This document shows positions 1 through 64,000 of a DNA stretch of 64,000 nt, piece by piece. The notes below the pieces were generated by a model. That model was not told where the DNA came from. It searched no databases and was given only the letters and a program-made list of their open reading frames with translations. Numbering within the stretch: the stretch's first letter is position 1; each line of letters starts with the position of its first letter. The translations under genes were made by a program, and so were the position numbers. The stretch is taken from sequence record SRR22947725_485. One strand, written 5' to 3'.

Positions 1-357
1 AGATATTCAAATAAAAAGTATTCAGATAAAGCAATTGTAACGCTTAGTAGAATATTAGTATTGTTGTTAGGATTTTTCTCATATTGGGTCTCAAGAATGT
101 TTGCTTCAGATACTACAATATTTGAAAAGGCGCTTTATGCATTTACAATTTACGGTACAGCAATTACTCCTACATTGTTAGCAGCGTTCTTTTGGGATAA
201 AGCAACAAAGTATGGAGCCATATGCTCAATTATATCAGGAATAGTTGCAACAGTATACTTTGGAAATCAGTGGAGTCTTGATGAAGCGGTAATTCCAGCT
301 TTAGCTATTTCGACAGCTGCACTAGTTTTAATAAGTTATTTGCCACAATCTGATTAG
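1..357 (+). CDS. Sodium:solute symporter (SSS family), C-terminal part, truncated by window start
   Basis: Frame open from base 1; hydrophobic helices with 'P-LLAAFFW-KATKYGAI-SII-G', typical of SSS C-termini. Confidence 0.75.
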   Translation, partial: RYSNKKYSDKAIVTLSRILVLLLGFFSYWVSRMFASDTTIFEKALYAFTIYGTAITPTLLAAFFWDKATKYGAICSIISGIVATVYFGNQWSLDEAVIPALAISTAALVLISYLPQSD

Positions 358-410
358 TAGATTTAAGGTAATTGAAATAAATCTTCAATAGAGCATTTGA
401 AAGTTTTTTA

Positions 411-1016
411 CTAGATAGTAATTTCTAAAGGTGGACTATTAATGGACTCAACATTATCTTTAATGTCAAAAGATCTTCTATAGTACTCGAAAGATTTTTT
501 AGTACCTTGCCAATCGTCAATTCGACTAATGATAGTCATATTCTTATCAGCTACATTTGATGTACCTGTTACTACATGACCAGTAACATATTTAATGTTT
601 GATCTTTTTTGCGACCAGCTAAGGTATACTCGTTTTAGCATTCTTGCATAGCCGTTAGATTTATATTTTTCCATGATTACGAAAGCGTAGGTATATAACG
701 TATTATATTTACCAAAATTTTCATCATTTACTGCCCATGATTCTTGGCGTAATTCTTCTAATGGAATCCCAATAATATAACCAATGATTTCATCTTGGTA
801 TCGTGCAATAAATGGTAAAGATTTTTCAGTATTGAAATACTTTTGTATGGTATCTTTTGTTAAGACAGCTTGCCTGCCATATTCTTTAGCTAAATGCAAA
901 GATATTTCTATAAGCTGAGGATAGTCTTCACGTCCAACTTTTTCGACTTTTTCAATTTGAAAAACATTAGTTGAAGCAATAATTTTTGTTTTTGATGAGT
1001 TTTCGGAATTGTGCAT
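411..1016 (-). CDS. GNAT-fold acetyltransferase-like protein
   Basis: 'IIGYIIGIP...TLYTYAFVIMEKYKSNGYARMLK' resembles GNAT motif A. Confidence 0.6.
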   Translation of the reverse strand: MHNSENSSKTKIIASTNVFQIEKVEKVGREDYPQLIEISLHLAKEYGRQAVLTKDTIQKYFNTEKSLPFIARYQDEIIGYIIGIPLEELRQESWAVNDENFGKYNTLYTYAFVIMEKYKSNGYARMLKRVYLSWSQKRSNIKYVTGHVVTGTSNVADKNMTIISRIDDWQGTKKSFEYYRRSFDIKDNVESINSPPLEITI

Positions 1017-1058
1017 TGTGATGAATATTAAAAATTTTTCAATCTAGTATGAAGGCAT

Positions 1059-1087
1059 TTGTTTGATAATGTTAATTAGGTTAAATT
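1059..1087 (+). promoter_or_regulatory. Putative sigma70 promoter for pyrF (TTGTTT-17-TAAATT), likely leaderless
   Basis: -10 ends 6 nt before ATG 1094; no Shine-Dalgarno. Confidence 0.5.
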
Positions 1088-1093
1088 TCTTCG

Positions 1094-1873
1094 ATGAATT
1101 CTTTTAAAGAAAAACTACACAATACAATAAAAGCAAAAAATTCCAATCTATGTGTCGGCATTGATATTGATAAAAAATATTTTAACTCGGATGTTTCAAT
1201 TGAAGAGCTTAAAGATTATTCTTTTAAGATTGTATCTGCAACAAAAGATGTGGCAGCTGCTTATAAGCCAAATCTTGCATTTTTTGAAGAATGGGGATCT
1301 CAAGGATTTTTATGGCTTGAAGAATTAGTCAAAGAGATTGGAAGTGACCACGTTATTATAGCTGATGCTAAAAGAGGTGATATTGGTAACACAGCAAATC
1401 ATTATGCGAATGCATTCTTTAATCATTTTAATTGCGATGCTATTACGGTAAATCCGTACATGGGAGAAGAGGCCATTGAGCCATTTTGTTCTCAAGAAGA
1501 TAAGGGAGTTTATGTTCTTTGTAGGACTTCAAATCCATCCGCTAGCTTTATACAGGAAGATATTTTTGAAAAAGTAATTGAGTTGTCAAAAAATATGAAT
1601 AGGTATAACAATATTGGTTTAGTTGTTGGAGCTACCAATAGCAAAGCAATGAGCGAAGTAAGAAATACAAATGATTTACCTTTTCTTATTCCTGGTATTG
1701 GTGCACAAGGTGGTAGCCTTAAAGATGTTATTAAGATTAATAGTAATTTTGCAGAATCAACCTTGATCAATGTGTCTAGATCTATAATTTTCCCAGGAGA
1801 TAATAATTATCAGGGTATTCAAGGTGCTGCACACAATTTTGCAAATCAAATGAGGTTACACTTTGAACGATAA
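1094..1873 (+). CDS. pyrF: Orotidine-5'-phosphate decarboxylase (subfamily 2)
   Basis: LCVGID, YKPNLAFF, DAKRGDIGNT, LIPGIGAQGG motifs. Confidence 0.95.
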   Translation: MNSFKEKLHNTIKAKNSNLCVGIDIDKKYFNSDVSIEELKDYSFKIVSATKDVAAAYKPNLAFFEEWGSQGFLWLEELVKEIGSDHVIIADAKRGDIGNTANHYANAFFNHFNCDAITVNPYMGEEAIEPFCSQEDKGVYVLCRTSNPSASFIQEDIFEKVIELSKNMNRYNNIGLVVGATNSKAMSEVRNTNDLPFLIPGIGAQGGSLKDVIKINSNFAESTLINVSRSIIFPGDNNYQGIQGAAHNFANQMRLHFER

Positions 1874-2450
1874 AGACTATATAAAGATTTTTGAAGACAC
1901 TGAAGCACTAATGTATGGACATTTTGTATTGTCATCTGGAATGCATAGTGATGCATATTTCCAGTGTGCTAAAGTATTACAATATCCTAAATACTTATCA
2001 TTATTTGCAGATATTTTATCATCTCACTTTGCAGATCTTTCAATTGACAAAGTGATTTCTCCAGCAATTGGTGGTATTGTTTTAGGTACAGAGGTTGGAA
2101 GACAACTAAATAAAAGAACAATATTTTCAGAGAGAGTTGATGGTGAGATGCAACTTAGAAGAGGGTTCGAAATAAAGCCTGGTGAAAAAATTCTTATTAT
2201 TGAAGACGTGCTTAGTACAGGGGGATCCATTAAGGAAGTCTCAGAGCTCATTTATCAACATAAAGGCAATATCGTAGGTATTGGTATTATTGTTGATAGA
2301 AGTATTACCCCTGTTCATTTACATGATAATTTTTTTGCAATTACTAAGCAAACTGCAAAAATATTTGACAAAAATAATATCCCAGATCATATCAAGGATA
2401 TTCCAGCAATTAAACCTGGAAGCAATATAATTGCTTCCAATAAAGTCTAG
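1863..2450 (+). CDS. pyrE: Orotate phosphoribosyltransferase
   Basis: GHFVLSSGMHS, PRPP motif IIEDVLSTGGS; overlaps pyrF. Confidence 0.95.
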   Translation: MNDKDYIKIFEDTEALMYGHFVLSSGMHSDAYFQCAKVLQYPKYLSLFADILSSHFADLSIDKVISPAIGGIVLGTEVGRQLNKRTIFSERVDGEMQLRRGFEIKPGEKILIIEDVLSTGGSIKEVSELIYQHKGNIVGIGIIVDRSITPVHLHDNFFAITKQTAKIFDKNNIPDHIKDIPAIKPGSNIIASNKV

Positions 2451-2459
2451 AGAGAATAA

Positions 2460-3395
2460 ATGTACAAAAGTTTAAAAATTGGTGTAGCCCTTGGTGGTGG
2501 TGGAGCAAGAGGTGCATGTCACATAGGAGTATTAAAGTCTTTAGAACGAAGAGGTATTATACCTGATATTATATCTGGTACTAGCGCTGGGTCAATGATT
2601 GGTGCAATGTATGCATCCCACGCAAGTGCTGATATTGTAGAAGAAAAATATACTGAACATGTTAACGGAGAAGATTTTAAAGATTTAGGATTTAGATATA
2701 TTCCTAATAACGAAAAAGACGATTCAGTTTTTTCTCAAGTATTTAAGCAGATTAAAAACCAGTATATATTAATGGTTAGTTCAACGAGAAAGTCTTTGGT
2801 AAAGAATGAAAGATTAGCAAAGGCTGCGAATAATCTTTTTGAAAGCAATCAATTTGATGATTTAAAAATACCTTTGATTGTTACTGCTACAGATCTCATT
2901 TCTGGAAAGCCAATGCTTTACAAAGCTGGCAATGTAGTTGATGCTGTTGTCAAAAGTTCATCTATTCCTGGATTTGTAGAACCAACATATATTGATAATA
3001 GAATGCTTCTTGATGGTGGGATTGTTTTTCCAACACCTGTTCCTCCATTAGTAGGTGAATGCGATTTTATTATTGCAGTAAATATTAGTAAAGCATTCAA
3101 TACTAGCGAGGAACCCGATAATATCTTTGAGATTACTAATCGAGCTAGAGATATATCTACCTTACATCTAAACTCTTATTTACTAAAGCAGTCTGACTTT
3201 GTTATCAGTCCTGAACATAAGGATGTACATTGGTCTGCTTTTGATAGAACTGATGAGTTTATTGAAAATGGATACAATGCAGCGGAATCTGAAATGGAAA
3301 AATTATTAATTCAATTAGATTCTATGATAGAAAAGAATGTTGAGACTCCTAAAGAAACATTTTGGAGCAAATTAAAGAAAAGATTATCTTTATAG
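2460..3395 (+). CDS. Patatin-like phospholipase
   Basis: GGGARG, GTSAG nucleophile, DGG motifs. Confidence 0.9.
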   Translation: MYKSLKIGVALGGGGARGACHIGVLKSLERRGIIPDIISGTSAGSMIGAMYASHASADIVEEKYTEHVNGEDFKDLGFRYIPNNEKDDSVFSQVFKQIKNQYILMVSSTRKSLVKNERLAKAANNLFESNQFDDLKIPLIVTATDLISGKPMLYKAGNVVDAVVKSSSIPGFVEPTYIDNRMLLDGGIVFPTPVPPLVGECDFIIAVNISKAFNTSEEPDNIFEITNRARDISTLHLNSYLLKQSDFVISPEHKDVHWSAFDRTDEFIENGYNAAESEMEKLLIQLDSMIEKNVETPKETFWSKLKKRLSL

Positions 3396-3403
3396 CAAAT
3401 TCA

Positions 3404-5209
3404 ATGAAAAAATTCATCTCAATACTAGCATATTTTACTATTTTATTTGGACAGTTTAGCGATCCCGCTGAATTCAAATTTAATATCAACAATACCAATC
3501 AAGGTGAAGTAGTTATATTGGAGGTTCAGGCGAATATAGAGAATGAATGGCATATTTATGCAATTTATGATGTTCCTGAAGGGCCAGCACCAACCGTTAT
3601 TAATGTAGTTTCAGATCAGATTGTTAAGGTAGGTAAAATTATAGAACCAGATCCTGTTGTAGAATACGATGAAGGCTTTGATAATATTACTAAAAAACAT
3701 TTAGGAAATCCTTTATTCCAAGTGCCTATTATTTTAGATAAAAATTTATCAAATGGTATATATTCAGTTGATGTAACAGTCGAATACCAGGTTTGTACAG
3801 GAAATTTATGCTATCCACCTAATGAGTTTAGCGGTACTATTGAATTTGTCTTAGAGAGTGGTAATATAAGAGAGCAGTTTACTATTGATAATTTTGACTT
3901 TTCAAAAGAGTCTGTATTTAACCGCCTTGAACTTGATGATTCTGATATTGGAGGATTCCTCTTTATTTCATTAATCATGGGATTTGCTGCATTGTTAACA
4001 CCCTGCGTTTTTCCAATGATACCTATTACTATTTCTTTCTTCTTGAAGAGAGGAGAAGATAAAAAAACTTCGCCAATTAAAGATGCTTCAGTTTATATGC
4101 TCGGTATTGTTATGACTTTTACATTATTAGGTATGTTATTAGCTATATTTCTGGGTGCTTCGGGAGCAACACAACTTGCTGCTAATCCTTATGTAAATTT
4201 ATTTATTGCCTTTTTGTTCATTTATTTTGCTTTTTCACTTTTTGGTTTTTATGAAATTGAGATTCCACAATCATTAAAGCGCTTCTCCCTAGAAAGAGAA
4301 AGTTCCGAAGGATATGCAGGTATTTTATTCATGGCATTAACTTTTACACTTACTTCTTTTACATGTACAGTTGCATTTATGGGTACAATCTTAGTTGCTG
4401 CATCACAAGGTGATTGGTTTTGGCCTATTATAGGCATGTTAGTATTTAGTTTAGCTTTTGCATCACCTTTCTTTTTCCTAGCTCTCTTTCCACATTATTT
4501 GAAAAAGCTACCTCAATCAGGTGGTTGGTTGAACTCTGTAAAAGTGATTATGGGTTTTCTTGAAATAGCAGCAGCTTTTAAATTTATTAGTAATACAGAT
4601 TTAGTATGGCAGTGGGATATTTTTACATATGAGATAGTGCTTTATTGTTGGGCACTTATTATGATCCTATGCGCTTTTTATATTGTGGGAATTATTCACT
4701 TTAAACATGATTCTAAAATAGCAGTTTCTTATCAAAGAGGATTAGTCTCTTCAGTATTTTTATTATTAGGTCTTTATCTCTTATCAGGAAATTTTGGATA
4801 TAATATTAACGGAACAATTGAGTCTTATCTTCCGCCAAAGAAAGTGAAATCAAATTTGAATTGGGTAAATTCTTTGGATGATGCATTCATTTTAGCGAAC
4901 CAGAGTGATAAAAAAATATTTATAGATTTTACGGGAGTTACATGTACTAATTGTCGATGGATGGAAACAAATGTATTTGCAAAGAAATCAGTAGAAGAGA
5001 TAATGTCTAATTATGTTCTAGTTAGCCTTTATACTGATTCTGGAGATAACTATCTTGAAAAGAGAGATTATCAAATTAATCGATTCAAAACAGCAGCATT
5101 GCCTTATTATGTTATTTTAGATAAAAATGATTTAGTAATTGGAGAGTTTCCTGGTATGACTAGAGACGTTGAAGAGTTTAAGAGATTTTTACAAGAAGGC
5201 TTAAACTAA
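3404..5209 (+). CDS. dsbD: Thiol:disulfide interchange protein DsbD (N-terminal domain, TM domain, thioredoxin domain)
   Basis: CTGNLC, LTPCVFPMIP, SFTCT, CTNC; ATG 3404 gives a signal peptide (MKKFISIL). Confidence 0.9.
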   Translation: MKKFISILAYFTILFGQFSDPAEFKFNINNTNQGEVVILEVQANIENEWHIYAIYDVPEGPAPTVINVVSDQIVKVGKIIEPDPVVEYDEGFDNITKKHLGNPLFQVPIILDKNLSNGIYSVDVTVEYQVCTGNLCYPPNEFSGTIEFVLESGNIREQFTIDNFDFSKESVFNRLELDDSDIGGFLFISLIMGFAALLTPCVFPMIPITISFFLKRGEDKKTSPIKDASVYMLGIVMTFTLLGMLLAIFLGASGATQLAANPYVNLFIAFLFIYFAFSLFGFYEIEIPQSLKRFSLERESSEGYAGILFMALTFTLTSFTCTVAFMGTILVAASQGDWFWPIIGMLVFSLAFASPFFFLALFPHYLKKLPQSGGWLNSVKVIMGFLEIAAAFKFISNTDLVWQWDIFTYEIVLYCWALIMILCAFYIVGIIHFKHDSKIAVSYQRGLVSSVFLLLGLYLLSGNFGYNINGTIESYLPPKKVKSNLNWVNSLDDAFILANQSDKKIFIDFTGVTCTNCRWMETNVFAKKSVEEIMSNYVLVSLYTDSGDNYLEKRDYQINRFKTAALPYYVILDKNDLVIGEFPGMTRDVEEFKRFLQEGLN

Positions 5210-5252
5210 ATGTGGAACTTATTATCTATGTTATCATTTAAATAAAAAGAAA

Positions 5253-6647
5253 ATGAAAAGAATACTAATAATATTAATCGCATCATCATCCTTATTTTCT
5301 CAAGGATATATGTTTAAGCAGTTCAGTAATTCATTTGCTGATATCGCTGAGAATGTAAATGAGTCGGTCGTTACAATTACAACTACAAATAAAGTAACTA
5401 TGGATGAAGATGTGCAAAATTTCTATAGATACTGGGGCAGATCTCTTCCAGAAGAATTCGAAAGTAAGTCACTAGGGTCTGGCGTGATTGTAGACGAAGA
5501 CAATGCATATATTGTTACAAATCATCATGTGATTTTTGATGAAAGAAATGATAAGCCTGTTGATCAAATTATGGTAGAATTAATGGACAAGAGAGTCTTT
5601 GAAGCTACTGTTGTAGGTTTAGATCGAGGTACAGATTTAGCTGTCTTACAAATTGAAGCAGATAACATTAAGGCAGTTCCAATTGGCGATTCTGAGCTAG
5701 TTAGAGTCGGTGAATGGGTTCTTGCTATTGGAAGTCCTTTTTCAGCTAATTTGAGTCATACTGTTACAGCGGGAATCATTAGTGCTATGGGAAGAAATAA
5801 TGTTATGCGAGGTAGCGATACATATCAAAACTTCATTCAAACAGATGCAGCGATTAACCCAGGAAATAGTGGTGGAGCATTATTAAATATGAGCGGCGAA
5901 CTCATTGGAATTAATGCGGCAATAGCTTCAGGAAGCGGTCGATCTAATGCTGGAATCGGATTTGCAATTCCATCGAGTATTGTTACAAAAGTAATGAATG
6001 ACTTAATTTCTAAAGGATATGTAGTGCGCTCTTTCTTAGGGATTTATATGCAAGATATAAATGAAGATCTTTATGAAACTATGGGTCTTGAATCTAGAAA
6101 AGGTACAATTGTCAGCGATATTGTTGAAGGAAGTCCAGCTGAAAAATCTGGCTTAGAATCAGGAGATGTTATTGTTGCTTTTGAAGGTAAAGAAATTACA
6201 AATGGTGCTGCATTAAAAAATTTAGTATCCAGTGCAAGTCCAGGTCAAAAAATAACGCTAACAATTTCACGAGAAGGAAAAGTGCAAGACATTAATGTTG
6301 TACTTGAAGAAAGATCTGGAGCTGAAATGGCAAGCAGTAGTAGTAATGATTTTGACGAATTTGGATTATCAGTACTTGACCTAACAGATGACTTAATTGA
6401 CCAGTATGATATCCAGCGCCCTATGAATTCTGATATTCAAGGCGTAGTAGTAGTAAATATAGAAGAAGGCGGTATTGCAGAGCAGTCAGGCATGTTAGAA
6501 GGAGATTTGATTACTCGCATTGGAAGACAAAAGATTTCTAATCTTACAATGTTTAAAGAAGAAATCTCAAAATATGAAGAAGATAAAAAAATTCTATTCT
6601 TAGTAAAACGTGGCAATGCATCTAGATTTTTAACACTTAGAAGATAA
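5253..6647 (+). CDS. degP: Do/DegP/HtrA serine protease with two PDZ domains
   Basis: TNHHV, DLAV, QTDAAINPGNSGG catalytic triad motifs. Confidence 0.92.
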   Translation: MKRILIILIASSSLFSQGYMFKQFSNSFADIAENVNESVVTITTTNKVTMDEDVQNFYRYWGRSLPEEFESKSLGSGVIVDEDNAYIVTNHHVIFDERNDKPVDQIMVELMDKRVFEATVVGLDRGTDLAVLQIEADNIKAVPIGDSELVRVGEWVLAIGSPFSANLSHTVTAGIISAMGRNNVMRGSDTYQNFIQTDAAINPGNSGGALLNMSGELIGINAAIASGSGRSNAGIGFAIPSSIVTKVMNDLISKGYVVRSFLGIYMQDINEDLYETMGLESRKGTIVSDIVEGSPAEKSGLESGDVIVAFEGKEITNGAALKNLVSSASPGQKITLTISREGKVQDINVVLEERSGAEMASSSSNDFDEFGLSVLDLTDDLIDQYDIQRPMNSDIQGVVVVNIEEGGIAEQSGMLEGDLITRIGRQKISNLTMFKEEISKYEEDKKILFLVKRGNASRFLTLRR

Positions 6648-6659
6648 ATTCTAATCAAA

Positions 6660-6688
6660 TTGCAATAATTCAACATTTCTTATAAGTT
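6660..6688 (+). promoter_or_regulatory. Putative sigma70 promoter of the ileS operon (TTGCAA-17-TAAGTT)
   Basis: Canonical spacing; -10 ends 15 nt before ileS ATG. Confidence 0.55.
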
Positions 6689-6703
6689 TGTAGTTAATTC
6701 ATC

Positions 6704-9700
6704 ATGAGTATAAGAAAAGAAAATCCAAAAATAGACTTTGTATCCAACGAGCACGAGATACTTGAATTCTGGGAAAAAAATCAAATTTTTCAAAAATTAG
6801 TAAGTCAAAATTCAGAAGGTAAGAAATGGAGCTTTTTAGATGGTCCTATTACTGCTAATAATCCAATGGGAGTTCATCATGCTTGGGGTAGAACACTAAA
6901 AGACCTTTATCAGCGATATAAGTCAATGAATGGATATCAACTTCGATACCAGAACGGCTTTGATTGCCAAGGACTTTGGGTTGAAATTGAAGTAGAAAAA
7001 GAGCTTGGTATTAAGTCTAAGAAAGAAGTAGAAGAGCTTGGAATAGAAAAATTCGTTAAGCTTTGCAAGGAGCGTGTGAAAAAATATTCAGATATACAAA
7101 CTGAACAGTCTAAAAGACTAGGTTATTGGATGGATTGGGAAAACTCATATTATACCATGTCCGATGAAAATAATTATGCTATATGGGGGTTTTTAAAAAA
7201 ACTATTTAACGATGAAAAAATTTATAGAGGTACTGATGTTGTACCTTGGTCAGGTAGATCAGGTACATCTTACTCTCAGATGGAAATTATCGAAGGCCGA
7301 AAATTAACAGTTCACAAGGGCGTATTTGTAAAGTTTCCTTTAAAAGATAAAAAAAATGAAAACATATTAATTTGGACTACAACTCCATGGACTCTTTCAT
7401 CAAATATTGCTGTTGCTGTGAATAAAAAAATCAATTATGCAAAAATACAGTTAGCAGATAAGTCTATCTATTATGTTGCAGAAACTAATTTAAAGTATCA
7501 ACGACTAAACAAAGAGTTCACAGAAAAGAAGAACTGGATTGATGGCGTACCAAAGCTAAAAACCTTAGATCAAATATTTAAGGAAAGAGGCGGATATGAA
7601 GTGATTGAATTGTTGAAGGGGGAAGATATGGTTGGTTGGACTTATAAAGGTCCATATGACCACTTAGAACCACAGCAAACAGCTGGAGGCTATCCAAATA
7701 TTAATCAAGGCGTAAAAGAGGGAGAGCTCACGCCTATACAGTGCCATATCGTAATTGATGGTGGAAAAGATTCCGAAGGTCAAGATATGGTTGTTGAAGG
7801 CGAAGGAACTGGTATTGTTCACATGGCTGGTGGTTGTGGATCAATAGATAATAAAATTTGTAAAAAAGAAGGTTTTGTAGAGATTTCACCAATTGATAAT
7901 CAAGCAAACTTTATTGATGGATTTGATTTTATGGCAGGATTAAATGTTACTGATCCTGACACAGCTTCAAAGATTATTCAAGATTTAAAAGATAGGAATT
8001 TTTTACTTTATGCAGAAGATTATCCTCATATATATCCTCATTGCTGGAGATCCGGAGATGAGCTTGTATTTAAGCAAGTAGATGAATGGTATATAAATAT
8101 GGACTGGAGAAATAGGATTAAAGATGTTGTTAGCGATATTAATTGGATTCCAGAATGGGGAGAAGATAGAGAGCATAATTGGCTAGATAATATGGGCGAT
8201 TGGATGATTTCTAAGAAGAGATTCTGGGGATTAGCTTTACCTATTTGGACATTTGAAGATGGTAGTTTTTATGTGGTAGGTTCTAAGAAAGAATTAAAAG
8301 ACCTGTCCGTTGAAGGGTGGGAAGAGTTTGAAGGAAATAGTCCTCATAGACCTTGGATTGATCATGTAAAAATTAAACATCCTGACTCCGGGCTTATTGG
8401 TACAAGAATTCCAGACGTTGGAAATCCTTGGCTGGACGCAGGAATCGTTCCTTTTTCTACTCTAAATTACTTTGAAGACAAAAAATATTGGAACGAATGG
8501 TTTCCAGCAGATTTTATTACAGAGTGTTTTCCAGGTCAATTTAGAAATTGGTTTTATTCACTATTAGCTATGTCTTCTTTTCTTGAAGACAAAGCTCCAT
8601 TTAAAACTCTGCTTGGACATGCGCTAGTAAAAGCGGAAGATGGGCAAGAGATGCATAAATCAGCAGGAAATGCTATATGGTTTGATGATGCCGCTGAAAA
8701 GATGGGTGTGGATGTTATGAGGTGGATGTATACAAGGCAGAATGTTGAGAACAACTTATTGTTTGGATATGATAAAGCCGATGAAGTCAGAAAAAGATTA
8801 ATCAGTTTTTGGAATATCTATTCCTTCTTTTGTACTTATGCAAGCTTAGATGATTTTAAACCTCATTCTGAAAAAATAGATAAAAATGATTTAACATTAT
8901 TAGACAAATGGATTATTTCAAAAGCAAACTTATTGATTAAAGATTCTACTGTTCATTATGATCATTTTGAAGCAGATAAGCTTGTAAAGAAGGTAGAGTT
9001 ATTTATTGATGACTTATCTAACTGGTATATTAGAAGAAATAGAAGAAGATTTTGGAAAAGCGAGAATGATAAAGATAAGTTCGTAGCATACCAAACTTTG
9101 TATGATGTTCTTTTATCTCTTATAAAGCTATTAGCTCCAATTTTACCATTTATTACAGAGCGTATGTATCTTAATATCTCAAAAGATGATCCAAATGAAA
9201 ATCATGCTAGCATTCATCTATCTCCTTATGTAGGTCATGATGAAGAGAAGATTGACATGGATCTACTCAAAAAAGTTGAAACCCTCAAAAAGGTTATTGA
9301 ATCAGGCAGAGCTGCAAGAAAGAAAGCTAATATAAAAGTTAGACAACCTCTTTCAAATTTAAAGATATACGAAAAAGATTCGACGCTAACTGAGTTTATT
9401 TTAAGCCAACAACAGCTCATCTTAGATGAATTGAATATTAAAACTATATCTATAATGACAAGCTTAAAAGATATGGGCTCCTTTATTATAAAGCCAAACT
9501 TTAAAATCTTATCTTCAAAGTTTGAAGAAGATATGCAAACAGTAGTTAAGTACATTAGTACGCTTGACCAGTATGATGTAATGGAAAAATATCTAAGTAA
9601 TCAACAAATAGCTTCAGATAAATTTGATATTATAAAAGAAGATGTCATTGTTCAAATTCAAGGACATGAAAAAGAAGAAGCATTTTTTTCAAATGACGTT

Positions 9701-9997
9701 ATAGTTTCAATCAATACTGAAATTGATGAAAGTTTAGCAGCGGAAGGATTAATCAGAGAGCTAATTAGACATGTGCAGGTAATGCGAAAAGAGGCTGACT
9801 TCAATGTAGACGATAGGATTATATTGTCTGGAAACTTATCTGACGAAATAAAAAATGCAGTTACTTCACACAAAGAATATTTCATGAATGAAATTTTATG
9901 TGTAGATATTGTGGAAAGTTTAGATAATTCTGATTATAATTCTCTTTTTAAGTATAAATCAGAAAAATTTGACATATTGATAAAGAAAAAATTATAA
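6704..9997 (+). CDS. ileS: Isoleucine--tRNA ligase, type II, with altered signature motifs
   Basis: DGPITAN-PMGVHH, WTTTPWTL, GTGIVH, LSNWYIRRNRRRFW, type II C-terminus; KMSKS appears as EMHKS. Confidence 0.95.
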   Translation: MSIRKENPKIDFVSNEHEILEFWEKNQIFQKLVSQNSEGKKWSFLDGPITANNPMGVHHAWGRTLKDLYQRYKSMNGYQLRYQNGFDCQGLWVEIEVEKELGIKSKKEVEELGIEKFVKLCKERVKKYSDIQTEQSKRLGYWMDWENSYYTMSDENNYAIWGFLKKLFNDEKIYRGTDVVPWSGRSGTSYSQMEIIEGRKLTVHKGVFVKFPLKDKKNENILIWTTTPWTLSSNIAVAVNKKINYAKIQLADKSIYYVAETNLKYQRLNKEFTEKKNWIDGVPKLKTLDQIFKERGGYEVIELLKGEDMVGWTYKGPYDHLEPQQTAGGYPNINQGVKEGELTPIQCHIVIDGGKDSEGQDMVVEGEGTGIVHMAGGCGSIDNKICKKEGFVEISPIDNQANFIDGFDFMAGLNVTDPDTASKIIQDLKDRNFLLYAEDYPHIYPHCWRSGDELVFKQVDEWYINMDWRNRIKDVVSDINWIPEWGEDREHNWLDNMGDWMISKKRFWGLALPIWTFEDGSFYVVGSKKELKDLSVEGWEEFEGNSPHRPWIDHVKIKHPDSGLIGTRIPDVGNPWLDAGIVPFSTLNYFEDKKYWNEWFPADFITECFPGQFRNWFYSLLAMSSFLEDKAPFKTLLGHALVKAEDGQEMHKSAGNAIWFDDAAEKMGVDVMRWMYTRQNVENNLLFGYDKADEVRKRLISFWNIYSFFCTYASLDDFKPHSEKIDKNDLTLLDKWIISKANLLIKDSTVHYDHFEADKLVKKVELFIDDLSNWYIRRNRRRFWKSENDKDKFVAYQTLYDVLLSLIKLLAPILPFITERMYLNISKDDPNENHASIHLSPYVGHDEEKIDMDLLKKVETLKKVIESGRAARKKANIKVRQPLSNLKIYEKDSTLTEFILSQQQLILDELNIKTISIMTSLKDMGSFIIKPNFKILSSKFEEDMQTVVKYISTLDQYDVMEKYLSNQQIASDKFDIIKEDVIVQIQGHEKEEAFFSNDVIVSINTEIDESLAAEGLIRELIRHVQVMRKEADFNVDDRIILSGNLSDEIKNAVTSHKEYFMNEILCVDIVESLDNSDYNSLFKYKSEKFDILIKKKL

Positions 9998-10008
9998 GGG
10001 GTATAAAA

Positions 10009-10386
10009 TTGGCTAAAACAAAATACACTAAAGCAGAATTAAAAAAGTTTGAAAAGAATATACTTAGTAAAATTAGTGAAATTACCGATAATATAAGCGC
10101 TGTTCGATCTACATCATCCAGTAAGAGTTCTGTTTTTTTAGAAAATAATACAGAGGACCATAATGAAGGTACTGAAGCACATGAAGTAGAAAAAAGTTTT
10201 TTATTAATGTCGCGAGAGTCTGACTATCTTGTAAATTTAGAAAAAGCTCTTCAAAGAATTAAAGACGGTACATATGGTATATGCGAAATATCTGGTGAAT
10301 TGATATCAAAAGAAAGATTAATGGAAGTTCCTAATGCCACCAAAAGTGTTGTTTTTAAAGAGAAGAAAAAATTAAATCTCATATGA
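10009..10386 (+). CDS. TraR/DksA family transcription factor (single-Cys variant)
   Basis: ALQRIKDGTYGICEISGELISKERLMEVPNA; ileS-dksA-lspA synteny. Confidence 0.85.
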   Translation: MAKTKYTKAELKKFEKNILSKISEITDNISAVRSTSSSKSSVFLENNTEDHNEGTEAHEVEKSFLLMSRESDYLVNLEKALQRIKDGTYGICEISGELISKERLMEVPNATKSVVFKEKKKLNLI

Positions 10387-10829
10387 TGAAATATTTTTCA
10401 GTTTTGATTGTTGTTTTAGACCAACTTTCAAAATTCATTGTTCATTCTAGTATGAGCCTTTATGATTCGTTTCCAGTTATCCCTTCTTTACTTGATTTTA
10501 CATATATAAGAAATGAAGGTATTGCATTTGGTATTAATTTCGCAGGTGGTAAAATTTTCTTTATCATATTTCCAATCCTAATCACCTTTTATTTAATTTC
10601 ACTTCTCAAAAATAAGGAATTTGAAGATAATTCATCTCAGATAGCTTTATATCTTATTATTGGAGGAGCTATTGGTAATATATTAGATAGAATATTTCGT
10701 GGATATGTAGTTGATTTCATAGATTTTCATATTAATGGAAATCATTGGTATGTTTTCAATATTGCAGATTCAGCTGTAACAATAGGATTGTTATTCTTGT
10801 TGTATAGCTCTATAATCATTAAGAAGTAA
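10383..10829 (+). CDS. lspA: Lipoprotein signal peptidase II
   Basis: DQLSK, NEGIAFG, GAIGNILDR, VVDFI, FNIADS. Confidence 0.95.
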   Translation: MMKYFSVLIVVLDQLSKFIVHSSMSLYDSFPVIPSLLDFTYIRNEGIAFGINFAGGKIFFIIFPILITFYLISLLKNKEFEDNSSQIALYLIIGGAIGNILDRIFRGYVVDFIDFHINGNHWYVFNIADSAVTIGLLFLLYSSIIIKK

Positions 10830-10836
10830 ATATATT

Positions 10837-11805
10837 ATGAAAATATCCGTCTCTTCATCAGATGAACTAAAAAGACTCGATAGTTTTTTATCCAAAAGAT
10901 TAGTTCAGTTTTCACGAACTAATATTCAAAAAATGATTTCTAATGGATTAATCTTAGTAAATGAAGAAAAAGTTAAAAAGAATTTTAGGTTAAGCTATAG
11001 CGATAATATAGATATTGATCTTACAAGCAAAGTAGATAAAAAAAAGGTTTCTTTAGAAAAATGGGACTATCCATTAGATATATTATATCAGGATAAAGAC
11101 TTTGCTATAATTGATAAGCCTAGAGGAATTATAGTACATCCAGCTCAAGGAAATCATGATAAAACTTTAGTAAATATACTTCTACATCGATTTGACAAAG
11201 AATTAAAAAATGCAATAGATCCTTCAAGACCAGGTATTGTTCACAGGCTAGATAAAGATACAACCGGTATAATGATTATTGCTCTAAATGAGCATGCACA
11301 TTGGAAAATTTCTGATCAATTTAAAGATAGAACAATACAGAAAGAATATATAGCGCTTACATGGAGTCAGTGGAAAGAGCAATCTGGTATAATAGAAAAT
11401 ACTTTAGGTCGTAATAAAAGAAATCCAATACAATTTGAATCATCTGATATTGGAAAAAGAGCATTATCACACTTTGAATTAATTAAATCTGGAGAATATC
11501 TATCCGCAGTTCGATTTTTTCCAAAAACTGGTAGAACCCACCAAATTAGAGTGCATTGTAAAGAATTTGGATTTCCTATTTTTGGAGATGAGTTATATGG
11601 CGGTGGAATTAAAAAATCTAAAGAGTTTATGAAAGATACTAAGTCAAAATTAGATGATTATTTTTCACTAGTTCAAGGGCATTGTTTGCATGCCCAATCT
11701 ATAGAATTTGAACATCCATCAACGTTAAAAAAGGTAAAGTTTTCAGTTAATCCAAATAAAAATTTTAATACAATATATGATGCAATATTAAATGATGAAA
11801 TTTGA
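10837..11805 (+). CDS. rluD: RluA/RluD family 23S rRNA pseudouridine synthase
   Basis: S4 domain, GIVHRLDKDTTG, TGRTHQIRVH. Confidence 0.9.
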   Translation: MKISVSSSDELKRLDSFLSKRLVQFSRTNIQKMISNGLILVNEEKVKKNFRLSYSDNIDIDLTSKVDKKKVSLEKWDYPLDILYQDKDFAIIDKPRGIIVHPAQGNHDKTLVNILLHRFDKELKNAIDPSRPGIVHRLDKDTTGIMIIALNEHAHWKISDQFKDRTIQKEYIALTWSQWKEQSGIIENTLGRNKRNPIQFESSDIGKRALSHFELIKSGEYLSAVRFFPKTGRTHQIRVHCKEFGFPIFGDELYGGGIKKSKEFMKDTKSKLDDYFSLVQGHCLHAQSIEFEHPSTLKKVKFSVNPNKNFNTIYDAILNDEI

Positions 11806-12709
11806 AAGCCATAAAAAAGAATTTTTATTATTCCTAGAGCTTGAAAGGGGATATTCGCCTAGAACTATTCAATTTTATAAATCTGATTTAGATCAATATT
11901 CAGACTTCGTTTACAAAAATAAAATTCAATTTTCTAACATCGATAAAGATTTGATTTTTGATTTTCATGCCAGTCTAAATAGTTCTGTTGGTCCAAGATC
12001 TTTTTCTAGAATGTTATCAGCTTTAAGGACCTTTTATAAATTTTTACATACAGAGGGAGTAATTGATGATATTGTATTAAATGAAGTTAAATCATATCCT
12101 TCTCCAAAATACAAGAAATCAATCCCAACTTTTTTATCTATGAATCAAATTTCTCAAGTATTGGATCAGATTAATAAAAATGAAAAATTATCAGATATTA
12201 TTAAACTAAGAGATCAATCTATTATCATGCTCTTTTTTTCATCAGGATTAAGATTAGCGGAGCTAAAATCTATTCAATTAAAAGATATAGATTTTTCTAA
12301 TAAGAGAATAAGAGTCCTGGGAAAAGGCGATAAAACGAGATTAGCAAATTTTGACAGAGACACCAAAGATTATCTTATTAGATATTTAACAATTTTAAAA
12401 AAATATCCTTTGATTAAGACAAACTTCAATAATAATTTGTTCGTCGATGAAAAAGATAAAAATTTATCAAGAGATAGCATTCAATATTTAGTAATGAAAA
12501 ATTTAAAAACATTAACTTTGAATTCATATGGGCCTCATGCATTGAGACATTCATTTGCCACGCATCTTTTAAATAGTGGGGTAGGCCTTAGTGCTATCAA
12601 ATCTTTATTAGGTCATGAAAATTTAGCATCTACTCAAATTTATACCCACGTAAGTCTTGGAAAGCTTCAAGAAACAATAAAAAAATCTCATCCAAGAGGT
12701 GAAAAATGA
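11792..12709 (+). CDS. xerC: XerC/XerD tyrosine recombinase
   Basis: SGLRLAEL, GKGDKTR, HALRHSFATH, LGH..STQIYTHV, HPR terminus; XerC versus XerD not resolved. Confidence 0.8.
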   Translation: MMKFESHKKEFLLFLELERGYSPRTIQFYKSDLDQYSDFVYKNKIQFSNIDKDLIFDFHASLNSSVGPRSFSRMLSALRTFYKFLHTEGVIDDIVLNEVKSYPSPKYKKSIPTFLSMNQISQVLDQINKNEKLSDIIKLRDQSIIMLFFSSGLRLAELKSIQLKDIDFSNKRIRVLGKGDKTRLANFDRDTKDYLIRYLTILKKYPLIKTNFNNNLFVDEKDKNLSRDSIQYLVMKNLKTLTLNSYGPHALRHSFATHLLNSGVGLSAIKSLLGHENLASTQIYTHVSLGKLQETIKKSHPRGEK

Positions 12710-14310
12710 ATCTAGATTATTTAAATATTAAGAATAGTTGTTATAATCGTAACTCTAGCGCCGATCAACTAGTTGAAGATTCTATCAATCTTAAAGAAGG
12801 CGTCATTGGGCTAAACGGCGCATTAATGGTAGATACAGGTGAATTTTCTGGAAGGATTCCAAACGATAAATTTATTGTTGATGAAGATAGCTCATCTAAA
12901 AATATTTGGTGGGGAAATGTAAATCAAAAAATCTCTGAAGAAAATTTTGATTATTTATTAGATAAGGTGACTGAAACATACAACGATTTAGATAATGACT
13001 TTTATGTTTTCGACGGATTTGCTGGTGATGATAAAGACAATAACCTTAATGTAAGAATGGTTACAAAGAAAGCATGGCAGTCTTTATTTGTAAACAATAT
13101 GTTTATCAGACCTAAAAAAGAAGATCTAGAAAACTTTTCTCCAGACTTCACTATTATTAATGCTTATGATGTTAAAGAGAAAGATTGGAAGAAATATGGT
13201 CTTAATTCAGAAAACTTCATTGTATTTAATCTGAAAAAGAAAATTGCAATTATTGGTGGAACAGAATATGCTGGAGAAATGAAAAAAGGGATTTTTTCTA
13301 TAATGCATTATTACCTACCACTTAAAAATGTATTATCAATGCATTGTTCAGCAAATGTTTCAAAAGACTTAAGTGAATCAACGCTATTCTTTGGATTATC
13401 TGGTACTGGAAAGACAACTTTAAGTACTAATGCTAACCGACCTTTAATTGGAGATGATGAGCATGGATGGTCTGACAATGGAATTTTCAATTTTGAGGGT
13501 GGCTGTTATGCAAAAGCAATTAATTTAGATAGAAATAAAGAACCAGAAATTTATAATGCCATTCAACATGGAACACTTTTAGAAAATGTTGTCTATGATC
13601 TAGAAACAAAAGAAGTAGATTTTGATGATAATACAAAAAGTGAAAATTCAAGGATATGCTATCCAATTCATTTTATTGAAAATTCTTTGGGTTCTAAAGA
13701 ATTGCCTAGTGCAGGGCCACATCCTAGTGCTGTTATTTTCTTGACTTGTGACGCCTATGGTATTTTGCCACCACTAGCTAGGCTTGATGCAAATCAAGCG
13801 ATGTACCATTTTATTAGTGGATATACGGCCAAAATGGCAGGAACTGAAACAGGAATAGTTGATCCCATAGCAACATTTTCACCATGCTACGGTGGACCAT
13901 TTTTAACTTTGCATCCATTAGTTTATGCAAAGCTATTACAAGAAAAATTATCAAAGTATAAAGCCCCGATATATCTCGTGAATACCGGTTGGTCTGGATC
14001 TAACGCTACTTCAGGCTCTAAAAGAATTGATTTAAAACTTACAAAACGTATTATTGATTTAATTACAGATAATAAATTAGATTTTAATGATTCAGTAAAA
14101 GATAAGTTTTTTAATTTTGATATTCCCATCAATCTTGAAGGCTTCGATAATGATTTCTTAGTTCCTGATCAAGGCTGGAAAAACATTGATGAATATTTTA
14201 AGACAGGTAATATACTTACTGAATTATTTAATAAGAATTTTCAGAAATTTAACATTTCAGATTCAGACATTTTAAATTCAGGTCCAAAAACTCAATCAGG
14301 AGGATTATAG
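12706..14310 (+). CDS. pckA: Phosphoenolpyruvate carboxykinase (ATP)
   Basis: YAGEMKKG, MHCSAN, GLSGTGKTTLS, IGDDEHGW. Confidence 0.95.
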   Translation: MNLDYLNIKNSCYNRNSSADQLVEDSINLKEGVIGLNGALMVDTGEFSGRIPNDKFIVDEDSSSKNIWWGNVNQKISEENFDYLLDKVTETYNDLDNDFYVFDGFAGDDKDNNLNVRMVTKKAWQSLFVNNMFIRPKKEDLENFSPDFTIINAYDVKEKDWKKYGLNSENFIVFNLKKKIAIIGGTEYAGEMKKGIFSIMHYYLPLKNVLSMHCSANVSKDLSESTLFFGLSGTGKTTLSTNANRPLIGDDEHGWSDNGIFNFEGGCYAKAINLDRNKEPEIYNAIQHGTLLENVVYDLETKEVDFDDNTKSENSRICYPIHFIENSLGSKELPSAGPHPSAVIFLTCDAYGILPPLARLDANQAMYHFISGYTAKMAGTETGIVDPIATFSPCYGGPFLTLHPLVYAKLLQEKLSKYKAPIYLVNTGWSGSNATSGSKRIDLKLTKRIIDLITDNKLDFNDSVKDKFFNFDIPINLEGFDNDFLVPDQGWKNIDEYFKTGNILTELFNKNFQKFNISDSDILNSGPKTQSGGL

Positions 14311-14312
14311 AC

Positions 14313-14792
14313 ATGGCAACTTTAATTTTAAAAGATACACATCGAATATTGATAGAAAAAATTGAAGCTCTTAATAAAGAGAAGAGAGAGACTTCTTTAA
14401 GAATTAGAGAAGCTGCTGATCAGGGAGATCTTAAAGAAAATGCAGAATATCATGCAGCTAGAGAGCATCAGAGCTTACTAGTATATAAAATACAATTAAT
14501 GCAGTCCCATGCTCCATTCAAGATGATTGGTGATAACGATATCGATAATGAAAGTGTTGGATTTGGTAATAAAGTTGCTATACTTGAGGAAGGTAAAGAA
14601 AAAGCTGAAGACTATTATATCTTAGGCCCTATCGAATCTGAATTAGATCTTTATCCATTAGCTGTAACCTACAAATCACCTTTTGCTAGAGCTATAATTG
14701 GAAAAAAGGTTAATGAGGATTTTACATTAGAAATCCAAGGCAATGATACAAAATTTACTATCACTGCAATTGAAAAAATCCCTGCAGAATAA
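14313..14792 (+). CDS. greA: Transcription elongation factor GreA
   Basis: GDLKENAEYHAARE; SPFARAIIGK. Confidence 0.9.
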   Translation: MATLILKDTHRILIEKIEALNKEKRETSLRIREAADQGDLKENAEYHAAREHQSLLVYKIQLMQSHAPFKMIGDNDIDNESVGFGNKVAILEEGKEKAEDYYILGPIESELDLYPLAVTYKSPFARAIIGKKVNEDFTLEIQGNDTKFTITAIEKIPAE

Positions 14793-14794
14793 AT

Positions 14795-15061
14795 TTGAAC
14801 TGTCAAATTTGTAATCGAGAAAAACCTTTAACTTTCCACCATCTAGTCCCTAGAAAGAATCATAGAAATAAATGGTTCATAAAAAGATTTACCAAGCAAG
14901 AAATGAGAGAAAGAGGTCTAAATCTTTGTCATTTATGTCACAAATTTATTCATAAGAAATTTTCTGAAAAAGAATTAGGAAGAAATTATAATAATTTAGA
15001 TTCTCTAATATCAGATCCTCTTATTAAAAAATATGCTATATGGGCATCTAAGCAGAAATGA
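14795..15061 (+). CDS. Small HNH endonuclease-like protein (YisB-like)
   Basis: CxxC-R..LTFHHLVP...LCHLCHKFIH...ELGRNYN pattern; TTG start. Confidence 0.75.
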   Translation: MNCQICNREKPLTFHHLVPRKNHRNKWFIKRFTKQEMRERGLNLCHLCHKFIHKKFSEKELGRNYNNLDSLISDPLIKKYAIWASKQK

Positions 15062-15067
15062 TCAATA

Positions 15068-15946
15068 CTAAGATGTTTTAGATGGCTGAAAAATATTTTT
15101 TCCTTCAAATAATTTTGTACCATTTATGTAACTATGATACTTTCTACATTCACAAGATAGATATTCAATATCAATAGGTTGAAATGCTCTTTTAGCTTCA
15201 GGCCAATATTTTTTTTGCAATTCAATCATCTTATTACACGTTTCTTGGTGATTTTCTAATTCAAGATATTTTTGTAATCTGTCTAGATAAGCGACCGCAC
15301 CAATCCCTGTTGGAACATCACTTGATGGGTTTATAATATCTGGGCGAAACCAAGCCAAGTCAATAATAGCCATAAAAATAGGAAAATTATTTTGCATTTT
15401 AAAAAGAGAATTAATTGAGTGGGTAGCCTTGATCACATCTCCTTTAGATTCTATAATAATTTTAGCTAACGATTCTTTGATATCTCCAAATAATGCTGTG
15501 GCTGCATCCAATCGGCTATGTTGCATTCCATTCCAATATATTGATTCAACAGGGTAGGCATTGATATTGCACCAAGGATCAAAGGTTTTTAGTGTTTGAA
15601 TCAATTTTTCTGGATGAAGTAACATATCTGAGGATATTCGATTTAAAGTTTCTGACCTATTACACCATCGAGCAAAAAACAAAGAATGAATTAGCATAGG
15701 TAAATCGTTTTCTAGATCTTTAGCAAAGGATAGAATTGCTTTGCTACCACGATCATCTTCTCGAAAAATATTTAGGAAGCGACCTTGTTGAAAAATAGGG
15801 TCATCTGTCCATGGATATGGAGCACCACTTTCTCTTTTTAAGCGAATTTTTTCTCTTTGACGACAAAAATCAAAAAAAGCAGACACAGGATCATTTATTA
15901 CTAGTCCATCAAGTGCAGTAGCGTAAGGATTTTGAATTTTATTCAT
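15068..15946 (-). CDS. aGPT-PPlase1-like (alpha-glutamyl/putrescinyl thymine pyrophosphorylase clade 1; amino acid:DNA transferase-like) protein
   Basis: N-terminal REKIRLKR..G.P.PWTDDPIFQQGRFLNIFREDDRGS and C-terminal IEYLSCECRKY motifs. Confidence 0.75.
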   Translation of the reverse strand: MNKIQNPYATALDGLVINDPVSAFFDFCRQREKIRLKRESGAPYPWTDDPIFQQGRFLNIFREDDRGSKAILSFAKDLENDLPMLIHSLFFARWCNRSETLNRISSDMLLHPEKLIQTLKTFDPWCNINAYPVESIYWNGMQHSRLDAATALFGDIKESLAKIIIESKGDVIKATHSINSLFKMQNNFPIFMAIIDLAWFRPDIINPSSDVPTGIGAVAYLDRLQKYLELENHQETCNKMIELQKKYWPEAKRAFQPIDIEYLSCECRKYHSYINGTKLFEGKNIFQPSKTS

Positions 15947-15950
15947 TTAT

Positions 15951-17054
15951 CTATTTACGTGCGTTAATCATCAAGTATAGCCCAATACCTATAAAGATTA
16001 TATTTGATAACCACGCTCCCATGAAAGGTGAAAGTACACCTGCATAGCCAAGAGACTGTCCAAATTTTAATATAATTACATAAGCAAATATCGTTGCTAA
16101 GCTTAGTCCCCCACCAAATGCTAGCGTTGTATTAGATCTAAAAACAGATAAGGGTATCCCACAAAAAATTACAATCAGACTAATGAATGAGTATGCTAGC
16201 TTGTAATGTAGATCAACTTCCCATTTTAAAGTATTTACTCCATTACTTTTCAATGTTGCAATTTGATCTCTTAGATCGTTATAGGATCGCTCTTCCGATG
16301 ATCCGCTTGTTTGCGTTATATCTTCAGGAGAAAAATTTAAACTTATCAAAGAGTCTTGATTAGATCTAGCTAGAATAGTTTCATACCCTAAATCATCAAA
16401 TTCTCTTATAGAAAAATTTCTGAGATTCCATTTAGATTTTTCTGAATTCCAAACACCTTTTTTTGCATCTATTCGTCTTTGCATCTTCCCATTGTTGAGT
16501 TCCATTAGATTTAAATTCATGATTACTTGATTCATACTATTGTATTTATCAATTGCGATGAGTTCGCTTTGATTTTTTTGAAAATAAACATTTTCAAAAA
16601 TTGACTTATCTTTACGAACACTTTTATTTTTCTGTAAATAACTTTTCTTTATTTCGTTTTGTATCTTATTATTTTTTATAACTACGGTGTTGTCAAAAAA
16701 AAATGATCCAATACTTAATAATAGCCCCAAAAATAATATAGGTATTGATAATCGATAAAGACTTAGCCCTGATGATTTAAAAACTAACCATTCTTTTTTT
16801 TGTACCATCATTCCATATGTGAATACAGATGCTACAAGACATGTTACAGGAATAGTAACGCTAATCATTGAAGGAATGGCAGCTATGTAGTATTCAACTA
16901 AGACAGAACTAGTTACTTCATTGTCTATAAATTTATTTAGATTTTCAAAAATATCAACAATAAGTGAAATAAGTGTAAAGAACAGAGATACAAATAGAAA
17001 TGTGATCGAAAATTCTCGAAGGATATAATAGTCAATTTTTTTCATTATATTCAT
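15951..17054 (-). CDS. lptG: LptF/LptG family LPS export permease (start may be 17045)
   Basis: IDYYILREF N-terminus, SSGLSLYRL, periplasmic beta domain, GAWLSNIIF; F versus G assignment tentative. Confidence 0.8.
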   Translation of the reverse strand: MNIMKKIDYYILREFSITFLFVSLFFTLISLIVDIFENLNKFIDNEVTSSVLVEYYIAAIPSMISVTIPVTCLVASVFTYGMMVQKKEWLVFKSSGLSLYRLSIPILFLGLLLSIGSFFFDNTVVIKNNKIQNEIKKSYLQKNKSVRKDKSIFENVYFQKNQSELIAIDKYNSMNQVIMNLNLMELNNGKMQRRIDAKKGVWNSEKSKWNLRNFSIREFDDLGYETILARSNQDSLISLNFSPEDITQTSGSSEERSYNDLRDQIATLKSNGVNTLKWEVDLHYKLAYSFISLIVIFCGIPLSVFRSNTTLAFGGGLSLATIFAYVIILKFGQSLGYAGVLSPFMGAWLSNIIFIGIGLYLMINARK

Positions 17055-17067
17055 AACTTACTTAATC

Positions 17068-18429
17068 ATGGATTTAATTAATAATTTTTTTGCAAATTTA
17101 TCAAATTTCCTTTGGGGAAACTTTGGAGTAGCCAATCTAGTCATTGGCGGAGGTATATTTTTTCTATTTTATTCAAAATTAACTCCATTTAGATACTTTA
17201 AGCATGCCTTTGACATACTTTTAGGTAAGTATGACGATCCAAACGATGATGGTCAAATTTCGCACTTTCAAGCCCTATCTACAGCGCTTTCAAGTACGGT
17301 TGGAATAGGAAATATTGCCGGTGTAGCTGTTGCTATATCTCTAGGAGGACCTGGAGCATTATTTTGGATGTGGATTAGCGCTATAGTTGGAATGGCAACT
17401 AAATTTTTTACCTGCTCATTAGGGATCATGTTTAGAGGTCATGATTCTGATGGTGAATTGCAGGGCGGTCCTATGTATGTTATTGAGCAAGGTATGGGTA
17501 AGAAATTTAAATTCCTTTCATATTGGTTTAGTATTGCTGGACTTGTTGGATGCTTATCTCTGTTACAGGTAAATCAGTTAACTCAAATACTATCAGATCA
17601 ATTGATTAAAACAAATCCAAATATTGCTTCATCAATTCCTTTAGACTTAACTATAGGAATTATCATTGCATTAATTGTATCTGTAGTAATATTTGGAGGT
17701 CTTCAACGTATTGCTGATGTTGCCTCTAGAATTGTTCCATTTATGGTAATCATTTATATGTCTGCTGGATTATTTATAGTTTTTACAAATATTGAATTGG
17801 TACCATCAATTTTTAACTTAATTATAAGCAGTGCTTTTAACGGAAGTTCAGTAGCTGGAGGTTTCGTAGGAACAGCTGTAGTAATTAGCCAGGGATTTAG
17901 AAGAGCTGCATTTTCAAATGAAGCTGGTATGGGTACAGAAGTGATGGCTATTGGAGCATCGAAAAATAATGAGCCAATTAGATCTGGTCTTGTAGCAATG
18001 ATAGGACCAGTGATTGATACAATCATCGTATGCACAATAACAGGAATTGTTATTTTACTATCAGGAGATTGGATGACAGGAGAGTTTTCTGGTGTTAGTT
18101 TAACACAGAAATCTTTTGCTAACCATCTTGGGGTAGTTGGCGACTTTATTCTTATTTTTTCAGTAGCAACTTTCGCACTGTCTACTATGTTTGGATATTC
18201 TTACTATGGATGTAAGTGTGCATCTTATTTATTTGGTACAGGTTCAAAAGTATACTACAGAATTTTTTATGTTATAACGCTTGTTCTTGGTTCTGTGCTA
18301 TCGTTAGATTTAGCTGTTAATATTGTAGATGCAATGTTTGCTTTAATGGCTTTTCCTACTATGATATCAGCAATTTACTTGTCCCCTCATATTAAAAGAG
18401 AGGCAAAAAGATATTTTAAAACTATTTAA
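17068..18429 (+). CDS. Alanine/glycine:cation symporter (AGCS family)
   Basis: VGIGNIAGVA, GGPGALFWMW, GGPMY, FSNEAGMG. Confidence 0.93.
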   Translation: MDLINNFFANLSNFLWGNFGVANLVIGGGIFFLFYSKLTPFRYFKHAFDILLGKYDDPNDDGQISHFQALSTALSSTVGIGNIAGVAVAISLGGPGALFWMWISAIVGMATKFFTCSLGIMFRGHDSDGELQGGPMYVIEQGMGKKFKFLSYWFSIAGLVGCLSLLQVNQLTQILSDQLIKTNPNIASSIPLDLTIGIIIALIVSVVIFGGLQRIADVASRIVPFMVIIYMSAGLFIVFTNIELVPSIFNLIISSAFNGSSVAGGFVGTAVVISQGFRRAAFSNEAGMGTEVMAIGASKNNEPIRSGLVAMIGPVIDTIIVCTITGIVILLSGDWMTGEFSGVSLTQKSFANHLGVVGDFILIFSVATFALSTMFGYSYYGCKCASYLFGTGSKVYYRIFYVITLVLGSVLSLDLAVNIVDAMFALMAFPTMISAIYLSPHIKREAKRYFKTI

Positions 18430-18443
18430 ACTGAGGCATAAAA

Positions 18444-19184
18444 ATGAAGAAAATTTATATTTTTGATATGGATGGAACGCTTACTCCATCAAGAAGAGAA
18501 ATGACTCCTGACTTTGAAAAGTTTTTTTCTAAATGGGCAAATGAACACATTTTTTTCCTTGTTAGTGGAAGTAACCTAGAAAAAATTCAAGAACAAGTAC
18601 CTCAATATATTCTTGACCTTTCAGAGGGAGTATTTACATGTGGGGGTAATCAATTGTGGTTAAACAATCAATTATCCTATAATCATGAGTTTAAACCATC
18701 AGAAGAGTTATTGTCTTTTTTAAAAGAAGAAATAAAAAAAAGCAAGTATCCAGTACGATCTGGAAATCACATTGAAGATAGAGGTTCAATGTTAAACTTT
18801 AGTATTGTTGGAAGAGATTGTTCACTGGAAGAAAGATTAGATTATTTTGAATATGATGTAAAAAGCCAAGAAAGAGCAGATATTGCTAATCAAATTATAA
18901 CTAAATGGGATAACCTTGATGCTGTAATAGGTGGACAAATATCTATTGATATTACACCTAGAGGTATGAACAAGTCTCAAGTATTAAATGAGGTAAAAAA
19001 ATTCTACTCAAATGAAGAGTATATTTTTATAGGTGATAGAACAATGGAGGGCGGTAACGACTATCCATTAGCAAAAATTATGAATGAAATGCCAAATTGT
19101 TCTGTACATCAAGCCGGAGAGCCTTCAGCTGAAGACGGTTACAAGGACACACAAAAAATATTAGAACAATTAAGTGATAATTAA
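18444..19184 (+). CDS. HAD-IIB phosphomannomutase of the eukaryotic PMM/Sec53 type
   Basis: FDMDGTLTPSR, VSGS, IEDRGSMLNFS, GGQISIDI, FIGD..GGNDY. Confidence 0.8.
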   Translation: MKKIYIFDMDGTLTPSRREMTPDFEKFFSKWANEHIFFLVSGSNLEKIQEQVPQYILDLSEGVFTCGGNQLWLNNQLSYNHEFKPSEELLSFLKEEIKKSKYPVRSGNHIEDRGSMLNFSIVGRDCSLEERLDYFEYDVKSQERADIANQIITKWDNLDAVIGGQISIDITPRGMNKSQVLNEVKKFYSNEEYIFIGDRTMEGGNDYPLAKIMNEMPNCSVHQAGEPSAEDGYKDTQKILEQLSDN

Positions 19185-20133
19185 AAGTAATCAAGATTAC
19201 AAAAATCTTTTTCTAAAAGAACTAGCAAAGCTGCAAGATATGGAAGGTCCATCATATCTTTATGATCCTATTAAATACATTATTAAATCTGAAGGAAAGA
19301 GATTAAGGCCATTTATAGTGCAGTACTTAGGAGATGTGTTCAATAATAATCCAAAAGATACTATGAACGGTGCAATGGGTGTAGAATTATTACATAATTT
19401 CACACTGGTCCATGATGATATAATGGATGGAGATGATTTAAGGCACAACGTAGCTACTATTCATAAAAAATGGGATAATGCCCATGCAGTTCTATCTGGA
19501 GATGGCCTAGGGGCGCTTGGACCAATTTTTATTGGAAAAATTAAAAAGAATACATTAGAAATCTTAATTAGATACAATGAAGTGATATTAGAGGTATGTG
19601 AAGGCCAAGCATATGATATGGAATTTGAATCAAGAAACGCTTCTGTAGATGAATATATTTTGATGAGCGAAAAGAAGACAGGCTCTTTGTTTGAACTATG
19701 TTTTGAAATACCGTCCTTAATAAGTGATAACTATTTACAATTTAAGCCCCAACTAAAAAAATTAGGTAGAAATCTTGGAGTAATTTTTCAAATGCAAGAT
19801 GATATGCTTGAAATGTCAACCTCTACAGAAAATATGGGAAAAGGAACAAATTCTGATATAGAAAGAAGTAAAAAAACAATTTTATCATGTATGGCATTAG
19901 ATCAAGATAAAGATTCTTGGAACAAGCTTAATGAAGAAATAAAAAATCGTTCTATCGCAGAAAAAAAATCATCTCTGAAAGAATATTATAAAAATTCTGG
20001 TATTATTGAAAAATCACAGGATTTGTTACTAAATTTTGAAAATAAATGTAAAGATATAATAAAATCTTTTCCTATTGAAGTTGAAGATAATATGATGTCA
20101 TTGCTAAATACAATCTCAAAAAGAGAAAAATAA
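19174..20133 (+). CDS. Polyprenyl diphosphate synthase
   Basis: GKRLRP, HDDIMDGDDLR (FARM), EGQAYD, KKTG, FQMQDD (SARM). Confidence 0.92.
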   Translation: MIIKSNQDYKNLFLKELAKLQDMEGPSYLYDPIKYIIKSEGKRLRPFIVQYLGDVFNNNPKDTMNGAMGVELLHNFTLVHDDIMDGDDLRHNVATIHKKWDNAHAVLSGDGLGALGPIFIGKIKKNTLEILIRYNEVILEVCEGQAYDMEFESRNASVDEYILMSEKKTGSLFELCFEIPSLISDNYLQFKPQLKKLGRNLGVIFQMQDDMLEMSTSTENMGKGTNSDIERSKKTILSCMALDQDKDSWNKLNEEIKNRSIAEKKSSLKEYYKNSGIIEKSQDLLLNFENKCKDIIKSFPIEVEDNMMSLLNTISKREK

Positions 20134-20134
20134 T

Positions 20135-21094
20135 ATGTTTAATGAAATAAAAAATTTCCCAGTTCAAGTATCTGATGCAATTAACGATACTAAAGATCTA
20201 TCATTAGATTTAGATAAGATTCATAGGATTATAATTATGGGTATGGGAGGATCAGCTATTGCTGGATCGATAATGAAAGATATTTCTCCTCACCTAGAAA
20301 TCATAGTTGAAAGAAATTATTTTCCAAATGCTATAATAGATGAACATACCTTATTGATTATCTCTTCTTATTCTGGAAATACAGAAGAAACTCTTTCGTA
20401 TTATAGGCATGCATCAAGTTTTACAAAAAATATCTTTGGAATAACATCTGGGGGAGAGCTCTTAAAGTCTTTAAAGAAAGATAATCATGATTTTCACATT
20501 CTTCCTCAAGGATACCCTCCAAGATCTATTCTTGGATATACCCTTGCAGTATTAATAAAACTTTTAGATGAAGATGAATTACTTGAATTGCTTAATATAG
20601 AACTTCTTCAAGAATACTCTAATAAATTTTCGTTAGAGAGTTCTGAAGTATTTACTTTAGCCAAGAAAACTCACTCTACATTTCCAGTTATTATTACAGA
20701 GGAAGATTTATCTTCTATTGGATATCGCTTAAAGTGTCAATTGAATGAGAATAGTAAAATGTTATCTTATAATGTTACTTTACCAGAGATGAATCATAAT
20801 GATATTGTAGGATGGGAAAATAAATTAATTGATAAAAGTTTCTTTTCTTTGATTTGGATTGATATTACTTGGCCTCAAAATGTTAAAAGGATGAATATTA
20901 CTAATGAGATATTAAAACACAAAACTTCTTCAAATCACCATATTCAAATTCCATCAAAACTTAAAAACGACCTTAGTGGGTTATTCTATCTATTAAATTA
21001 CCTGGATTGGTTCAGTTACTGGTGCGGACACTTAAATAATGTTGATATTGACGCAGTTGAATCAATTGATATTCTTAAAAAAGAATTAGCTTAA
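20135..21094 (+). CDS. Bifunctional phosphoglucose/phosphomannose isomerase (SIS domain)
   Basis: GMGGSAIAG, SYSGNTEET, QLNENSK, PEMNHN. Confidence 0.88.
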   Translation: MFNEIKNFPVQVSDAINDTKDLSLDLDKIHRIIIMGMGGSAIAGSIMKDISPHLEIIVERNYFPNAIIDEHTLLIISSYSGNTEETLSYYRHASSFTKNIFGITSGGELLKSLKKDNHDFHILPQGYPPRSILGYTLAVLIKLLDEDELLELLNIELLQEYSNKFSLESSEVFTLAKKTHSTFPVIITEEDLSSIGYRLKCQLNENSKMLSYNVTLPEMNHNDIVGWENKLIDKSFFSLIWIDITWPQNVKRMNITNEILKHKTSSNHHIQIPSKLKNDLSGLFYLLNYLDWFSYWCGHLNNVDIDAVESIDILKKELA

Positions 21095-22311
21095 AATTTT
21101 TTTAAAGCTAGAACAGAATTATGTCCACCAAATCCAAAAGAATTACTAATAGTGACATTTAAATCCAATTCAATGCTCTTATTTGGAACATAATTTAAAT
21201 CACATTCAGGGTCAGGAGTCTCATAATTGATAGTAGGAGGGATTATCCCATTATTTATAGCATATATACAGCTAATTGCTTCAATCGCACCTGTAGCGCC
21301 TAGCATATGACCTGTCATTGACTTCGTAGAGCTCACTGGTAAGTTTTTTGCATTATCACCAAAGACTTGTTTAATCGCTTGAGTTTCTAACATATCATTG
21401 TAATATGTCGATGTTCCATGTGCATTAATGTAGTTTACTTCATCTTTATTGATTTTTCCATCTCGTAAAGCTAAATCGATAGCACTTTTAGCGCCCTTGC
21501 TTTCATTGTGAGGTTGAGTAATATGATAAGCATCATTTGTAATTCCATAACCTATTATCTCTGCTAAAATATTAGCACCTCTTTTTTTGGCACTATCTAA
21601 TGATTCTAAAACCAACATTGCTGATCCTTCAGACATAATAAATCCATCTCTATTTTTATCAAAAGGCTTAGATGCGCTTTGTGGATTTTCATTATTTTTT
21701 GACAATGCTTTCATATTTGAAAATCCAGATAATGTTAAAGGAGTTATTCCTCCCTCTGATCCTCCACATACCATTGCATGTATTTGATTAGATTGAATTA
21801 ATCTATATGCCATTCCTACAGCATCGCTAGCAGAAGAGCAAGCAGTAGAAAGAGAAAAATTTGGTCCATTAAATCCATGTTTAATAGCAATTTGACCACC
21901 TGCAATATTTGGAATCATTTTTGGAATAAAATGAGGAGATACACCTCTTTGACCTTTATCTAATAGTTTTGTTTGTTCTTCTTCTAGGGTATGCATACCG
22001 CCTACGCCAGTACCTAAAATAACACCTATATTTGAAGATTCAATTCCAGAACTTTTAATAGCTTGATCTGCAGCTATCATAGCAAACATGGTATAACGGT
22101 CTAACTTCCTAGATTGTTTATGATCAAAAAACACTAAAGGATCAAAATCTGTAATCTCTCCAGCAATCTTAACATTAAATTGTTCAGTATCAAAATTTTG
22201 AATTAGCTTGATGCCTGATTTACCATGAATAAGGTTATTCCAAAGTTCTTTGGATGATAATCCTAGAGGAGAAATACTACCTTCTCCAGTAATAACAACT
22301 CTATTTGACAA
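21091..22311 (-). CDS. fabF: 3-oxoacyl-ACP synthase II
   Basis: TACSS, NAHGTST, KSMTGHMLGA, NSFGFGGHN. Confidence 0.95.
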   Translation of the reverse strand: MSNRVVITGEGSISPLGLSSKELWNNLIHGKSGIKLIQNFDTEQFNVKIAGEITDFDPLVFFDHKQSRKLDRYTMFAMIAADQAIKSSGIESSNIGVILGTGVGGMHTLEEEQTKLLDKGQRGVSPHFIPKMIPNIAGGQIAIKHGFNGPNFSLSTACSSASDAVGMAYRLIQSNQIHAMVCGGSEGGITPLTLSGFSNMKALSKNNENPQSASKPFDKNRDGFIMSEGSAMLVLESLDSAKKRGANILAEIIGYGITNDAYHITQPHNESKGAKSAIDLALRDGKINKDEVNYINAHGTSTYYNDMLETQAIKQVFGDNAKNLPVSSTKSMTGHMLGATGAIEAISCIYAINNGIIPPTINYETPDPECDLNYVPNKSIELDLNVTISNSFGFGGHNSVLALKKF

Positions 22312-22313
22312 GA

Positions 22314-22547
22314 TTATTTAGCGTGATTGTTAATGTATTCAAATGCAGCACCTACTGTGGTGATTTTTTCTGCATCTTCATCTGGAATTTCTAGATCAAA
22401 CTCCTCTTCAAATTCCATAATCAATTCTACGGTATCTAATGAATCTGCACCCAAATCATCAAGGAAGCTTGCTTCAGCTACAACTCTTGATTCATCAACA
22501 CCTAATTTATCTATAATAATATTTTTTACTTTATCGTTCGATGACAT
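22314..22547 (-). CDS. acpP: Acyl carrier protein
   Basis: [20 protein letters not shown]. Confidence 0.97.
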
Positions 22548-22562
22548 AGTTCATACTCCTAT

Positions 22563-23294
22563 CTAGTTTAATGATATTCCACCATCAATATAAAATGTTT
22601 GTCCAGTAATATAACTGGCTTCATCGGAAGATAAAAACAAAATCATTTTACCAATATCTTCTGGTTTTCCAAATTTTTTCAATGGTATTCTATCTAAGTA
22701 ATTCTTTTTTACAGTATCAGTTAAATGTGCAATCATGTCCGTTTCAATTACACCTGGAGCAATACAGTTAACCGTAATATTTCTTCGACCTACTTCTTTG
22801 GCAAGTGACTTTGTAAATGCAAGTAAACCTCCCTTAGATGCAGAATAATTACTTTGTCCTTTATTTCCATCGGTACCTGAAATAGAGGAAATATTGATAA
22901 TTCTTCCACTTTTGCTTTTAATCATGTCTTTTAATAAGATTCTTGTTAAATAAAATGGCCCATTCAAATTAACGTCTAAAACTTTTTGCCATTCACCTGT
23001 TTTCATTCTTAATAAAATATTGTCCATATGGATTCCAGCATTGTTTACTAAAATATCAATTGAATCGAAGTGTTCTTTTGAAAAATTATATAACTGTTCT
23101 ACAGATTTTTCATTTGATATATCGCAACAAAAAGGAATGATATTATCGATATTCTGAATTGATTTAAGAGATTCTTCTGACGTTGCTACGCCAATAACTT
23201 TTATGCCATTAGCTGCAAGCATCATTGAAATTGTTTTTCCAATACCTCTTGATGCTCCTGTAACTAATGCTGTTTTACTTGAATGATTAAACAT
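22563..23294 (-). CDS. fabG: 3-oxoacyl-ACP reductase
   Basis: TGASRGIG, NNAG, YSASK; fab cluster context. Confidence 0.93.
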   Translation of the reverse strand: MFNHSSKTALVTGASRGIGKTISMMLAANGIKVIGVATSEESLKSIQNIDNIIPFCCDISNEKSVEQLYNFSKEHFDSIDILVNNAGIHMDNILLRMKTGEWQKVLDVNLNGPFYLTRILLKDMIKSKSGRIINISSISGTDGNKGQSNYSASKGGLLAFTKSLAKEVGRRNITVNCIAPGVIETDMIAHLTDTVKKNYLDRIPLKKFGKPEDIGKMILFLSSDEASYITGQTFYIDGGISLN

Positions 23295-24195
23295 CTAAAT
23301 ATTCCTCTACATCATTATAGCTATTAAAACTAGAAATATGAAACAATTCATCTATTTTTTTGATTATTCCTGATAATACTTTTTTAGGTCCTATCTCTAT
23401 AAAATTATTATTTATTTTACCTAATGTTTTAACACTATCGAGCCATAAAACAGGATTGTCAATTTGTTCTGTCAAAGCTTTTTTAATTTCATCTGGATTT
23501 GATCGTAATGTTGAATCGTAATTTGATACAATAGGAATACTTGGCTCGTTAAATTTTGCATCTGAAATAATTTTTTTTAGTTCAGGCTTTGCATCTGACA
23601 TTAGTTTTGAATGAAATGCACCGCTGACAGGAAGGGCAATAATACGTTTTGCTCCATTAGTTTTTAATTTTTCAGATATAGATTGAATAGATTCTGCTGT
23701 TCCTGAAATAACAACTTGTTGATCTGAATTAATATTAGCTATTTGAGTATCTGTTCCTTCACAAATATCTATAATTTTATCTTTACTCATTCCTATTACA
23801 GCACTCATTTTTCCTTCATTATTTTTTTCACATCTATGCATTGCTTTAGCGCGAATATCTACAATTCTAAGGCCTGTTTCAAATGTATAGGTGTTATTGG
23901 CATATAAAGCAGAAAACTCACCAAGACTATGTCCTGCGACTGCCGTAGGTGAATGATTAGTATTTTTAATAATATCAAAAATAATACAAGAATAAATATA
24001 GATTGCTACCTGGGCATAATTAGTCTGTCTGAGAGTAGCTTCATTATCATCAAACATAATATCAGATATATCATATCCAAGAATTTGATTAGATAAATGA
24101 ATTTTATCTTTGGCAATTGTAGAGTGTTGATAAAGTTTTAATCCCATTCCAGGACGATGAGAACCTTGTCCTGAAAAAATAAAGCAATCACTCAT
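23287..24195 (-). CDS. fabD: Malonyl-CoA:ACP transacylase
   Basis: GQGS, GHSLGE, VSGAFHS. Confidence 0.95.
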   Translation of the reverse strand: MSDCFIFSGQGSHRPGMGLKLYQHSTIAKDKIHLSNQILGYDISDIMFDDNEATLRQTNYAQVAIYIYSCIIFDIIKNTNHSPTAVAGHSLGEFSALYANNTYTFETGLRIVDIRAKAMHRCEKNNEGKMSAVIGMSKDKIIDICEGTDTQIANINSDQQVVISGTAESIQSISEKLKTNGAKRIIALPVSGAFHSKLMSDAKPELKKIISDAKFNEPSIPIVSNYDSTLRSNPDEIKKALTEQIDNPVLWLDSVKTLGKINNNFIEIGPKKVLSGIIKKIDELFHISSFNSYNDVEEYLDV

Positions 24196-24371
24196 TAGTT
24201 TTGATCGACTGGTTTTCCTTTATGATACAGGATTCCATCATGATAGTACGCATGATGCGGTAGATGCTCTTCTCCAGTGTTTTTACAGGTAACTGTATGC
24301 ACTAGGGAAGAAGTATAATGAGTTCTTCTCTTTTTTGATCTTGTTTTAGACTGTCTTTTTTTAGGTAACAT
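24195..24371 (-). CDS. rpmF: 50S ribosomal protein L32 (58 aa; absent from the ORF track)
   Basis: Hand translation MLPKKRQSKTRSKKRRTHYTSSLVHTVTCKNTGEEHLPHHAYYHDGILYHKGKPVDQN; stop overlaps fabD ATG. Confidence 0.9.
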   Translation of the reverse strand: MLPKKRQSKTRSKKRRTHYTSSLVHTVTCKNTGEEHLPHHAYYHDGILYHKGKPVDQN

Positions 24372-24428
24372 TTTCTTTCCTTAACTAGGGTCAATATAAA
24401 CAAATAAATCTTTGAAATAAAATAATTT

Positions 24429-24827
24429 TTATAATTCTATTTTATCTACCCAGCAATCATATCCTAGCTCATTTTTAATATCTTTTGCCGTCATAGAAGC
24501 ATCTTCTTTAGATAAAAAACTTCCATATCTAACGCGATACTTTAATTTTTCATTGGAATCATTTTTTTGTATAAAAGCTTCTAAATTATAATTATTCAAT
24601 ATTTTTACAACTTCTTCTGCATCCGCAAAAGTAGCTTTAGCTGCTACTTGTATGGTGAAGTAAGTATTTTTTTGTTGTTCTAATGGTTGATTTGGTACTT
24701 CAGCAGTATTTACTACTACTATCTCTGGTATACTTTTTTCTAAAGTAGTATTTAGCCATTCATCATTTAATTCTTGAGAAAAGAGAGTAGAAGATAAACC
24801 AATTATTAATAAAGAATATTTAATCAT
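24429..24827 (-). CDS. Secreted SPOR domain protein
   Basis: Signal peptide from ATG 24827 (MIKYSLL); FTIQVAA..., YRVRYGSF.SKEDA. Confidence 0.8.
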   Translation of the reverse strand: MIKYSLLIIGLSSTLFSQELNDEWLNTTLEKSIPEIVVVNTAEVPNQPLEQQKNTYFTIQVAAKATFADAEEVVKILNNYNLEAFIQKNDSNEKLKYRVRYGSFLSKEDASMTAKDIKNELGYDCWVDKIEL

Positions 24828-25221
24828 TGAAAAAGAATTCAATCTCTTTATGTGCATTGTCGTTACTATCTGATCCATGAGTAGCATTCATAGAAATGTC
24901 AGTACCATATTTTTGCCTAATAGTACCAGTATCAGCTTTCTGAGAATCTGTTGCGCCCATTAGATTTCTCCATTCGACTACAGCATCTTCTTTTTCTAGT
25001 TTCATCACATGACATTCATAGGAAGTCATAAACTCAACAAGTTCATCAAAGAAAGGCTTATCTTGATGAATGTCATAAAAAGAACAAGCTTGTTCATTTG
25101 AAAGATTTAAAGTTTTTTCTTCTACGATATCAAATCCATTATCTAAGATATCTTTTCTAATATCTTCAAGATGACCTTTTCTCATCGCATCTGGTTTAAT
25201 AATTGCAAGTGTATTTTTCAT
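24820..25221 (-). CDS. ndk: Nucleoside diphosphate kinase
   Basis: IIKPDA, GTIR, NATHGSDS. Confidence 0.95.
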   Translation of the reverse strand: MKNTLAIIKPDAMRKGHLEDIRKDILDNGFDIVEEKTLNLSNEQACSFYDIHQDKPFFDELVEFMTSYECHVMKLEKEDAVVEWRNLMGATDSQKADTGTIRQKYGTDISMNATHGSDSNDNAHKEIEFFFND

Positions 25222-25225
25222 ATTT

Positions 25226-26101
25226 TTATCCTATTAATGTTTTCATTGTAATGCCAATTTCAGATACAGTATTTGCTACTGAAATTCCACATTCTTTAAG
25301 TATTTTAATTTTAGCTTCAGCTGTTTCAGATCCTTCTGATATTATTGCTCCAGCATGACCCATTCTTTTACCTTTTGGTGCGGTTTGTCCTGCTATAAAG
25401 GAAACTACAGGTTTATTTAAATTGTCTTTCACCCACCTAGCAGCATCATTTTCCATATTTCCACCTATTTCACCAATCATAACAATCCCTTTTGTGTCAT
25501 CATCATTTTCGAAATGTTTTAATATATCTATCATACTTGATCCTATAACGGGATCTCCTCCGATACCAACCGCAGTTGTAATGCCTAACCCAACATTGAC
25601 TACTTGATCTATAGCCTCATAGGTCAATGTTCCAGATCTTGAGAGTATACCCACAGATCCTTTTTTACATATAAATCCTGGTGTAATACCAATCTTTGAT
25701 TCCTCTGCTGTTATTAATCCAGGACAATTTGGTCCTATTAAAGTACTAGAAGATTTATCTAGCATATTCTTCACTGTAACCATATCTCTAGCAGGAATCC
25801 CTTCAGATATACATACTATTAATTGAACACTTGCTTCAATAGCCTCTATTATTGCTTTTGCTGCAAACCTTGGAGGTACAAAAATAACAGTAGCATCAAT
25901 TTGAAATTCTTTTTTTGCTTCATTAATCGAGTTGAATACAGGCAGTTTGTTTATTGTTGCAGTATGGCCACCTTTTCCCGGAGTGACACCACAGACAACT
26001 TTTGAGCCATATTCCATCATTTGTTCTGCATGAAATGATCCTTCAGATCCAGTAATTCCTTGAACTAGTATATTTGTATTCTTATTTAATAGAATTGACA
26101 T
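25226..26101 (-). CDS. sucD: Succinyl-CoA synthetase alpha subunit
   Basis: QGITG, GPNCPG, SRSGTLTYE, RMGHAGA. Confidence 0.96.
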   Translation of the reverse strand: MSILLNKNTNILVQGITGSEGSFHAEQMMEYGSKVVCGVTPGKGGHTATINKLPVFNSINEAKKEFQIDATVIFVPPRFAAKAIIEAIEASVQLIVCISEGIPARDMVTVKNMLDKSSSTLIGPNCPGLITAEESKIGITPGFICKKGSVGILSRSGTLTYEAIDQVVNVGLGITTAVGIGGDPVIGSSMIDILKHFENDDDTKGIVMIGEIGGNMENDAARWVKDNLNKPVVSFIAGQTAPKGKRMGHAGAIISEGSETAEAKIKILKECGISVANTVSEIGITMKTLIG

Positions 26102-26102
26102 A

Positions 26103-27269
26103 TTATTTTATCATCTCCACAGCTTTTGTTGCAGCTTCATTAATAGTTTCTGCGCTGATTAATTCAATATCTGATTCATCGAGAATTTTTTTAGCTAATT
26201 TTGCATTAGTGCCTTGCAATCTTACAACCACTACAACATCCAGATCTAGTTCTTTTACAGCTTGTATTACGCCGTTAGCCACTCTATCACATCGAACAAT
26301 TCCACCAAATATATTGATTAAAATGGACTTCACATTTTTATCAGACAAAATAATTTTAAAACCATTTTTAATAGTTTCTACATTAGCAGCTCCTCCTACA
26401 TCTAAGAAATTAGCAGGTTCACCTCCACAATGTTTCACTATATCCATTGTAGCCATTGCTAATCCCGCTCCATTTACCATGCATCCTACATTACCATCTA
26501 GTTTGATATAATTTAATCCATATTCAGCAGCTTTCAGTTCTAGTGGGTCTTCTTCTGATTTATCATGATAAGCGGCAATTTCAGGATGTCTAAAAAGAGC
26601 ATTTGAATCAATATCTACTTTTGCATCTAAAGCTATAATCTGATTACTAGTCGTTGATACTAAAGGATTTATTTCTAGAAGGGAGCAATCTGATTCAATG
26701 TAACATTTGTATAGGTCTTTGAACATTTGTTCTACATTTTCAAACTTTTGAAGTGATAGAGATAGGATAATCTTTTTTACTGCATTTTCTAGAGCATTAG
26801 GAGAGTCGTCAATCCAAGCTTTAATAATCTGATCAGGATTATTTTCTGCTACTTCTTCAATATCCACACCACCTTCACTTGAGACTATAAACACGTCAGA
26901 ATTTTTAGATCTATCGAAGGTAATAGCAAAATAATATTCTTTTTCAATATCTAAGGCTTCAGTAATAAGGATTTTATTGACCATTTTTCCTTCAGGACCT
27001 GTTTGATGAGTAATCAGGTTCATCCCTAAAATTGTATTAGCAGCGCCTTGAGCATCTTTAAAAGTAGGGCAGTACTTAACTCCACCACCTTTTCCTCGAC
27101 CTCCAGCATGAATTTGAGCTTTGACAATTACAGCTTCACAGTTAAAATCAGATTGTACTTTTTTAATAGTACTATCAATATCTCCACTATTTTCAATGGC
27201 ATAACCTTCCTGAATAGGAATATTAAACTTTTTAAGGATTTCTTTGGCTTGGTATTCGTGAATTTTCAT
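26103..27269 (-). CDS. sucC: Succinyl-CoA synthetase beta subunit
   Basis: MKIHEYQAK, GGRGKGGGV, NGAGLAMATMD, GGIVRCD. Confidence 0.96.
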   Translation of the reverse strand: MKIHEYQAKEILKKFNIPIQEGYAIENSGDIDSTIKKVQSDFNCEAVIVKAQIHAGGRGKGGGVKYCPTFKDAQGAANTILGMNLITHQTGPEGKMVNKILITEALDIEKEYYFAITFDRSKNSDVFIVSSEGGVDIEEVAENNPDQIIKAWIDDSPNALENAVKKIILSLSLQKFENVEQMFKDLYKCYIESDCSLLEINPLVSTTSNQIIALDAKVDIDSNALFRHPEIAAYHDKSEEDPLELKAAEYGLNYIKLDGNVGCMVNGAGLAMATMDIVKHCGGEPANFLDVGGAANVETIKNGFKIILSDKNVKSILINIFGGIVRCDRVANGVIQAVKELDLDVVVVVRLQGTNAKLAKKILDESDIELISAETINEAATKAVEMIK

Positions 27270-27270
27270 A

Positions 27271-28887
27271 TTAATCCATATAAGGGTAACGATAGTCCTT
27301 AGGTGGTTCGAAAGTTTCTTTAATGGTTCTGGGTGAGGTCCATCTTAGCAGATTAAGCATAGAACCGCCCTTATCATTTGTTCCAGAAGCTCTACTCCCT
27401 CCAAATGGTTGTTGACCTACAACAGCACCAGTTGGTTTGTCGTTAATATAAAAATTACCTGCTGAGAATCTTAATGTAGAGCGTACTTCTTCTACAATAT
27501 CTCTATCTTCAGAGAAAACACATCCAGTTAATGCATAAGGTGATGTTGAATCAATTAACGTTAAAGTCTCTGACCATTGAGATGTATCATATACATAAAT
27601 AGTTAATACAGGACCAAATATTTCTTCTTCCAATGTTTTAAAATGTGGATCGGTAGTTACTATTACAGTTGGTTGAACAAAATAGCCTTTTGATTTATCA
27701 TATGTACCGCCACACAAAACTTCACAGTCATTTGATTCATGTGCATAGTCTATGTAGGAAGATATTTTATCAAACGCAGTTTCATCAATAACTGCATTTA
27801 CAAAGTTTTTAAAATCTTCAGGAGGTCCAACTTCTATTGTGTCAATTTGCGCTACTAGTTTTTCTTTAATAACATCCCATTTAGTAGAAGGGAGGTAGGC
27901 TCTAGACATAGCAGAGCACTTTTGTCCTTGATATTCAAATGCTCCTCTTACCATAGCAGTTACAAGGCCATCAATATTAGCAGATTCATGAGCGATACAG
28001 AAGTCTTTACCTCCAGTTTCGCCAACGACTTTAGGATAGCTTTTATATGTATCTAAATTATTAGATACACCTTTCCATAAATGCTTAAATGTTTTAGTTG
28101 ATCCAGTAAAGTGTACTCCAGCTAAGTCTCTATGAGCAAGTACTTGATCACCAATTTTAGGACCATCGCCTGGAATAAAATTAATTACTCCATCAGGAAG
28201 TCCTGCTTCTTTATATAGCTCCATAATAATATGAGATGAATAAACAGCGCTTGGTGCTGGTTTCCATAATACTGTATTACCTACAATAGCAGGAGCGATA
28301 GCTAAATTTCCTCCAATGCTAAAGAAGTTGAATGGAGCAATAGCGAAAACAAATCCTTCGAGAGGTCTGAATTCTAAAGCATTGTGCATTCCTTCCGGAG
28401 AAATGGGGGTAAATGTATCTTCCATTTTGTAAGCAAACTCAATGCTAAAATTTAAAAAGTCTATAAGTTCGCATGATGCATCAACCTCAGCTTGGAAAAC
28501 GCTTTTTCCAATATCAAGCATTGCTGCAGCATTAATTTTATATCTATATGGGCCATCAATTAAATCAGCAACTTTTTTAAAGATTGAAGCTCTATATTCG
28601 AGAGAAGTATTTGACCAAGTTTTCCATGCTTCTAGAGAAGAATCTATGGCCATTTGAATCTCTTTCTCTCCAGCTTCATGATATGTTCCTAAAATATGTT
28701 GATGATCATGGGGTTTTGTGCATTTTTGAATATTGCCTGTAAAATATTCTTTACCATGAATAATTACTGGAACTTCTTTCTGTCTATTGGATTGTCTTTC
28801 AATCTCTTTTAATAATTCTTCTCTATGCTTTGAGCCGGGTTCAAAATCTAGTATTGGTGCATTTACTGCTTTAAAATTTTTGTCCAT
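27271..28887 (-). CDS. pruA: L-glutamate gamma-semialdehyde (P5C) dehydrogenase
   Basis: PLEGFV, GETGGKD, YQGQKCSA, NDKPTGAVVGQQPFGG. Confidence 0.92.
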   Translation of the reverse strand: MDKNFKAVNAPILDFEPGSKHREELLKEIERQSNRQKEVPVIIHGKEYFTGNIQKCTKPHDHQHILGTYHEAGEKEIQMAIDSSLEAWKTWSNTSLEYRASIFKKVADLIDGPYRYKINAAAMLDIGKSVFQAEVDASCELIDFLNFSIEFAYKMEDTFTPISPEGMHNALEFRPLEGFVFAIAPFNFFSIGGNLAIAPAIVGNTVLWKPAPSAVYSSHIIMELYKEAGLPDGVINFIPGDGPKIGDQVLAHRDLAGVHFTGSTKTFKHLWKGVSNNLDTYKSYPKVVGETGGKDFCIAHESANIDGLVTAMVRGAFEYQGQKCSAMSRAYLPSTKWDVIKEKLVAQIDTIEVGPPEDFKNFVNAVIDETAFDKISSYIDYAHESNDCEVLCGGTYDKSKGYFVQPTVIVTTDPHFKTLEEEIFGPVLTIYVYDTSQWSETLTLIDSTSPYALTGCVFSEDRDIVEEVRSTLRFSAGNFYINDKPTGAVVGQQPFGGSRASGTNDKGGSMLNLLRWTSPRTIKETFEPPKDYRYPYMD

Positions 28888-28904
28888 AAATTTTCCTTTT
28901 GTTT

Positions 28905-29885
28905 TTAGTGCCTAATATTAGATAAAATATCTTTCATTTCAGAATAATTCTTTACTAAAACTAATTTTTTTCGCAATCCAGAAGCATGCTTAAAGCCCTT
29001 GAAGTACCAACCAAAGTGTTTTCTCATATTATTTGTTCCAACTACTTCTCCATGTGTTTGAACAAGTAGCTCAAGATGTTTATTACAAACATCCAATCTT
29101 TCATTCAAGCTTATCTCATTAAAATCCTCATTTTTCATATACTTTTTAATCTGGGTAAAAAACCAAGGATTGCCAAGTGCAGCTCTTCCAATCATAATTC
29201 CATCACACTTTGTTAATGAGAACATTTTTTCAATATCTTCAATTGTTTGTATATCACCATTACCTATTACGGGAATCTTCACATTTTCTTTTAATTCTTT
29301 AATAAGGGACCAATCAGCTTTTCCTCTATACATTTGAACAGTTGTTCTTGGATGTAATGTGATAGCTTTAATACCAATTTTTTCTAGTTTTATACCTGCA
29401 TCTGTACTTACAATATTTTCTGAATTCCATCCTGCTCTCATTTTAACAGTCACAGGAACTTCCTTAACAGACTCAACAACTGCAGCAGTTATATCTTCCA
29501 TTAGACATAAATCTTTTAAAGCTGCAGATCCAGCACCTTTTTTAGTTACTTTTGGAACAGGACAGCCATAGTTGATATCAATAAGGTCCGGTTTAAACTG
29601 TTCATATACTAAGCGAGCTGCTTTTTCCATGACCTCAGGAGTATCTCCAAATATTTGAATACCAATTGGCCTTTCAAAGTTTGAGAATTCAATCATTTTT
29701 AAGGTCTTTTCATTTTTTCTTATAATGCCATGCGCTGATACAAATTCAGAATAGACAATACCTGCACCAAATTCTTTAGCAATTACTCTGTATGCATAGT
29801 CAGTAACTCCTGCCATAGGAGCTAGAAAAAAAGGAAAGTCTAATGTTAAAGATCCAATCTCTATTTTTTTATTTAAATCAATCAT
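28905..29885 (-). CDS. dusB: tRNA-dihydrouridine synthase B
   Basis: LAPMAGVTD, INYGCPVPKV, GNGDI, MIGRA; ATG 29885 preferred over TTG 29909. Confidence 0.9.
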   Translation of the reverse strand: MIDLNKKIEIGSLTLDFPFFLAPMAGVTDYAYRVIAKEFGAGIVYSEFVSAHGIIRKNEKTLKMIEFSNFERPIGIQIFGDTPEVMEKAARLVYEQFKPDLIDINYGCPVPKVTKKGAGSAALKDLCLMEDITAAVVESVKEVPVTVKMRAGWNSENIVSTDAGIKLEKIGIKAITLHPRTTVQMYRGKADWSLIKELKENVKIPVIGNGDIQTIEDIEKMFSLTKCDGIMIGRAALGNPWFFTQIKKYMKNEDFNEISLNERLDVCNKHLELLVQTHGEVVGTNNMRKHFGWYFKGFKHASGLRKKLVLVKNYSEMKDILSNIRH

Positions 29886-29964
29886 ATTCTTTTTGTTTGT
29901 TCGGTTCAATTATTGGTTTAAATTTGCCGGAGTTTAATTAAACTTAAACATAAAAGGTTAAAAA

Positions 29965-30201
29965 ATGTCAAGAGTTTGTGAAGTAACAGGTAAAAAAGTA
30001 ATGTATGGCAACAACGTAAGTCATGCTAATAACAAAACTAGAAGAAGATTCGATGTAAATCTACAGAAAAAAACTTTTTGGGTAGATAGTCTGAAAAAAT
30101 CTGTTACACTTAAAGTTTCTGCAAAAGGTCTTAAAATTATTGATAAAAAAGGTATTGATTCGGTAATTAGAGAGATGGCTGCTAACGGAAGAAAATTTTA
30201 A
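29965..30201 (+). CDS. rpmB: 50S ribosomal protein L28
   Basis: [25 protein letters not shown]. Confidence 0.97.
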
Positions 30202-31652
30202 GAGTTTCTAAGTTTGTTATTCAATTCTTGAATGATAATTTTATGACTTATCTTGCCTTTAGATTCCTTCATTACTTTACCCATAAAATAGCTTAATAGT
30301 TTCTCTTCTCCATTTTTAAATCTATCAACTTCATTTGGATTCTGATCTAAAACTTTATTAATAATATCTATTATAGTATTATCAGTATTATCAAGATAGT
30401 TATCGTCGCTAATTATAGAATCTATTGATTTATCAGAAATAAATAATTTTCTTAAGATTTCCTTAGCAGAATTTGTAGTAATTTGTTCTGAATCGCTTAG
30501 AGAAATAACTTTTGCTAAATCTTTCGCTAAAACTCTACCTTCATCAAAGGGTATATTTATCTCATTGAATAATCGAAATAATTCACCTGTTATCCATTTA
30601 CTTGCATTTTTAGGAGTAACATCATACTTAATCATTTTTTCAAAGTAAGAAGCAATATGTATTGTACTAGCAAGAGTTATTGCTTCGTCAGGTTTAAAAT
30701 CATATTCATCTATCCACCTATTTTCAAATTCAAATGGTAAGAAAGGTAAATCTTTTATGATTGAATCTATCTTAGATTCTGAAATTATAACTGGAGGTAA
30801 ATCAGGATCTGGAAAATATCTATAGTCATCAGCATTCTCCTTAACTCGCATAATTTCTGCAATATTTTTTTCATTATTCCAAGTAAGACTTGCTTGGACT
30901 ACTTCTTTTCCATCTTCAAGGAGATGATGTTGTCTTTTGATTTCAGATTCAATTGCCTTTTGTACATTTCTAAATGAATTAATGTTTTTAATCTCTGTTT
31001 TAGTACCAAATTTTTTTATACCTTTTTTCTTAAGTGATATATTAGCATCACATCTCAATTTTCCTTGCTCCATTTCGGCATTAGAAATTGCTATATAGTT
31101 AACAATCTGCTTTATCCTTTGAATAAAGATCTTTGCTTGAATTGGGTGTGTTAGAACGGGCTCAGTTACAATTTCTATTAAAGGAGCACCACTTCTATTA
31201 AAATCTACCTGACTATTATTTTTTGAAGAATTATGAGTCGATTTACCAGCATCTTCTTCTAAGTGAGCTCTTGTTAGTTCAATATCATATTTTTTATTAT
31301 CCCACCAAATAGGAACAATGCCACCTGTAACTATAGGTTTATCAAACTGCGATATTTGATATCCTTTTGGTAAATCTGGATAGAAATAATGCTTTCTAGC
31401 AAAAGAGAAAGACGAATGTACTGTAGCATTTACTGCACCTCCAAATTTAATAGCAAAATCTATCGCTTTTTGATTGATTGAAGGTAATGCGCCAGGTAAT
31501 CCAATTGAAGTAGGGCAGGTGAGTGTATTTGGGCTTTGATCGTAGTTGTATTCACATGTACTAAACATCTTTGATTTTGTTTCTAATTGTACATGTACTT
31601 CTATTCCAATTACAAAATCCCAATCTTTATTAATTTTTTCTATGGTATTCAA
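30198..31652 (-). CDS. gatB: Asp/Glu-tRNA amidotransferase subunit B
   Basis: [38 protein letters not shown]. Confidence 0.96.
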
Positions 31653-33907
31653 TTTACTTGATCTGCAATTAAGTTTAGAGCAGATCCAGCTTTAAACCAT
31701 GAAATTTGATTTTCTGAAAATGTATGAATGGTTTTAATAATATAAGTTGAGCCGTCAGGTTTCTGAAGACTTAAATTGATATTATTTTGTGGACCAAACT
31801 CATTTAAATTTAGAGTTGATATGGTGTCGAAGGCTTCAATTTTATCATAATCTGATTTATTTTCAAATATCAAAGGTAAAACACCTTGCTTCTTTAAGTT
31901 TGTTTGAGCAATCCTTGCAAAACTCTTAGCTAAAACAATTTTACAACCCATAAACCTAGGTTCCATTGCAGCATGTTCTCTACTAGATCCTTCACCATAA
32001 TTTTCATCAGCAACCGCTATCCAATCAATGGCATTTGAGCTATAATACTTTGCAACTTCATAGATATCACCTTTTTCTTTGGTGTCGGTATTTATTGCTT
32101 CTCCAGTAGATTGAGTATATGCATTTAATGCACCTGAATACATATTTTGAGATATATTTTCAAGATGGCCTCTATACTTTAGCCAAGGTCCAGCTGGAGA
32201 TACATGGTCAGTAGTGCATTTTCCTTCAGCTTTAAGTAAAACCCTTAAGCCTTGAATATCTTTATTATTCCACGCCTTAAAAGGCTCTAACTTTTGTAGG
32301 CGTTTACTGTCCTGATCAATAATAATTTCAGCAGATGGATTCAATTTACCTGCTAGAAAATCATTACAATCTATCTCTTCAAAACCATCAGAAGGTAGTT
32401 CTGAACCAATAGGGGCATCAAACATAAATTTATTTCCATCTTTCAAAGTGATAGAGTCTTTTGAAGGGTTAAAACTTAGTTTACCTGCAATAGCAAGCGC
32501 AGTAACAATCTCGGGACTTGCTACAAAAGATTCAGTAGCTGCATTTCCATCATTCCTCTTTGCAAAATTTCTATTAAATGATGTTATTATAGTATTTTTT
32601 TCTCCATCTTGAATGCCAGATCTTTTCCATTGTCCAATACATGGCCCACAAGCATTCGCAAGCACTTTACCACCTAATTTATGAAAAATTTCTGTATAGC
32701 CATCGCGTTCCATGGTAGCCTTAATTTGATTAGATCCTGGAGTGATATAAAATTCTGACTTAGCTGTTAAACCTCTATCTAATGCTTGTTTTGCAACATG
32801 GGCAGCTTTTTCAATATCTTCATATGAAGAATTAGTGCAACTTCCAATCAAGCCAACTTTTAAATCATCATCGTAATTATTTTTCTTGATAGCTAATGGC
32901 ATGTCTGATACTTTTCTAGAAAGGTCGGGACTGTATGGCCCAACAATATGAGGTTCTAATTCAGATAGATTAATTTCAATCACCTCATCATAGTATTGTT
33001 CTGGATTTTCTGCTACTTCATCATCTGCTTTTAGATGATCTTTTAGCTCATCAGCTAATGATGCAATATCAGATCTTGAAGTCGCAACTAAATATTCAAA
33101 CATTTTCTCATCATAGGGAAATAATGAGGTAGTTGCTCCAACTTCAGCACCCATATTAGTTATGGTTGCTTTACCTGTACAACTTATTGTTTTTGTTCCT
33201 TCCCCAAAATATTCAATAATTTTTCCAGTACCACCTTTAACTGTTAAAATACCAGCCAATTTTAATATGATATCTTTTGGAGATGCCCAATCTTTTAACT
33301 CACCAACTAGTTTTACGCCTATAACGCCAGGCCAATTTACTTCCCATGGTGAATCGGTCATTACATCTACAGCATCGGCTCCACCGACACCAATTGCAAT
33401 CATACCTAAGCCTCCGGCATTTGGAGTATGTGAATCAGTTCCAATCATCAAAGATCCAGGAAATGCATAATTTTCTAGAATAGTTTGGTGGATAATTCCT
33501 GCACCTGGCTTCCAAAAACCAATTCCATACTTTTCACATACAGATATTAAAAAATTATAAACTTCTTTATTTGTAATAAGTGCATTGTCTAGATCATCTT
33601 TTGCTCCACTAATAGCAGTAATCAAATGATCGCAATGTACAGTGCTGGGAACGGCTGTTGTTTCCATTCCAGCGTTAATAAATTGAAGTAGTGCCATTTG
33701 AGCTGTTGCATCTTGCATAGCTACTCTATCTGGTTTTATACAACAAAATGTTTTTGTTCTTTCTGGAATAGATTCTAGCGGTTCACTCAAATGTGAGAAC
33801 AAAATTTTTTCGGTATAAGTTAATGGTCGATTGAAGAAATCTCTAGCAACAGGAAGAGACTTCATATACTGTGAATATGTTTTTTTAACTATTTTAGTTT
33901 GGTCCAT
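31649..33907 (-). CDS. Aconitate hydratase (mitochondrial-type)
   Basis: DRVAMQDATAQMA, HCDH, GSCTNSS, ACGPCIGQW, GSSREHAA. Confidence 0.95.
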   Translation of the reverse strand: MDQTKIVKKTYSQYMKSLPVARDFFNRPLTYTEKILFSHLSEPLESIPERTKTFCCIKPDRVAMQDATAQMALLQFINAGMETTAVPSTVHCDHLITAISGAKDDLDNALITNKEVYNFLISVCEKYGIGFWKPGAGIIHQTILENYAFPGSLMIGTDSHTPNAGGLGMIAIGVGGADAVDVMTDSPWEVNWPGVIGVKLVGELKDWASPKDIILKLAGILTVKGGTGKIIEYFGEGTKTISCTGKATITNMGAEVGATTSLFPYDEKMFEYLVATSRSDIASLADELKDHLKADDEVAENPEQYYDEVIEINLSELEPHIVGPYSPDLSRKVSDMPLAIKKNNYDDDLKVGLIGSCTNSSYEDIEKAAHVAKQALDRGLTAKSEFYITPGSNQIKATMERDGYTEIFHKLGGKVLANACGPCIGQWKRSGIQDGEKNTIITSFNRNFAKRNDGNAATESFVASPEIVTALAIAGKLSFNPSKDSITLKDGNKFMFDAPIGSELPSDGFEEIDCNDFLAGKLNPSAEIIIDQDSKRLQKLEPFKAWNNKDIQGLRVLLKAEGKCTTDHVSPAGPWLKYRGHLENISQNMYSGALNAYTQSTGEAINTDTKEKGDIYEVAKYYSSNAIDWIAVADENYGEGSSREHAAMEPRFMGCKIVLAKSFARIAQTNLKKQGVLPLIFENKSDYDKIEAFDTISTLNLNEFGPQNNINLSLQKPDGSTYIIKTIHTFSENQISWFKAGSALNLIADQVN

Positions 33908-33961
33908 TATTTATCCTCCCTAAATTATTTAAATTTAATTACAAAAAAAATAACTAAAACA

Positions 33962-34528
33962 ATGGGTTTAATATTAGCATCAAGTTCTCCAAGACGAAAG
34001 AGAATTCTCCAAGATTTAGGTTATAACTTCGATTGCATATCGCCAAATATAGATGAGACAAATAGCAGTAATCTAAAACCAGTTGATTATGTGGTAAACG
34101 TATCTGAAAGAAAGGGATCTCATGTTTGGAACAATAACCAGGGTAGTCATGTTCTATCAGGAGATACTATTATTGATTTTAATGGCAAAATAATAGGTAA
34201 GCCATCTTCAAATGGCGAAGCATTTAAGATTATTCAAACACTCTCAAATCATACCCATTCGGTAATAAGTGGTTTAAGTCTTTTTTATAATAATAAAGCT
34301 ATCACTATCTTTGATAAGACTAATGTTACTTTCAAGGACTTGTCAGAAGATGTCATACAGAACTATATTGAATCATTTGATGTTTTAGACAAAGCTGGCG
34401 CTTATAATATTGAAGATGCTGAAAATATTTTAATTAAACATATTGACGGATGTTACAATAATATCGTAGGTTTTCCCTTAAAGAAATTCAAAATGAGTAA
34501 GATAAAAATAATACTAGAAAATCTATGA
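33962..34528 (+). CDS. maf: Maf-family nucleoside triphosphate pyrophosphatase
   Basis: LILASSSPRR, GKP, DKAGAY, NIVGFP; ATG 33962. Confidence 0.9.
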   Translation: MGLILASSSPRRKRILQDLGYNFDCISPNIDETNSSNLKPVDYVVNVSERKGSHVWNNNQGSHVLSGDTIIDFNGKIIGKPSSNGEAFKIIQTLSNHTHSVISGLSLFYNNKAITIFDKTNVTFKDLSEDVIQNYIESFDVLDKAGAYNIEDAENILIKHIDGCYNNIVGFPLKKFKMSKIKIILENL

Positions 34529-35346
34529 TTTTTTACTCTAGATATAAAAAATTTAGACTAGAGAACAAAATATCGCTTGAGGATATTCAACGTAGAACTA
34601 AAATAGATCTCATTAGTCTAAAGGCTATTGAAGCAGGTAAATTTTCTGAAATTTCTAATGTATATGTACGATTATTTTTTAAAGCATACCTGAAAGAAAT
34701 AGGTATAGATGTTGATGATGGAATAGAAGAATTAGATGAATTTCTTAATCAAAAAAATCCTATAAAAAAAGTAAGAGTTAAAAAGAATAAAAAAGAAGAT
34801 AATGGCAAAAGTTTAAAATTTGTAGATATCATCAACACTGATAATGTATTTAATCCAAATATTTTAATAGGTTTAGTAGTTTTTATAATTTTAGTTTTAT
34901 CAAGTTTTTTCCTTAACAGTTCTTCTGCAATTTCTGATACAGATAAAGAAAACGAACTTAGAATATCTAAATCTGACATAGAAAATCTTTATGCTATAAG
35001 AACTCAGGAGATTTTGAGTGAACAAGCTTTTTCTTTTCCAATAACGATACGATTTAAATCAAATAATGAAAATTATATTGAATATTCAGACAAAGATTCA
35101 GGAAAAGAATACTTTATATTTGAAGAGAAAAATAATGTACAATCCAATTCTTTTTCTGAGATTTGGAATGGAGATAATAAAACTTTCTTGATTGCCAATA
35201 CAGTTGACTTTGAATTGATTTTTTTCTCAGAAGATACTTTTAGTGATTTTTCAGACAGTATTACAAATGATTTTCCAGTTAAAGTAGATCTAATATCAGA
35301 CCCCCTATCAGTTTCTATCACCAAGTATATCCCAAAAAATAGATAG
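34525..35346 (+). CDS. RodZ-like HTH membrane protein
   Basis: N-terminal HTH (ISLEDI..RTKI..L.AIEAG...YVR.F.KAY), single TM helix. Confidence 0.7.
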   Translation: MIFYSRYKKFRLENKISLEDIQRRTKIDLISLKAIEAGKFSEISNVYVRLFFKAYLKEIGIDVDDGIEELDEFLNQKNPIKKVRVKKNKKEDNGKSLKFVDIINTDNVFNPNILIGLVVFIILVLSSFFLNSSSAISDTDKENELRISKSDIENLYAIRTQEILSEQAFSFPITIRFKSNNENYIEYSDKDSGKEYFIFEEKNNVQSNSFSEIWNGDNKTFLIANTVDFELIFFSEDTFSDFSDSITNDFPVKVDLISDPLSVSITKYIPKNR

Positions 35347-35413
35347 TTTTAAAAAACTTTTTTGTATTCGATTATTTTTTTATCATTTTTTTATCCAATT
35401 TATAACAAATTTA

Positions 35414-35443
35414 TTGACATAGATGCTACATATACATTAAGAT
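35414..35443 (+). promoter_or_regulatory. dcw cluster sigma70 promoter (TTGACA-18-TAAGAT)
   Basis: Perfect -35 hexamer upstream of mraZ. Confidence 0.7.
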
Positions 35444-35445
35444 AA

Positions 35446-35459
35446 GTGGTGAATTGTGG
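35446..35459 (+). promoter_or_regulatory. Putative MraZ binding repeats (GTGG x2, 10-bp period)
   Basis: GTGG at 35446 and 35456, just downstream of the -10; matches known MraZ GTGG/TGGG direct repeats. Confidence 0.6.
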
Positions 35460-35486
35460 GTTAAAATCCCTTAATTCCCGTTTATT

Positions 35487-35945
35487 ATGCGTAGCCAATA
35501 TACATTTACAGGACAATATGATTTCGTTATTGATTCAAAAAATCGAATCAATATTCCATCTATATTTCGTAAACAGCTTCATAAGTCTGACAAAAATACT
35601 TTTGTAATAACTAGAGGAATTGATCGTTGTATTTGGGTTTATGCTTTAGGCGAATGGGAAAAAATTGAAAGAGAATTAAGTCAACTATCTTCTTTGTCTA
35701 AAACGAATCGTATTTTTTTAAGAAATCATTTAAGGCATGCTAAAATAGTATCTTCAGATGAACAAGGAAGATTGATTTTAACAAAAAACTTAATTGAATA
35801 CGCAAATATTTTAAAAGATATAACCATCATAGGCGTTTTAAATAAAATTGAAATATGGGATAATGCTACTTTGGAGAAATCCGATAGTAAGCAGAGTATT
35901 GATGAAGATTCCTATGAAGAGCTTTCCAAGAGAGTCAATATCTGA
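35487..35945 (+). CDS. mraZ: Transcriptional regulator MraZ
   Basis: IDSKNRINIP and DEQGRLIL repeats; head of dcw cluster. Confidence 0.95.
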   Translation: MRSQYTFTGQYDFVIDSKNRINIPSIFRKQLHKSDKNTFVITRGIDRCIWVYALGEWEKIERELSQLSSLSKTNRIFLRNHLRHAKIVSSDEQGRLILTKNLIEYANILKDITIIGVLNKIEIWDNATLEKSDSKQSIDEDSYEELSKRVNI

Positions 35946-36835
35946 TGACTTCGATTTCGTCAAAAAGCTATAGCCATTACCCAGTTATGCTGACGGAATC
36001 AATTAATAATCTAAATATAAAACAGAATGGATATTATATAGATGGCACGGTAGGTCTTGGTGGTCATTCAATTAAAATTCTTGAACATGTTAAAAAAGGT
36101 TTTCTATTAGGATTTGATAGAGACTCAAATTCAATAAAAATTGCACAAAAGAGGCTCCATGAATTTAGTAATTTTGAGCTAATCCATTCTAGCTATACTC
36201 AATTAGAAGATAGTTGTAATAAATTAAATATAAAGCAAGTTGATGGAATGCTTTTAGACTTGGGACTTTCCTCTTATCAGCTAGAGGATAATCAAAGAGG
36301 GTTTTCGCATCGATATGACTCGTCTTTAGATATGAGATTTGATGATAAAGATAGTGGGTTAACAGCTGCAGAGATTATTGAAAACTCATCTATACGAGAC
36401 TTAACTAATATCTTTAATGAATTTGGAGAAGAAAGAAATTCGTTTAGAATTGCTAGAGCAATTAAAGAATCAAATGAAGAAATAAATGCTGATACACTTG
36501 TTAATATTATAAGTAGAAAAACAGCCTATAAATATCGAATCAAAACATACTCAAGAATTTTTCAAGCACTCAGAATCAAAACTAACAATGAGTTAGATCA
36601 TTTAGAATTATTTTTGAATGACTTTATGAAGTTTCTTAAGCCTAAAGGTAGAATTGTTATTATCAGTTATCACTCTATGGAAGATCGAATGGTAAAACAT
36701 AAGTTTAAAGATCTTAAGCTAAATAAAGAGTTAAATGTTCTAACAAAGAAACCTCTAATACCTACTGAACAGGAAATATTAGACAATAAGAGATCCAGAA
36801 GCGCAAAAATGAGAGTAGGGGAAAAAATTGGCTAG
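35945..36835 (+). CDS. rsmH: 16S rRNA m4C1402 methyltransferase
   Basis: HYPVM, DGTVGLGGH, DLGLSSYQL, LDMR, RSRSAKMR. Confidence 0.95.
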   Translation: MTSISSKSYSHYPVMLTESINNLNIKQNGYYIDGTVGLGGHSIKILEHVKKGFLLGFDRDSNSIKIAQKRLHEFSNFELIHSSYTQLEDSCNKLNIKQVDGMLLDLGLSSYQLEDNQRGFSHRYDSSLDMRFDDKDSGLTAAEIIENSSIRDLTNIFNEFGEERNSFRIARAIKESNEEINADTLVNIISRKTAYKYRIKTYSRIFQALRIKTNNELDHLELFLNDFMKFLKPKGRIVIISYHSMEDRMVKHKFKDLKLNKELNVLTKKPLIPTEQEILDNKRSRSAKMRVGEKIG

Positions 36836-37136
36836 AAAAAAAAGGTTAACGAAAGCACAGATTGCAAAAAGAGAAAATATAAAATGGACCATTATGTTTG
36901 TAATGACTGTTACTACGATTTCCTTGTATTTAGCTGCATTTATAGAAATAGATAAAACACAAACTACAATCGATTTTAATCGTAAGACTTTAGATCAATT
37001 AAATGAAAATCTTACTTTGAAAATTAATTCTGTAGAAAAAATGAAACGAGCAGATATTATATCAAAGAAGGCAAAAAAAATTGGATTAGTAGCAAGTAAA
37101 CCCGAAACACTTATTGTAAAAATTAGCAATGACTAA
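36828..37136 (+). CDS. ftsL: Cell division protein FtsL (by synteny)
   Basis: Single TM plus coiled coil, lying between rsmH and ftsI. Confidence 0.7.
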   Translation: MARKKRLTKAQIAKRENIKWTIMFVMTVTTISLYLAAFIEIDKTQTTIDFNRKTLDQLNENLTLKINSVEKMKRADIISKKAKKIGLVASKPETLIVKISND

Positions 37137-39060
37137 AAACTATTTAAAATTTAAACGTAGAATTAGAATTGTAAGCACGCTGGTAATGTGTGTTTGGTTG
37201 GTATTCATTTACAAGCTATTTACAATTCAAATCATTGATAGGGTTGATAATCCTCAGGGAATGAAAGTAGAAATGATTAAAGGTAAAAGAGGAAATATTT
37301 TTGATGTAAAAGGAAGTAATATTACTCAAAATTTAACTTTTTACAACATTGGAGTTCATCCAAAAAAAATTGCTAATAAAGAAATTTTTTTAAGAGACTT
37401 ATCAAATTGTACAGGCACTGATTTAGAGGTTTATAATTCAAAGTTTAATATTTCAAAATCTTATATACAGCTTGAGAAAAAAACTATAAGAAATTGTGAA
37501 GAATTAAAATCAAGCTATGGTAGTGCAATAGTTATCAATCAAGACTATAAACGCTATTACCCAGAAGAAAATTTATTTAGTCAAATTGTTGGTTTTACAA
37601 ATGTAGATGATATTGGAATTGTTGGATTAGAATCTCAATATAACAAATATTTAGAACCAAAAACTGGATCAAGAGTTTTTAAAAGAAATGGATTTGGTAA
37701 GCGCATTGCTGATCCAACATTAGCATATGAGGCACCTAAAAATGGTTCTGATATCTTTTTAACTATGAATAAAGAATATCAGGCAATTTTAAGAGAAGAA
37801 TTAATTGATCAAGTAGAAAAAACTGAAGCATCTTCTGCTATGGGAATCATATTAAATCCTCAAACGGGAGAAATAGTATCGATGGTAAGCGTACCAGATT
37901 TCAATCCTAATAATCCAAAAGATTTTGAAACAGAATTTCAGAAGAACAGATTGCTTCTCGATACAATAGAGCCTGGATCAACCTTTAAGGTAGTTACTAT
38001 TGCCGCTGCTCTTAAAAGCGATATCAATCCAATGAAAGAATATAATGTAGAGGGTCCGTATAATTTTCATAATATTAAAATGATAGAGGATTCTGAGCCA
38101 CATTCCGTATTAACTGTGAAAGAAATTTTAGCTTATTCTAGCAATATAGGTACAATAAAAATTGCCGAATCATTAGGTAAAGATAAGATTTATAATCAAG
38201 CAAAAGAATTTGGTTTTGGCTCTAAAACCGGCCTTAATCCCACAAGCGAAGAAAGTGGCATAGTTTATGAAACTAAGAAGTGGAGCAAGTCATCTATGCA
38301 CAGTTTCCCCCTAGGTTATGAACTCACTGCAACTCCTATACAAATTGCTATGGCATATGCAGCAATTGCAAATGGAGGATTTTTATTGAAACCATATATG
38401 GTAGATCAAGTTAGAAAAAGTGACAACACAATTTTAAAAAATGAAAAAAGATTTAGAAAAAGAATTTTATCTCAGTCAGATGCAGAGATATTAAAGGACA
38501 TGTTAGCTTATACAGTTGAAAATGGTAGTGGAAAAAAAGCCAAGCTGGCTGGCTGGGATGTATCTGGAAAGACAGGTACATCTAAAAAAATTATTAATGG
38601 TGAATATTCAGAATCAGAATTTATATCTAGTTTTGTAGGATTCTTTCCAAAAGAAGATCCTCAACTACTAGCATTAATTATTATTGACGGTGCATCAGCT
38701 TCAAGTAATTATCATTGGGGTTCAATGTCAGCTGCTCCGGTATTTCATTCTGTGATGAAACGTATTATTAATATTGATTCAGATATAACAAACAAAAAGT
38801 CTACCAAGAAGTTAAAACCCAAGAATTCTGATCCAATCTTAATTCAGAAAAATATTAAAAAATCTCAAAATATTGAAATAGTTGATATGCCTAATGTGAT
38901 AGGTAAGAATGTTAATAGCGCATTTATGACATTGGCAAAGAAAGGATTAAATCCAAAAATAGTGTCTGGTATGGGAGTAATAATTTCTCAATCTATTGAT
39001 CCCGGACAAAAAATTGAAAAAGGGACTAGGGTAGAATTGAAGGCAGAAATTAAGTCATGA
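37129..39060 (+). CDS. ftsI: Penicillin-binding protein 3 with PASTA domain
   Basis: EPGSTFK, SSN, KTGT motifs; C-terminal PASTA. Confidence 0.92.
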   Translation: MTKNYLKFKRRIRIVSTLVMCVWLVFIYKLFTIQIIDRVDNPQGMKVEMIKGKRGNIFDVKGSNITQNLTFYNIGVHPKKIANKEIFLRDLSNCTGTDLEVYNSKFNISKSYIQLEKKTIRNCEELKSSYGSAIVINQDYKRYYPEENLFSQIVGFTNVDDIGIVGLESQYNKYLEPKTGSRVFKRNGFGKRIADPTLAYEAPKNGSDIFLTMNKEYQAILREELIDQVEKTEASSAMGIILNPQTGEIVSMVSVPDFNPNNPKDFETEFQKNRLLLDTIEPGSTFKVVTIAAALKSDINPMKEYNVEGPYNFHNIKMIEDSEPHSVLTVKEILAYSSNIGTIKIAESLGKDKIYNQAKEFGFGSKTGLNPTSEESGIVYETKKWSKSSMHSFPLGYELTATPIQIAMAYAAIANGGFLLKPYMVDQVRKSDNTILKNEKRFRKRILSQSDAEILKDMLAYTVENGSGKKAKLAGWDVSGKTGTSKKIINGEYSESEFISSFVGFFPKEDPQLLALIIIDGASASSNYHWGSMSAAPVFHSVMKRIINIDSDITNKKSTKKLKPKNSDPILIQKNIKKSQNIEIVDMPNVIGKNVNSAFMTLAKKGLNPKIVSGMGVIISQSIDPGQKIEKGTRVELKAEIKS

Positions 39061-40400
39061 ATATAGATAAAAAAAATATCGGTATTCTTGGATTGGGAAT
39101 TAGTGGTTATTGGGCAGCGAAATTAGCTAAATCTATGGGTGCTAATGTCTTTATTTCAGATAGTAAATTGGATATAAATAATAAATATACTAAAGAATTA
39201 ATAAGCCTAGGGATTGATGTAGAGTTAGGGTGTCATTCTAAAAAAATTCTTAATTCAGATTTAGTTATAAAATCGCCTGGAATACCAAGGGATATTCATA
39301 TTATTCAAAATTTATCTTCAAGTAATATTGAAATAATTAGTGAAATTGAATTTGCTTACAGGTTATCAAATTTAAAAATTATTGCTGTGACAGGTACTAA
39401 TGGAAAAACTACTACAGTTACATGCCTATATGAGGTATTGAAGAAAAAATTTAATGTTGTAAAAAGCGGAAATATAGGTACTCCATTTTCAGAAATTATT
39501 TATAATGAAAATAGAGGAAAATATTTAAAAACTGATTTTTGTATTCTCGAGTTATCCAGTTTTCAAATTGATGATATTGATACGTTCAAACCTGATATAG
39601 CAATGATTTTAAATATTTCACATGATCATTTAGACAGATATAAAGATTTCCTAGATTATTGCAAATCAAAAATCAATCTTTTCAAAAACATGAGCAATGA
39701 TGATTTAATAATTTACAATCGTGATGATAAAATATTATATGCTGAAATTGAAAAAATAGACAAAAAATTTATAGAATATTCTTTAGATGAAAAGTTCAGC
39801 TCATTTTATTTAAAAAATAAAAAAATTGAATCATCTCAAAGCAATCATTCATTGGATATAAATGATTGTAAGCTATCAGGAATTCACAATACATCTAATT
39901 TCATAGGTGTAGCTACAATTGCTTCACAACTAGGATTGAAAGATAGAGAAATTTTTGAAGCATTAAAAATATTTGAAGGGTTAGAGCATAGATTTGAAAT
40001 GTTTAAAGAAGTTGATAATATAAAGTTCATCAATGACTCTAAATCAACAAATATTGCATCAGTTAAAGTTGCAGTAGAGTCTATTGATAAAAATATTATA
40101 CTAATAATGGGAGGTCTCCCAAAAGAATCAGATTTTTCAGCAATCATAGAGTATACTCGATCAGTAAAATCGATAATTGCATATGGTGTAGGTTCAAATG
40201 ATATATATAATTCATTATCTGATTCATATGAAGTGATAAAAATTAACAAATTTGAAAAAGCAATTACTTCTGCGATACAATTGGCAAAAAGAGGGGACTC
40301 TGTTTTAATGTCTCCTGGTTGTGCTAGCTACGACCAGTTTAATAATTTTGAGGAAAGAGGAGATTGTTTCAAAGATATAGTCGAAAGGCATTATTCATGA
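39057..40400 (+). CDS. murD: UDP-MurNAc-L-Ala--D-Glu ligase
   Basis: KSPGIP, TGTNGKTTT, ELSSFQ, NDSKSTN, SPGCASYDQF. Confidence 0.95.
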   Translation: MNIDKKNIGILGLGISGYWAAKLAKSMGANVFISDSKLDINNKYTKELISLGIDVELGCHSKKILNSDLVIKSPGIPRDIHIIQNLSSSNIEIISEIEFAYRLSNLKIIAVTGTNGKTTTVTCLYEVLKKKFNVVKSGNIGTPFSEIIYNENRGKYLKTDFCILELSSFQIDDIDTFKPDIAMILNISHDHLDRYKDFLDYCKSKINLFKNMSNDDLIIYNRDDKILYAEIEKIDKKFIEYSLDEKFSSFYLKNKKIESSQSNHSLDINDCKLSGIHNTSNFIGVATIASQLGLKDREIFEALKIFEGLEHRFEMFKEVDNIKFINDSKSTNIASVKVAVESIDKNIILIMGGLPKESDFSAIIEYTRSVKSIIAYGVGSNDIYNSLSDSYEVIKINKFEKAITSAIQLAKRGDSVLMSPGCASYDQFNNFEERGDCFKDIVERHYS

Positions 40401-41530
40401 ATATAAAAGAAAGAAATCAAGATAAGTGGTTGTTATGGACAGTGGTATTATTAGTTATTTTTGGTTTATCAATCTTATTTAGTGCAAGCTGGATTAAATC
40501 TCTTGAAATAACCGAGGGTGCTTCCAGAATGTATTTCTTACAAAACCAATTATTTAAATTTATTCCAGGGATAATAGTCTTTTTTATTGCGTCTCATTTT
40601 AACTATAGAAAGCTACAATATTTAGCTCCAGTTTTGATGGTTGGATCTTTCGTACTTCTAGTATATACACGAGTTCAAGGTTGTGATGGAGATTCCTGTA
40701 GATGGCTATCAATTGGTCCAATTTCTTTTCAAACATCTGATTTAGCAAGATTCTCAGTTATCCTTTTCTTAGCTGACTATATAGATAGAAATTATAAATA
40801 TATGCATCAGTTTGTTAAGGGAATTTTAATCCCACTATGCTGGATACTGCCTATTTGCTTAATGATTATTATGCAGCCAGATAATTCAACAACAATAATC
40901 TTACTTACAATTGTATTTGCTTTATTATTTATTGGAGGAGTATCATTACCTCAAATAGGAACTATAGGCGTTCTATCAGTTGGAGCAATTGGTATTTTTA
41001 TCTTAAATATTAATAACTATGCCTTAAGTAGAATACTTTCATTTCTCGATCCTAGCGCAGCAGGAAATGTAGGATATCAATCCAGTCAGGCTTTAATCGG
41101 TTTAAGACAGGGAGGTATCACAGGTATGGGTATTGGAGAAAGTATTCAAAAGCATTCATATTTACCTGAAACACATACCGATTTTATATTTGCCATCATT
41201 GGCGAAGAGTTAGGTTTTGTAGTGGGTGTTATGGTAATGCTAGCTTATATAGTCATATTGTTTAGAGCGATTCAAATTTCTAAAAAATCAAACGATATTT
41301 TTGGGATCATTCTTTCTATAGGCTTTGGTTTAAGTATCTCATTCTATGCCTTAATAAACATTGGTGTAGTGATTGGTATTATACCGGTTACAGGAGTGCC
41401 ACTTCCATTCATAAGTTATGGTGGATCTTCATTGATTATTAATCTACTTATGATAGCAATTTTGTTGAATATCAGCAAAGCTCAGCGAAAATTCAAAGTT
41501 AAAAAATGGAGACTCCGAGTTGATGGATAA
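40397..41530 (+). CDS. ftsW: SEDS family peptidoglycan glycosyltransferase FtsW
   Basis: RWL..GPISFQ, QPD, LPETHTDFIF, TGVPLPFISYGGSS; ATG 40397. Confidence 0.93.
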   Translation: MNIKERNQDKWLLWTVVLLVIFGLSILFSASWIKSLEITEGASRMYFLQNQLFKFIPGIIVFFIASHFNYRKLQYLAPVLMVGSFVLLVYTRVQGCDGDSCRWLSIGPISFQTSDLARFSVILFLADYIDRNYKYMHQFVKGILIPLCWILPICLMIIMQPDNSTTIILLTIVFALLFIGGVSLPQIGTIGVLSVGAIGIFILNINNYALSRILSFLDPSAAGNVGYQSSQALIGLRQGGITGMGIGESIQKHSYLPETHTDFIFAIIGEELGFVVGVMVMLAYIVILFRAIQISKKSNDIFGIILSIGFGLSISFYALINIGVVIGIIPVTGVPLPFISYGGSSLIINLLMIAILLNISKAQRKFKVKKWRLRVDG

Positions 41531-42608
41531 GTATAATATTATTTTTTGTGGAGGAGGAACTGGTGGACATTACTATCCTTTGATGTCTATCAAAAATGAA
41601 ATTTCAAAAAAAGTAGATAACAAAAATTTATACTATATCGGATCAAAATATGGAATCGAATCAAAGAAGATTAATTCTGAAAATATAAAAAGCTTATTGA
41701 TACCTATAAAGGGGATTAACAGATCTTTTTCTTTGTATGCAATTGCAAGAAATTGCTTAGTATTCTTTGAATTATTTTTTGGTCTAATTAGAGTTAGTCT
41801 ATTCTTCATTAAGAATAGACCTAGCTTGATTATTGCAACTGGCGGATATGCTTCATTTATACCTCTTCAGATTGCAAAGATATTCAATGTTCCATACTTT
41901 TTACATGAACAAAATTCATTTCCTGGCTTAGTAACTAGAATGTTTGGATCTAAAGCAGAAAAAGTATTCCTTGGTTTTGAAAATGCTAAAAATTACTTAA
42001 AGAGCAGTCATACCCTGTTTACAGGTAATCCAATTTACAATCATAGTCAAAAAGATATCTCTATATCACTAGATCATAAAAAAAGAACATTACTGATATT
42101 GGGAGGAAGTCAAGGATCAGTACTGCTTAATGATATTATTTCAGAATGTATTGATAATGAGATATTAAATAATATTAATATTATCTGGATTGCAGGTCTT
42201 AAGAACTATGATAAGTATAAGCACTATAATACAAATTCAATTAAAGTGCTATCTTTCGTAGATAATATGCCATATTTATACGATAAATGTGACTTGATAG
42301 TTTCTAGATCTGGCGCAATGACAGTTTCTGAAATTTTACAATTCAAGAAGCCTTCAATTCTTATTCCTTTTAGGTTTTCAGCAGAAGATCATCAAGTGTT
42401 TAATGCAAAATATTTACAAGAAAAGTTTGCGGCATTATTAATTCAGGAGAAAGATTTAGATAGTACCTTGTTATCATCAAAAATTAATGAAATTTGTGAA
42501 AATGATAGAATATATAATTCAATGAAAGACAATATTCAAAAAATAGATATTCCAGATTCAGTAAATATTATAAGCAAGAAAATTATGGAGCATTTATATG
42601 CTGTCTAG
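41523..42608 (+). CDS. murG: Lipid II GlcNAc transferase MurG
   Basis: GGGTGGH, HEQNS, GGSQGS, SRSGA. Confidence 0.95.
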   Translation: MDKYNIIFCGGGTGGHYYPLMSIKNEISKKVDNKNLYYIGSKYGIESKKINSENIKSLLIPIKGINRSFSLYAIARNCLVFFELFFGLIRVSLFFIKNRPSLIIATGGYASFIPLQIAKIFNVPYFLHEQNSFPGLVTRMFGSKAEKVFLGFENAKNYLKSSHTLFTGNPIYNHSQKDISISLDHKKRTLLILGGSQGSVLLNDIISECIDNEILNNINIIWIAGLKNYDKYKHYNTNSIKVLSFVDNMPYLYDKCDLIVSRSGAMTVSEILQFKKPSILIPFRFSAEDHQVFNAKYLQEKFAALLIQEKDLDSTLLSSKINEICENDRIYNSMKDNIQKIDIPDSVNIISKKIMEHLYAV

Positions 42609-43965
42609 TATAAACAGAATACATTTTATTGGTATCGGTGGAATTGGTATGAGTGGAATTGCTGAGCTTTTATTTAATCAAAATTTTAAGATTACTGGTT
42701 CAGATTTATCGGAATCATCAAATACAGATAGGCTAAAAAAATTAGATATTCCTATATCAATTGGACATGATAGAAGCAATATTTCATCAGCCGAAATTGT
42801 AGTTTACTCTGATGCTATCCCAAAAGATAATGTTGAATTGATTGAGGCAAATGATAGAAATATTCAATGTTACTCTAGAGGACAAATAATATCTCAGCTA
42901 GCGAAGTTAAAAAGTTCTACAGTAGGAATTTCTGGAACACATGGAAAGACCACAACAACATCTATGATTGGATCGATATTGAAAGATTCCAACTTAGATC
43001 CTACTATTATTGTTGGAGGAGTAGTGAAATCTATCAATACCAATTCTGTGCTAGGATCTGGAGATACCTTTGTTGTAGAAGCTGATGAATTTAATAGAAC
43101 TTTTTTACAACTATCTCCAACTATAGCGGTAATTAACAATATTGATTTGGAGCATATTGATTGCTATAAAGACATAGATGACCTTAAAGGTGCATTTATT
43201 GAGTTTGCTAATTCAGTTCCTTTTTATGGCATGGTCAGTATTTGTAAGGATTCAGAAAATGCTGCAGCTATTATACCGTCAATTGATAAGCCAATTGTTA
43301 CTTACGGTATAGAGTCTGATGATGTCGACTTTAGAGCAATTAACATAGTTCATAATAATGGGAAAGTCGTATTTGATCTGATTTTTAAAGAGCAAAGCTA
43401 TCCATTTTCAATGAATGTTCCAGGAGAGTATAATATTTTTAATGCTCTAGCAGCTATCTCTGTATGTAAAACTATGGGCCTATCTTTAGAAGATATTAGC
43501 CGCAGCTTAAAAATGTTTTCAGGTGTAAAAAGAAGATTTGATATTAAGATTAAAAATAATGATTTGATGATTATTGATGACTATGCTCACCATCCAGTAG
43601 AAGTATCAAGTGTTATTAAAGCAATTAAGAGTAATTGGGGTAGAAGGCTTCTTGTAATTTTTCAACCTCATCTCTATTCAAGAACTAAGCAATTTTATAA
43701 AGAATTTGCAGAAGCTTTACAAGATGCTGATTTAGTTTTTGTAACAGAAATCTTTGCTTCTAGAGAAAAATTAGATGCTTCTATTACCTCCGAAAAGATT
43801 GGGAAATATCTTAAAGAATTAAATCACAATAATGTTTTTAATATTACTACTGAATCTCTGATAACAGATGTAAAAAGTAAGTACATGAAAGGTGACATTA
43901 TTTTAACAGTCGGAGCAGGTAATATTTGGAGATTTGCTGATAAACTAAGTGAGAGTATGCAATGA
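42598..43965 (+). CDS. murC: UDP-MurNAc--L-Ala ligase
   Basis: GIGGIGMSGIA, GTHGKTTT, EADE, DDYAHHP. Confidence 0.96.
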   Translation: MLSSINRIHFIGIGGIGMSGIAELLFNQNFKITGSDLSESSNTDRLKKLDIPISIGHDRSNISSAEIVVYSDAIPKDNVELIEANDRNIQCYSRGQIISQLAKLKSSTVGISGTHGKTTTTSMIGSILKDSNLDPTIIVGGVVKSINTNSVLGSGDTFVVEADEFNRTFLQLSPTIAVINNIDLEHIDCYKDIDDLKGAFIEFANSVPFYGMVSICKDSENAAAIIPSIDKPIVTYGIESDDVDFRAINIVHNNGKVVFDLIFKEQSYPFSMNVPGEYNIFNALAAISVCKTMGLSLEDISRSLKMFSGVKRRFDIKIKNNDLMIIDDYAHHPVEVSSVIKAIKSNWGRRLLVIFQPHLYSRTKQFYKEFAEALQDADLVFVTEIFASREKLDASITSEKIGKYLKELNHNNVFNITTESLITDVKSKYMKGDIILTVGAGNIWRFADKLSESMQ

Positions 43966-44891
43966 TCCATTCTTTAAGCGATAAGATTTTAAATACAACG
44001 AATGCTACTGTATCAATTAATGAACCAATGAAAAAACATACAACATATGGAATTGGAGGGCCAGCTGAGCTATTTGTCTTGCCATCAAATAAAGAAGACC
44101 TGATTGAGGTTGTCAAGTTATCTAAAGAACATAAAGAAGTAGTAACTATTATAGGTTCAGGATCAAATTTATTAATAAGCGATGAAGGTATTAAGGGAGT
44201 TGTAGTGTCGATTAAGCATTGTTTAAAAGAGATTAGTATCGATACAGATGAAATTTATGTGGAATGTGGAATTATGCTAGGCAAAATGGTAAAAGAGTCC
44301 ATGAAGCATGATTTAAAAGGACTGGAAAATCTTATTGGAGTTCCAGGAACATTAGGCGGAGCATTAATGATGAATGCAGGTGCTTGGGGTGGAGAAATAT
44401 CAGAAAATTTACAAACAGTAGAGCTTTTAGATGAAAAAAATGAAATTCAATTAATCTCTAAATCAGATATTGATTTTGCTTATAGGTCTTCTTCTTTCAA
44501 TAAAAATACTATTTTACTTTCAGCTACATTCAAGCTCAAAAAATCACCAAAAGAAATTATTCAAGATAACTTTGAATTAGCAAAATCTGGTAGAAAGAGT
44601 ACACAACCATTGAATTATCGTTCTGCTGGTAGCGTATTTAAAAATCCTTCTTCTAAACACTCTGCAGGTATGTTAATTGATCAATCAGGATTGAAGGGTT
44701 TGAAAAGAGGAGATGCTCAGATTTCTAACAAGCATGCAAATTTTTTTGTAAATAATGGAAATGCAAAAGCTGATGATATGATGAAACTTATAAAAGAAGC
44801 AAAACATACTGTCAAAGAAAAGTTTGATATCGAATTAGAGCTAGAAGTTAAATTATTAGGTTTTAGTGCTGAGGAGATTAATGCGTTATGA
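43962..44891 (+). CDS. murB: UDP-N-acetylenolpyruvoylglucosamine reductase
   Basis: GSGSNLL, PGTLGGA..MNAGA, SAGSVFKNP, KHANF. Confidence 0.95.
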   Translation: MIHSLSDKILNTTNATVSINEPMKKHTTYGIGGPAELFVLPSNKEDLIEVVKLSKEHKEVVTIIGSGSNLLISDEGIKGVVVSIKHCLKEISIDTDEIYVECGIMLGKMVKESMKHDLKGLENLIGVPGTLGGALMMNAGAWGGEISENLQTVELLDEKNEIQLISKSDIDFAYRSSSFNKNTILLSATFKLKKSPKEIIQDNFELAKSGRKSTQPLNYRSAGSVFKNPSSKHSAGMLIDQSGLKGLKRGDAQISNKHANFFVNNGNAKADDMMKLIKEAKHTVKEKFDIELELEVKLLGFSAEEINAL

Positions 44892-45640
44892 AGAATAATT
44901 TGATAAAAATCTATAATGTCGTTCATCAGCCACTACTATGCTTAATCCTGATAGGAATTTCACTTTTTGGATCTATTAAATGGGCACAATTCAATAAAAC
45001 CTTTATTGTAAAAGATGTAAAAATTGAAGGTATTAATTATTTTGATGATACCGTATTGATAGAATATAAAAAAAGTATAAAAGATCAGAATATTTTCTTA
45101 TCCAATCTAAAAGGCTATAAAAGCGATATAGAGTCATTAGACCATATAAAAGGTTGTAAGATATCAAGGGTTTTTCCTAGTACTGTTAAGGTAGAAGTTT
45201 ACGAAAGAGAGCCTTTAGCTATGATCAGTGCAAATGATTTGATTATCCTTGATTCTGAGGGGATATGTTTGCCTGTTGAATACTGTGAAATTTCATTACC
45301 TATTCTTTCAAATTTTAAAAATAATCAAGAGCTGTATGAGAAAGGCAAGAAAACTAAGTCTTCAAATGTTTTAAAATCTATTGATGTTATTAAATATTCT
45401 AAAGAAAATTTTGATTCATTATATATGAATATCTCAGAGTTTGTATTTAATGAAAATAGTGAGTATGAAATTATTTTAAAAAATGGAAGAACAAAAATAT
45501 TATTAGGTGGCGATAATATTTTTGCAAAGATAGACAACTTAAATGCGTTTGCAACAGTGCTACCTCCTGAAAAGACATTAGAAAGTTATAGATATATAGA
45601 TTTAAGATATAAGAGACAAATAGTGGTGGAAGAAATATAA
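44888..45640 (+). CDS. ftsQ: Cell division protein FtsQ
   Basis: TM, POTRA domain (RVFPSTVKVEVYERE), YIDLRY C-terminus. Confidence 0.85.
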   Translation: MKNNLIKIYNVVHQPLLCLILIGISLFGSIKWAQFNKTFIVKDVKIEGINYFDDTVLIEYKKSIKDQNIFLSNLKGYKSDIESLDHIKGCKISRVFPSTVKVEVYEREPLAMISANDLIILDSEGICLPVEYCEISLPILSNFKNNQELYEKGKKTKSSNVLKSIDVIKYSKENFDSLYMNISEFVFNENSEYEIILKNGRTKILLGGDNIFAKIDNLNAFATVLPPEKTLESYRYIDLRYKRQIVVEEI

Positions 45641-46881
45641 TGAAGAATAGAATACAAGTAGCTTTTGACTTAGGATCTTTTAGTATTAAAGGAGCTGTTG
45701 GAAGAATAATAAATGAAAATCAAATAGAGATTCTATCTATTCGTTCCGTAAAAACGGATAGTATAGATAGCGGAGATATTGTAGATAAAGAATCATTGCT
45801 AAAGAGCCTAGAATACTTAATCGAAAAAATGGAAAAAGATGCTAAAATTAATATTGATGAAGATGCATGGGTTTCAGTGTCTGGTAAAAATATTAAATCC
45901 ATAAATTCATCAACTAGAATTAGGTCAAAAGATAATTCTGAATTTGAAGTTGATGAGACTACTGAACAAAAATTATTAACACAATGCGCTGATATTCAAG
46001 TTTCCTCTGATAGGTATGTTCTTCATAATATCAAAAGAGGATTTTTTATAGATGGTTCATCTCTTATACGAAATCCCTTGGGAATGATTGGCAGGTCTAT
46101 TGATGCAAAATCACATGTTATTCATATCAAAAATTTTAATCTATTGCAAATTGACCATTGCTTTAGAGATGATTTAAGTATTCATGTTAATCCAATTTTT
46201 GATGGCCTAGCAGCAGCATTAGGAAGTCTAAGTAAAGATGATCAAGATTTAGGAGTTATGTTTATCGATGTAGGAGCGGATAAAACAAACATGCTTCTCT
46301 ATAAAGATAATTACTTAATTCACTCTAAAGTTATTCCAATAGGGTCAAAATCTGTTACAAAAGATATAGCTGCTTATCTTCAAACATCTATAAAACGAGC
46401 AGAATCAATTAAGCATGAACATGTTTCTGCATTATCAGATTTTGCAGATCCTGAATCTAATTTTGAACTACCAATCGAAAATGACGATTTAACAAAGAGT
46501 ATAAATCAGAAAGAGATATCTGAAATTGCAGAATTGAGATATGAGGATATTATAGATCAAATTAAATCTGAAATGAAATTATTACGTATGGATATGTCTG
46601 ATATAAGATCAGGTATTAAAATTACAGGCGGTGGATCTAATGTCAGAAATTTAGATTTATTATTTAAAAAGCATTTTGAGGGTACAAAGTGTGAATATTT
46701 GTCAATAAGCAATACTGTATTTAAAGAAAACCTAGAAGATCGTAGAGAACTATCTACTCTAATTGGTCTTTTATCATGGCCAATCTTTAATACAGAAGAT
46801 AGCAGTCCAACTGTTGGAGTTAAAAATTTTAAATCAATTACAAAAAATATTTCCAGTATATGGAAAGGTTTTTTTGAGTAA
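45640..46881 (+). CDS. ftsA: Cell division protein FtsA
   Basis: DLGS..IK, IDVGA, ITGGGS; amphipathic C-terminus. Confidence 0.92.
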   Translation: MKNRIQVAFDLGSFSIKGAVGRIINENQIEILSIRSVKTDSIDSGDIVDKESLLKSLEYLIEKMEKDAKINIDEDAWVSVSGKNIKSINSSTRIRSKDNSEFEVDETTEQKLLTQCADIQVSSDRYVLHNIKRGFFIDGSSLIRNPLGMIGRSIDAKSHVIHIKNFNLLQIDHCFRDDLSIHVNPIFDGLAAALGSLSKDDQDLGVMFIDVGADKTNMLLYKDNYLIHSKVIPIGSKSVTKDIAAYLQTSIKRAESIKHEHVSALSDFADPESNFELPIENDDLTKSINQKEISEIAELRYEDIIDQIKSEMKLLRMDMSDIRSGIKITGGGSNVRNLDLLFKKHFEGTKCEYLSISNTVFKENLEDRRELSTLIGLLSWPIFNTEDSSPTVGVKNFKSITKNISSIWKGFFE

Positions 46882-46904
46882 AAAAATATAAAAAGGAGAT
46901 TACT

Positions 46905-48095
46905 ATGTTATTTGAATTTGATGAGTTAGCAAGCCAGCGAGCGAGGATTAAGGTTTTAGGGGTTGGAGGTGCTGGAGGTAATGCAATTAACAGAATGATT
47001 ACTTCAGGTATGGATGGAGTAGAGTTTATCGCTATTAATACTGATGCCCAAGATTTAGGAAGTAACCCAGCAGAAACTAAGCTTCAGATTGGAAAAGATT
47101 TAACGAAAGGGCTAGGTGCTGGAGCAAAGCCAGAAATTGGGCGTAAAGCTATCATGCATGATACTGATGCTTTAAAAGCATTAGTAGCTGGATCGGATTT
47201 AGTATTTGTAACCGCTGGGATGGGTGGAGGTACAGGTACTGGTGCAGCTCCAGTAGTAGCTAAAGTCTGTAAAGATTTAGGCATATTAACCGTATGTATT
47301 GTTACTCTACCATTCGAATTTGAAGGTTCAAAGAAAATGAATGCAGCGCGTAAGGGTGTCGCTTCAATGAGAAATTTCTGTGATACTTTGATCGTAGTTC
47401 CAAATGAGAAATTAATTTCAGTTGTGGATAATGCTACGACCTTTGAAGATGGATTTAAAGAGTCAGATGCCATTTTATTGCAAGCAGCTAGAAGTATATC
47501 AGATTTAATTAATAAGAAGGGTAATGTAAATATTGATTTTGCTGATGTTAAATCAGTTATGAGCGGTATGGGAGATGCAGTTATAGGTGCAGGAACTGCA
47601 AGGGGTGAAGAAAGAGCTGTTCTCGCAGCACAACAAGCTATTTGTAGTCCATTGTTAGATTCTCATTCAATTAGCGGAGCTCAAAAGGTTTTAGTAAATA
47701 TCACCGGTAATAAGCAAATGGGGTTAATGGAAGTAAATACTGCAATGAAACTTATTCATGAAGAGGCTGGAGATAATGTGGATGTAATTTTTGGTGCTCG
47801 TGTTGATGAAAATATGCAAGACCAGTTACAAGTAACGGTTATCGCCACTGGATTTAATCGTCAGCCTATTGAAGAGAAAGTAGATATGCGTAGTTCTCAA
47901 AGTAGAAATAGTGAGGATCTTATGGATTCACCTAATACAACTTTATATCAAGAAAATAATCCAGAATCAGGTTTTCAAATGGATGACCATGAAAAAAATG
48001 GTAGTAATAAAGAAGATGGACCTACTTTAGTGTTTGATGATTTTGATCAAAGCGCTGATTTAGATGTTCCTGCCTATATTAGAAAACAAAGATAA
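46905..48095 (+). CDS. ftsZ: Cell division protein FtsZ
   Basis: GGAGGNA, GMGGGTGTG, NIDFAD, LDVPAYIR. Confidence 0.97.
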   Translation: MLFEFDELASQRARIKVLGVGGAGGNAINRMITSGMDGVEFIAINTDAQDLGSNPAETKLQIGKDLTKGLGAGAKPEIGRKAIMHDTDALKALVAGSDLVFVTAGMGGGTGTGAAPVVAKVCKDLGILTVCIVTLPFEFEGSKKMNAARKGVASMRNFCDTLIVVPNEKLISVVDNATTFEDGFKESDAILLQAARSISDLINKKGNVNIDFADVKSVMSGMGDAVIGAGTARGEERAVLAAQQAICSPLLDSHSISGAQKVLVNITGNKQMGLMEVNTAMKLIHEEAGDNVDVIFGARVDENMQDQLQVTVIATGFNRQPIEEKVDMRSSQSRNSEDLMDSPNTTLYQENNPESGFQMDDHEKNGSNKEDGPTLVFDDFDQSADLDVPAYIRKQR

Positions 48096-48121
48096 TTTGG
48101 TTGGCTACCAATAAACGAGAT

Positions 48122-48157
48122 GGCTCCCAACTAATCCTTAGTTTGGGAGCCTCTTTA
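48122..48157 (+). terminator. Putative intrinsic terminator after ftsZ
   Basis: GGCTCCCAACTAA-tcc-TTAGTTTGGGAGCC stem with one bulge, followed by TCTTT. Confidence 0.7.
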
Positions 48158-48162
48158 ACTCT

Positions 48163-48191
48163 TTGCTATATTTGTTTTCATCGTATAAATT
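48163..48191 (+). promoter_or_regulatory. Putative sigma70 promoter (TTGCTA-17-TAAATT), likely leaderless
   Basis: -10 ends 7 nt before ATG 48199; no SD. Confidence 0.55.
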
Positions 48192-48198
48192 CTAAGCT

Positions 48199-48516
48199 AT
48201 GAATAAATTTTGGGAAGAATTCAAAAACAATATTTCTGAATGGAGCGTAGTTGCTTCAGAGAAGGCAGAAGAATTTACTCATACTAGTAAGCTTCGTATA
48301 GATATTCTACAGCTTGAGAGAAAATTATCTGGGCTATATGTTAAGTTAGGATTATATGTATTTGCTAAAACACAGGAAAAAAATGTTCTCAATTTCGTTG
48401 GAGATAAACGCTATCTTGGACTCGTTGAAAATGTAGAAGAAATAAAAAAGAGAATTGCAGATAAGAAACAAGCTATGAATCACGACAATAAAGAAGTAGC
48501 TAAAGAGGAAGAGTAG
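48199..48516 (+). CDS. Hypothetical coiled-coil protein
   Basis: 105-aa ORF with upstream promoter, heading the M23/miaB run. Confidence 0.65.
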   Translation: MNKFWEEFKNNISEWSVVASEKAEEFTHTSKLRIDILQLERKLSGLYVKLGLYVFAKTQEKNVLNFVGDKRYLGLVENVEEIKKRIADKKQAMNHDNKEVAKEEE

Positions 48517-48519
48517 ATT

Positions 48520-49416
48520 GTGATAAAGAAAAAATTCTTCTCTTTTCAATATTTATCCTCAGAAAGATTACATCAAGTAAATTTTTCAGTACTAAATATT
48601 GTTACCAGTCTTGCTTTAATTGTTTTTGTTTTTATTGGAGCTAATTACTATCTGTCTTTAGAGTTTTCTAGTCAGTATTATAAAGATAAATTAAAAGAAA
48701 CAGATGAAAAATATGCAGATGTATCTCAAGAGCTTTTAACTAAAATAGCTGAACTTGAACAAGAGTTAGTGTTAATTGAAGAAAGAGATAAAGAGCTTAG
48801 AACATATGCTGCTATACCACCTCTAAGTGAGGATATTAAGATTCAAGGTACTGGAGGTTCTGTAGAAGAAATAACTATTGAAGATAAAGACCCTTCAAGT
48901 ATTTTATTTCAATTAAAAGATAAAATTGATTCACTATCCTATGCTGTGAATGTTGAAAAAGATAGTTATAGTGCTATCTTTAATAAAATTAAATCTAATG
49001 AAAAAATGTATTCGCATATTCCATCCATCTCACCTGTTAAAGGGTATGTTGGATCAAAATATGGCTATAGAACAGATCCTATCGACGGAAAAAGAAGAAT
49101 GCACTCTGGTCTAGATTTTGCGGTAAATCTTAATACGGATGTGCTAGCTACTGGAGATGGAGTTGTAAAAAAGGCTCAATATGATTCTGGATGGGGAAGA
49201 TATATAAAAATTGATCATGGATATGGCTATGAAACAGTTTATGCTCACTTATATAAGATTAAGGTTAAAAAAGGTCAGAAAGTTAAGCGTGGCGATGTCA
49301 TTGGTAAGTCTGGAAATAGTGGGAGAGCTGCTGGATTTCATTTACACTATGAAGTTCATAAAAATAAAAAGACCGTAGATCCAATAAAACATTTCTTCAC
49401 AGGAAATATCAAATAA
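48520..49416 (+). CDS. M23 family metallopeptidase
   Basis: HSGLDF, YAHL, HLHYEV; N-terminal TM plus coiled coil. Confidence 0.92.
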   Translation: MIKKKFFSFQYLSSERLHQVNFSVLNIVTSLALIVFVFIGANYYLSLEFSSQYYKDKLKETDEKYADVSQELLTKIAELEQELVLIEERDKELRTYAAIPPLSEDIKIQGTGGSVEEITIEDKDPSSILFQLKDKIDSLSYAVNVEKDSYSAIFNKIKSNEKMYSHIPSISPVKGYVGSKYGYRTDPIDGKRRMHSGLDFAVNLNTDVLATGDGVVKKAQYDSGWGRYIKIDHGYGYETVYAHLYKIKVKKGQKVKRGDVIGKSGNSGRAAGFHLHYEVHKNKKTVDPIKHFFTGNIK

Positions 49417-50742
49417 ATGCAACCATTGCCCATTAAAAAATTTGTCCTTGAGACATATGGCTGTCAAATGAATACAGCCGATTCTGAACTTGTAGAAGGG
49501 ATATTGTTAAACTTAGGGTTAGAAAAAACACAAGATTTACATGATGCTGATGCAATCTTTCTCAATACTTGTGCAATTAGAGAAAATGCAGAGGTGAAAG
49601 TTCATTCGCGTCTAGGAAATCTCCATAAGATAAAGCGTTCAAAGCCACACTTGATTATTGGAGTGCTTGGATGTATGGCTCAAAATTTAAAGGATGACCT
49701 GTTAAAGAATAAGCCATATGTTGATATCATTCTAGGTCCTGATTCATACAGAAATATTCCAAAACTTATGAATAGACATCTTACCGAAAAGAAGAGTATT
49801 GTTGATACTAAGCTTTCAAGATATGAAGTCTATGAAGATATGTTTCCAAGTAGAGGAGACACATTTAATGCATGGGTTTCTATTATGAGAGGGTGCGATA
49901 AATTTTGCTCTTTTTGTATTGTACCTTTTACTAGGGGAAGAGAAAGAAGTAGGAGCGTTGAGAGCGTTGTAACAGAAGTAAAAAAGGCAGTTGATCAAGG
50001 TTTTGTTGAAATAACACTTTTAGGGCAAAACGTAAATTCTTATAAGCATGAAAAACAGTCTTTTGCAGATTTATTATTAGCAGTATCCGATATCCCAGGT
50101 GTTAAAAGAATTAGATATACATCTCCTCATCCACAGGACATTAATGTGGAGCTACTAGAGGTTATGGCATCAAGAAATAATATTTGCAACTATGTTCATT
50201 TCCCGATGCAGTCAGGATCAAATGAGTTGCTAAAGCGCATGAATCGAACATATACTAGAGAACATTTTTATTATATGGCTGAAAAAATAAGAGAAATCAT
50301 GCCTAATTGCGGTCTATCCACAGATATTATAGTAGGATTTCCAGGAGAAACTGATGAACAGTTTAGAGAGACGTTAGACTTGATGGAAAAAATTAAATTT
50401 AATACTGCTTTCACTTTTAAATATTCTTCTAGGCCTTATACAAGAGCAGAGCAATTTTCAAATCAAATTTCAGAACAAGTTAAGAAAGATAGATTGGATG
50501 AGATGCTCATATTGCAACGAAAGCATACCCTTGAACTGAACTTGCAAAAAGTTGGAAACTTTGAACAAGTTTTAATAGAAAAAGAAAGTAAGAAATCTGC
50601 AGACCATTGGGCTGGAAGAACGGATTCAAATGAATGGGTGATTGTAGAAAAAAATCATAGTAAAATTAAGGATATTATTCCAGTAGAGATTACAGAGGCT
50701 AGTGGAGTAATTTTACGTGGAAAAGAAATAACAGGAGCATAA
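49417..50742 (+). CDS. miaB: tRNA methylthiotransferase MiaB
   Basis: TYGCQMN, CDKFCSFC radical SAM motif, TRAM domain. Confidence 0.95.
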   Translation: MQPLPIKKFVLETYGCQMNTADSELVEGILLNLGLEKTQDLHDADAIFLNTCAIRENAEVKVHSRLGNLHKIKRSKPHLIIGVLGCMAQNLKDDLLKNKPYVDIILGPDSYRNIPKLMNRHLTEKKSIVDTKLSRYEVYEDMFPSRGDTFNAWVSIMRGCDKFCSFCIVPFTRGRERSRSVESVVTEVKKAVDQGFVEITLLGQNVNSYKHEKQSFADLLLAVSDIPGVKRIRYTSPHPQDINVELLEVMASRNNICNYVHFPMQSGSNELLKRMNRTYTREHFYYMAEKIREIMPNCGLSTDIIVGFPGETDEQFRETLDLMEKIKFNTAFTFKYSSRPYTRAEQFSNQISEQVKKDRLDEMLILQRKHTLELNLQKVGNFEQVLIEKESKKSADHWAGRTDSNEWVIVEKNHSKIKDIIPVEITEASGVILRGKEITGA

Positions 50743-51053
50743 TGTTTAGAGTATTAAGAGTATTATTTTTATTGGGTGCATTGGGAGGAACATATTGGTT
50801 ATTTCACTTGAATATGAATCCTATTACAATATATTTTTTCAAAAATGATATAACATTACCTGGATTTATATTTTATATAGTATTTATAATGATTGGTGTT
50901 GTGGTTGGATATGTAATTTCATTGAAATCTGTATTTTCTTATCGATCAGAAATATCAAATCTTCTCAAGACTAATAAAGAAATTTCAGAAGAGCTTGATA
51001 GCCTACGAAATGTAGCTGTTGGCGAAGAGTTTAGTTTCACTGAAAAGGAGTAA
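50742..51053 (+). CDS. lapA: LapA-like membrane protein
   Basis: Two TM helices, coiled coil, ELDSLRN; directly upstream of lapB. Confidence 0.7.
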   Translation: MFRVLRVLFLLGALGGTYWLFHLNMNPITIYFFKNDITLPGFIFYIVFIMIGVVVGYVISLKSVFSYRSEISNLLKTNKEISEELDSLRNVAVGEEFSFTEKE

Positions 51054-51058
51054 GTATC

Positions 51059-52105
51059 CTGAATACTATTTATTTCCTTCTCATTTTTATTGCAGTCCTT
51101 GCTTTCTACTTCATTAATAGAAGACCATCACAACAACCAAGTGATATTGAAGTATATAATCAGGCCTTAAAGGCAATTATTGATAATAATCATAAGAAAG
51201 CATATAAAATCTTAAAAGGTATTATAGCTAAAGACTCAAACAATACTGAGGCATATCTACTTTTAGGAAATCTTCTAAGAGATCGAGATATTGATCAGGC
51301 TACTAAGATTCATCAAACTATTATTGTTAGACCAAAGTTATCGAATGATCTAAAAATTCAGATTCATCAAGCCTTAGGTTTAGATTACTTAGACCTTGGA
51401 AATACTGTTAGAGCAGAAGATGAGTTTAAGAAGATGTTAGAAATAGATGCAAAAAATAAATGGTCCTTAGGAATGTTAAAAAACATTGCCACTGATAATA
51501 GGTCATGGAATGACGCTCTTGAATATGAAAAAAAACTAATAAAGTACTACCCTGAGATAAAAAAGAGAGATGAATCGAAGCTAAATTACTTTGTTGCTAT
51601 GGACTATAAAGATAAAAATAATGAAAAAAATTATCTGTACTATTTAAATAAAAGTATCAAAGGAGATTATGTGTATAGTGAGTCTTATTTAGAGCTATCC
51701 TCGCACCATATCGATAATACAGATTTAGCAATGGAGTATCTTATTCAATTCTCTAAAGCTAACCCAAGCGGAAGTGTTACAGCTTTTAAAAAAATTGAAC
51801 ATATTTTATTTGATGAGAAAAGATTTGATGATGTAGAGAGTTTATATATAAAAATTTTAGATCAAGATTTCAATAGTTATGCCTTTAATCGATTAATAGA
51901 TATTTATCTTGAGAAAAATGAAAAAGATGAAGCTTCAGAATTGATCGAAAAATTTATGCCAAGATTTGACTACCACTCAAAAAGTTCTAATAAGTCATAT
52001 GTAATACGATTAAACCGCATGAAAATAGATTCAGATAGCTTTGATATAAGAAAAGCTTTATCAAGCTTTTGTAATGATATAATTGAGAATGAAAATATTA
52101 ACTAA
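51059..52105 (+). CDS. lapB: LapB (YciM)-like TPR protein, probable CTG start
   Basis: Frame open from CTG 51059 with AAGGAG 8 nt upstream; TM anchor then EAYLLLGNLLR...ATKIHQ...ALGLDY motifs; the ORF track starts late, at 51434. Confidence 0.75.
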   Translation: MNTIYFLLIFIAVLAFYFINRRPSQQPSDIEVYNQALKAIIDNNHKKAYKILKGIIAKDSNNTEAYLLLGNLLRDRDIDQATKIHQTIIVRPKLSNDLKIQIHQALGLDYLDLGNTVRAEDEFKKMLEIDAKNKWSLGMLKNIATDNRSWNDALEYEKKLIKYYPEIKKRDESKLNYFVAMDYKDKNNEKNYLYYLNKSIKGDYVYSESYLELSSHHIDNTDLAMEYLIQFSKANPSGSVTAFKKIEHILFDEKRFDDVESLYIKILDQDFNSYAFNRLIDIYLEKNEKDEASELIEKFMPRFDYHSKSSNKSYVIRLNRMKIDSDSFDIRKALSSFCNDIIENENIN

Positions 52106-52733
52106 AAAGATTTTTATATTAGTTTGTTTTATAAACATATTATTTAGTCAAACAACGGATTCAGCAGTTCTGTATCAAGAAGCTATCAATACTATCGATG
52201 CAGATAAAGCTTCTGAAATTTATGACAAAATTATTCAATCAAATAGCAAGTCCGATTATTACTGGTTATCAGTATTGAAGAAAGCGGAGCTCAATTATGC
52301 TATAGGTTCATATATCTCTGCTTCAGCTTTATTTAGAGAGTTTAATCTCGATGCACCGGGATATTTAGTAACGGAGGATACAAGGGATTTATTTTTTAAA
52401 TCTCTAACAGCTGCTGGTCAAATAGACTCTTTAAGGATCTATCAAAAAAAGTTGAATAGATCAGTATCTTCAAAAAAATCAAAAACTATCACAAATAAAA
52501 ATAAAGTATGGTTTATACAGTTCGGTGCTTATAGCAAAAAGGACAGCGCAGAAATTTTGAAAGAATCTTTAATGGAAGATGGCTTAAGAGATATTCAAGT
52601 AAGTCAGGTAATGAATAGAGGAAAAATGATTTATTACGTCAGAAGCGGTAATATTAAATCGTATAACTCTATTAAAAAGCATGCTGAGAAGCTAAAAAAG
52701 AAGGATATTGATTTTATTATATCTGGACACTAA
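52089..52733 (+). CDS. Secreted helical-repeat plus SPOR domain protein
   Basis: Signal peptide; WFIQFGAYS...YYVRSG SPOR pattern. Confidence 0.7.
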   Translation: MKILTKKIFILVCFINILFSQTTDSAVLYQEAINTIDADKASEIYDKIIQSNSKSDYYWLSVLKKAELNYAIGSYISASALFREFNLDAPGYLVTEDTRDLFFKSLTAAGQIDSLRIYQKKLNRSVSSKKSKTITNKNKVWFIQFGAYSKKDSAEILKESLMEDGLRDIQVSQVMNRGKMIYYVRSGNIKSYNSIKKHAEKLKKKDIDFIISGH

Positions 52734-52737
52734 TAGT

Positions 52738-54579
52738 TTATTTTTTTGCTACTCGATATAATCCAACAATAATAACTGATATTAGAGCTAATGCTACGAT
52801 GTCATTATAAGGAGCTGGTAAGGCATACTCAGGCCAGAAATTTTTATCATAGAATAATGGTATCGCAATAAATATAGCCATCAATGCTTCTCCTGTAATT
52901 AAACCTGAAGCTAGCAATAAGCCATTATTTTTTCCTGTTTCAGAAGCAGTTTTTCCAGCAAAATGATTAAGCATTCCACCAACAAAAATTGGAAGAGTTA
53001 ATTCAATAGGAAGATAAATACCAATCGCTACTGCTAGTATAGGAACTCTAAATTCTGCCCCCCTTTTTAATTGATACTGATCGAGCATAATGATTAATAC
53101 ACCCAATACTGCTCCAGCATAAATCATGCCCCATTCTAGATTACCGGAGAATACACCATTTGCTACACTAGTCATCAATACTGCTTGAGGTGCAGGTAAG
53201 TCTGAGCTTCCTATACCATAAGCTTCATGTAGAAGCGTTAAGACAATTCCTAATGTTAGAGCTGAACTAACAACACCAACTAACTGCATTACTTGTTGTT
53301 TCCATGGTGTAGCTCCAACAATATTACCGGTTTTAAGATCTTGTAAGTTATCACCACCAATTGCAGCAGCGCAACATACTACAGCGCCAATTAAAATAGC
53401 AGCAGCAGCTCCTTTAGAAGAATCAATATCAAAGAAAGTAATAATTAGCAATGAGCTAAAAAGTATTGTAGCAATTGTTACACCAGATATAGGGTTATTT
53501 GAAGATCCAACTACTCCTGCCATATAAGCTGCAACAGCAGAAAATAAAAATCCAAATATACACATAATAATAGATAGTGTTATTGCTGAAGTCCAAGATG
53601 AAATAATATCAAAGTATGTAAATGATATTGGAATTAGCATTAACAAAATAGCCATAAAGACATAGTTAACAGGTAAATCTCTTTCTTCCAGTGGAATATC
53701 ATCGCCACTTTCTCCCAATGTTTTTAAGCTCAATTGTATACTTTCAACAAGAGGTTTTGCCAATTGGATAACAGACCAGATTCCACCAACTACCATTGCA
53801 CCAACACCTAAATAACGTATTTTTGCATTCCAAATAATATTTGCTCCCTCAAACAATGATTCTCCTTCAAAGCCATATAAATAAGAATAAATAGGTATCG
53901 CTACTGCCCATGAAATTAATCCACCAGAAAATGCTAGTATTCCAATATTTCGACCAACGATATACCCTACACTAATAAGAGAAGGAGAAAGACTTGCTCC
54001 CATTCCAAAAATAGCGCCTCTAATAGCTATTGCTCCACCTACAGCACTAGACCAAATTCCAAATGCCAATTCTCCAAGCTTAACAATACCCCCCATAAGA
54101 GCTGAAAAACCAATTAATTTTAAGCTTTCACTCGATTTTTTAGCATCTGATTCATGCCCAGTTTTTAATACTGCGGCCGTTGCAACCCCTTCAGGAAAAC
54201 GTAAATTTGCTTTTAAAATTAATGCACGTCTCAATGGTACAGTGAAGAGTGCGCCTAGAACTCCACCAGCCATTGCAATTTTTGTGACTTCCCAGTAATC
54301 AATTGTATCCCAATAGCCAATTAATAATAAGGCAGGAATCGTAAAAATTACCCCAGCTGCTAGTGATTCTCCAGCTGATGCAGCGGTTTGTACAATGTTA
54401 TTTTCAAGAATATTTGACTCACGAAATAATTTTAAGATTCCCATTGACATAATTGCAGCAGGAATAGAAGCAGAAATTGTCATTCCAGCATATAGTCCCA
54501 AATAAGCCATAGCAGACGAGAGAACGATAGATAAGATTATACTGAGAAAAAATGCTTTTATTGTAATTTCTTGTTTCAT
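52738..54579 (-). CDS. OPT family oligopeptide/metal-chelate transporter
   Basis: ENNIVQTAASAGES, FPEG.A, SNNPISG, QDLKTG..GATPWKQQ; ATG 54579. Confidence 0.92.
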   Translation of the reverse strand: MKQEITIKAFFLSIILSIVLSSAMAYLGLYAGMTISASIPAAIMSMGILKLFRESNILENNIVQTAASAGESLAAGVIFTIPALLLIGYWDTIDYWEVTKIAMAGGVLGALFTVPLRRALILKANLRFPEGVATAAVLKTGHESDAKKSSESLKLIGFSALMGGIVKLGELAFGIWSSAVGGAIAIRGAIFGMGASLSPSLISVGYIVGRNIGILAFSGGLISWAVAIPIYSYLYGFEGESLFEGANIIWNAKIRYLGVGAMVVGGIWSVIQLAKPLVESIQLSLKTLGESGDDIPLEERDLPVNYVFMAILLMLIPISFTYFDIISSWTSAITLSIIMCIFGFLFSAVAAYMAGVVGSSNNPISGVTIATILFSSLLIITFFDIDSSKGAAAAILIGAVVCCAAAIGGDNLQDLKTGNIVGATPWKQQVMQLVGVVSSALTLGIVLTLLHEAYGIGSSDLPAPQAVLMTSVANGVFSGNLEWGMIYAGAVLGVLIIMLDQYQLKRGAEFRVPILAVAIGIYLPIELTLPIFVGGMLNHFAGKTASETGKNNGLLLASGLITGEALMAIFIAIPLFYDKNFWPEYALPAPYNDIVALALISVIIVGLYRVAKK

Positions 54580-54586
54580 AGATTCC

Positions 54587-54615
54587 AACTTACAAATTTT
54601 TTAAGAGGGGTGCAA
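54587..54615 (-). promoter_or_regulatory. Putative sigma70 promoter for OPT gene (TTGCAC-17-TAAGTT), likely leaderless
   Basis: On the minus strand the -10 ends 7 nt before ATG 54579. Confidence 0.55.
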
Positions 54616-54676
54616 TTGCTGAGAAAATACCCTATAACTTGACCTAGATAATGCTAGCGGAAGGACAATATAAAAA

Positions 54677-54973
54677 ATGCTGAATAAATACATTTCATAT
54701 ATATTAACAATTGGAATATTCTTCATGAATATTCATGTGCATAGTCATGATTTAAACTCATTGGGTCATGATTTACGTGAACATTCTACTAAATCTGTAA
54801 ACACCGACACATATGAATGTGATATATGTAATCTAAGTGTTAATAGTCTTATTGTAGACAATGCTTCCATTGCTATAAATAGCTTCTCTTTTAATTCGAC
54901 TTTATTTGAGAACAAATCGTATTTATTTAATAATATCTATAGTATTTCGAACAAGTCTCCACCTCAAGCTTAA
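54677..54973 (+). CDS. DUF2946/CruR/CutF-like upstream ORF (TM, HxHxH, CxxC, C-terminal KSPP)
   Basis: Hydrophobic N-terminus, HVHSH, CDIC, ends NKSPPQA; directly upstream of a TonB-dependent receptor. Confidence 0.7.
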   Translation: MLNKYISYILTIGIFFMNIHVHSHDLNSLGHDLREHSTKSVNTDTYECDICNLSVNSLIVDNASIAINSFSFNSTLFENKSYLFNNIYSISNKSPPQA

Positions 54974-55000
54974 ATTACTAAGTAAAATATTCAATTGATC

Positions 55001-55019
55001 GATACCTCGAAAGGGTATC
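55001..55019 (+). promoter_or_regulatory. Small GAAA-loop hairpin between uORF and receptor RBS
   Basis: GATACC-TCGAAAG-GGTATC; AAGGAG RBS about 20 nt downstream. Confidence 0.5.
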
Positions 55020-55051
55020 AAATTTATTAAATTCATTTTAAGGAGAAAAAA

Positions 55052-57607
55052 ATGAAAAATACTATATTAACATTACTATTTATCGGCATGACTTTTGCTC
55101 AGTCAACAATTACTGGGTTAGTCGTTGATAAAAAAACAGGTCTTCCTCTAAAGGATGCAAATGTATCTGTTCTTGATGATAGTGGAACAAGCATTGCTGG
55201 AACCAGTACAGATGACAATGGAAAATTTGTCCTAAGTGTTAGCAGTAATGGAACAGTTGAAGTATCTGTTATTGGATACAAAAATGCAACTGCTGATGGA
55301 CTATTAAATCAGTCCATGATGTTTAAGCTTGTCAAAGAGGCTTTATCTTTTGATGAAGTAAAAGTTTACTCATCACTTCGTAAGGTCAATGAAGGTGATT
55401 TGGCTAGTTCAGCAATGATTTTCAATGATGAGCTTGAAGTTAGAAAAGGACAACACTTTTCAGACTTGATTCAACAAGTTCCAAATTTGAACTATGCAGG
55501 TGGAACATCTAGACCAAGATATTTCCAAATAAGAGGAGAGGGCAACGTAAGTCGATATGCTGACCAAGGACCTCCAAGTACTTATGTTGGATTAGTCCTG
55601 GATGGAATGGACTTATCAGAATTAGGTATGATTACACCTCTTTTTGATATGCAGCAAGTAGAAGTACTAATGGGTGTCCAAACTAGTTTATTTGGTGCAT
55701 CAGCATCTTCTGGTTTGATTAATTTTAAAACCCAAGATCCAACAGACAAAAAAGAAGGATATGTTTTGAGCCAGTTTGGTTCATACAATACCTACACAAA
55801 TGGACTTGTTTATAATCTACCTCTTGATAATGGTTGGAAATTAAGATTAGTTGGTCATTCTAATGTATCAGATGGATATAAAGATAATATTGCTTCAGGC
55901 ATAGATTATGCATCTGCAAATAGAGATGAAACCTCATTTAGAGCAAAGCTTCTAAAAGATGAAAATAATCTTACTCAAAAATATACAATTATCTCTTCTG
56001 ATTTTGATAATGGATATGATAATTGGGCTCCAGACAATAATACTGATAATATTACTTATTCAGATAATCCAGGAAAAGACAGTCAAAAATCGCAGATTTT
56101 TATAGCAGACTACACCTATGATGTAGGTGAAGGTTTCATTGACTTAAATATTGGTATGTCTAATAATGAAACATTACACAGCTATGATTCTGATTGGGGA
56201 AATTATGACTTCTGGTTGGATTATGAAGATCATGATGACCATGATGGTGATGATGATCACGGAGATGATCACGGAGATGACGATCATGATGATGACCATG
56301 GAGATGATCATGATGACGATCATCATGACGAGGAACATGTTGAATTTGATGCAAGGACTTACGACTTCTTTGATTCTTTTGATAGAGATATCGATACAAG
56401 AACTGTTGATTTTAGATTGAGATCAAATTCTGCCAATGATAATAGATTTGACTATGTGATTGGAATGTATCATTCAAGCTATGAAGAAAAAACTGATGGC
56501 GCAGGATATATTTTTGGAGGTTCTGCAACAGATTTAGCTTCTGGCTATGATATCACTTCAAAGTCTGTTTATGGTGAATTAGCAGTTAATTTTGATAACA
56601 ATTCAACACTATCTTTTGGATTTAGATCAGAAAAGAGAGATATGTTATATGACGATTTCAATAATAGAAGCGCAAGCTTTGAAATTGATGGCGATTTCGA
56701 TAATTCATTTAAAGTTTCATATGAATTACATCCAGCTCAAAATCTTCATTGGTTTACTTATTATGCTAGAGGATATCATCCTGCAGGTATAAATCAGAAT
56801 CCTTATTTAGAGGGAGATGAAAAAACATATGATGCAGAAATTTATCATGATGTTACTACTGGAGTAAGATGGTATACAGATAATATGAAGTTATCTACTT
56901 CTTTGTTTTACTTAGAGCATGATGGTCATATTTATGAAACAAGTGAACAGTTAGATCCAATGAATCCTAATGCATTTGCTTTCTTTAAGAAGAATGCTGA
57001 TTCAGGCTATGAATATGGTTCTGAAACAATGGGTGAGTTTAGAATAACTGATAAATTTACTATTAACGCTACTTTAGGATTATTGAGTTCTGAAGTTGAG
57101 TTGGGTGGTCATGATGAACATGGCGATGAACATGGCGATGATGACCATGATGAAGATCACGGCGATGATGACCATGATGAGGACCACGGAGATGATGATC
57201 ATGATGATCACGGAGATGACGGTCATGACGATCACGGAGATGAGGATGATCATGCAGGACATGCGCACGGTAAAAAAGCACATTCACCAAACTGGAATTA
57301 CAGCTTATCATTTAACTATGATTTCACTGTAAACAATTCCTTGATGGTTGAAATTTCAGGAAAAGATAGTTTTGTATTTGATTCTGCGCATGATGAATTT
57401 GAATCAGAGCCATATCACTTATTGAATGCATATTACACTCATTCAATCAATCAATTTGATTTAGGATTCTACGCAAAGAATATCCTAGATGAAAGTTACG
57501 CAGATAGAGGATTCATTTTTGCTTTAGAACCTCCATTTGAAGAGAAGCTATACAAATCTTTTGGACCTCCAAGAGAAATTGGAATGTCATTAACATATAG
57601 TTTCTAA
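55052..57607 (+). CDS. TonB-dependent receptor with N-terminal carboxypeptidase-regulatory-like domain and His/Asp-rich inserts (probable metal uptake)
   Basis: Signal peptide, ITGLVVDKKTG.PL..ANV, plug motifs (FQIRG, QVEVL.G...LFG), NILDESY, terminal Phe. Confidence 0.9.
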   Translation: MKNTILTLLFIGMTFAQSTITGLVVDKKTGLPLKDANVSVLDDSGTSIAGTSTDDNGKFVLSVSSNGTVEVSVIGYKNATADGLLNQSMMFKLVKEALSFDEVKVYSSLRKVNEGDLASSAMIFNDELEVRKGQHFSDLIQQVPNLNYAGGTSRPRYFQIRGEGNVSRYADQGPPSTYVGLVLDGMDLSELGMITPLFDMQQVEVLMGVQTSLFGASASSGLINFKTQDPTDKKEGYVLSQFGSYNTYTNGLVYNLPLDNGWKLRLVGHSNVSDGYKDNIASGIDYASANRDETSFRAKLLKDENNLTQKYTIISSDFDNGYDNWAPDNNTDNITYSDNPGKDSQKSQIFIADYTYDVGEGFIDLNIGMSNNETLHSYDSDWGNYDFWLDYEDHDDHDGDDDHGDDHGDDDHDDDHGDDHDDDHHDEEHVEFDARTYDFFDSFDRDIDTRTVDFRLRSNSANDNRFDYVIGMYHSSYEEKTDGAGYIFGGSATDLASGYDITSKSVYGELAVNFDNNSTLSFGFRSEKRDMLYDDFNNRSASFEIDGDFDNSFKVSYELHPAQNLHWFTYYARGYHPAGINQNPYLEGDEKTYDAEIYHDVTTGVRWYTDNMKLSTSLFYLEHDGHIYETSEQLDPMNPNAFAFFKKNADSGYEYGSETMGEFRITDKFTINATLGLLSSEVELGGHDEHGDEHGDDDHDEDHGDDDHDEDHGDDDHDDHGDDGHDDHGDEDDHAGHAHGKKAHSPNWNYSLSFNYDFTVNNSLMVEISGKDSFVFDSAHDEFESEPYHLLNAYYTHSINQFDLGFYAKNILDESYADRGFIFALEPPFEEKLYKSFGPPREIGMSLTYSF
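56225..56338 (+). repeat. His/Asp-rich low-complexity coding repeat 1 (38 aa, 10 His)
   Basis: EDHDDHDGDDDHGDDHGDDDHDDDHGDDHDDDHHDEEH. Confidence 0.95.
57110..57268 (+). repeat. His/Asp-rich low-complexity coding repeat 2 (53 aa, 14 His)
   Basis: HDEHGDEHGDDDHDEDHGDDDH...DDHAGHAH. Confidence 0.95.
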
Positions 57608-57617
57608 CGTCTTATTT

Positions 57618-57655
57618 TCATAATTTAGCGGGTTATAATACCCGCTAAATTATGA
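57618..57655. terminator. 16-bp perfect inverted repeat after the receptor gene, overlapping the polA start codon
   Basis: TCATAATTTAGCGGGT-TATAAT-ACCCGCTAAATTATGA; terminator role uncertain. Confidence 0.6.
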
Positions 57656-60366
57656 GTTCTAAACAACAAAAAAGATTATTCATTATTGATGGCTATGCCA
57701 CTTTATACAGAGCGCACTATGCTCTGATCAGAAATCCACTAACAAATACTGCTGGTACACCGACTAGTGCTGTTTTTGGATTTGCCAATCAAGTATTTCA
57801 ATTAATTGAAGATGAAAAGCCAGATTATCTTGTCGCAGCTTTTGATTCTAAAGGTAAAAACTTTAGACATGAACTTTACACAGACTATAAGGCAAATCGA
57901 TCTGAAATGCCTGATGAAATACAAACACAACTTCCATATTTATGGGAACTTCTGGAGGCAATGAATATCCCAATGTTAAGAGTGGGTGGAGTAGAGGCGG
58001 ATGATATTATTGGAACGGTTGCAAAAATGTGTGATAAAGAAAATCTCCAGTGCAATATTGTAAGTGGTGACAAAGATTTTATGCAACTAATTAATGATAA
58101 AACATTCCTATATGCTCCTCAAGCAAGAAAGCGCGCAAAAGAAATTTTTGATAAGAAAAAAGTGTTAGAAAAGTGGGGAGTTGGTCCTGAGCACATCATT
58201 GATTTATTAGGTTTGATGGGAGATAGTTCAGATAATGTTCCTGGCGTTCAAGGAGTAGGCCCCAAAACAGCAAAAAAGTTAATACAAGACTTTGGATCTA
58301 TTGAAAATATTTATGAAGAGATCGATAATATTAGCAATGAAAAAATGAGAGAAAAACTATTAAATAGTAAAGACAATGCTTTGCTAAGTAAGCAATTAGT
58401 AACCATTCTAACAGATGTAAAAATTGATGCTACTATCAATGATTTTGAGAAAAAAGAAATGGATTCTAGTAAACTGGAAGATATTTTTAAAGAATTAGAA
58501 TTCTCAGGATTGCTCAAAAAAATTGGTTCAAATGAATCAATAAATATTGAGTCCGTAAAACGAGAAAAAAGTTATAGTAATCTTATAACCATAGATCAAT
58601 TGACATCCTTTGTTAGCTCAGTAAAAGAAAACGAATGGCTATCTGTTGATCTTGAAACTACATCAATTAATCCCATGGTTGCAGAAATTGTAGGATTTAG
58701 TTTTTCTATGAAAAAAGATACAGGAGTATATGTTCCAATACGCTTCAAAGATAAGAAAGATAATTTATTTGGCGATGATGACCTTCAGACCGCTATTGAC
58801 ATCCTAAAACCTATATTGGAGAACCCAGATATCCCTAAGACAGGTCAAAATATTAAATATGATGCACTAATAATGAAGCGATATGGTATCAATCTAGATG
58901 GGATTGCTTTTGATACTATGATTGCTGCACACTTGATTAGCCCAAATGCTAGGTCATATAAGTTAGATAATCTTTCTATATCTCATTTAAACTATAAGAT
59001 GGTTCCTATAAAAGATTTAATTGGATCAGGTAAAAATCAGATAACAATGGACCAAGTTACCTTAGAAGATATATCCTTTTATGCCGCTGAAGACGCCGAT
59101 GTCGTTATAGAATTAACTGAAATTTTTCTCAAAGAATTAAAAACTCAAAAATTATATAATTATTTCATGGCAATTGAAATTGATTTGCTACCCGTTTTAA
59201 TCGATATGCAGTTTAATGGAATTTTCGTTGATAAAGACTACCTTGCAATACGTTCCGATGAAATTGGTATAAAAATTGATGCCCTTCATAATGAAATTAC
59301 AAAATTAGCGGACCAAGATTTTAATGTGAATTCTTCTCAACAACTTGCTCAGATACTGTTTGATAAATTAGAATTACCCATGATTAAAAAACGATCTACA
59401 GCAGAGGCTGTTTTATCAGAACTTAAACATAAGCATGAGCTTCCAAAATTAGTTTTGGAGTATAGAAAATTATTTAAATTAAAAAATACGTATCTTGACC
59501 CAATACCCACTAACATTAATTCAATATCTAATCGAGTACACTCTTCATTTAATCAAACTATGACGGCTACTGGTAGACTTTCTTCAAGTAGTCCAAATTT
59601 TCAGAATATTCCTATAAGGACAGAAGATGGAAAAGATGTGAGGAAAGCTATTAGAGCTCAATCCTCAGATTACCAAATTTTTTCTGCAGACTATTCCCAA
59701 GTTGAATTGCGAGTTATGGCACATTTGAGTCAAGATGAAGCACTCATTCAGGCTTTAAACAACGGAGAAGATATTCATACATTTACAGCAAAGAATATTT
59801 TTAGTATAGATAAGGATGAAGATGTATTGCCTGAGATGCGACGTACTGCCAAAATAGTAAATTTTGGAATTATGTATGGCGCAGGTCCATTTCGACTAAG
59901 TCAGGAGCTAGATGTTCCATTTGGAGAAGCTAAGAAAATAAAAGATGCTTACTTTAATAAATATAAAGGCATAGAGGATTATATCGCAAAATCTAAAGTA
60001 CTCATTAAGTCAGAGAAGTCTGTACAAACACTTTTAGGAAGAAAGAGAGCTGTCTGGGATTCAGATAGTCAAAATAAGATTAGAAGAGACGCTGCAGAGC
60101 GAATGGCTATTAATATGCCTATTCAAGGAACGGCAGCTGAAATGATTAAGATTGCAATGATTAAAATATATAAAGATTTGAAAGATAATAATTTAAAATC
60201 AAAATTGATTTTACAAGTTCATGATGAATTGCTTTTAGAGGTTCATAAAGATGAAGTAGATTATATATCAGAAATGGTATTAAAAAATATGAAAAATGCA
60301 ATTGAGTTAGATGTCCCAATTGAAATTGATTGTGGCTTTGGTCCATCTTGGTATGAGGCGCATTAA
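57652..60366 (+). CDS. polA: DNA polymerase I
   Basis: 5'-3' exonuclease (EADD, GDSSDNVPGV), 3'-5' exonuclease DLET, ADYSQVELR, LQVHDEL. Confidence 0.97.
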   Translation: MSSKQQKRLFIIDGYATLYRAHYALIRNPLTNTAGTPTSAVFGFANQVFQLIEDEKPDYLVAAFDSKGKNFRHELYTDYKANRSEMPDEIQTQLPYLWELLEAMNIPMLRVGGVEADDIIGTVAKMCDKENLQCNIVSGDKDFMQLINDKTFLYAPQARKRAKEIFDKKKVLEKWGVGPEHIIDLLGLMGDSSDNVPGVQGVGPKTAKKLIQDFGSIENIYEEIDNISNEKMREKLLNSKDNALLSKQLVTILTDVKIDATINDFEKKEMDSSKLEDIFKELEFSGLLKKIGSNESINIESVKREKSYSNLITIDQLTSFVSSVKENEWLSVDLETTSINPMVAEIVGFSFSMKKDTGVYVPIRFKDKKDNLFGDDDLQTAIDILKPILENPDIPKTGQNIKYDALIMKRYGINLDGIAFDTMIAAHLISPNARSYKLDNLSISHLNYKMVPIKDLIGSGKNQITMDQVTLEDISFYAAEDADVVIELTEIFLKELKTQKLYNYFMAIEIDLLPVLIDMQFNGIFVDKDYLAIRSDEIGIKIDALHNEITKLADQDFNVNSSQQLAQILFDKLELPMIKKRSTAEAVLSELKHKHELPKLVLEYRKLFKLKNTYLDPIPTNINSISNRVHSSFNQTMTATGRLSSSSPNFQNIPIRTEDGKDVRKAIRAQSSDYQIFSADYSQVELRVMAHLSQDEALIQALNNGEDIHTFTAKNIFSIDKDEDVLPEMRRTAKIVNFGIMYGAGPFRLSQELDVPFGEAKKIKDAYFNKYKGIEDYIAKSKVLIKSEKSVQTLLGRKRAVWDSDSQNKIRRDAAERMAINMPIQGTAAEMIKIAMIKIYKDLKDNNLKSKLILQVHDELLLEVHKDEVDYISEMVLKNMKNAIELDVPIEIDCGFGPSWYEAH

Positions 60367-61502
60367 TGCATTATATTGGACCAAAAGTACATATTGATTT
60401 AACGCAATTAGTGAAAAATTATCATCTTTTAAGTAATGAAGTCGGCAATATTCCTATTATGGCTACAGTAAAAGCTAATGCTTATGGTCATGGTTCTGTC
60501 GAAGTATCAAAAGCTTTAGAAAAAGAAGGAGTTAGATACTTAGCGGTTTTTACAATTGAAGAAGGTATAGAATTAAGAGAAGCTGGAGTCAAATCAGACA
60601 TTTTACTTTATTCAAAGCTAAATCCTCATGGTATAGATAGCGCTATAAAACATAAACTTACTTTAAACATCTCTTCTTTTGATGATTTAGAAATATTAAA
60701 ACAACATAATGTGCAAGAACATACACTTAAGGTCCACTTAAAAATAGATACTGGGATGACAAGATTGGGTGTAGATCACAATCATGCAGAAGATTTTTTC
60801 AGACAATCACGAGATATTGATCACATAGAAATTGAGGGATTATATTCTCATTTTGCAACTGCAGATGAAGGAGATTTAACATATGCAAAATCTCAATTAG
60901 ATAAGTTTAATGCAGTATTAACAATTGCAGAAGAATTAGATATTAATCCCGTATTAGTTCACTGTAGTAACAGTGGAGCAATTTTAAACTTACCAGAATC
61001 ACGATTTAATCTAATTCGTACAGGCATGCTACTATATGGAGGATTTCCATCAGATGAAGTTCCTCAAAATATATCTATTAAGCCAGTAATGACATTTACT
61101 GCACCCGTTGTAGAAATAAGAGATGTTAAAGCAGGAACTCATATTAGCTATGGTGGAGTATATACTACAAAAGAAAATACGAGAATTGCTGTAGTACAAG
61201 CAGGATTTGCTGATGGTGTGCCGCGCCCTTGGTATGTAGATGGATTTGTAAAATTTAAGGATAAAGAGATGAAGATTACTGGAAGGATTTGTATGGATCA
61301 GTTAATGATTGATATTGGATCAAATGATATTAAATATGGAGATGAAGTATTAATTTTCGGTTCCAATCAACATGGGACTATTCCAGTAAATAAAATTGCT
61401 AAAACCATTGATTCTACATCATACGTCCTAGTAACTGCAATTGGAAGTCGTCCAAAAAGAATATATATTGATACTATGTTGAATGATTTAAAGAGGCATT
61501 AA
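60366..61502 (+). CDS. alr: Alanine racemase
   Basis: VKANAYGHG, DTGMTRLG, ISYGG, GRICMDQ. Confidence 0.95.
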   Translation: MHYIGPKVHIDLTQLVKNYHLLSNEVGNIPIMATVKANAYGHGSVEVSKALEKEGVRYLAVFTIEEGIELREAGVKSDILLYSKLNPHGIDSAIKHKLTLNISSFDDLEILKQHNVQEHTLKVHLKIDTGMTRLGVDHNHAEDFFRQSRDIDHIEIEGLYSHFATADEGDLTYAKSQLDKFNAVLTIAEELDINPVLVHCSNSGAILNLPESRFNLIRTGMLLYGGFPSDEVPQNISIKPVMTFTAPVVEIRDVKAGTHISYGGVYTTKENTRIAVVQAGFADGVPRPWYVDGFVKFKDKEMKITGRICMDQLMIDIGSNDIKYGDEVLIFGSNQHGTIPVNKIAKTIDSTSYVLVTAIGSRPKRIYIDTMLNDLKRH

Positions 61503-61503
61503 A

Positions 61504-61535
61504 AAAGAGTTATAAAGAGTTATAAAGAGTTATAA
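61504..61535 (+). repeat. 10-bp tandem repeat AAAGAGTTAT x3 filling the alr-atuA gap
   Basis: aaagagttat aaagagttat aaagagttat aa. Confidence 0.9.
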
Positions 61536-61537
61536 GC

Positions 61538-63334
61538 ATGGAAGAAAATAAAAAAATAAAAATTGGATGCGCCTCTGCTTTTTGGGGAGATTCAAATGAT
61601 GCAGCTGCACAGCTTGTGAATAGTAATGAGCTCAATTATCTAGTTTTTGATTATTTAGCAGAAGTAACAATGTCAATTTTAGCTGCCTCACAAATGAAAA
61701 ATCCAGACCTAGGATATGCTACTGATTTTATTAGTCAAACTGGACCATTATTAAGTGAAATAAAAGCACAGGGAATAAAAGTTATAAGTAATGCAGGTGG
61801 AATAAATCCGATTGCCTGCAGAGAAGCTTTAGTTAAAGAAGCTGATAAACAAGGACTTAACTTTAAAATTGCTATTGTTGAAGGTGATAACTTATTTCAT
61901 CGAAAAGATAATTTCCTTAAAAAAAGAGTTCAAGATATAGATACAAATAGTGAAATGCCAAAATCAGTTACAAGTATAAATGCATATCTAGGCGCTGAAC
62001 CAATTAGGAGAGCTCTTGATGAGGGTGCTGACATCATTATTACCGGAAGATGTGTTGATAGTGCTGTAACTTTAGGTCCATTAATGTATGAGTTTGGATG
62101 GAAATCAACAGACTATGACCTGCTTGCTGCCGGTAGTTTAGCTGGTCACATTATTGAATGTGGAGCTCAATGCAACGGAGGTAATTTTACAGATTGGCAT
62201 TTAGTTAAAGATTTTGATAACATTGGCTTTCCAATAATTGAAGTAGTTTCAAATGGAGATTTTACAGTTTCTAAACCTGAAAATACTGGGGGCCTTATAT
62301 CATTTGGAACCGTAGCAGAACAGTTTTTATATGAAATAGGAGACCCAGGATCATACATTTTACCTGATGTTGTTTGTGACTTCAGAGATGTAACAATTAA
62401 AGAAATTGAGAAAGATAAAGTCTTTGTTAGTGGAGCTATAGGTAAGCCACCAACAGAAACATATAAAGTTTCAGCAACATATCTTAATGGATATAGAACC
62501 CAAGCATCTGTTGTAATAGGTGGAATCAATGCAGCTCAAAAAGCAAAAATAACCGCTGATGCAATTCTTAAGAAGGTATCAAGGATGTTAAAAGATAGCG
62601 GTATGCAAGATTTTTCAGATAAAAAAGTATCAATTATTGGTACCGAAGCAATGTATGGAAATAATTCTCAACAACTAAATACTAGAGAAGTTTTATTGAG
62701 AATAATAGCTACTCATTCACAAAAAGAGGCATTAGTTTTGCTATCTAGAGAAATTGCTCAAGGTTCAACTGGAATGACTCCAGGGTTTATAAATATGCTT
62801 GGAGCCAGACCTTCAGTATCTCCGTCAATAAAACTATTTTCATTTCTTTTATTGAAAAAAGAAGTAAACATATCAGTTGAAATTGATAATAATAATATGG
62901 AAATACTTATTGATAATAATTATGACGATCATGTTGAATTAACAAAGGAAATTGTTCATAGTTCATTAGATAATAAATCACTTACAAATGAGGTGCCTTT
63001 ATATAAACTCGCTTTTGCAAGAAGTGGAGATAAGGGAGATCATTGTAATATTGGAGTTATTTCAAGAAAGCCTGAATATTTTTCATTTATAAAAAATTAT
63101 TTAACAAATCAGGTTGTTAAAAATTATTTTTCTCATGTTGCAAAAGGTGATGTGCATTGCTGGGAAGTTCCAGGAATCTGTGGACTTAATTTTTTATTGA
63201 AGCACTCATTGGGAGGAGGAGGTATGGCTAGCCTTAACATTGATTCACAAGGAAAGGCATATGCCCAACAGCTTCTAGATATAAAGGTTCCAGTATCAAA
63301 AGAAATATATAATGAGTTATTAAAGAGGAAATAA
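61538..63334 (+). CDS. atuA: Acyclic terpene utilisation protein AtuA (DUF1446)
   Basis: SAFWGD, DYLAEVTMSI, GHIIECGAQ..GGNF, ARSGDKG, D.QGK. Confidence 0.9.
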   Translation: MEENKKIKIGCASAFWGDSNDAAAQLVNSNELNYLVFDYLAEVTMSILAASQMKNPDLGYATDFISQTGPLLSEIKAQGIKVISNAGGINPIACREALVKEADKQGLNFKIAIVEGDNLFHRKDNFLKKRVQDIDTNSEMPKSVTSINAYLGAEPIRRALDEGADIIITGRCVDSAVTLGPLMYEFGWKSTDYDLLAAGSLAGHIIECGAQCNGGNFTDWHLVKDFDNIGFPIIEVVSNGDFTVSKPENTGGLISFGTVAEQFLYEIGDPGSYILPDVVCDFRDVTIKEIEKDKVFVSGAIGKPPTETYKVSATYLNGYRTQASVVIGGINAAQKAKITADAILKKVSRMLKDSGMQDFSDKKVSIIGTEAMYGNNSQQLNTREVLLRIIATHSQKEALVLLSREIAQGSTGMTPGFINMLGARPSVSPSIKLFSFLLLKKEVNISVEIDNNNMEILIDNNYDDHVELTKEIVHSSLDNKSLTNEVPLYKLAFARSGDKGDHCNIGVISRKPEYFSFIKNYLTNQVVKNYFSHVAKGDVHCWEVPGICGLNFLLKHSLGGGGMASLNIDSQGKAYAQQLLDIKVPVSKEIYNELLKRK

Positions 63335-63335
63335 T

Positions 63336-64000
63336 ATGTCAAAAGAATTCAAATCTAAAATTGATGTTCAATCAGAAAGTTTTTTAAAAAATCGTGCAGA
63401 GATGCTTAAAAAAATTAAAGAAATGCGAAATTTAGAAAAAAGAAGCTTTAATGCATCTGAAAGTAAAAGAAAAAAATTTGAAGATAGAAATCAACTTACT
63501 CCCAGAGAAAGATTGAATGCTCTAATTGACCCCGATTCAGAATTTATAGAACTATATAATATGGCTGGATTTTTAGTTGAAGATAATAATCCTGAAACCA
63601 GCATTCCTGGTGCAAGCGTAATAGCAGGAATAGGATTTATTAAAGGTGTTAGATGTATGATTATGGTTGACGACAGTGGAATAAATGCAGGTGCAGCGAC
63701 TAGCACAACTGTAGATAAATGTGTCGGGTGTTTAGAAATTTCTCTTGAAAAGAAATTACCATTTGTTCACTTAGTTGAAAGTGCTGGTATTAATCTTATG
63801 AATTATAAAGTTGAAATTTGGGCAAGAGCAGGAGGAATGTTTGCAGGTTTAGCTAAGTTAAGCGCAGCCGGAGTACCTACGATTACTATTTTACATGGTC
63901 TTTCGACTGCAGGTGGAGCTTATAATGTCGGTATGAGTGACTATGTAATTGGAGTTAAGAAAAATGGAATGGCTGCTTTAGCTGGCCCAGCTTTATTAAA
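63336..64000 (+). CDS. atuC: Acyl-CoA carboxylase carboxyltransferase subunit (geranyl-CoA carboxylase beta, AtuC-like), truncated by window end
   Basis: Hand translation MSKEFKSKIDVQS...QLTPRERLNALIDP...LVESAG...HGLSTAGGAY..GMSDY..LAGPALL; follows atuA. Confidence 0.8.
   Translation, partial: MSKEFKSKIDVQSESFLKNRAEMLKKIKEMRNLEKRSFNASESKRKKFEDRNQLTPRERLNALIDPDSEFIELYNMAGFLVEDNNPETSIPGASVIAGIGFIKGVRCMIMVDDSGINAGAATSTTVDKCVGCLEISLEKKLPFVHLVESAGINLMNYKVEIWARAGGMFAGLAKLSAAGVPTITILHGLSTAGGAYNVGMSDYVIGVKKNGMAALAGPALL

What the first reader, a model, noticed from the sequence alone, without database searches (positions are those of the whole stretch)
15068..15946. Orphan phage-type DNA hypermodification enzyme (aGPT-PPlase1-like) embedded among core genes
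Seen: motifs PWTDDPIF..GRFLNIFREDDR and IEYLSCECRKY; the gene starts 4 nt after the lptG stop, so it is probably co-transcribed. Known: this family (HhH glycosylase-like fold) transfers amines or amino acids onto activated 5-hydroxymethyluracil in phage DNA and usually occurs with a 5hmU DNA kinase and a thymidylate synthase-like enzyme. None of these partners and no prophage genes are recognisable in this window. Inference: a domesticated enzyme that modifies host DNA, acts on incoming modified phage DNA, or works in repair.
Basis: partly seen in the sequence, partly recalled or inferred. Interest (0 to 1): 0.75.

Follow-up and report, generated by a model that had tools for sequence, protein, structure and literature searches.

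The report
Orphan phage-type thymine-modification enzyme homologue
A small ocean bacterium (SAR406/Marinimicrobia) carries a conserved but dispensable stand-alone copy of an uncharacterised enzyme family that phages keep beside their thymine-modifying genes; it looks catalytically intact, has none of the usual partner genes, and its substrate is still unknown.

Summary
A 292-aa ORF lies at 15068-15946 on the minus strand. Both motifs are present, and its ATG is 4 nt after the lptG stop.

It matches Pfam PF18723 (HMUDK_hel; E 1.2e-19, full length). Other sources label members of this family 'aGPT-Pplase clade 1'. It does not match PF18724 (ADDT), which is the characterised amino-acid:DNA transferase. 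The AF2 model (pLDDT 95) matches phage PF18723 proteins (TM up to 0.72) and, more weakly, ADDT-domain proteins.

Ten residues are invariant, including C265-E266. A sub-threshold local profile alignment places E261 and C265 on the metal-binding Glu243 and nucleophilic Cys247 of PaMx11 gp46.

The gene belongs to a cellular marine clade that is at most 29% identical to any viral relative found. Basal members of this clade are fused to an AAA_28 P-loop domain. The stand-alone forms (Marinimicrobia, Actinomarina) are a nested subclade.

No kinase, ADDT or hydroxymethylase partner was found in the window or in the nearest genomes. The gene is under purifying selection (dN/dS 0.13-0.21), but 5 same-genus genomes have a clean empty site.

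My best reading (about 0.4) is a Cys-dependent enzyme acting on 5-hydroxymethyluracil-type bases, most likely in DNA.

This scan has already noted the same family in 8 other windows.

The parts
15068..15946 (-). 292-aa CDS: stand-alone PF18723 (HMUDK_hel, 'aGPT-Pplase clade 1') protein of the cellular marine clade
   Evidence: ORF. Pfam E 1.2e-19. AF2 model pLDDT 95.3. Foldseek BFVD matches to phage PF18723 proteins, E 1.9e-7, TMq 0.72. dN/dS 0.13-0.21.
15137..15169 (-). Codons for I260-Y270 (IEYLSCECRKY), the putative active-site motif: E261 (at least 90% conserved) and C265, E266, K269 (invariant)
   Evidence: Invariant columns in A1 and A3 and in 73 of 74 tree rows, the remaining row having a gap there. 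A local hhalign hit aligns E261 and C265 with Glu243 and Cys247 of PaMx11 gp46 (E 0.087, not significant). The roles of Cys247 and Glu243 come from PMC11472151 passages.
15749..15814 (-). Codons for P45-R66 (PWTDDPIFQQGRFLNIFREDDR), the N-terminal conserved block holding invariant W46, N59, R62 and D65
15947..15950 (-). 4-nt spacer between the lptG stop and the target ATG
   Evidence: Read. No promoter-like or terminator-like excess in 14700-17300 (14 promoter-like sites against 13.8 expected; 0 terminators).
15951..17054 (-). lptG/lptF-family permease gene, the upstream neighbour on the same strand; context only, not a functional partner
   Evidence: PF03739 E 3e-78. This neighbourhood is limited to this Marinimicrobia group: 19 of 80 loci.

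Best explanation
The gene encodes a working enzyme, not a kinase and not a relic. It is a stand-alone member of PF18723, the uncharacterised second 'aGPT-Pplase' paralogue of phage thymidine-hypermodification clusters.

Shown here: family membership, fold, an intact set of family-invariant residues, purifying selection, presence in RNA libraries, and a position in a cell-only marine clade whose basal members carry a fused AAA_28 P-loop domain that this lineage has lost.

Inferred: by analogy with the solved clade-2 enzyme, E261 would hold a metal on the pyrimidine O4 and the C265 thiolate would add to C6 of a flipped-out 5-substituted uracil. This would activate the exocyclic C5 carbon so that its oxygen substituent is lost or replaced.

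Most likely substrate (inferred): 5-hydroxymethyluracil in DNA. This base is the product of thymine oxidation and is also the base that many marine phages build into their DNA. The net effect would be removal or reversal of that base, giving thymine or uracil, rather than decoration of host DNA.

The enzyme works without a dedicated partner. It is an accessory function rather than an essential one.
For: Family and fold: PF18723, 71 bits; PaMx11 gp50 and Sonora_042 match the same model at E 6e-41 and 5e-52; pLDDT 95.3; 10 BFVD hits at E<=1e-3, 6 of them named as PF18723/'Pplase1' proteins, including phiRSL1, the kinase-fused SP10 protein, Lucky3 and PhiW-14, one an ADDT-domain protein at E 2.4e-4 and TMq 0.61, and three without a family name; the nearest non-PF18723 Atlas clusters are ADDT and aGPT-Pplase3, scores 0.90-0.92.

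Catalytic residues: R31, W46, N59, R62, D65, Y131, D196, C265, E266 and K269 are invariant in 55 and in 41 sequences. Of these, R31, W46, N59, R62, D65 and D196 are unchanged in all 74 tree rows. C265, E266 and K269 are unchanged in 73 of 74, with one marine row gapped there. Y131 differs in 2 of the 33 viral or distant rows. The only hhalign hit between the clade-1 and clade-2 profiles aligns E261 and C265 with gp46 E243 and C247. The roles of those gp46 residues come from PMC11472151 passages, and the essential Cys and Glu in M6 gp51 and ViI gp247 from PMC8989533 passages.

Selection and expression: dN/dS is 0.13-0.21 in 8 pairwise comparisons, 7 of them distinct. Metatranscriptome contigs cover the gene in X14 and X15 (one study) and X16 (a second study).

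Cellular clade: 176 relatives in genome contigs, the best 80 being 58-88% identical. Viral relatives are at most 29% identical over the full length. The marine clade is monophyletic for 41 of 41 tips (support 0.78), and the stand-alone subclade of 18 tips has support 0.997 and nests among fused forms.

Link to a phosphotransfer step: 14 of 16 longer homologues carry AAA_28 (Pfam), which parallels the phage pairing or fusion with the 5-hmdU DNA kinase.

DNA as substrate: every characterised relative acts on DNA with base flipping (PMC11472151 and PMC8989533 passages). The weak best-TM PDB matches are Ogg/AGOG-type HhH glycosylases. One OCS155 locus places the gene directly after umuC.
Against: No activity of any PF18723 member is in print in the papers I could search. 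M6 gp55 was dispensable in the in-vitro reconstitution.

The clade-1/clade-2 motif equivalence rests on an hhalign hit with probability 0.66% and E 0.087. The solved gp46 structure did not appear among the top 50 PDB Foldseek hits, and no PDB hit reached E<=1e-3.

The activating kinase is missing here. No AAA_28 above cut-off, no PF18748 and no homologue of the fused domain were found in G001, G006, G014, G032 or G040. A leaving group better than hydroxide is therefore not provided for.

Several observations point to free nucleotides rather than DNA. The fused domain resembles NadR-type small-molecule kinases. One homologue is fused to a dCMP-deaminase domain. Actinomarina places the gene at the end of carA-carB-pyrF. 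In viral loci the commonest neighbour is the thymidylate-synthase homologue (72 of 80), not the kinase (39 of 80) or ADDT (13 of 80).

Five same-genus genomes lack the gene cleanly, so any repair role is not essential. Expression evidence comes from contigs of RNA libraries, which can contain DNA.
Confidence: 0.4

Rival explanations
1. Nucleotide-pool enzyme. The protein acts on a free 5-substituted (deoxy)uridine nucleotide or nucleoside such as 5-hydroxymethyl-dUMP, for sanitation or salvage, returning it to the dUMP/dTMP pool. It does not act on DNA.
For: Close relatives are fused to an AAA_28 domain whose only NCBIfam similarity is to the NadR kinase region and to a nucleoside/nucleotide kinase family. 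One homologue is fused to a ComEB/dCMP-deaminase-type domain. In 13-15 Actinomarina/OCS155 loci the gene ends a carA-carB-pyrF-DHO_dh-like operon. In viral loci the tightest neighbour is the dUMP-hydroxymethylase-type TS homologue, 72 of 80. QNG1, a glycosylase-like fold that works on a free nucleotide, is among the weak PDB matches.
Against: All characterised relatives act on DNA. The Actinomarina context is a single lineage, and another OCS155 locus has umuC instead. The deaminase fusion is one sequence from one 1.7-kb contig. No thymidine kinase was found in G001, G006 or G014, so nucleoside salvage has no obvious entry point in this genus. The phage SP10 fusion partner is named a 5-hmdU DNA kinase.
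Confidence: 0.28
2. The protein is an amine or amino-acid transferase that decorates the host's own DNA with a hypermodified thymine, or an epigenetic-type mark.
For: The protein is related by fold and motif to the ADDT transferases. By the table in Lee 2018 (PMC5889632 passage), SP10 has only a clade-1-type domain, yet by the cited papers it makes a hypermodified base. Clade-1 proteins may therefore also be transferases.
Against: No source of 5hmdU was found in the nearest genomes: there is a single canonical ThyA at 344 bits and no second TS homologue. No kinase and no ADDT were found. The gene is missing from 5 same-genus genomes with an otherwise identical locus, which is hard to reconcile with a genome-wide DNA mark.
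Confidence: 0.1
3. Anti-phage or phage-interaction function. The host enzyme acts on incoming phage DNA that contains 5hmdU or its derivatives, disarming the modification.
For: The gene is accessory, showing presence/absence polymorphism at one site. An HNH-like 88-aa ORF lies next to it in this sublineage (sub-threshold). Marine pelagiphages carry TS plus Pplase1 pairs (PMC9599517 passages). aGPT-Pplase domains are listed among predicted defence domains (PMC13092281 passage).
Against: There is no PADLOC match and no defence-island context, the neighbours being lptG, greA and pckA. The gene sits at a stable position with vertical inheritance and ordinary purifying selection. The HNH-like ORF is absent from most loci that carry the gene.
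Confidence: 0.1
4. Non-catalytic remnant. After losing its kinase half, the protein is a decaying or merely DNA-binding leftover.
For: The kinase domain has been lost. The gene is dispensable in some genomes, and G005 holds a fragment with 2 in-frame TGA stops.
Against: dN/dS is 0.13-0.21. All family-invariant residues are retained. The stand-alone subclade spans two phyla and many genera. These are roughly 1-Mb streamlined genomes.
Confidence: 0.05

Closest known systems
Phage PF18723 proteins ('HMUDK_hel' / aGPT-Pplase clade 1): PaMx11 gp50, Stenotrophomonas phage Sonora CPT_Sonora_042, Ralstonia phage phiRSL1 B2ZYD4, PhiW-14 C9DG43, and the helical part of the SP10 kinase fusion F8WQ30
   Same: They match the same Pfam model, share the same predicted fold (TMq 0.61-0.72) and share the same invariant residues, including the C-E...K motif.
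   Different: Identity is only 23-29%. The phage genes sit beside a TS homologue (72 of 80 viral loci) and often a 5-hmdU DNA kinase (39 of 80), whereas the target has neither. The cellular clade is separated by a long branch. No phage member has a demonstrated function either.
Clade-2 aGPT-Pplase / amino acid:DNA transferase (PF18724 ADDT): PaMx11 gp46 (PUGT), M6 gp51, ViI gp247, YuA and SH-Ab 15599 Pplase2
   Same: Both are all-alpha proteins with a similar predicted fold (ADDT-domain BFVD hits at E 2.4e-4 and TMq 0.61). Both have a C-terminal E-x3-C motif followed by basic residues and N-G. ADDT clusters are the nearest Atlas neighbours.
   Different: There is no HMM match, the profile-profile probability is 0.66%, and the profile search against PDB sequences finds nothing. 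The clade-2 enzymes need 5-phosphomethyl-dU made by a kinase and an amine or amino-acid donor (paper passages). Neither a kinase nor any tailoring enzyme is present here.
Bacterial HMUDK_hel + AAA_28 fusion proteins (for example P0121, P0124, P0271-P0284; loci L053, L055, L070, L076, L086, L096, L100)
   Same: They are 42-65% identical over the whole helical domain, belong to the same marine clade and have the same invariant residues.
   Different: They carry a C-terminal P-loop domain (PF13521) of about 190 aa, which the target lacks. No homologue of it was found in the nearest genomes. These fusion proteins are also uncharacterised.
HhH-GPD type DNA glycosylases (Ogg2/AGOG: 3n0u, 3knt, 1xg7) and the queuine salvage enzyme QNG1 (7ugk)
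   Same: All are all-alpha proteins. These are the PDB entries with the highest TM-scores and probabilities among the matches (TMt 0.21-0.47, probability 0.15-0.51).
   Different: No PDB match reaches E<=1e-3, and there is no Pfam glycosylase match. The invariant Cys-Glu pair is not a glycosylase signature (this last point is from recall).

Membership tests
PF18723 HMUDK_hel (aGPT-Pplase clade 1) | Match to the Pfam model above the gathering score, over its full length | tested here: met
   E 1.2e-19, 71.2 bits against 25; profile positions 5-272 of 281.
PF18723 HMUDK_hel (aGPT-Pplase clade 1) | Same fold as phage members | tested here: met
   The AF2 model (pLDDT 95.3) matches phiRSL1, SP10, Lucky3, PhiW-14 and 'Pplase1 clade 1' BFVD models at E 1.9e-7 to 6.7e-4 and TMq 0.57-0.72.
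PF18723 HMUDK_hel (aGPT-Pplase clade 1) | Family-invariant residues (R31, W46, N59, R62, D65, Y131, D196, C265, E266, K269 in target numbering) | tested here: met
   All are present in the target and invariant in 55- and 41-sequence alignments that include phage proteins. They were checked again in 74 tree rows.
PF18723 HMUDK_hel (aGPT-Pplase clade 1) | Genomic association with a thymidylate-synthase homologue (dUMP hydroxymethylase) and/or a 5-hmdU DNA kinase | tested here: not met
   Viral loci: TS in 72 of 80, kinase in 39 of 80. Target: none in the window. PF18748 was not found in 5 genomes. A single canonical ThyA lies on another contig of G001.
PF18724 ADDT (clade-2 aGPT-Pplase, amino acid:DNA transferase) | Match to the Pfam model | tested here: not met
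   No PF18724 hit even at E<=10, whereas gp46 and Sonora_039 match it at E 1.6e-27 and 2.4e-23.
PF18724 ADDT (clade-2 aGPT-Pplase, amino acid:DNA transferase) | Catalytic Cys (gp46 Cys247) with the metal-binding Glu four residues before it (Glu243) | tested here: inconclusive
   The target has E261-x3-C265, and the only hhalign hit aligns the two motifs, but at probability 0.66% and E 0.087. Residue roles come from PMC11472151 passages.
PF18724 ADDT (clade-2 aGPT-Pplase, amino acid:DNA transferase) | Transfer of an amine or amino acid to 5-phosphomethyl-dU in DNA | not testable with these tools
   This needs enzyme assays.
5-hmdU DNA kinase (PF18748 HMUDK_HMUD1, P-loop) | P-loop kinase domain | tested here: not met
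   The 292-aa protein has no P-loop family hit. The kinase is a separate gene or domain in phages.
HhH-GPD DNA glycosylase superfamily | Significant sequence or structural match | tested here: inconclusive
   No Pfam hit. The best PDB Foldseek matches with any TM-score are 3n0u_A (E 1.4, probability 0.51, TMt 0.47), 3knt and 1xg7.
Known anti-phage defence systems (PADLOC) | Match to a defence-system protein model | tested here: not met
   No family at E<=1.

The most novel reading that the evidence does not exclude
PF18723 may be the missing enzyme of an open question. Thymidine-hypermodifying phages convert the 5-hmdU in their DNA either to a hypermodified base or to plain thymine, and 'how 5-hmdU is converted to thymidine ... 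is still unknown' (PMC5889632 passage; PMC8989533 passage). Read with the 2021 clade assignment, the table in PMC5889632 makes clade 1 and the kinase the only hypermodification genes shared by all four phages compared. In viral contigs, clade 1 travels with the hydroxymethylase far more often than with the transferase.

If clade 1 is the thymine-forming enzyme, then the marine cellular clade (kinase-fused, or stand-alone as here) would be a direct-reversal repair system that turns oxidised thymine (5hmU) in DNA back into thymine without excising the base. It would operate in some of the most abundant bacteria of the ocean.
Probability: 0.12. Interest if true: 0.85.

Novelty: new variant of a known kind. 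Interest (0 to 1): 0.58.

Why it matters
PF18723 is the one recurrent gene of phage thymidine-hypermodification clusters that still has no assigned activity.

The cellular branch studied here is widespread in abundant, genome-streamlined ocean bacteria (SAR406/Marinimicrobia and Candidatus Actinomarina), with kinase-fused forms in MAGs labelled Myxococcota, Rhodothermales and Planctomycetota. It is under purifying selection and keeps every family-invariant residue, yet it lacks all known partners.

A small soluble 292-aa protein from a non-pathogen is an easy biochemical target. Finding its substrate would assign a function to a family of more than a thousand sequences. It would show whether bacteria use thymidylate-synthase-like C6-thiol chemistry on 5-hydroxymethyluracil for repair or salvage. 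It would probably also reveal what the phage paralogue does.

Cellular homologues have already been mentioned in print (PMC5889632 and PMC9599517 passages). Their existence is therefore not new; their architecture, their phylogenetic independence from phages and their possible role are.

Tried and rejected
1. A single-sequence AF2 model was useless (pLDDT 34.5). It was redone with alignment A1.
2. PDB sequence searches found nothing with the protein, the A1 profile or the fused homologue P0121.
3. PDB Foldseek gave 0 hits at E<=1e-3, and the solved gp46 structure was not in the top 50.
4. NCBIfam and PADLOC gave no family for the target. PHROG 2396 (unknown function) matched only residues 22-108.
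5. I tested the idea that the gene replaces thymidylate synthase and rejected it. ThyA is present in G001, G006 and G014, and ThyX in G032 and G040.
6. The search for a separate kinase partner was negative, using PF13521, PF18748 and the fused domain of P0121 as a protein query. Only sub-threshold generic P-loop hits appeared.
7. Co-transcription with lptG is left open. RNA-library contigs cover both genes, but none bridges the junction with at least 31 nt on each side.
8. Promoter and terminator scans showed nothing above the shuffles.
9. Isoelectric point as a proxy for DNA binding was uninformative. The marine domains have a median pI of 5.5-5.9 and the viral ones 8.7, but the known DNA enzyme gp46 has pI 5.7.
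10. No gene neighbour is conserved across lineages. The neighbours are lptG, an OYE-type oxidoreductase, the pyrimidine operon, umuC, a pseudouridine synthase, MFS transporters and a sulfatase.
11. The Iyer et al. 2013 paper that defined the families and Maltman et al. 1980 are not held. What I say about them comes from citing papers or from recall.
12. Supplementary figures could not be seen. Fig. S4 of PMC9599517, a tree that includes bacterial orthologues, may bear on the claim that the cellular clade is separate.
13. One literature search was wasted on unrelated terms, and one call failed on a format error.
Full report
OBSERVATION

The ORF is real. It lies at 15068..15946 on the minus strand, is 292 aa long and starts with ATG.

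The upstream gene on the same strand (15951..17054) is an LptF/LptG permease (PF03739, E 3e-78). Reading, the lptG stop TAG is at 15951-15953 and the target ATG at 15944-15946, so the gap is 4 nt.

Downstream and convergent are an 88-aa ORF (14795..15061), greA (14313..14792; Pfam) and a 534-aa ORF that I read as pckA from its sequence. The pckA assignment was not run through a family search.

The window has 31.6% G+C. By the record titles of its closest relatives (88-64% identity), it comes from a SAR406/Marinimicrobia bacterium (Candidatus Neomarinimicrobiota) with a genome of about 1 Mb. The window's own assembly is not held, so the nearest genome G001 (80% of sampled words) stood in for it.

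WHICH FAMILY

Pfam gives one significant match, PF18723 'HMUDK_hel, 5-hmdU DNA kinase helical domain' (E 1.2e-19, 71 bits, full length). Nothing else appears even at E<=10.

The model once called aGPT-Pplase2, now PF18724 'ADDT' (amino acid:DNA transferase), does not match the target. In phages PaMx11 and Sonora the two families are separate genes. gp46 and Sonora_039 are PF18724. gp50 and Sonora_042 are PF18723 and lie directly after the P-loop kinase gene and before the thymidylate-synthase homologue.

BFVD entries that match my model are named either '5-hmdU DNA kinase helical domain-containing protein' or 'Pplase1 ... clade 1'.

- M6 gp51, ViI gp247 and PaMx11 gp46 transfer glycine or serine to 5-phosphomethyl-dU (PMC8989533 passages).
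- The M6 reaction did not need gp55.
- I found no paper that assigns an activity to clade 1. This rests on full-text searches for 5-HMUDK/aGPT-Pplase and for PF18723/HMUDK_hel/Pplase1. I read passages only, not whole papers.

STRUCTURE AND ACTIVE SITE

With a 55-sequence alignment, AF2 gives an all-alpha model with pLDDT 95.3 and pTM 0.91. The single-sequence model had failed.

- Against BFVD there are 10 hits at E<=1e-3. Six are named as PF18723/'Pplase1' proteins, with the best being phiRSL1 (E 1.9e-7, TMq 0.72) and one being the SP10 kinase fusion. One is an ADDT-domain protein (E 2.4e-4, TMq 0.61), and three carry no family name.
- Against the PDB nothing reaches E<=1e-3. The matches with the highest TM-scores are Ogg/AGOG-type HhH glycosylases (3n0u_A, TMt 0.47) and QNG1.
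- Ten residues are invariant in alignments that mix marine, distant and phage sequences: R31, W46, N59, R62, D65, Y131, D196, C265, E266 and K269.
- Comparing the clade-1 and clade-2 profiles gives one local hit only (probability 0.66%, E 0.087). It aligns IEYLSCECRKY..NGT of the target with VETILC-KWKSHQNGH of gp46, placing E261 on Glu243 and C265 on Cys247.
- In the gp46-DNA structure, Cys247 clamps the flipped thymine and is the proposed nucleophile. Glu243 and Thr244 hold the metal that also binds O4 (PMC11472151 passages).

The residue equivalence is suggestive, not proven. Together with the fold match, it is my basis for calling the protein a Cys-dependent pyrimidine enzyme.

THE CELLULAR MARINE CLADE

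- The word-indexed search finds 1544 relatives. The best 120 are all 285-300 aa, 71-98% identical and carry PF18723.
- The exhaustive search finds 1661 representatives at E<=1e-3, with 34 at E<=1e-30.
- Among longer proteins, 14 of 16 hits are HMUDK_hel + AAA_28 fusions that are 42-65% identical to the target. One is fused to a dCMP-deaminase-type domain. One looks like a gene-call join with a glycine C-acetyltransferase.
- In species-representative genomes, 176 relatives were confirmed. The best 80 (58-88% identity) come from Marinimicrobia, Candidatus Actinomarina/OCS155, and MAGs labelled Myxococcota/Deltaproteobacteria, Rickettsiales, Rhodothermales and Planctomycetota. These last groups mostly hold the fused form.
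- In viral contigs, 475 relatives were confirmed, but full-length matches are only 23-29% identical. In the phage collection, all 88 records with a match are below 60% identity.

I built a FastTree tree of 74 sequences picked by hand for spread: 28 of the 80 genome loci, 16 of the 80 viral loci, 27 database proteins, 2 phage proteins and the target. It recovers the marine clade (41 of 41 tips, support 0.78, long stem). Within it, a stand-alone subclade of 18 tips (support 0.997) nests among fused forms, and the Actinomarina tips nest among the Marinimicrobia and unlabelled-MAG tips.

This points to loss of the kinase-like domain, followed by transfer between the two planktonic phyla. It does not point to a recent capture from a phage. 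The root is a midpoint root and I ran no topology tests, so the order of events is an inference.

CONTEXT AND DISPENSABILITY

The lptG-target arrangement holds in 9 of 9 same-genus loci and in 19 of 80 genome loci. Other lineages differ:
- a second group (L064, L073-L075, unlabelled 'bacterium' MAGs that fall beside the Actinomarina tips in the tree) has GDPD, then an OYE-type flavin oxidoreductase overlapping the target start;
- Actinomarina has carA-carB-pyrF, a DHO_dh-like gene, a 129-aa ORF, then the target;
- one OCS155 locus has an S24 peptidase divergent from umuC, then the target;
- others have unrelated neighbours.

In a phylum-wide sample of genomes at least 85% complete, 29 of 201 have the family. 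All 29 are in the window's order, and 15 of 19 in its genus.

I looked at the lptG locus in five same-genus genomes: the four without a match and G005. In all five, lptG abuts greA with no gap. G005 has only a fragment elsewhere, with 2 in-frame TGA stops.

Pairwise dN/dS against 8 orthologues (7 distinct) is 0.13-0.21. Contigs of RNA libraries cover the gene in three runs from two studies. DNA carry-over cannot be excluded, and no contig bridges the lptG junction.

PARTNERS

- None was found in the window.
- In G001, G006 and G014 (96-99% complete) and in G032 and G040, I found no PF18724 (first three genomes only), no PF18748, no AAA_28 above cut-off and no homologue of the fused domain.
- The PF18724 and PF18748 searches also rang in none of the control genomes, so these negatives are weak.
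- The genus has one canonical ThyA and no thymidine kinase (0 of 3).
- In 80 viral loci, a TS homologue lies within the locus in 72, a kinase in 39 and ADDT in 13. For the 47 loci with at least 10 kb held, the counts are 42, 19 and 8. Detection was limited to two tblastn queries per partner.

INTERPRETATION

I commit, at about 0.4, to the following. The protein is a stand-alone Cys-dependent enzyme that attacks C6 of a 5-hydroxymethyluracil-type base and changes the exocyclic C5 carbon. It most likely acts on DNA, either on oxidised thymine or on foreign 5hmU DNA. It is an accessory function, not an essential one.

The main rival, at about 0.28, is the same chemistry on free nucleotides. It is favoured by the NadR-like kinase and deaminase fusions, by the pyrimidine-operon context, and by the TS homologue being the tightest viral partner.

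The boldest reading not excluded is that PF18723 is the unidentified enzyme that turns 5-hmdU in DNA into thymine, a step stated to be unknown in PMC5889632. The marine clade would then be a direct-reversal repair of oxidised thymine.

EARLIER NOTES

After forming my reading I consulted the scan's notes. The same family had been reported in 8 other windows with similar conclusions.
- I reached the family assignment, the fusions and the pyrimidine-operon context independently, before that call.
- The umuC adjacency was a lead from two of those notes, and I confirmed it in L098.

VERDICT

This is a new variant of a known kind: a known family with a new architecture and context, and an uncharacterised cellular branch. 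I score interest at 0.58.

Noticed in passing
window 14795-15061 (+): An 88-aa ORF lies convergent with the target, with 6 nt between the two stops. It has a CxxC...HH...CxxCH pattern and sub-threshold HNH matches (PF13391 E 0.01, PF01844 E 0.021). It is also present in L010 (G003) but absent from the other same-genus loci that carry the target.
   Followed up: partly
L190-L194 (G158, G012, G109, G005, G214): Presence/absence polymorphism. In these five same-genus genomes lptG directly abuts the convergent greA, with neither the target nor the 88-aa ORF between them.
   Followed up: yes
G005:C26:7924-8169: A weak PF18723 fragment (E 9e-4, 93-aa frame) with 2 in-frame TGA stops lies away from the lptG locus. 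It may be a decayed copy.
   Followed up: no
L064, L073, L074, L075 (about 4000-6880): In this group of unlabelled 'bacterium' MAGs, the homologue's start overlaps the end of an OYE-type NADH:flavin oxidoreductase gene (PF00724, E 2e-61), which follows a GDPD gene. A flavin reductase as neighbour would fit a reductive step, but I did not test this.
   Followed up: partly
P0274 (538 aa): This is a single homologue, 55% identical over the helical domain, fused to a ComEB/dCMP-deaminase-type domain (PF00383, PF14437). It comes from one 1.7-kb contig, so it may be a rare architecture or an assembly artefact.
   Followed up: partly
P0285 (547 aa) and L001 (G032): One 'longer' hit is named glycine C-acetyltransferase and matches only half of the query. 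In L001 the gene upstream of the homologue is a 340-aa ORF that I read as a threonine-dehydrogenase type (not checked). P0285 is probably a joined gene call in a kbl-tdh neighbourhood.
   Followed up: no
L098 4125-6858: One OCS155 lineage has a divergent S24 peptidase (umuD-like), then umuC (IMS, IMS_C, DUF4113), then the homologue 35 nt downstream on the same strand.
   Followed up: yes
L110-L189 (viral contigs): In viral loci the PF18723 gene travels with a thymidylate-synthase homologue (72 of 80) much more often than with a detectable kinase (39) or ADDT (13). In 32 loci only the TS homologue was detected.
   Followed up: partly
PMC5889632 Table 3 compared with PMC8989533 Table 1: The two papers label M6 gp51 and gp55 with opposite clade numbers (Pplase1 and Pplase2). 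The clade names in the literature therefore need care.
   Followed up: partly
L080 5606-5995 (+): A 129-aa ORF sits between the DHO_dh-like gene and the homologue in the Actinomarina operon. It has only a faint phosphoribosyltransferase match (E 0.0055, below cut-off).
   Followed up: no

Follow-up and report, generated by a model that had tools for sequence, protein, structure and literature searches.

A conserved NKSPP-ending leader gene between a TPP riboswitch and a TonB-dependent receptor gene in marine bacteria: a candidate ribosome-pausing peptide

What role is played by a 98-codon reading frame that stands directly in front of a TonB-dependent receptor gene in a 64,000-nucleotide stretch of sequence record SRR22947725_485 (hereafter the window)? 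Only a few leader peptides that sense a ligand as nascent chains have been described, e.g., CruR and CutF for copper, and their stalling cores RAPP, RGPP, and PPP are regarded as tightly constrained. An original prediction, made from the letters of the window, held that the reading frame is a divergent DUF2946 member, that it uses KSPP in place of R-A/G-PP, and that it may sense Zn, Ni, or Co rather than Cu and gate the expression of a His-rich receptor. The reading frame is the fast-evolving gene that is found between a TPP riboswitch and an outer-membrane receptor gene in small-genome marine bacteria.

Anatomy and conservation of the leader gene

The features of the locus are the following:

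52738–54588, minus strand: OPT-family transporter, divergently oriented (Pfam OPT 1.3e-102, TIGR00733 6.7e-168)
54596–54682, plus strand: TPP riboswitch aptamer (THI element, RF00059; 53.4 bits, E 1.9e-9, full model 1–105)
54677–54973, plus strand: leader ORF, 98 codons (ORF call; 98 aa)
54689–54733, plus strand: hydrophobic N-terminal segment, residues 5–19 (top-scoring 15-mer, mean Kyte-Doolittle value 1.72)
54734–54748, plus strand: His cluster HVHSH, residues 20–24, with more His at residues 31 and 36
54818–54829, plus strand: CDIC (CxxC), C48 and C51
54950–54964, plus strand: NKSPP, the proposed pause/arrest motif (KSPP at 54953–54964)
54974–55051: gap between leader and receptor, 78 nt
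55001–55019, plus strand: RNA hairpin in the gap, 7-bp stem including one G.U pair, CGAAA loop
55040–55045, plus strand: AAGGAG ribosome-binding site of the receptor
55052–57607, plus strand: TonB-dependent receptor, 851 aa (CarboxypepD_reg, Plug, and TonB_dep_Rec_b-barrel above the Pfam cut-offs)

Recalculation placed the hydrophobic N-terminus, HVHSH with the two additional His residues, CDIC, and the terminal NKSPPQA of the 98-aa product where the original prediction had located them, and the same applied to the 78-nt gap with its hairpin and AAGGAG site. The leader ATG follows the upstream stop with a single codon in between. Residues 5–19 are read as a putative signal-anchor or signal peptide, and in the AF2 model, which has a mean pLDDT of 53, a helix spanning residues 2–18 is the sole confident element, with residues 27–39 and 51–86 lying below a pLDDT of 50. 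In the window protein, 41 residues separate CDIC from KSPP, and NKSPP is followed by Q, A, and the TAA codon at 54971–54973, PP being residues 95–96 of 98.

Genome comparisons were built on G001, which is the closest genome, together with its relatives. The leader ORF was found in 25 of the 30 sampled genomes of one Neomarinimicrobiota genus with genomes of ~1 Mb, and according to the genome survey the family is restricted to this genus, which gives its conservation a shallow phylogenetic depth. In an alignment of 19 sequences that share as little as 26% identity with the window protein, invariance is confined to the columns M1, I6, C48, C51, N92, K93, S94, P95, and P96, a pattern that is beyond chance at such identities. 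As had been anticipated for CxxC, KSPP, and their spacing, NKSPP is present in 119 and CxxC in 117 of 120 cluster representatives, with a spacing of 42 (n = 110) or 41 residues (n = 7), and between PP and the stop codon there are one (96 representatives) or two residues (24 representatives). H22 is invariant in an alignment that includes the remote homologues described below (A2) and nearly invariant in another one (A4). Outside the short motifs, the identity of the remaining protein falls to 21–30%.

All five NKSPP codons (N, K, S, P, and P) show synonymous variation, and thus the constraint on the motif is not exerted at the RNA level; judged from these alignments, selection acts on the leader peptide. 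With dN/dS values of 0.17–0.4 (pairs with dS of at least 0.3), the leader is a translated gene under moderate constraint. A general sorting tag was considered for NKSPP and rejected, since the coding pattern occurs at nine places in five genomes and five of these places are the leader gene itself. For a shorter version of the pattern, the genome counts were near the control and uninformative. No avoidance of PP was seen in the proteins of the organism (16 observed versus 17.9 expected in 48 ORFs), suggesting that PP by itself does not constitute a block.

Riboswitch, receptor, and intervening region

The TPP aptamer of the window scores 53.4 bits against an RF00059 gathering threshold of 54.3 bits, which is exceeded by the orthologous copies at four related loci (L004, L005, L008, and L056; 57.1–58.9 bits). 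Its 3' part contains the GGAAGGA site (54659–54665) and the start codon of the leader, and no other TPP match occurs in the genomes of G001 and G014. The original prediction had not included this element. Weak Rfam matches to snoR17 (E 0.21) and freshwater-2 (E 0.76) were taken as chance. In the window clade, the riboswitch adjoins the leader ORF and not the receptor. In the sister lineage G011, a TPP riboswitch of 58.7 bits adjoins the receptor ATG with no ORF in between, and at 16 of the 20 scanned loci with an upstream ORF, as in most other lineages, the ORF is present and the riboswitch absent. Thus, the ORF fills a regulatory slot: the G011 arrangement implies that the receptor works without it and that it stands where a known regulator stands. 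At the level of sequence, riboswitch and ORF can be seen to be exchanged as modules before one receptor. The TPP riboswitch apparently gates the locus in the window species and, in the sister lineage, the receptor directly. Known TPP riboswitches (RF00059) precede thiamine-related transporter genes, whereas here a leader ORF would be gated in place of the transporter; in its full-length aptamer match and in the position of the ribosome-binding site within the aptamer 3' half, the element resembles the known ones, as does the G011 aptamer in standing directly before the receptor. To our knowledge, there is no other case of a riboswitch stacked on a leader ORF. Among the titles returned by a literature search on TPP riboswitches with TonB-dependent receptors, thiamine, and marine bacteria, none referred to this arrangement.

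The receptor starts with an ATG at 55052, 78 nt after the leader and on the same strand, and its domains score 39.3 bits for Plug (cut-off 23.9), 36.3 bits for the barrel (cut-off 27), and 41 bits for CarboxypepD_reg (cut-off 32.3). At every locus with a long enough flank, the OPT transporter occupies the same position; the flanking genes encode DNA polymerase I, alanine racemase, AtuA, and a SPOR protein. The receptor carries two D/H-rich runs (aa 392–429, 56225–56338; aa 685–734, 57104–57253), and the idea that Zn, Ni, or Co is sensed rests on these His-rich loops. It was not supported: the D/H loops vary among relatives that keep the ORF, insert 1 being present or absent among close relatives with the ORF retained in all of them, and the connection with TPP suggests a receptor related to thiamine and not one for metals. 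This corrects the functional guess toward vitamin B1, which bears on how vitamin traffic is read from ocean metagenomes. In G011 and G030 (80% and 78% complete), the receptor occurs without the ORF, and a leader copy was found nowhere else in these genomes. EF-P is encoded in three of three genomes and Rho in two of three, so that both published output routes would be available.

Over 22 sequences, the hairpin is the sole RNAalifold consensus structure, with seven pairs, three of which show compensatory changes, and with G.U pairs on the sense strand. It was flagged as terminator-like. As a classical terminator it is doubtful, since its U-tract is poor, it is missing in one subclade (L011, L017, L028, and L041), and a ribosome paused on PP would fall ~24 nt short of reaching it. 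The receptor's ribosome-binding site is located outside the hairpin; its AGGAG is kept in all loci, and a similarly strong site precedes just 6 of the 48 window ORFs. Within the NKSPP codons, TCTCC (54956–54960) is complementary to GGAGA (55042–55046) of this site, and in the minimum-energy fold of the window GUCUCC is paired with GGAGA (−24.9 kcal/mol, z −3.3), whereby none of 200 shuffles was as good. In 16 of 28 loci, among them every riboswitch-bearing one, the receptor ribosome-binding site pairs best with the K-S-P codons. Long-range masking was nevertheless rejected as a universal mechanism, because the pairing is absent from the RNAalifold consensus and is lost in the other 12 loci, where the Ser codon is TCC, TCA, or TCG. 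In this lineage, masking of the receptor ribosome-binding site is plausible.

Ten runs recorded as RNA contain the stretch, and four of them were examined. Contigs of X1 and X13 bridge OPT, leader, gap, and receptor; a contig of X5 spans 54590–54966 with nothing from 54970 to 55304, and pieces of X9 span 54663–54921 with nothing from 54922 to 55066. Such contigs show no ends, strand, or level, and the gaps of X5 and X9 end at different places; they speak neither for nor against attenuation.

Comparison with known leader and arrest peptides

CruR (Bp2923) of Bordetella pertussis, a DUF2946/PF11162 protein, is the leader of cruR-bfrG-bp2921 and is described with a CXXC, 45 further residues, and RAPP three residues before its end, ahead of a TonB transporter (PMC9426467). 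Like CruR, the leader is a small first gene with a putative export-type N-terminus, CxxC, a fixed spacer, and x-x-Pro-Pro near the stop, it is poorly structured by prediction, and a TonB-dependent transporter follows downstream. The layout of putative signal or transmembrane segment, CxxC, and xxPP before a TonB receptor, which the original prediction had pointed out, is conserved and fits what has been published on CruR and the CutF-like proteins. The spacer of 41–42 residues is as rigid as that of CruR (45 residues) but shorter, the motif is NKSPP instead of RAPP, and the leader has no Pfam HMM match. In Bordetella the gap measures 162 nt, is GC-rich, and contains a Rho site, whereas in the leader family it is AU-rich and measures 43–79 nt. 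Furthermore, the leader belongs to another phylum and has a TPP riboswitch upstream, and it is not known to be tied to copper.

TonB-like genes are the second most common neighbours of CutF-like proteins (PMC9973294; bioRxiv 10.1101/2025.02.05.636593). With its 98 aa, PP at residues 95–96, and a receptor gene on the same strand that starts 78 nt further on, the leader falls within the operational definition of CutF-like proteins in PMC9973294, whereby that class was built from jackhmmer networks with 29 clusters and the leader was compared with it by layout and by the SilD sequence. CutF of Rhodobacter capsulatus has CxxxC and PPP as well as a stem-loop over the ribosome-binding site, unlike the hairpin found here. 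Shared with CutF are the short gap and the presence of EF-P, and it is plausible that a stalled ribosome would unmask the ribosome-binding site in this lineage.

The assignment to DUF2946 was not borne out. The PF11162 HMM gave no match at E ≤ 10 for the window protein or any of the 19 members, none above the cut-off among 21 relatives, and none at E ≤ 0.01 in 301 genomes of the phylum Neomarinimicrobiota, a negative that is to be read with caution, since SilD, a published CutF-like protein, likewise lacks a Pfam match at E ≤ 1. By this measure, the leader gene is no detectable DUF2946 member. SilD of pMOL30, which served as a CutF-like control, was discarded as a relative (no similarity; hhalign 0.8%). 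A sequence search of 1.84 billion representatives yielded just 14 matches, among them the orphan proteins P0131 (CLIC...RAPP, E 1.2e-4) and P0132 (CAIC...HSPP, E 8e-4). When the leader profile was aligned to these by hhalign, probabilities of 95.0% and 90.1% were obtained, compared to maxima of 10.5% and 5.2% in controls with 100 shuffles each, and NKSPP was aligned on LRAPP of P0131. The CxxC-to-motif spacing, counted by hand, amounts to 44 residues for P0131 and 43 for P0132; the two carry RAPP and HSPP, respectively, where the leader has KSPP. In the leader family itself RAPP is absent, P0131 being its sole carrier here. A search with an alignment including the remote homologues drew in no PF11162-annotated proteins. 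As to the genomic context of P0131 and P0132, a scan of genome contigs gave two spurious His-run matches, and two metagenome scans and a plasmid tblastn gave nothing. In the ESM Atlas, a DUF2946 cluster (36% of members) came out as the closest one with a name, with values of 0.92 and 0.93, which we take as a lead only.

RAPP is an established arrest core; ordinary proteins are reported to avoid it strongly, whereas small secretory proteins show an enrichment of it close to their C-termini, and RSPP and HGPP have been reported as parts of arrest sequences (PMC12992588). The leader resembles the RAPP/RGPP arrest peptides (ApdA, ApdP, ApcA, and SecM-type RAGP) in being a small secretory or membrane protein with a C-terminal motif and a gene downstream, and it shares with them the basic-small-Pro-Pro core, which is RAPP at the aligned place in P0131. 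It differs from them by Lys instead of Arg in all members, by an invariant Asn before the motif, and by a downstream gene that does not belong to the protein-localisation machinery. In ApcA, ApdA, and ApdP, all 19 substitutions of the RAP(P) Arg abolish arrest, whereas Ala-to-Ser is only partly permissive (PMC12992588). KSPP would thus fail in those contexts, and of the predicted replacement of R-A/G-PP by KSPP the positional correspondence holds, whereas an equivalence in function cannot be assumed. In Escherichia coli, Ser ahead of a proline run is a weak-stalling context, and a literature search found no KSPP in connection with ribosome stalling. Since the leader naturally has a lysine-type ending in the place of RAPP, invariant in more than 100 sequence clusters, it offers a direct test of how strictly Arg is required.

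A possible mode of action and alternative explanations

With a probability of roughly 55%, we suggest that the leader is a cis-acting ribosome-pausing peptide gene of the CruR/CutF design, which has a lysine-type motif and controls the receptor. In the window species, its translation would start at the ribosome-binding site and AUG within the 3' half of the riboswitch and would be shut off by high thiamine pyrophosphate. The N-terminal segment of the nascent peptide would target the membrane, and at NKSPP, two codons before the stop, slow Pro-Pro bond formation may cause the ribosome to pause. During this pause, CxxC would be close to the tunnel exit, at a distance of 44–47 residues from the peptidyl-transferase centre, and the His cluster would already be outside the ribosome. 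The paused ribosome would cover UCUCC (54956–54960) and so free the receptor GGAGA (55042–55046) from pairing, and the pause may, in addition, guard the transcript against being terminated within the gap. Ligand binding or a disulfide at the His/CxxC residues could tune the length of the pause and act as a second input above the riboswitch. Starting from the observed anatomy, the conservation at the peptide level, the riboswitch, and the modular exchange of riboswitch and ORF, we infer the pause, a link between it and the expression of the receptor, and the sensing of a ligand, if there is one; stalling by NKSPP goes no further than this, because Arg is irreplaceable in the tested RAPP peptides. 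That the leader senses a metal is a tentative idea and less likely than not.

Alternatively, the product of the ORF might be a small periplasmic protein, anchored in the membrane and functional in its own right, i.e., a metal-binding or thiol-redox accessory to the receptor, in which NKSPP is a structural or interaction motif. His residues and CxxC are classic ligands and come with a putative export-type N-terminus, the dN/dS values of 0.17–0.4 indicate some constraint over the whole protein, the genetic link to the receptor is conserved, and the Arg on which the tested arrest peptides depend is missing from KSPP. However, the sequence is free to vary outside four short motifs, no fold is predicted (pLDDT 53), and in 120 of 120 representatives the motif is fixed at one or two residues before the stop; moreover, a homologue has at this place RAPP, which is reported to be avoided in ordinary proteins, and the receptor does without the ORF in G011 and G030 (80% and 78% complete). 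Altogether, we regard an accessory protein as rather improbable. The ORF could also be a non-sensing relay or tether that passes the start decision of a riboswitch or promoter to the receptor, for instance by translation-dependent unmasking of the site, by protection from termination, or by holding the mRNA at the membrane via the signal-anchor during a pause. For such a relay, invariant C48 and C51, a nearly invariant H22, and a spacer of 41–42 residues would be needless, and in most lineages the ORF has no riboswitch to relay, although the riboswitch overlaps the start of the leader and not that of the receptor, the receptor site pairs best with the K-S-P codons at all riboswitch-bearing loci, and the variable D/H loops of the receptor do not follow the ORF; it is an unlikely explanation. 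It is very improbable that the ORF product is a precursor from which a ribosomally synthesized metallophore, or some other modified peptide, arises for import by the receptor. A small Cys/His peptide beside a TonB receptor and an OPT transporter would suit it, but maturation enzymes are absent among the flanking genes (DNA polymerase I, alanine racemase, AtuA, and the SPOR protein), and the conserved residues are spread over 98 residues without a leader-core pattern.

If the leader is indeed a pausing peptide, a CruR/CutF-type design would be present in a streamlined uncultured marine phylum with DUF2946 in none of the 301 sampled genomes. More speculatively, NKSPP could represent a new, lysine-type class of elongation arrest on the ribosomes of this lineage, with a His/CxxC sensor for metal or periplasmic redox state in series with the TPP riboswitch, i.e., a two-input gate of which either module can be lost within the genus, with the remaining one functioning by itself. 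The genus offers a natural comparison in this respect, as one receptor is headed by the riboswitch, by the leader, or by both.

Proposed leader gene and its conserved NKSPP ending

The proposed leader is a 98-aa ORF located between a TPP riboswitch and a TonB-dependent receptor gene, and the region is organized as follows.

52738-54588, minus strand: OPT-family transporter, divergent, upstream of the leader
54596-54682, plus strand: TPP riboswitch (RF00059, full-length match, 53.4 bits, E 1.9e-9)
54677-54973, plus strand: leader, 98 aa (ORF translation)
residues 5-19, plus strand: hydrophobic segment of the leader
54734-54748, plus strand: HVHSH of the leader, extra His at residues 31 and 36
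54818-54829, plus strand: CDIC (CxxC) of the leader
54950-54964, plus strand: NKSPP of the leader, then Q, A and stop
78-nt leader-receptor gap, plus strand: 7-bp hairpin (55001-55019) and AAGGAG (55040-55045)
ATG at 55052, plus strand: TonB-dependent receptor, 851 aa; CarboxypepD_reg, Plug and barrel domains above Pfam cut-offs
56225-56338 and 57104-57253, plus strand: D/H-rich runs of the receptor (aa 392-429 and 685-734)

The ORF and all features that the original prediction had assigned to it were located again at their positions, and the ORF is a real gene. The best-supported reading is that it constitutes a cis-acting pausing leader of the CruR/CutF design, which is gated by the TPP riboswitch in the window species and controls a TonB receptor that is probably thiamine-related; we infer the pause at NKSPP, the route of output and any sensing of a ligand. 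The NKSPP ending is previously undescribed.

With the single leader protein as query in a search around the nearest genome, matches were obtained in 29 of 37 genomes, all from one genus with genome sizes of 0.7-1.1 Mb, and the source names assign the carrier organisms to Candidatus Neomarinimicrobiota. A 19-member leader profile matched 25 of 30 genomes of the genus and yielded one weak partial match (E 0.005, positions 6-40) among 271 other phylum genomes. Within the 19-sequence alignment, where identity to the window leader drops to 26%, the only invariant columns are M1, I6, C48, C51, N92, K93, S94, P95 and P96. In a larger homologue set, namely the best 120 of 160 proteins at E<=0.01 taken as cluster representatives, NKSPP occurs in 119 (the remaining one reads LNKPP) and CxxC in 117 of the 120, the spacer between CxxC and KSPP measures 42 residues in 110 and 41 in 7, and PP is followed by one residue in 96 and by two in 24. 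A later match, P0136, extends 8 residues beyond PP. All five NKSPP codons vary synonymously among the 19 sequences (N: AAC 8, AAT 11; K: AAG 9, AAA 10; S: TCT 12, TCC 6, TCA 1; first P: CCA 13, CCG 5, CCC 1; second P: CCT 11, CCA 7, CCG 1), thus the constraint acts on the peptide. Pairwise dN/dS amounts to 0.17-0.4 for pairs with dS>=0.3. The AlphaFold2 model from 25 sequences (mean pLDDT 53) is confident for the N-terminal helix 2-18 only.

Relation to DUF2946 and to known stalling leaders

The ORF had been suggested to be a divergent DUF2946 (PF11162) member with KSPP in place of RAPP or RGPP. The Pfam model gave no match at E<=10 to the window leader or to any of the 19 members, none of 21 leader relatives scored above the cut-off, and none of 301 phylum genomes was matched; the leader is therefore not a demonstrable DUF2946 member. 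For the wider CutF-like class the absence of a Pfam match decides little, since SilD of plasmid pMOL30, which is described as CutF-like (PMC9973294), likewise has no Pfam match. At E<=0.001, 14 proteins emerged from an exhaustive profile search of 1.84 billion representatives. Most of them are family members or fragments, and two are remote homologues that share the layout of the leader: P0131 (114 aa; CLIC, 44 residues, RAPP and six more) and P0132 (127 aa; CAIC, 43 residues, HSPP and three more). In hhalign the leader family aligned with P0131 at 95.0% probability (E 3.6e-8, 89 columns), with NKSPP on LRAPP, and with P0132 at 90.1%, whereas 100 composition-preserving shuffles each reached at most 10.5% and 5.2%, respectively, and reversed sequences stayed below 1%. 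Thus, KSPP occupies the homologous position of the canonical RAPP. The genomic context of P0131 and P0132 was not found in sequence searches. A language-model atlas placed P0131 beside unannotated Bacteroidota clusters, which fits the 40% (normalised) share of Bacteroidota reported among CutF-like proteins (PMC9973294), and for both queries the nearest named family was one DUF2946 cluster (0.92 and 0.93), which we regard as a lead only. The 2775-aa protein P0129, also among the 14, contains seven stretches matching profile positions 43-81, the CxxC region (E 1.3e-7), and is possibly a repeat protein carrying a comparable Cys motif.

In the DUF2946 protein CruR, CXXC and RAPP lie 45 residues apart, with RAPP three residues short of the C-terminus. 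A stall on this RAPP is described to leave the TonB transporter encoded downstream switched on, and copper to relieve it (PMC9426467). For CutF, a PPP stall is reported to melt a stem-loop covering the following gene's ribosome-binding site, with EF-P counteracting the stall (PMC9973294). EF-P was found in 3/3 genomes and Rho in 2/3. KSPP cannot be taken as simply equivalent to RAPP, because every Arg substitution is reported to abolish arrest in ApcA, ApdA and ApdP, where Ala-to-Ser is partly permissive; the same source gives RSPP and HGPP as parts of arrest sequences (PMC12992588). Ser ahead of a proline run is a weak stalling context in E. coli. Our literature search found no paper joining KSPP with ribosome stalling.

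RNA of the leader-receptor gap

The gap hairpin is the only consensus structure among 22 sequences, comprising seven pairs, three of them with compensatory changes, as well as G.U pairs on the sense strand. Its start is about 24 nt away from where a ribosome paused on PP would end, and it was flagged as terminator-like by the scan but is poor in its U-tract, and is missing in one subclade (L011, L017, L028, L041), where the gaps measure 43-55 nt. In the minimum-energy fold of the leader 3' end plus gap from the window, GUCUCC of the K-S-P codons pairs with the GGAGA site (-24.9 kcal/mol, z -3.3; none of 200 shuffles as good). These codons are the best leader partner of the receptor ribosome-binding site in 16 of 28 distinct loci, including all riboswitch-bearing ones, and the pairing is lost in the other 12, where Ser is encoded by TCC, TCA or TCG. 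The receptor ribosome-binding site is invariant across the loci; in the window (31.6% GC) a Shine-Dalgarno-like 4-mer precedes 17 of 48 long ORFs and a strong site 6 of 48. Ten RNA-recorded runs contain the stretch; contigs cover the leader in the four examined and bridge it into the receptor in two of them, and such RNA-library contigs show presence only.

TPP riboswitch and architectures in front of the receptor

The TPP riboswitch overlapping the leader start was absent from the original prediction. The window copy scores just below the RF00059 threshold of 54.3 bits, and the 3' part of its aptamer contains both GGAAGGA and ATG of the leader. Orthologous riboswitches were detected in loci L002 (53.4 bits), L004 (57.3), L005 (58.9) and L008 (57.1), but none in 16 other uORF loci scanned nor in nine more, several of them truncated at contig ends. 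The match at the leader locus is the sole one in the two nearest genomes, G001 and G014; G124, G033 and G006 have none, and all five genomes encode 6-9 Plug-domain receptors each. Locus L003 (genome G003), from the subclade nearest to the window in leader sequence (72% identity), has about 25 nt between leader and OPT gene and no TPP match, thus the riboswitch is patchy even in near relatives. The OPT transporter is divergently paired with the receptor in every related locus with a long enough flank, and may be the inner-membrane partner for the receptor's cargo. In some loci the OPT gene and the leader start are just about 30 nt apart. The remaining neighbours are housekeeping genes (PolA, alanine racemase, AtuA, SPOR protein).

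Zn, Ni or Co sensing had been argued from the His-rich receptor loops and the leader His cluster. The D/H-rich inserts vary by insertion and deletion among loci L004-L042: insert 1 is present in the window, L007, L010, L011, L012, L016, L018, L019, L037, L038, L041 and L042; in its place, L004, L005, L006, L008, L017, L031 and the G011 receptor have a short segment lacking His. Since insert 1 is gained and lost even among close relatives while the ORF is kept in all uORF loci compared, this argument is weakened.

Five genomes of the genus lacked the leader in the profile search. A contig end truncates the receptor in G005, G008 and G012. In G011 the ORF is missing, and OPT gene, TPP riboswitch (58.7 bits) and receptor ATG succeed one another within 93 nt; the ORF is also missing from G030, whose riboswitch is degenerate (42.2 bits). 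It follows that the receptor does not need the ORF in order to work, and that the position of the ORF is exactly that of a known regulator. In a receptor tree from the first 370 residues (24 rows after removal of duplicates and of loci in which less of the receptor is present; midpoint-rooted, for drawing only), the two rows with a riboswitch alone are split from the 22 rows with the ORF by a branch with 100/100 support. The six rows that have both elements cluster together (95/90) within the ORF-only rows. From this we infer, as the simplest reading, that the riboswitch is ancestral, that the ORF was inserted between riboswitch and receptor, and that several losses of the riboswitch followed.

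At the G030 locus (L055, 1424-1600) no obvious receptor ATG follows an in-frame stop; possibly this receptor is in decay, or its translation begins at an unusual codon. An A-rich ATG context is common to the leader start (54670-54685) and the receptor start (55045-55060) and also occurs in L056 (1495-1510); in L004 both starts read AAAAAAATGAAA. By recombination between two such contexts the entire leader could be lost or gained, which would give the G011 arrangement.
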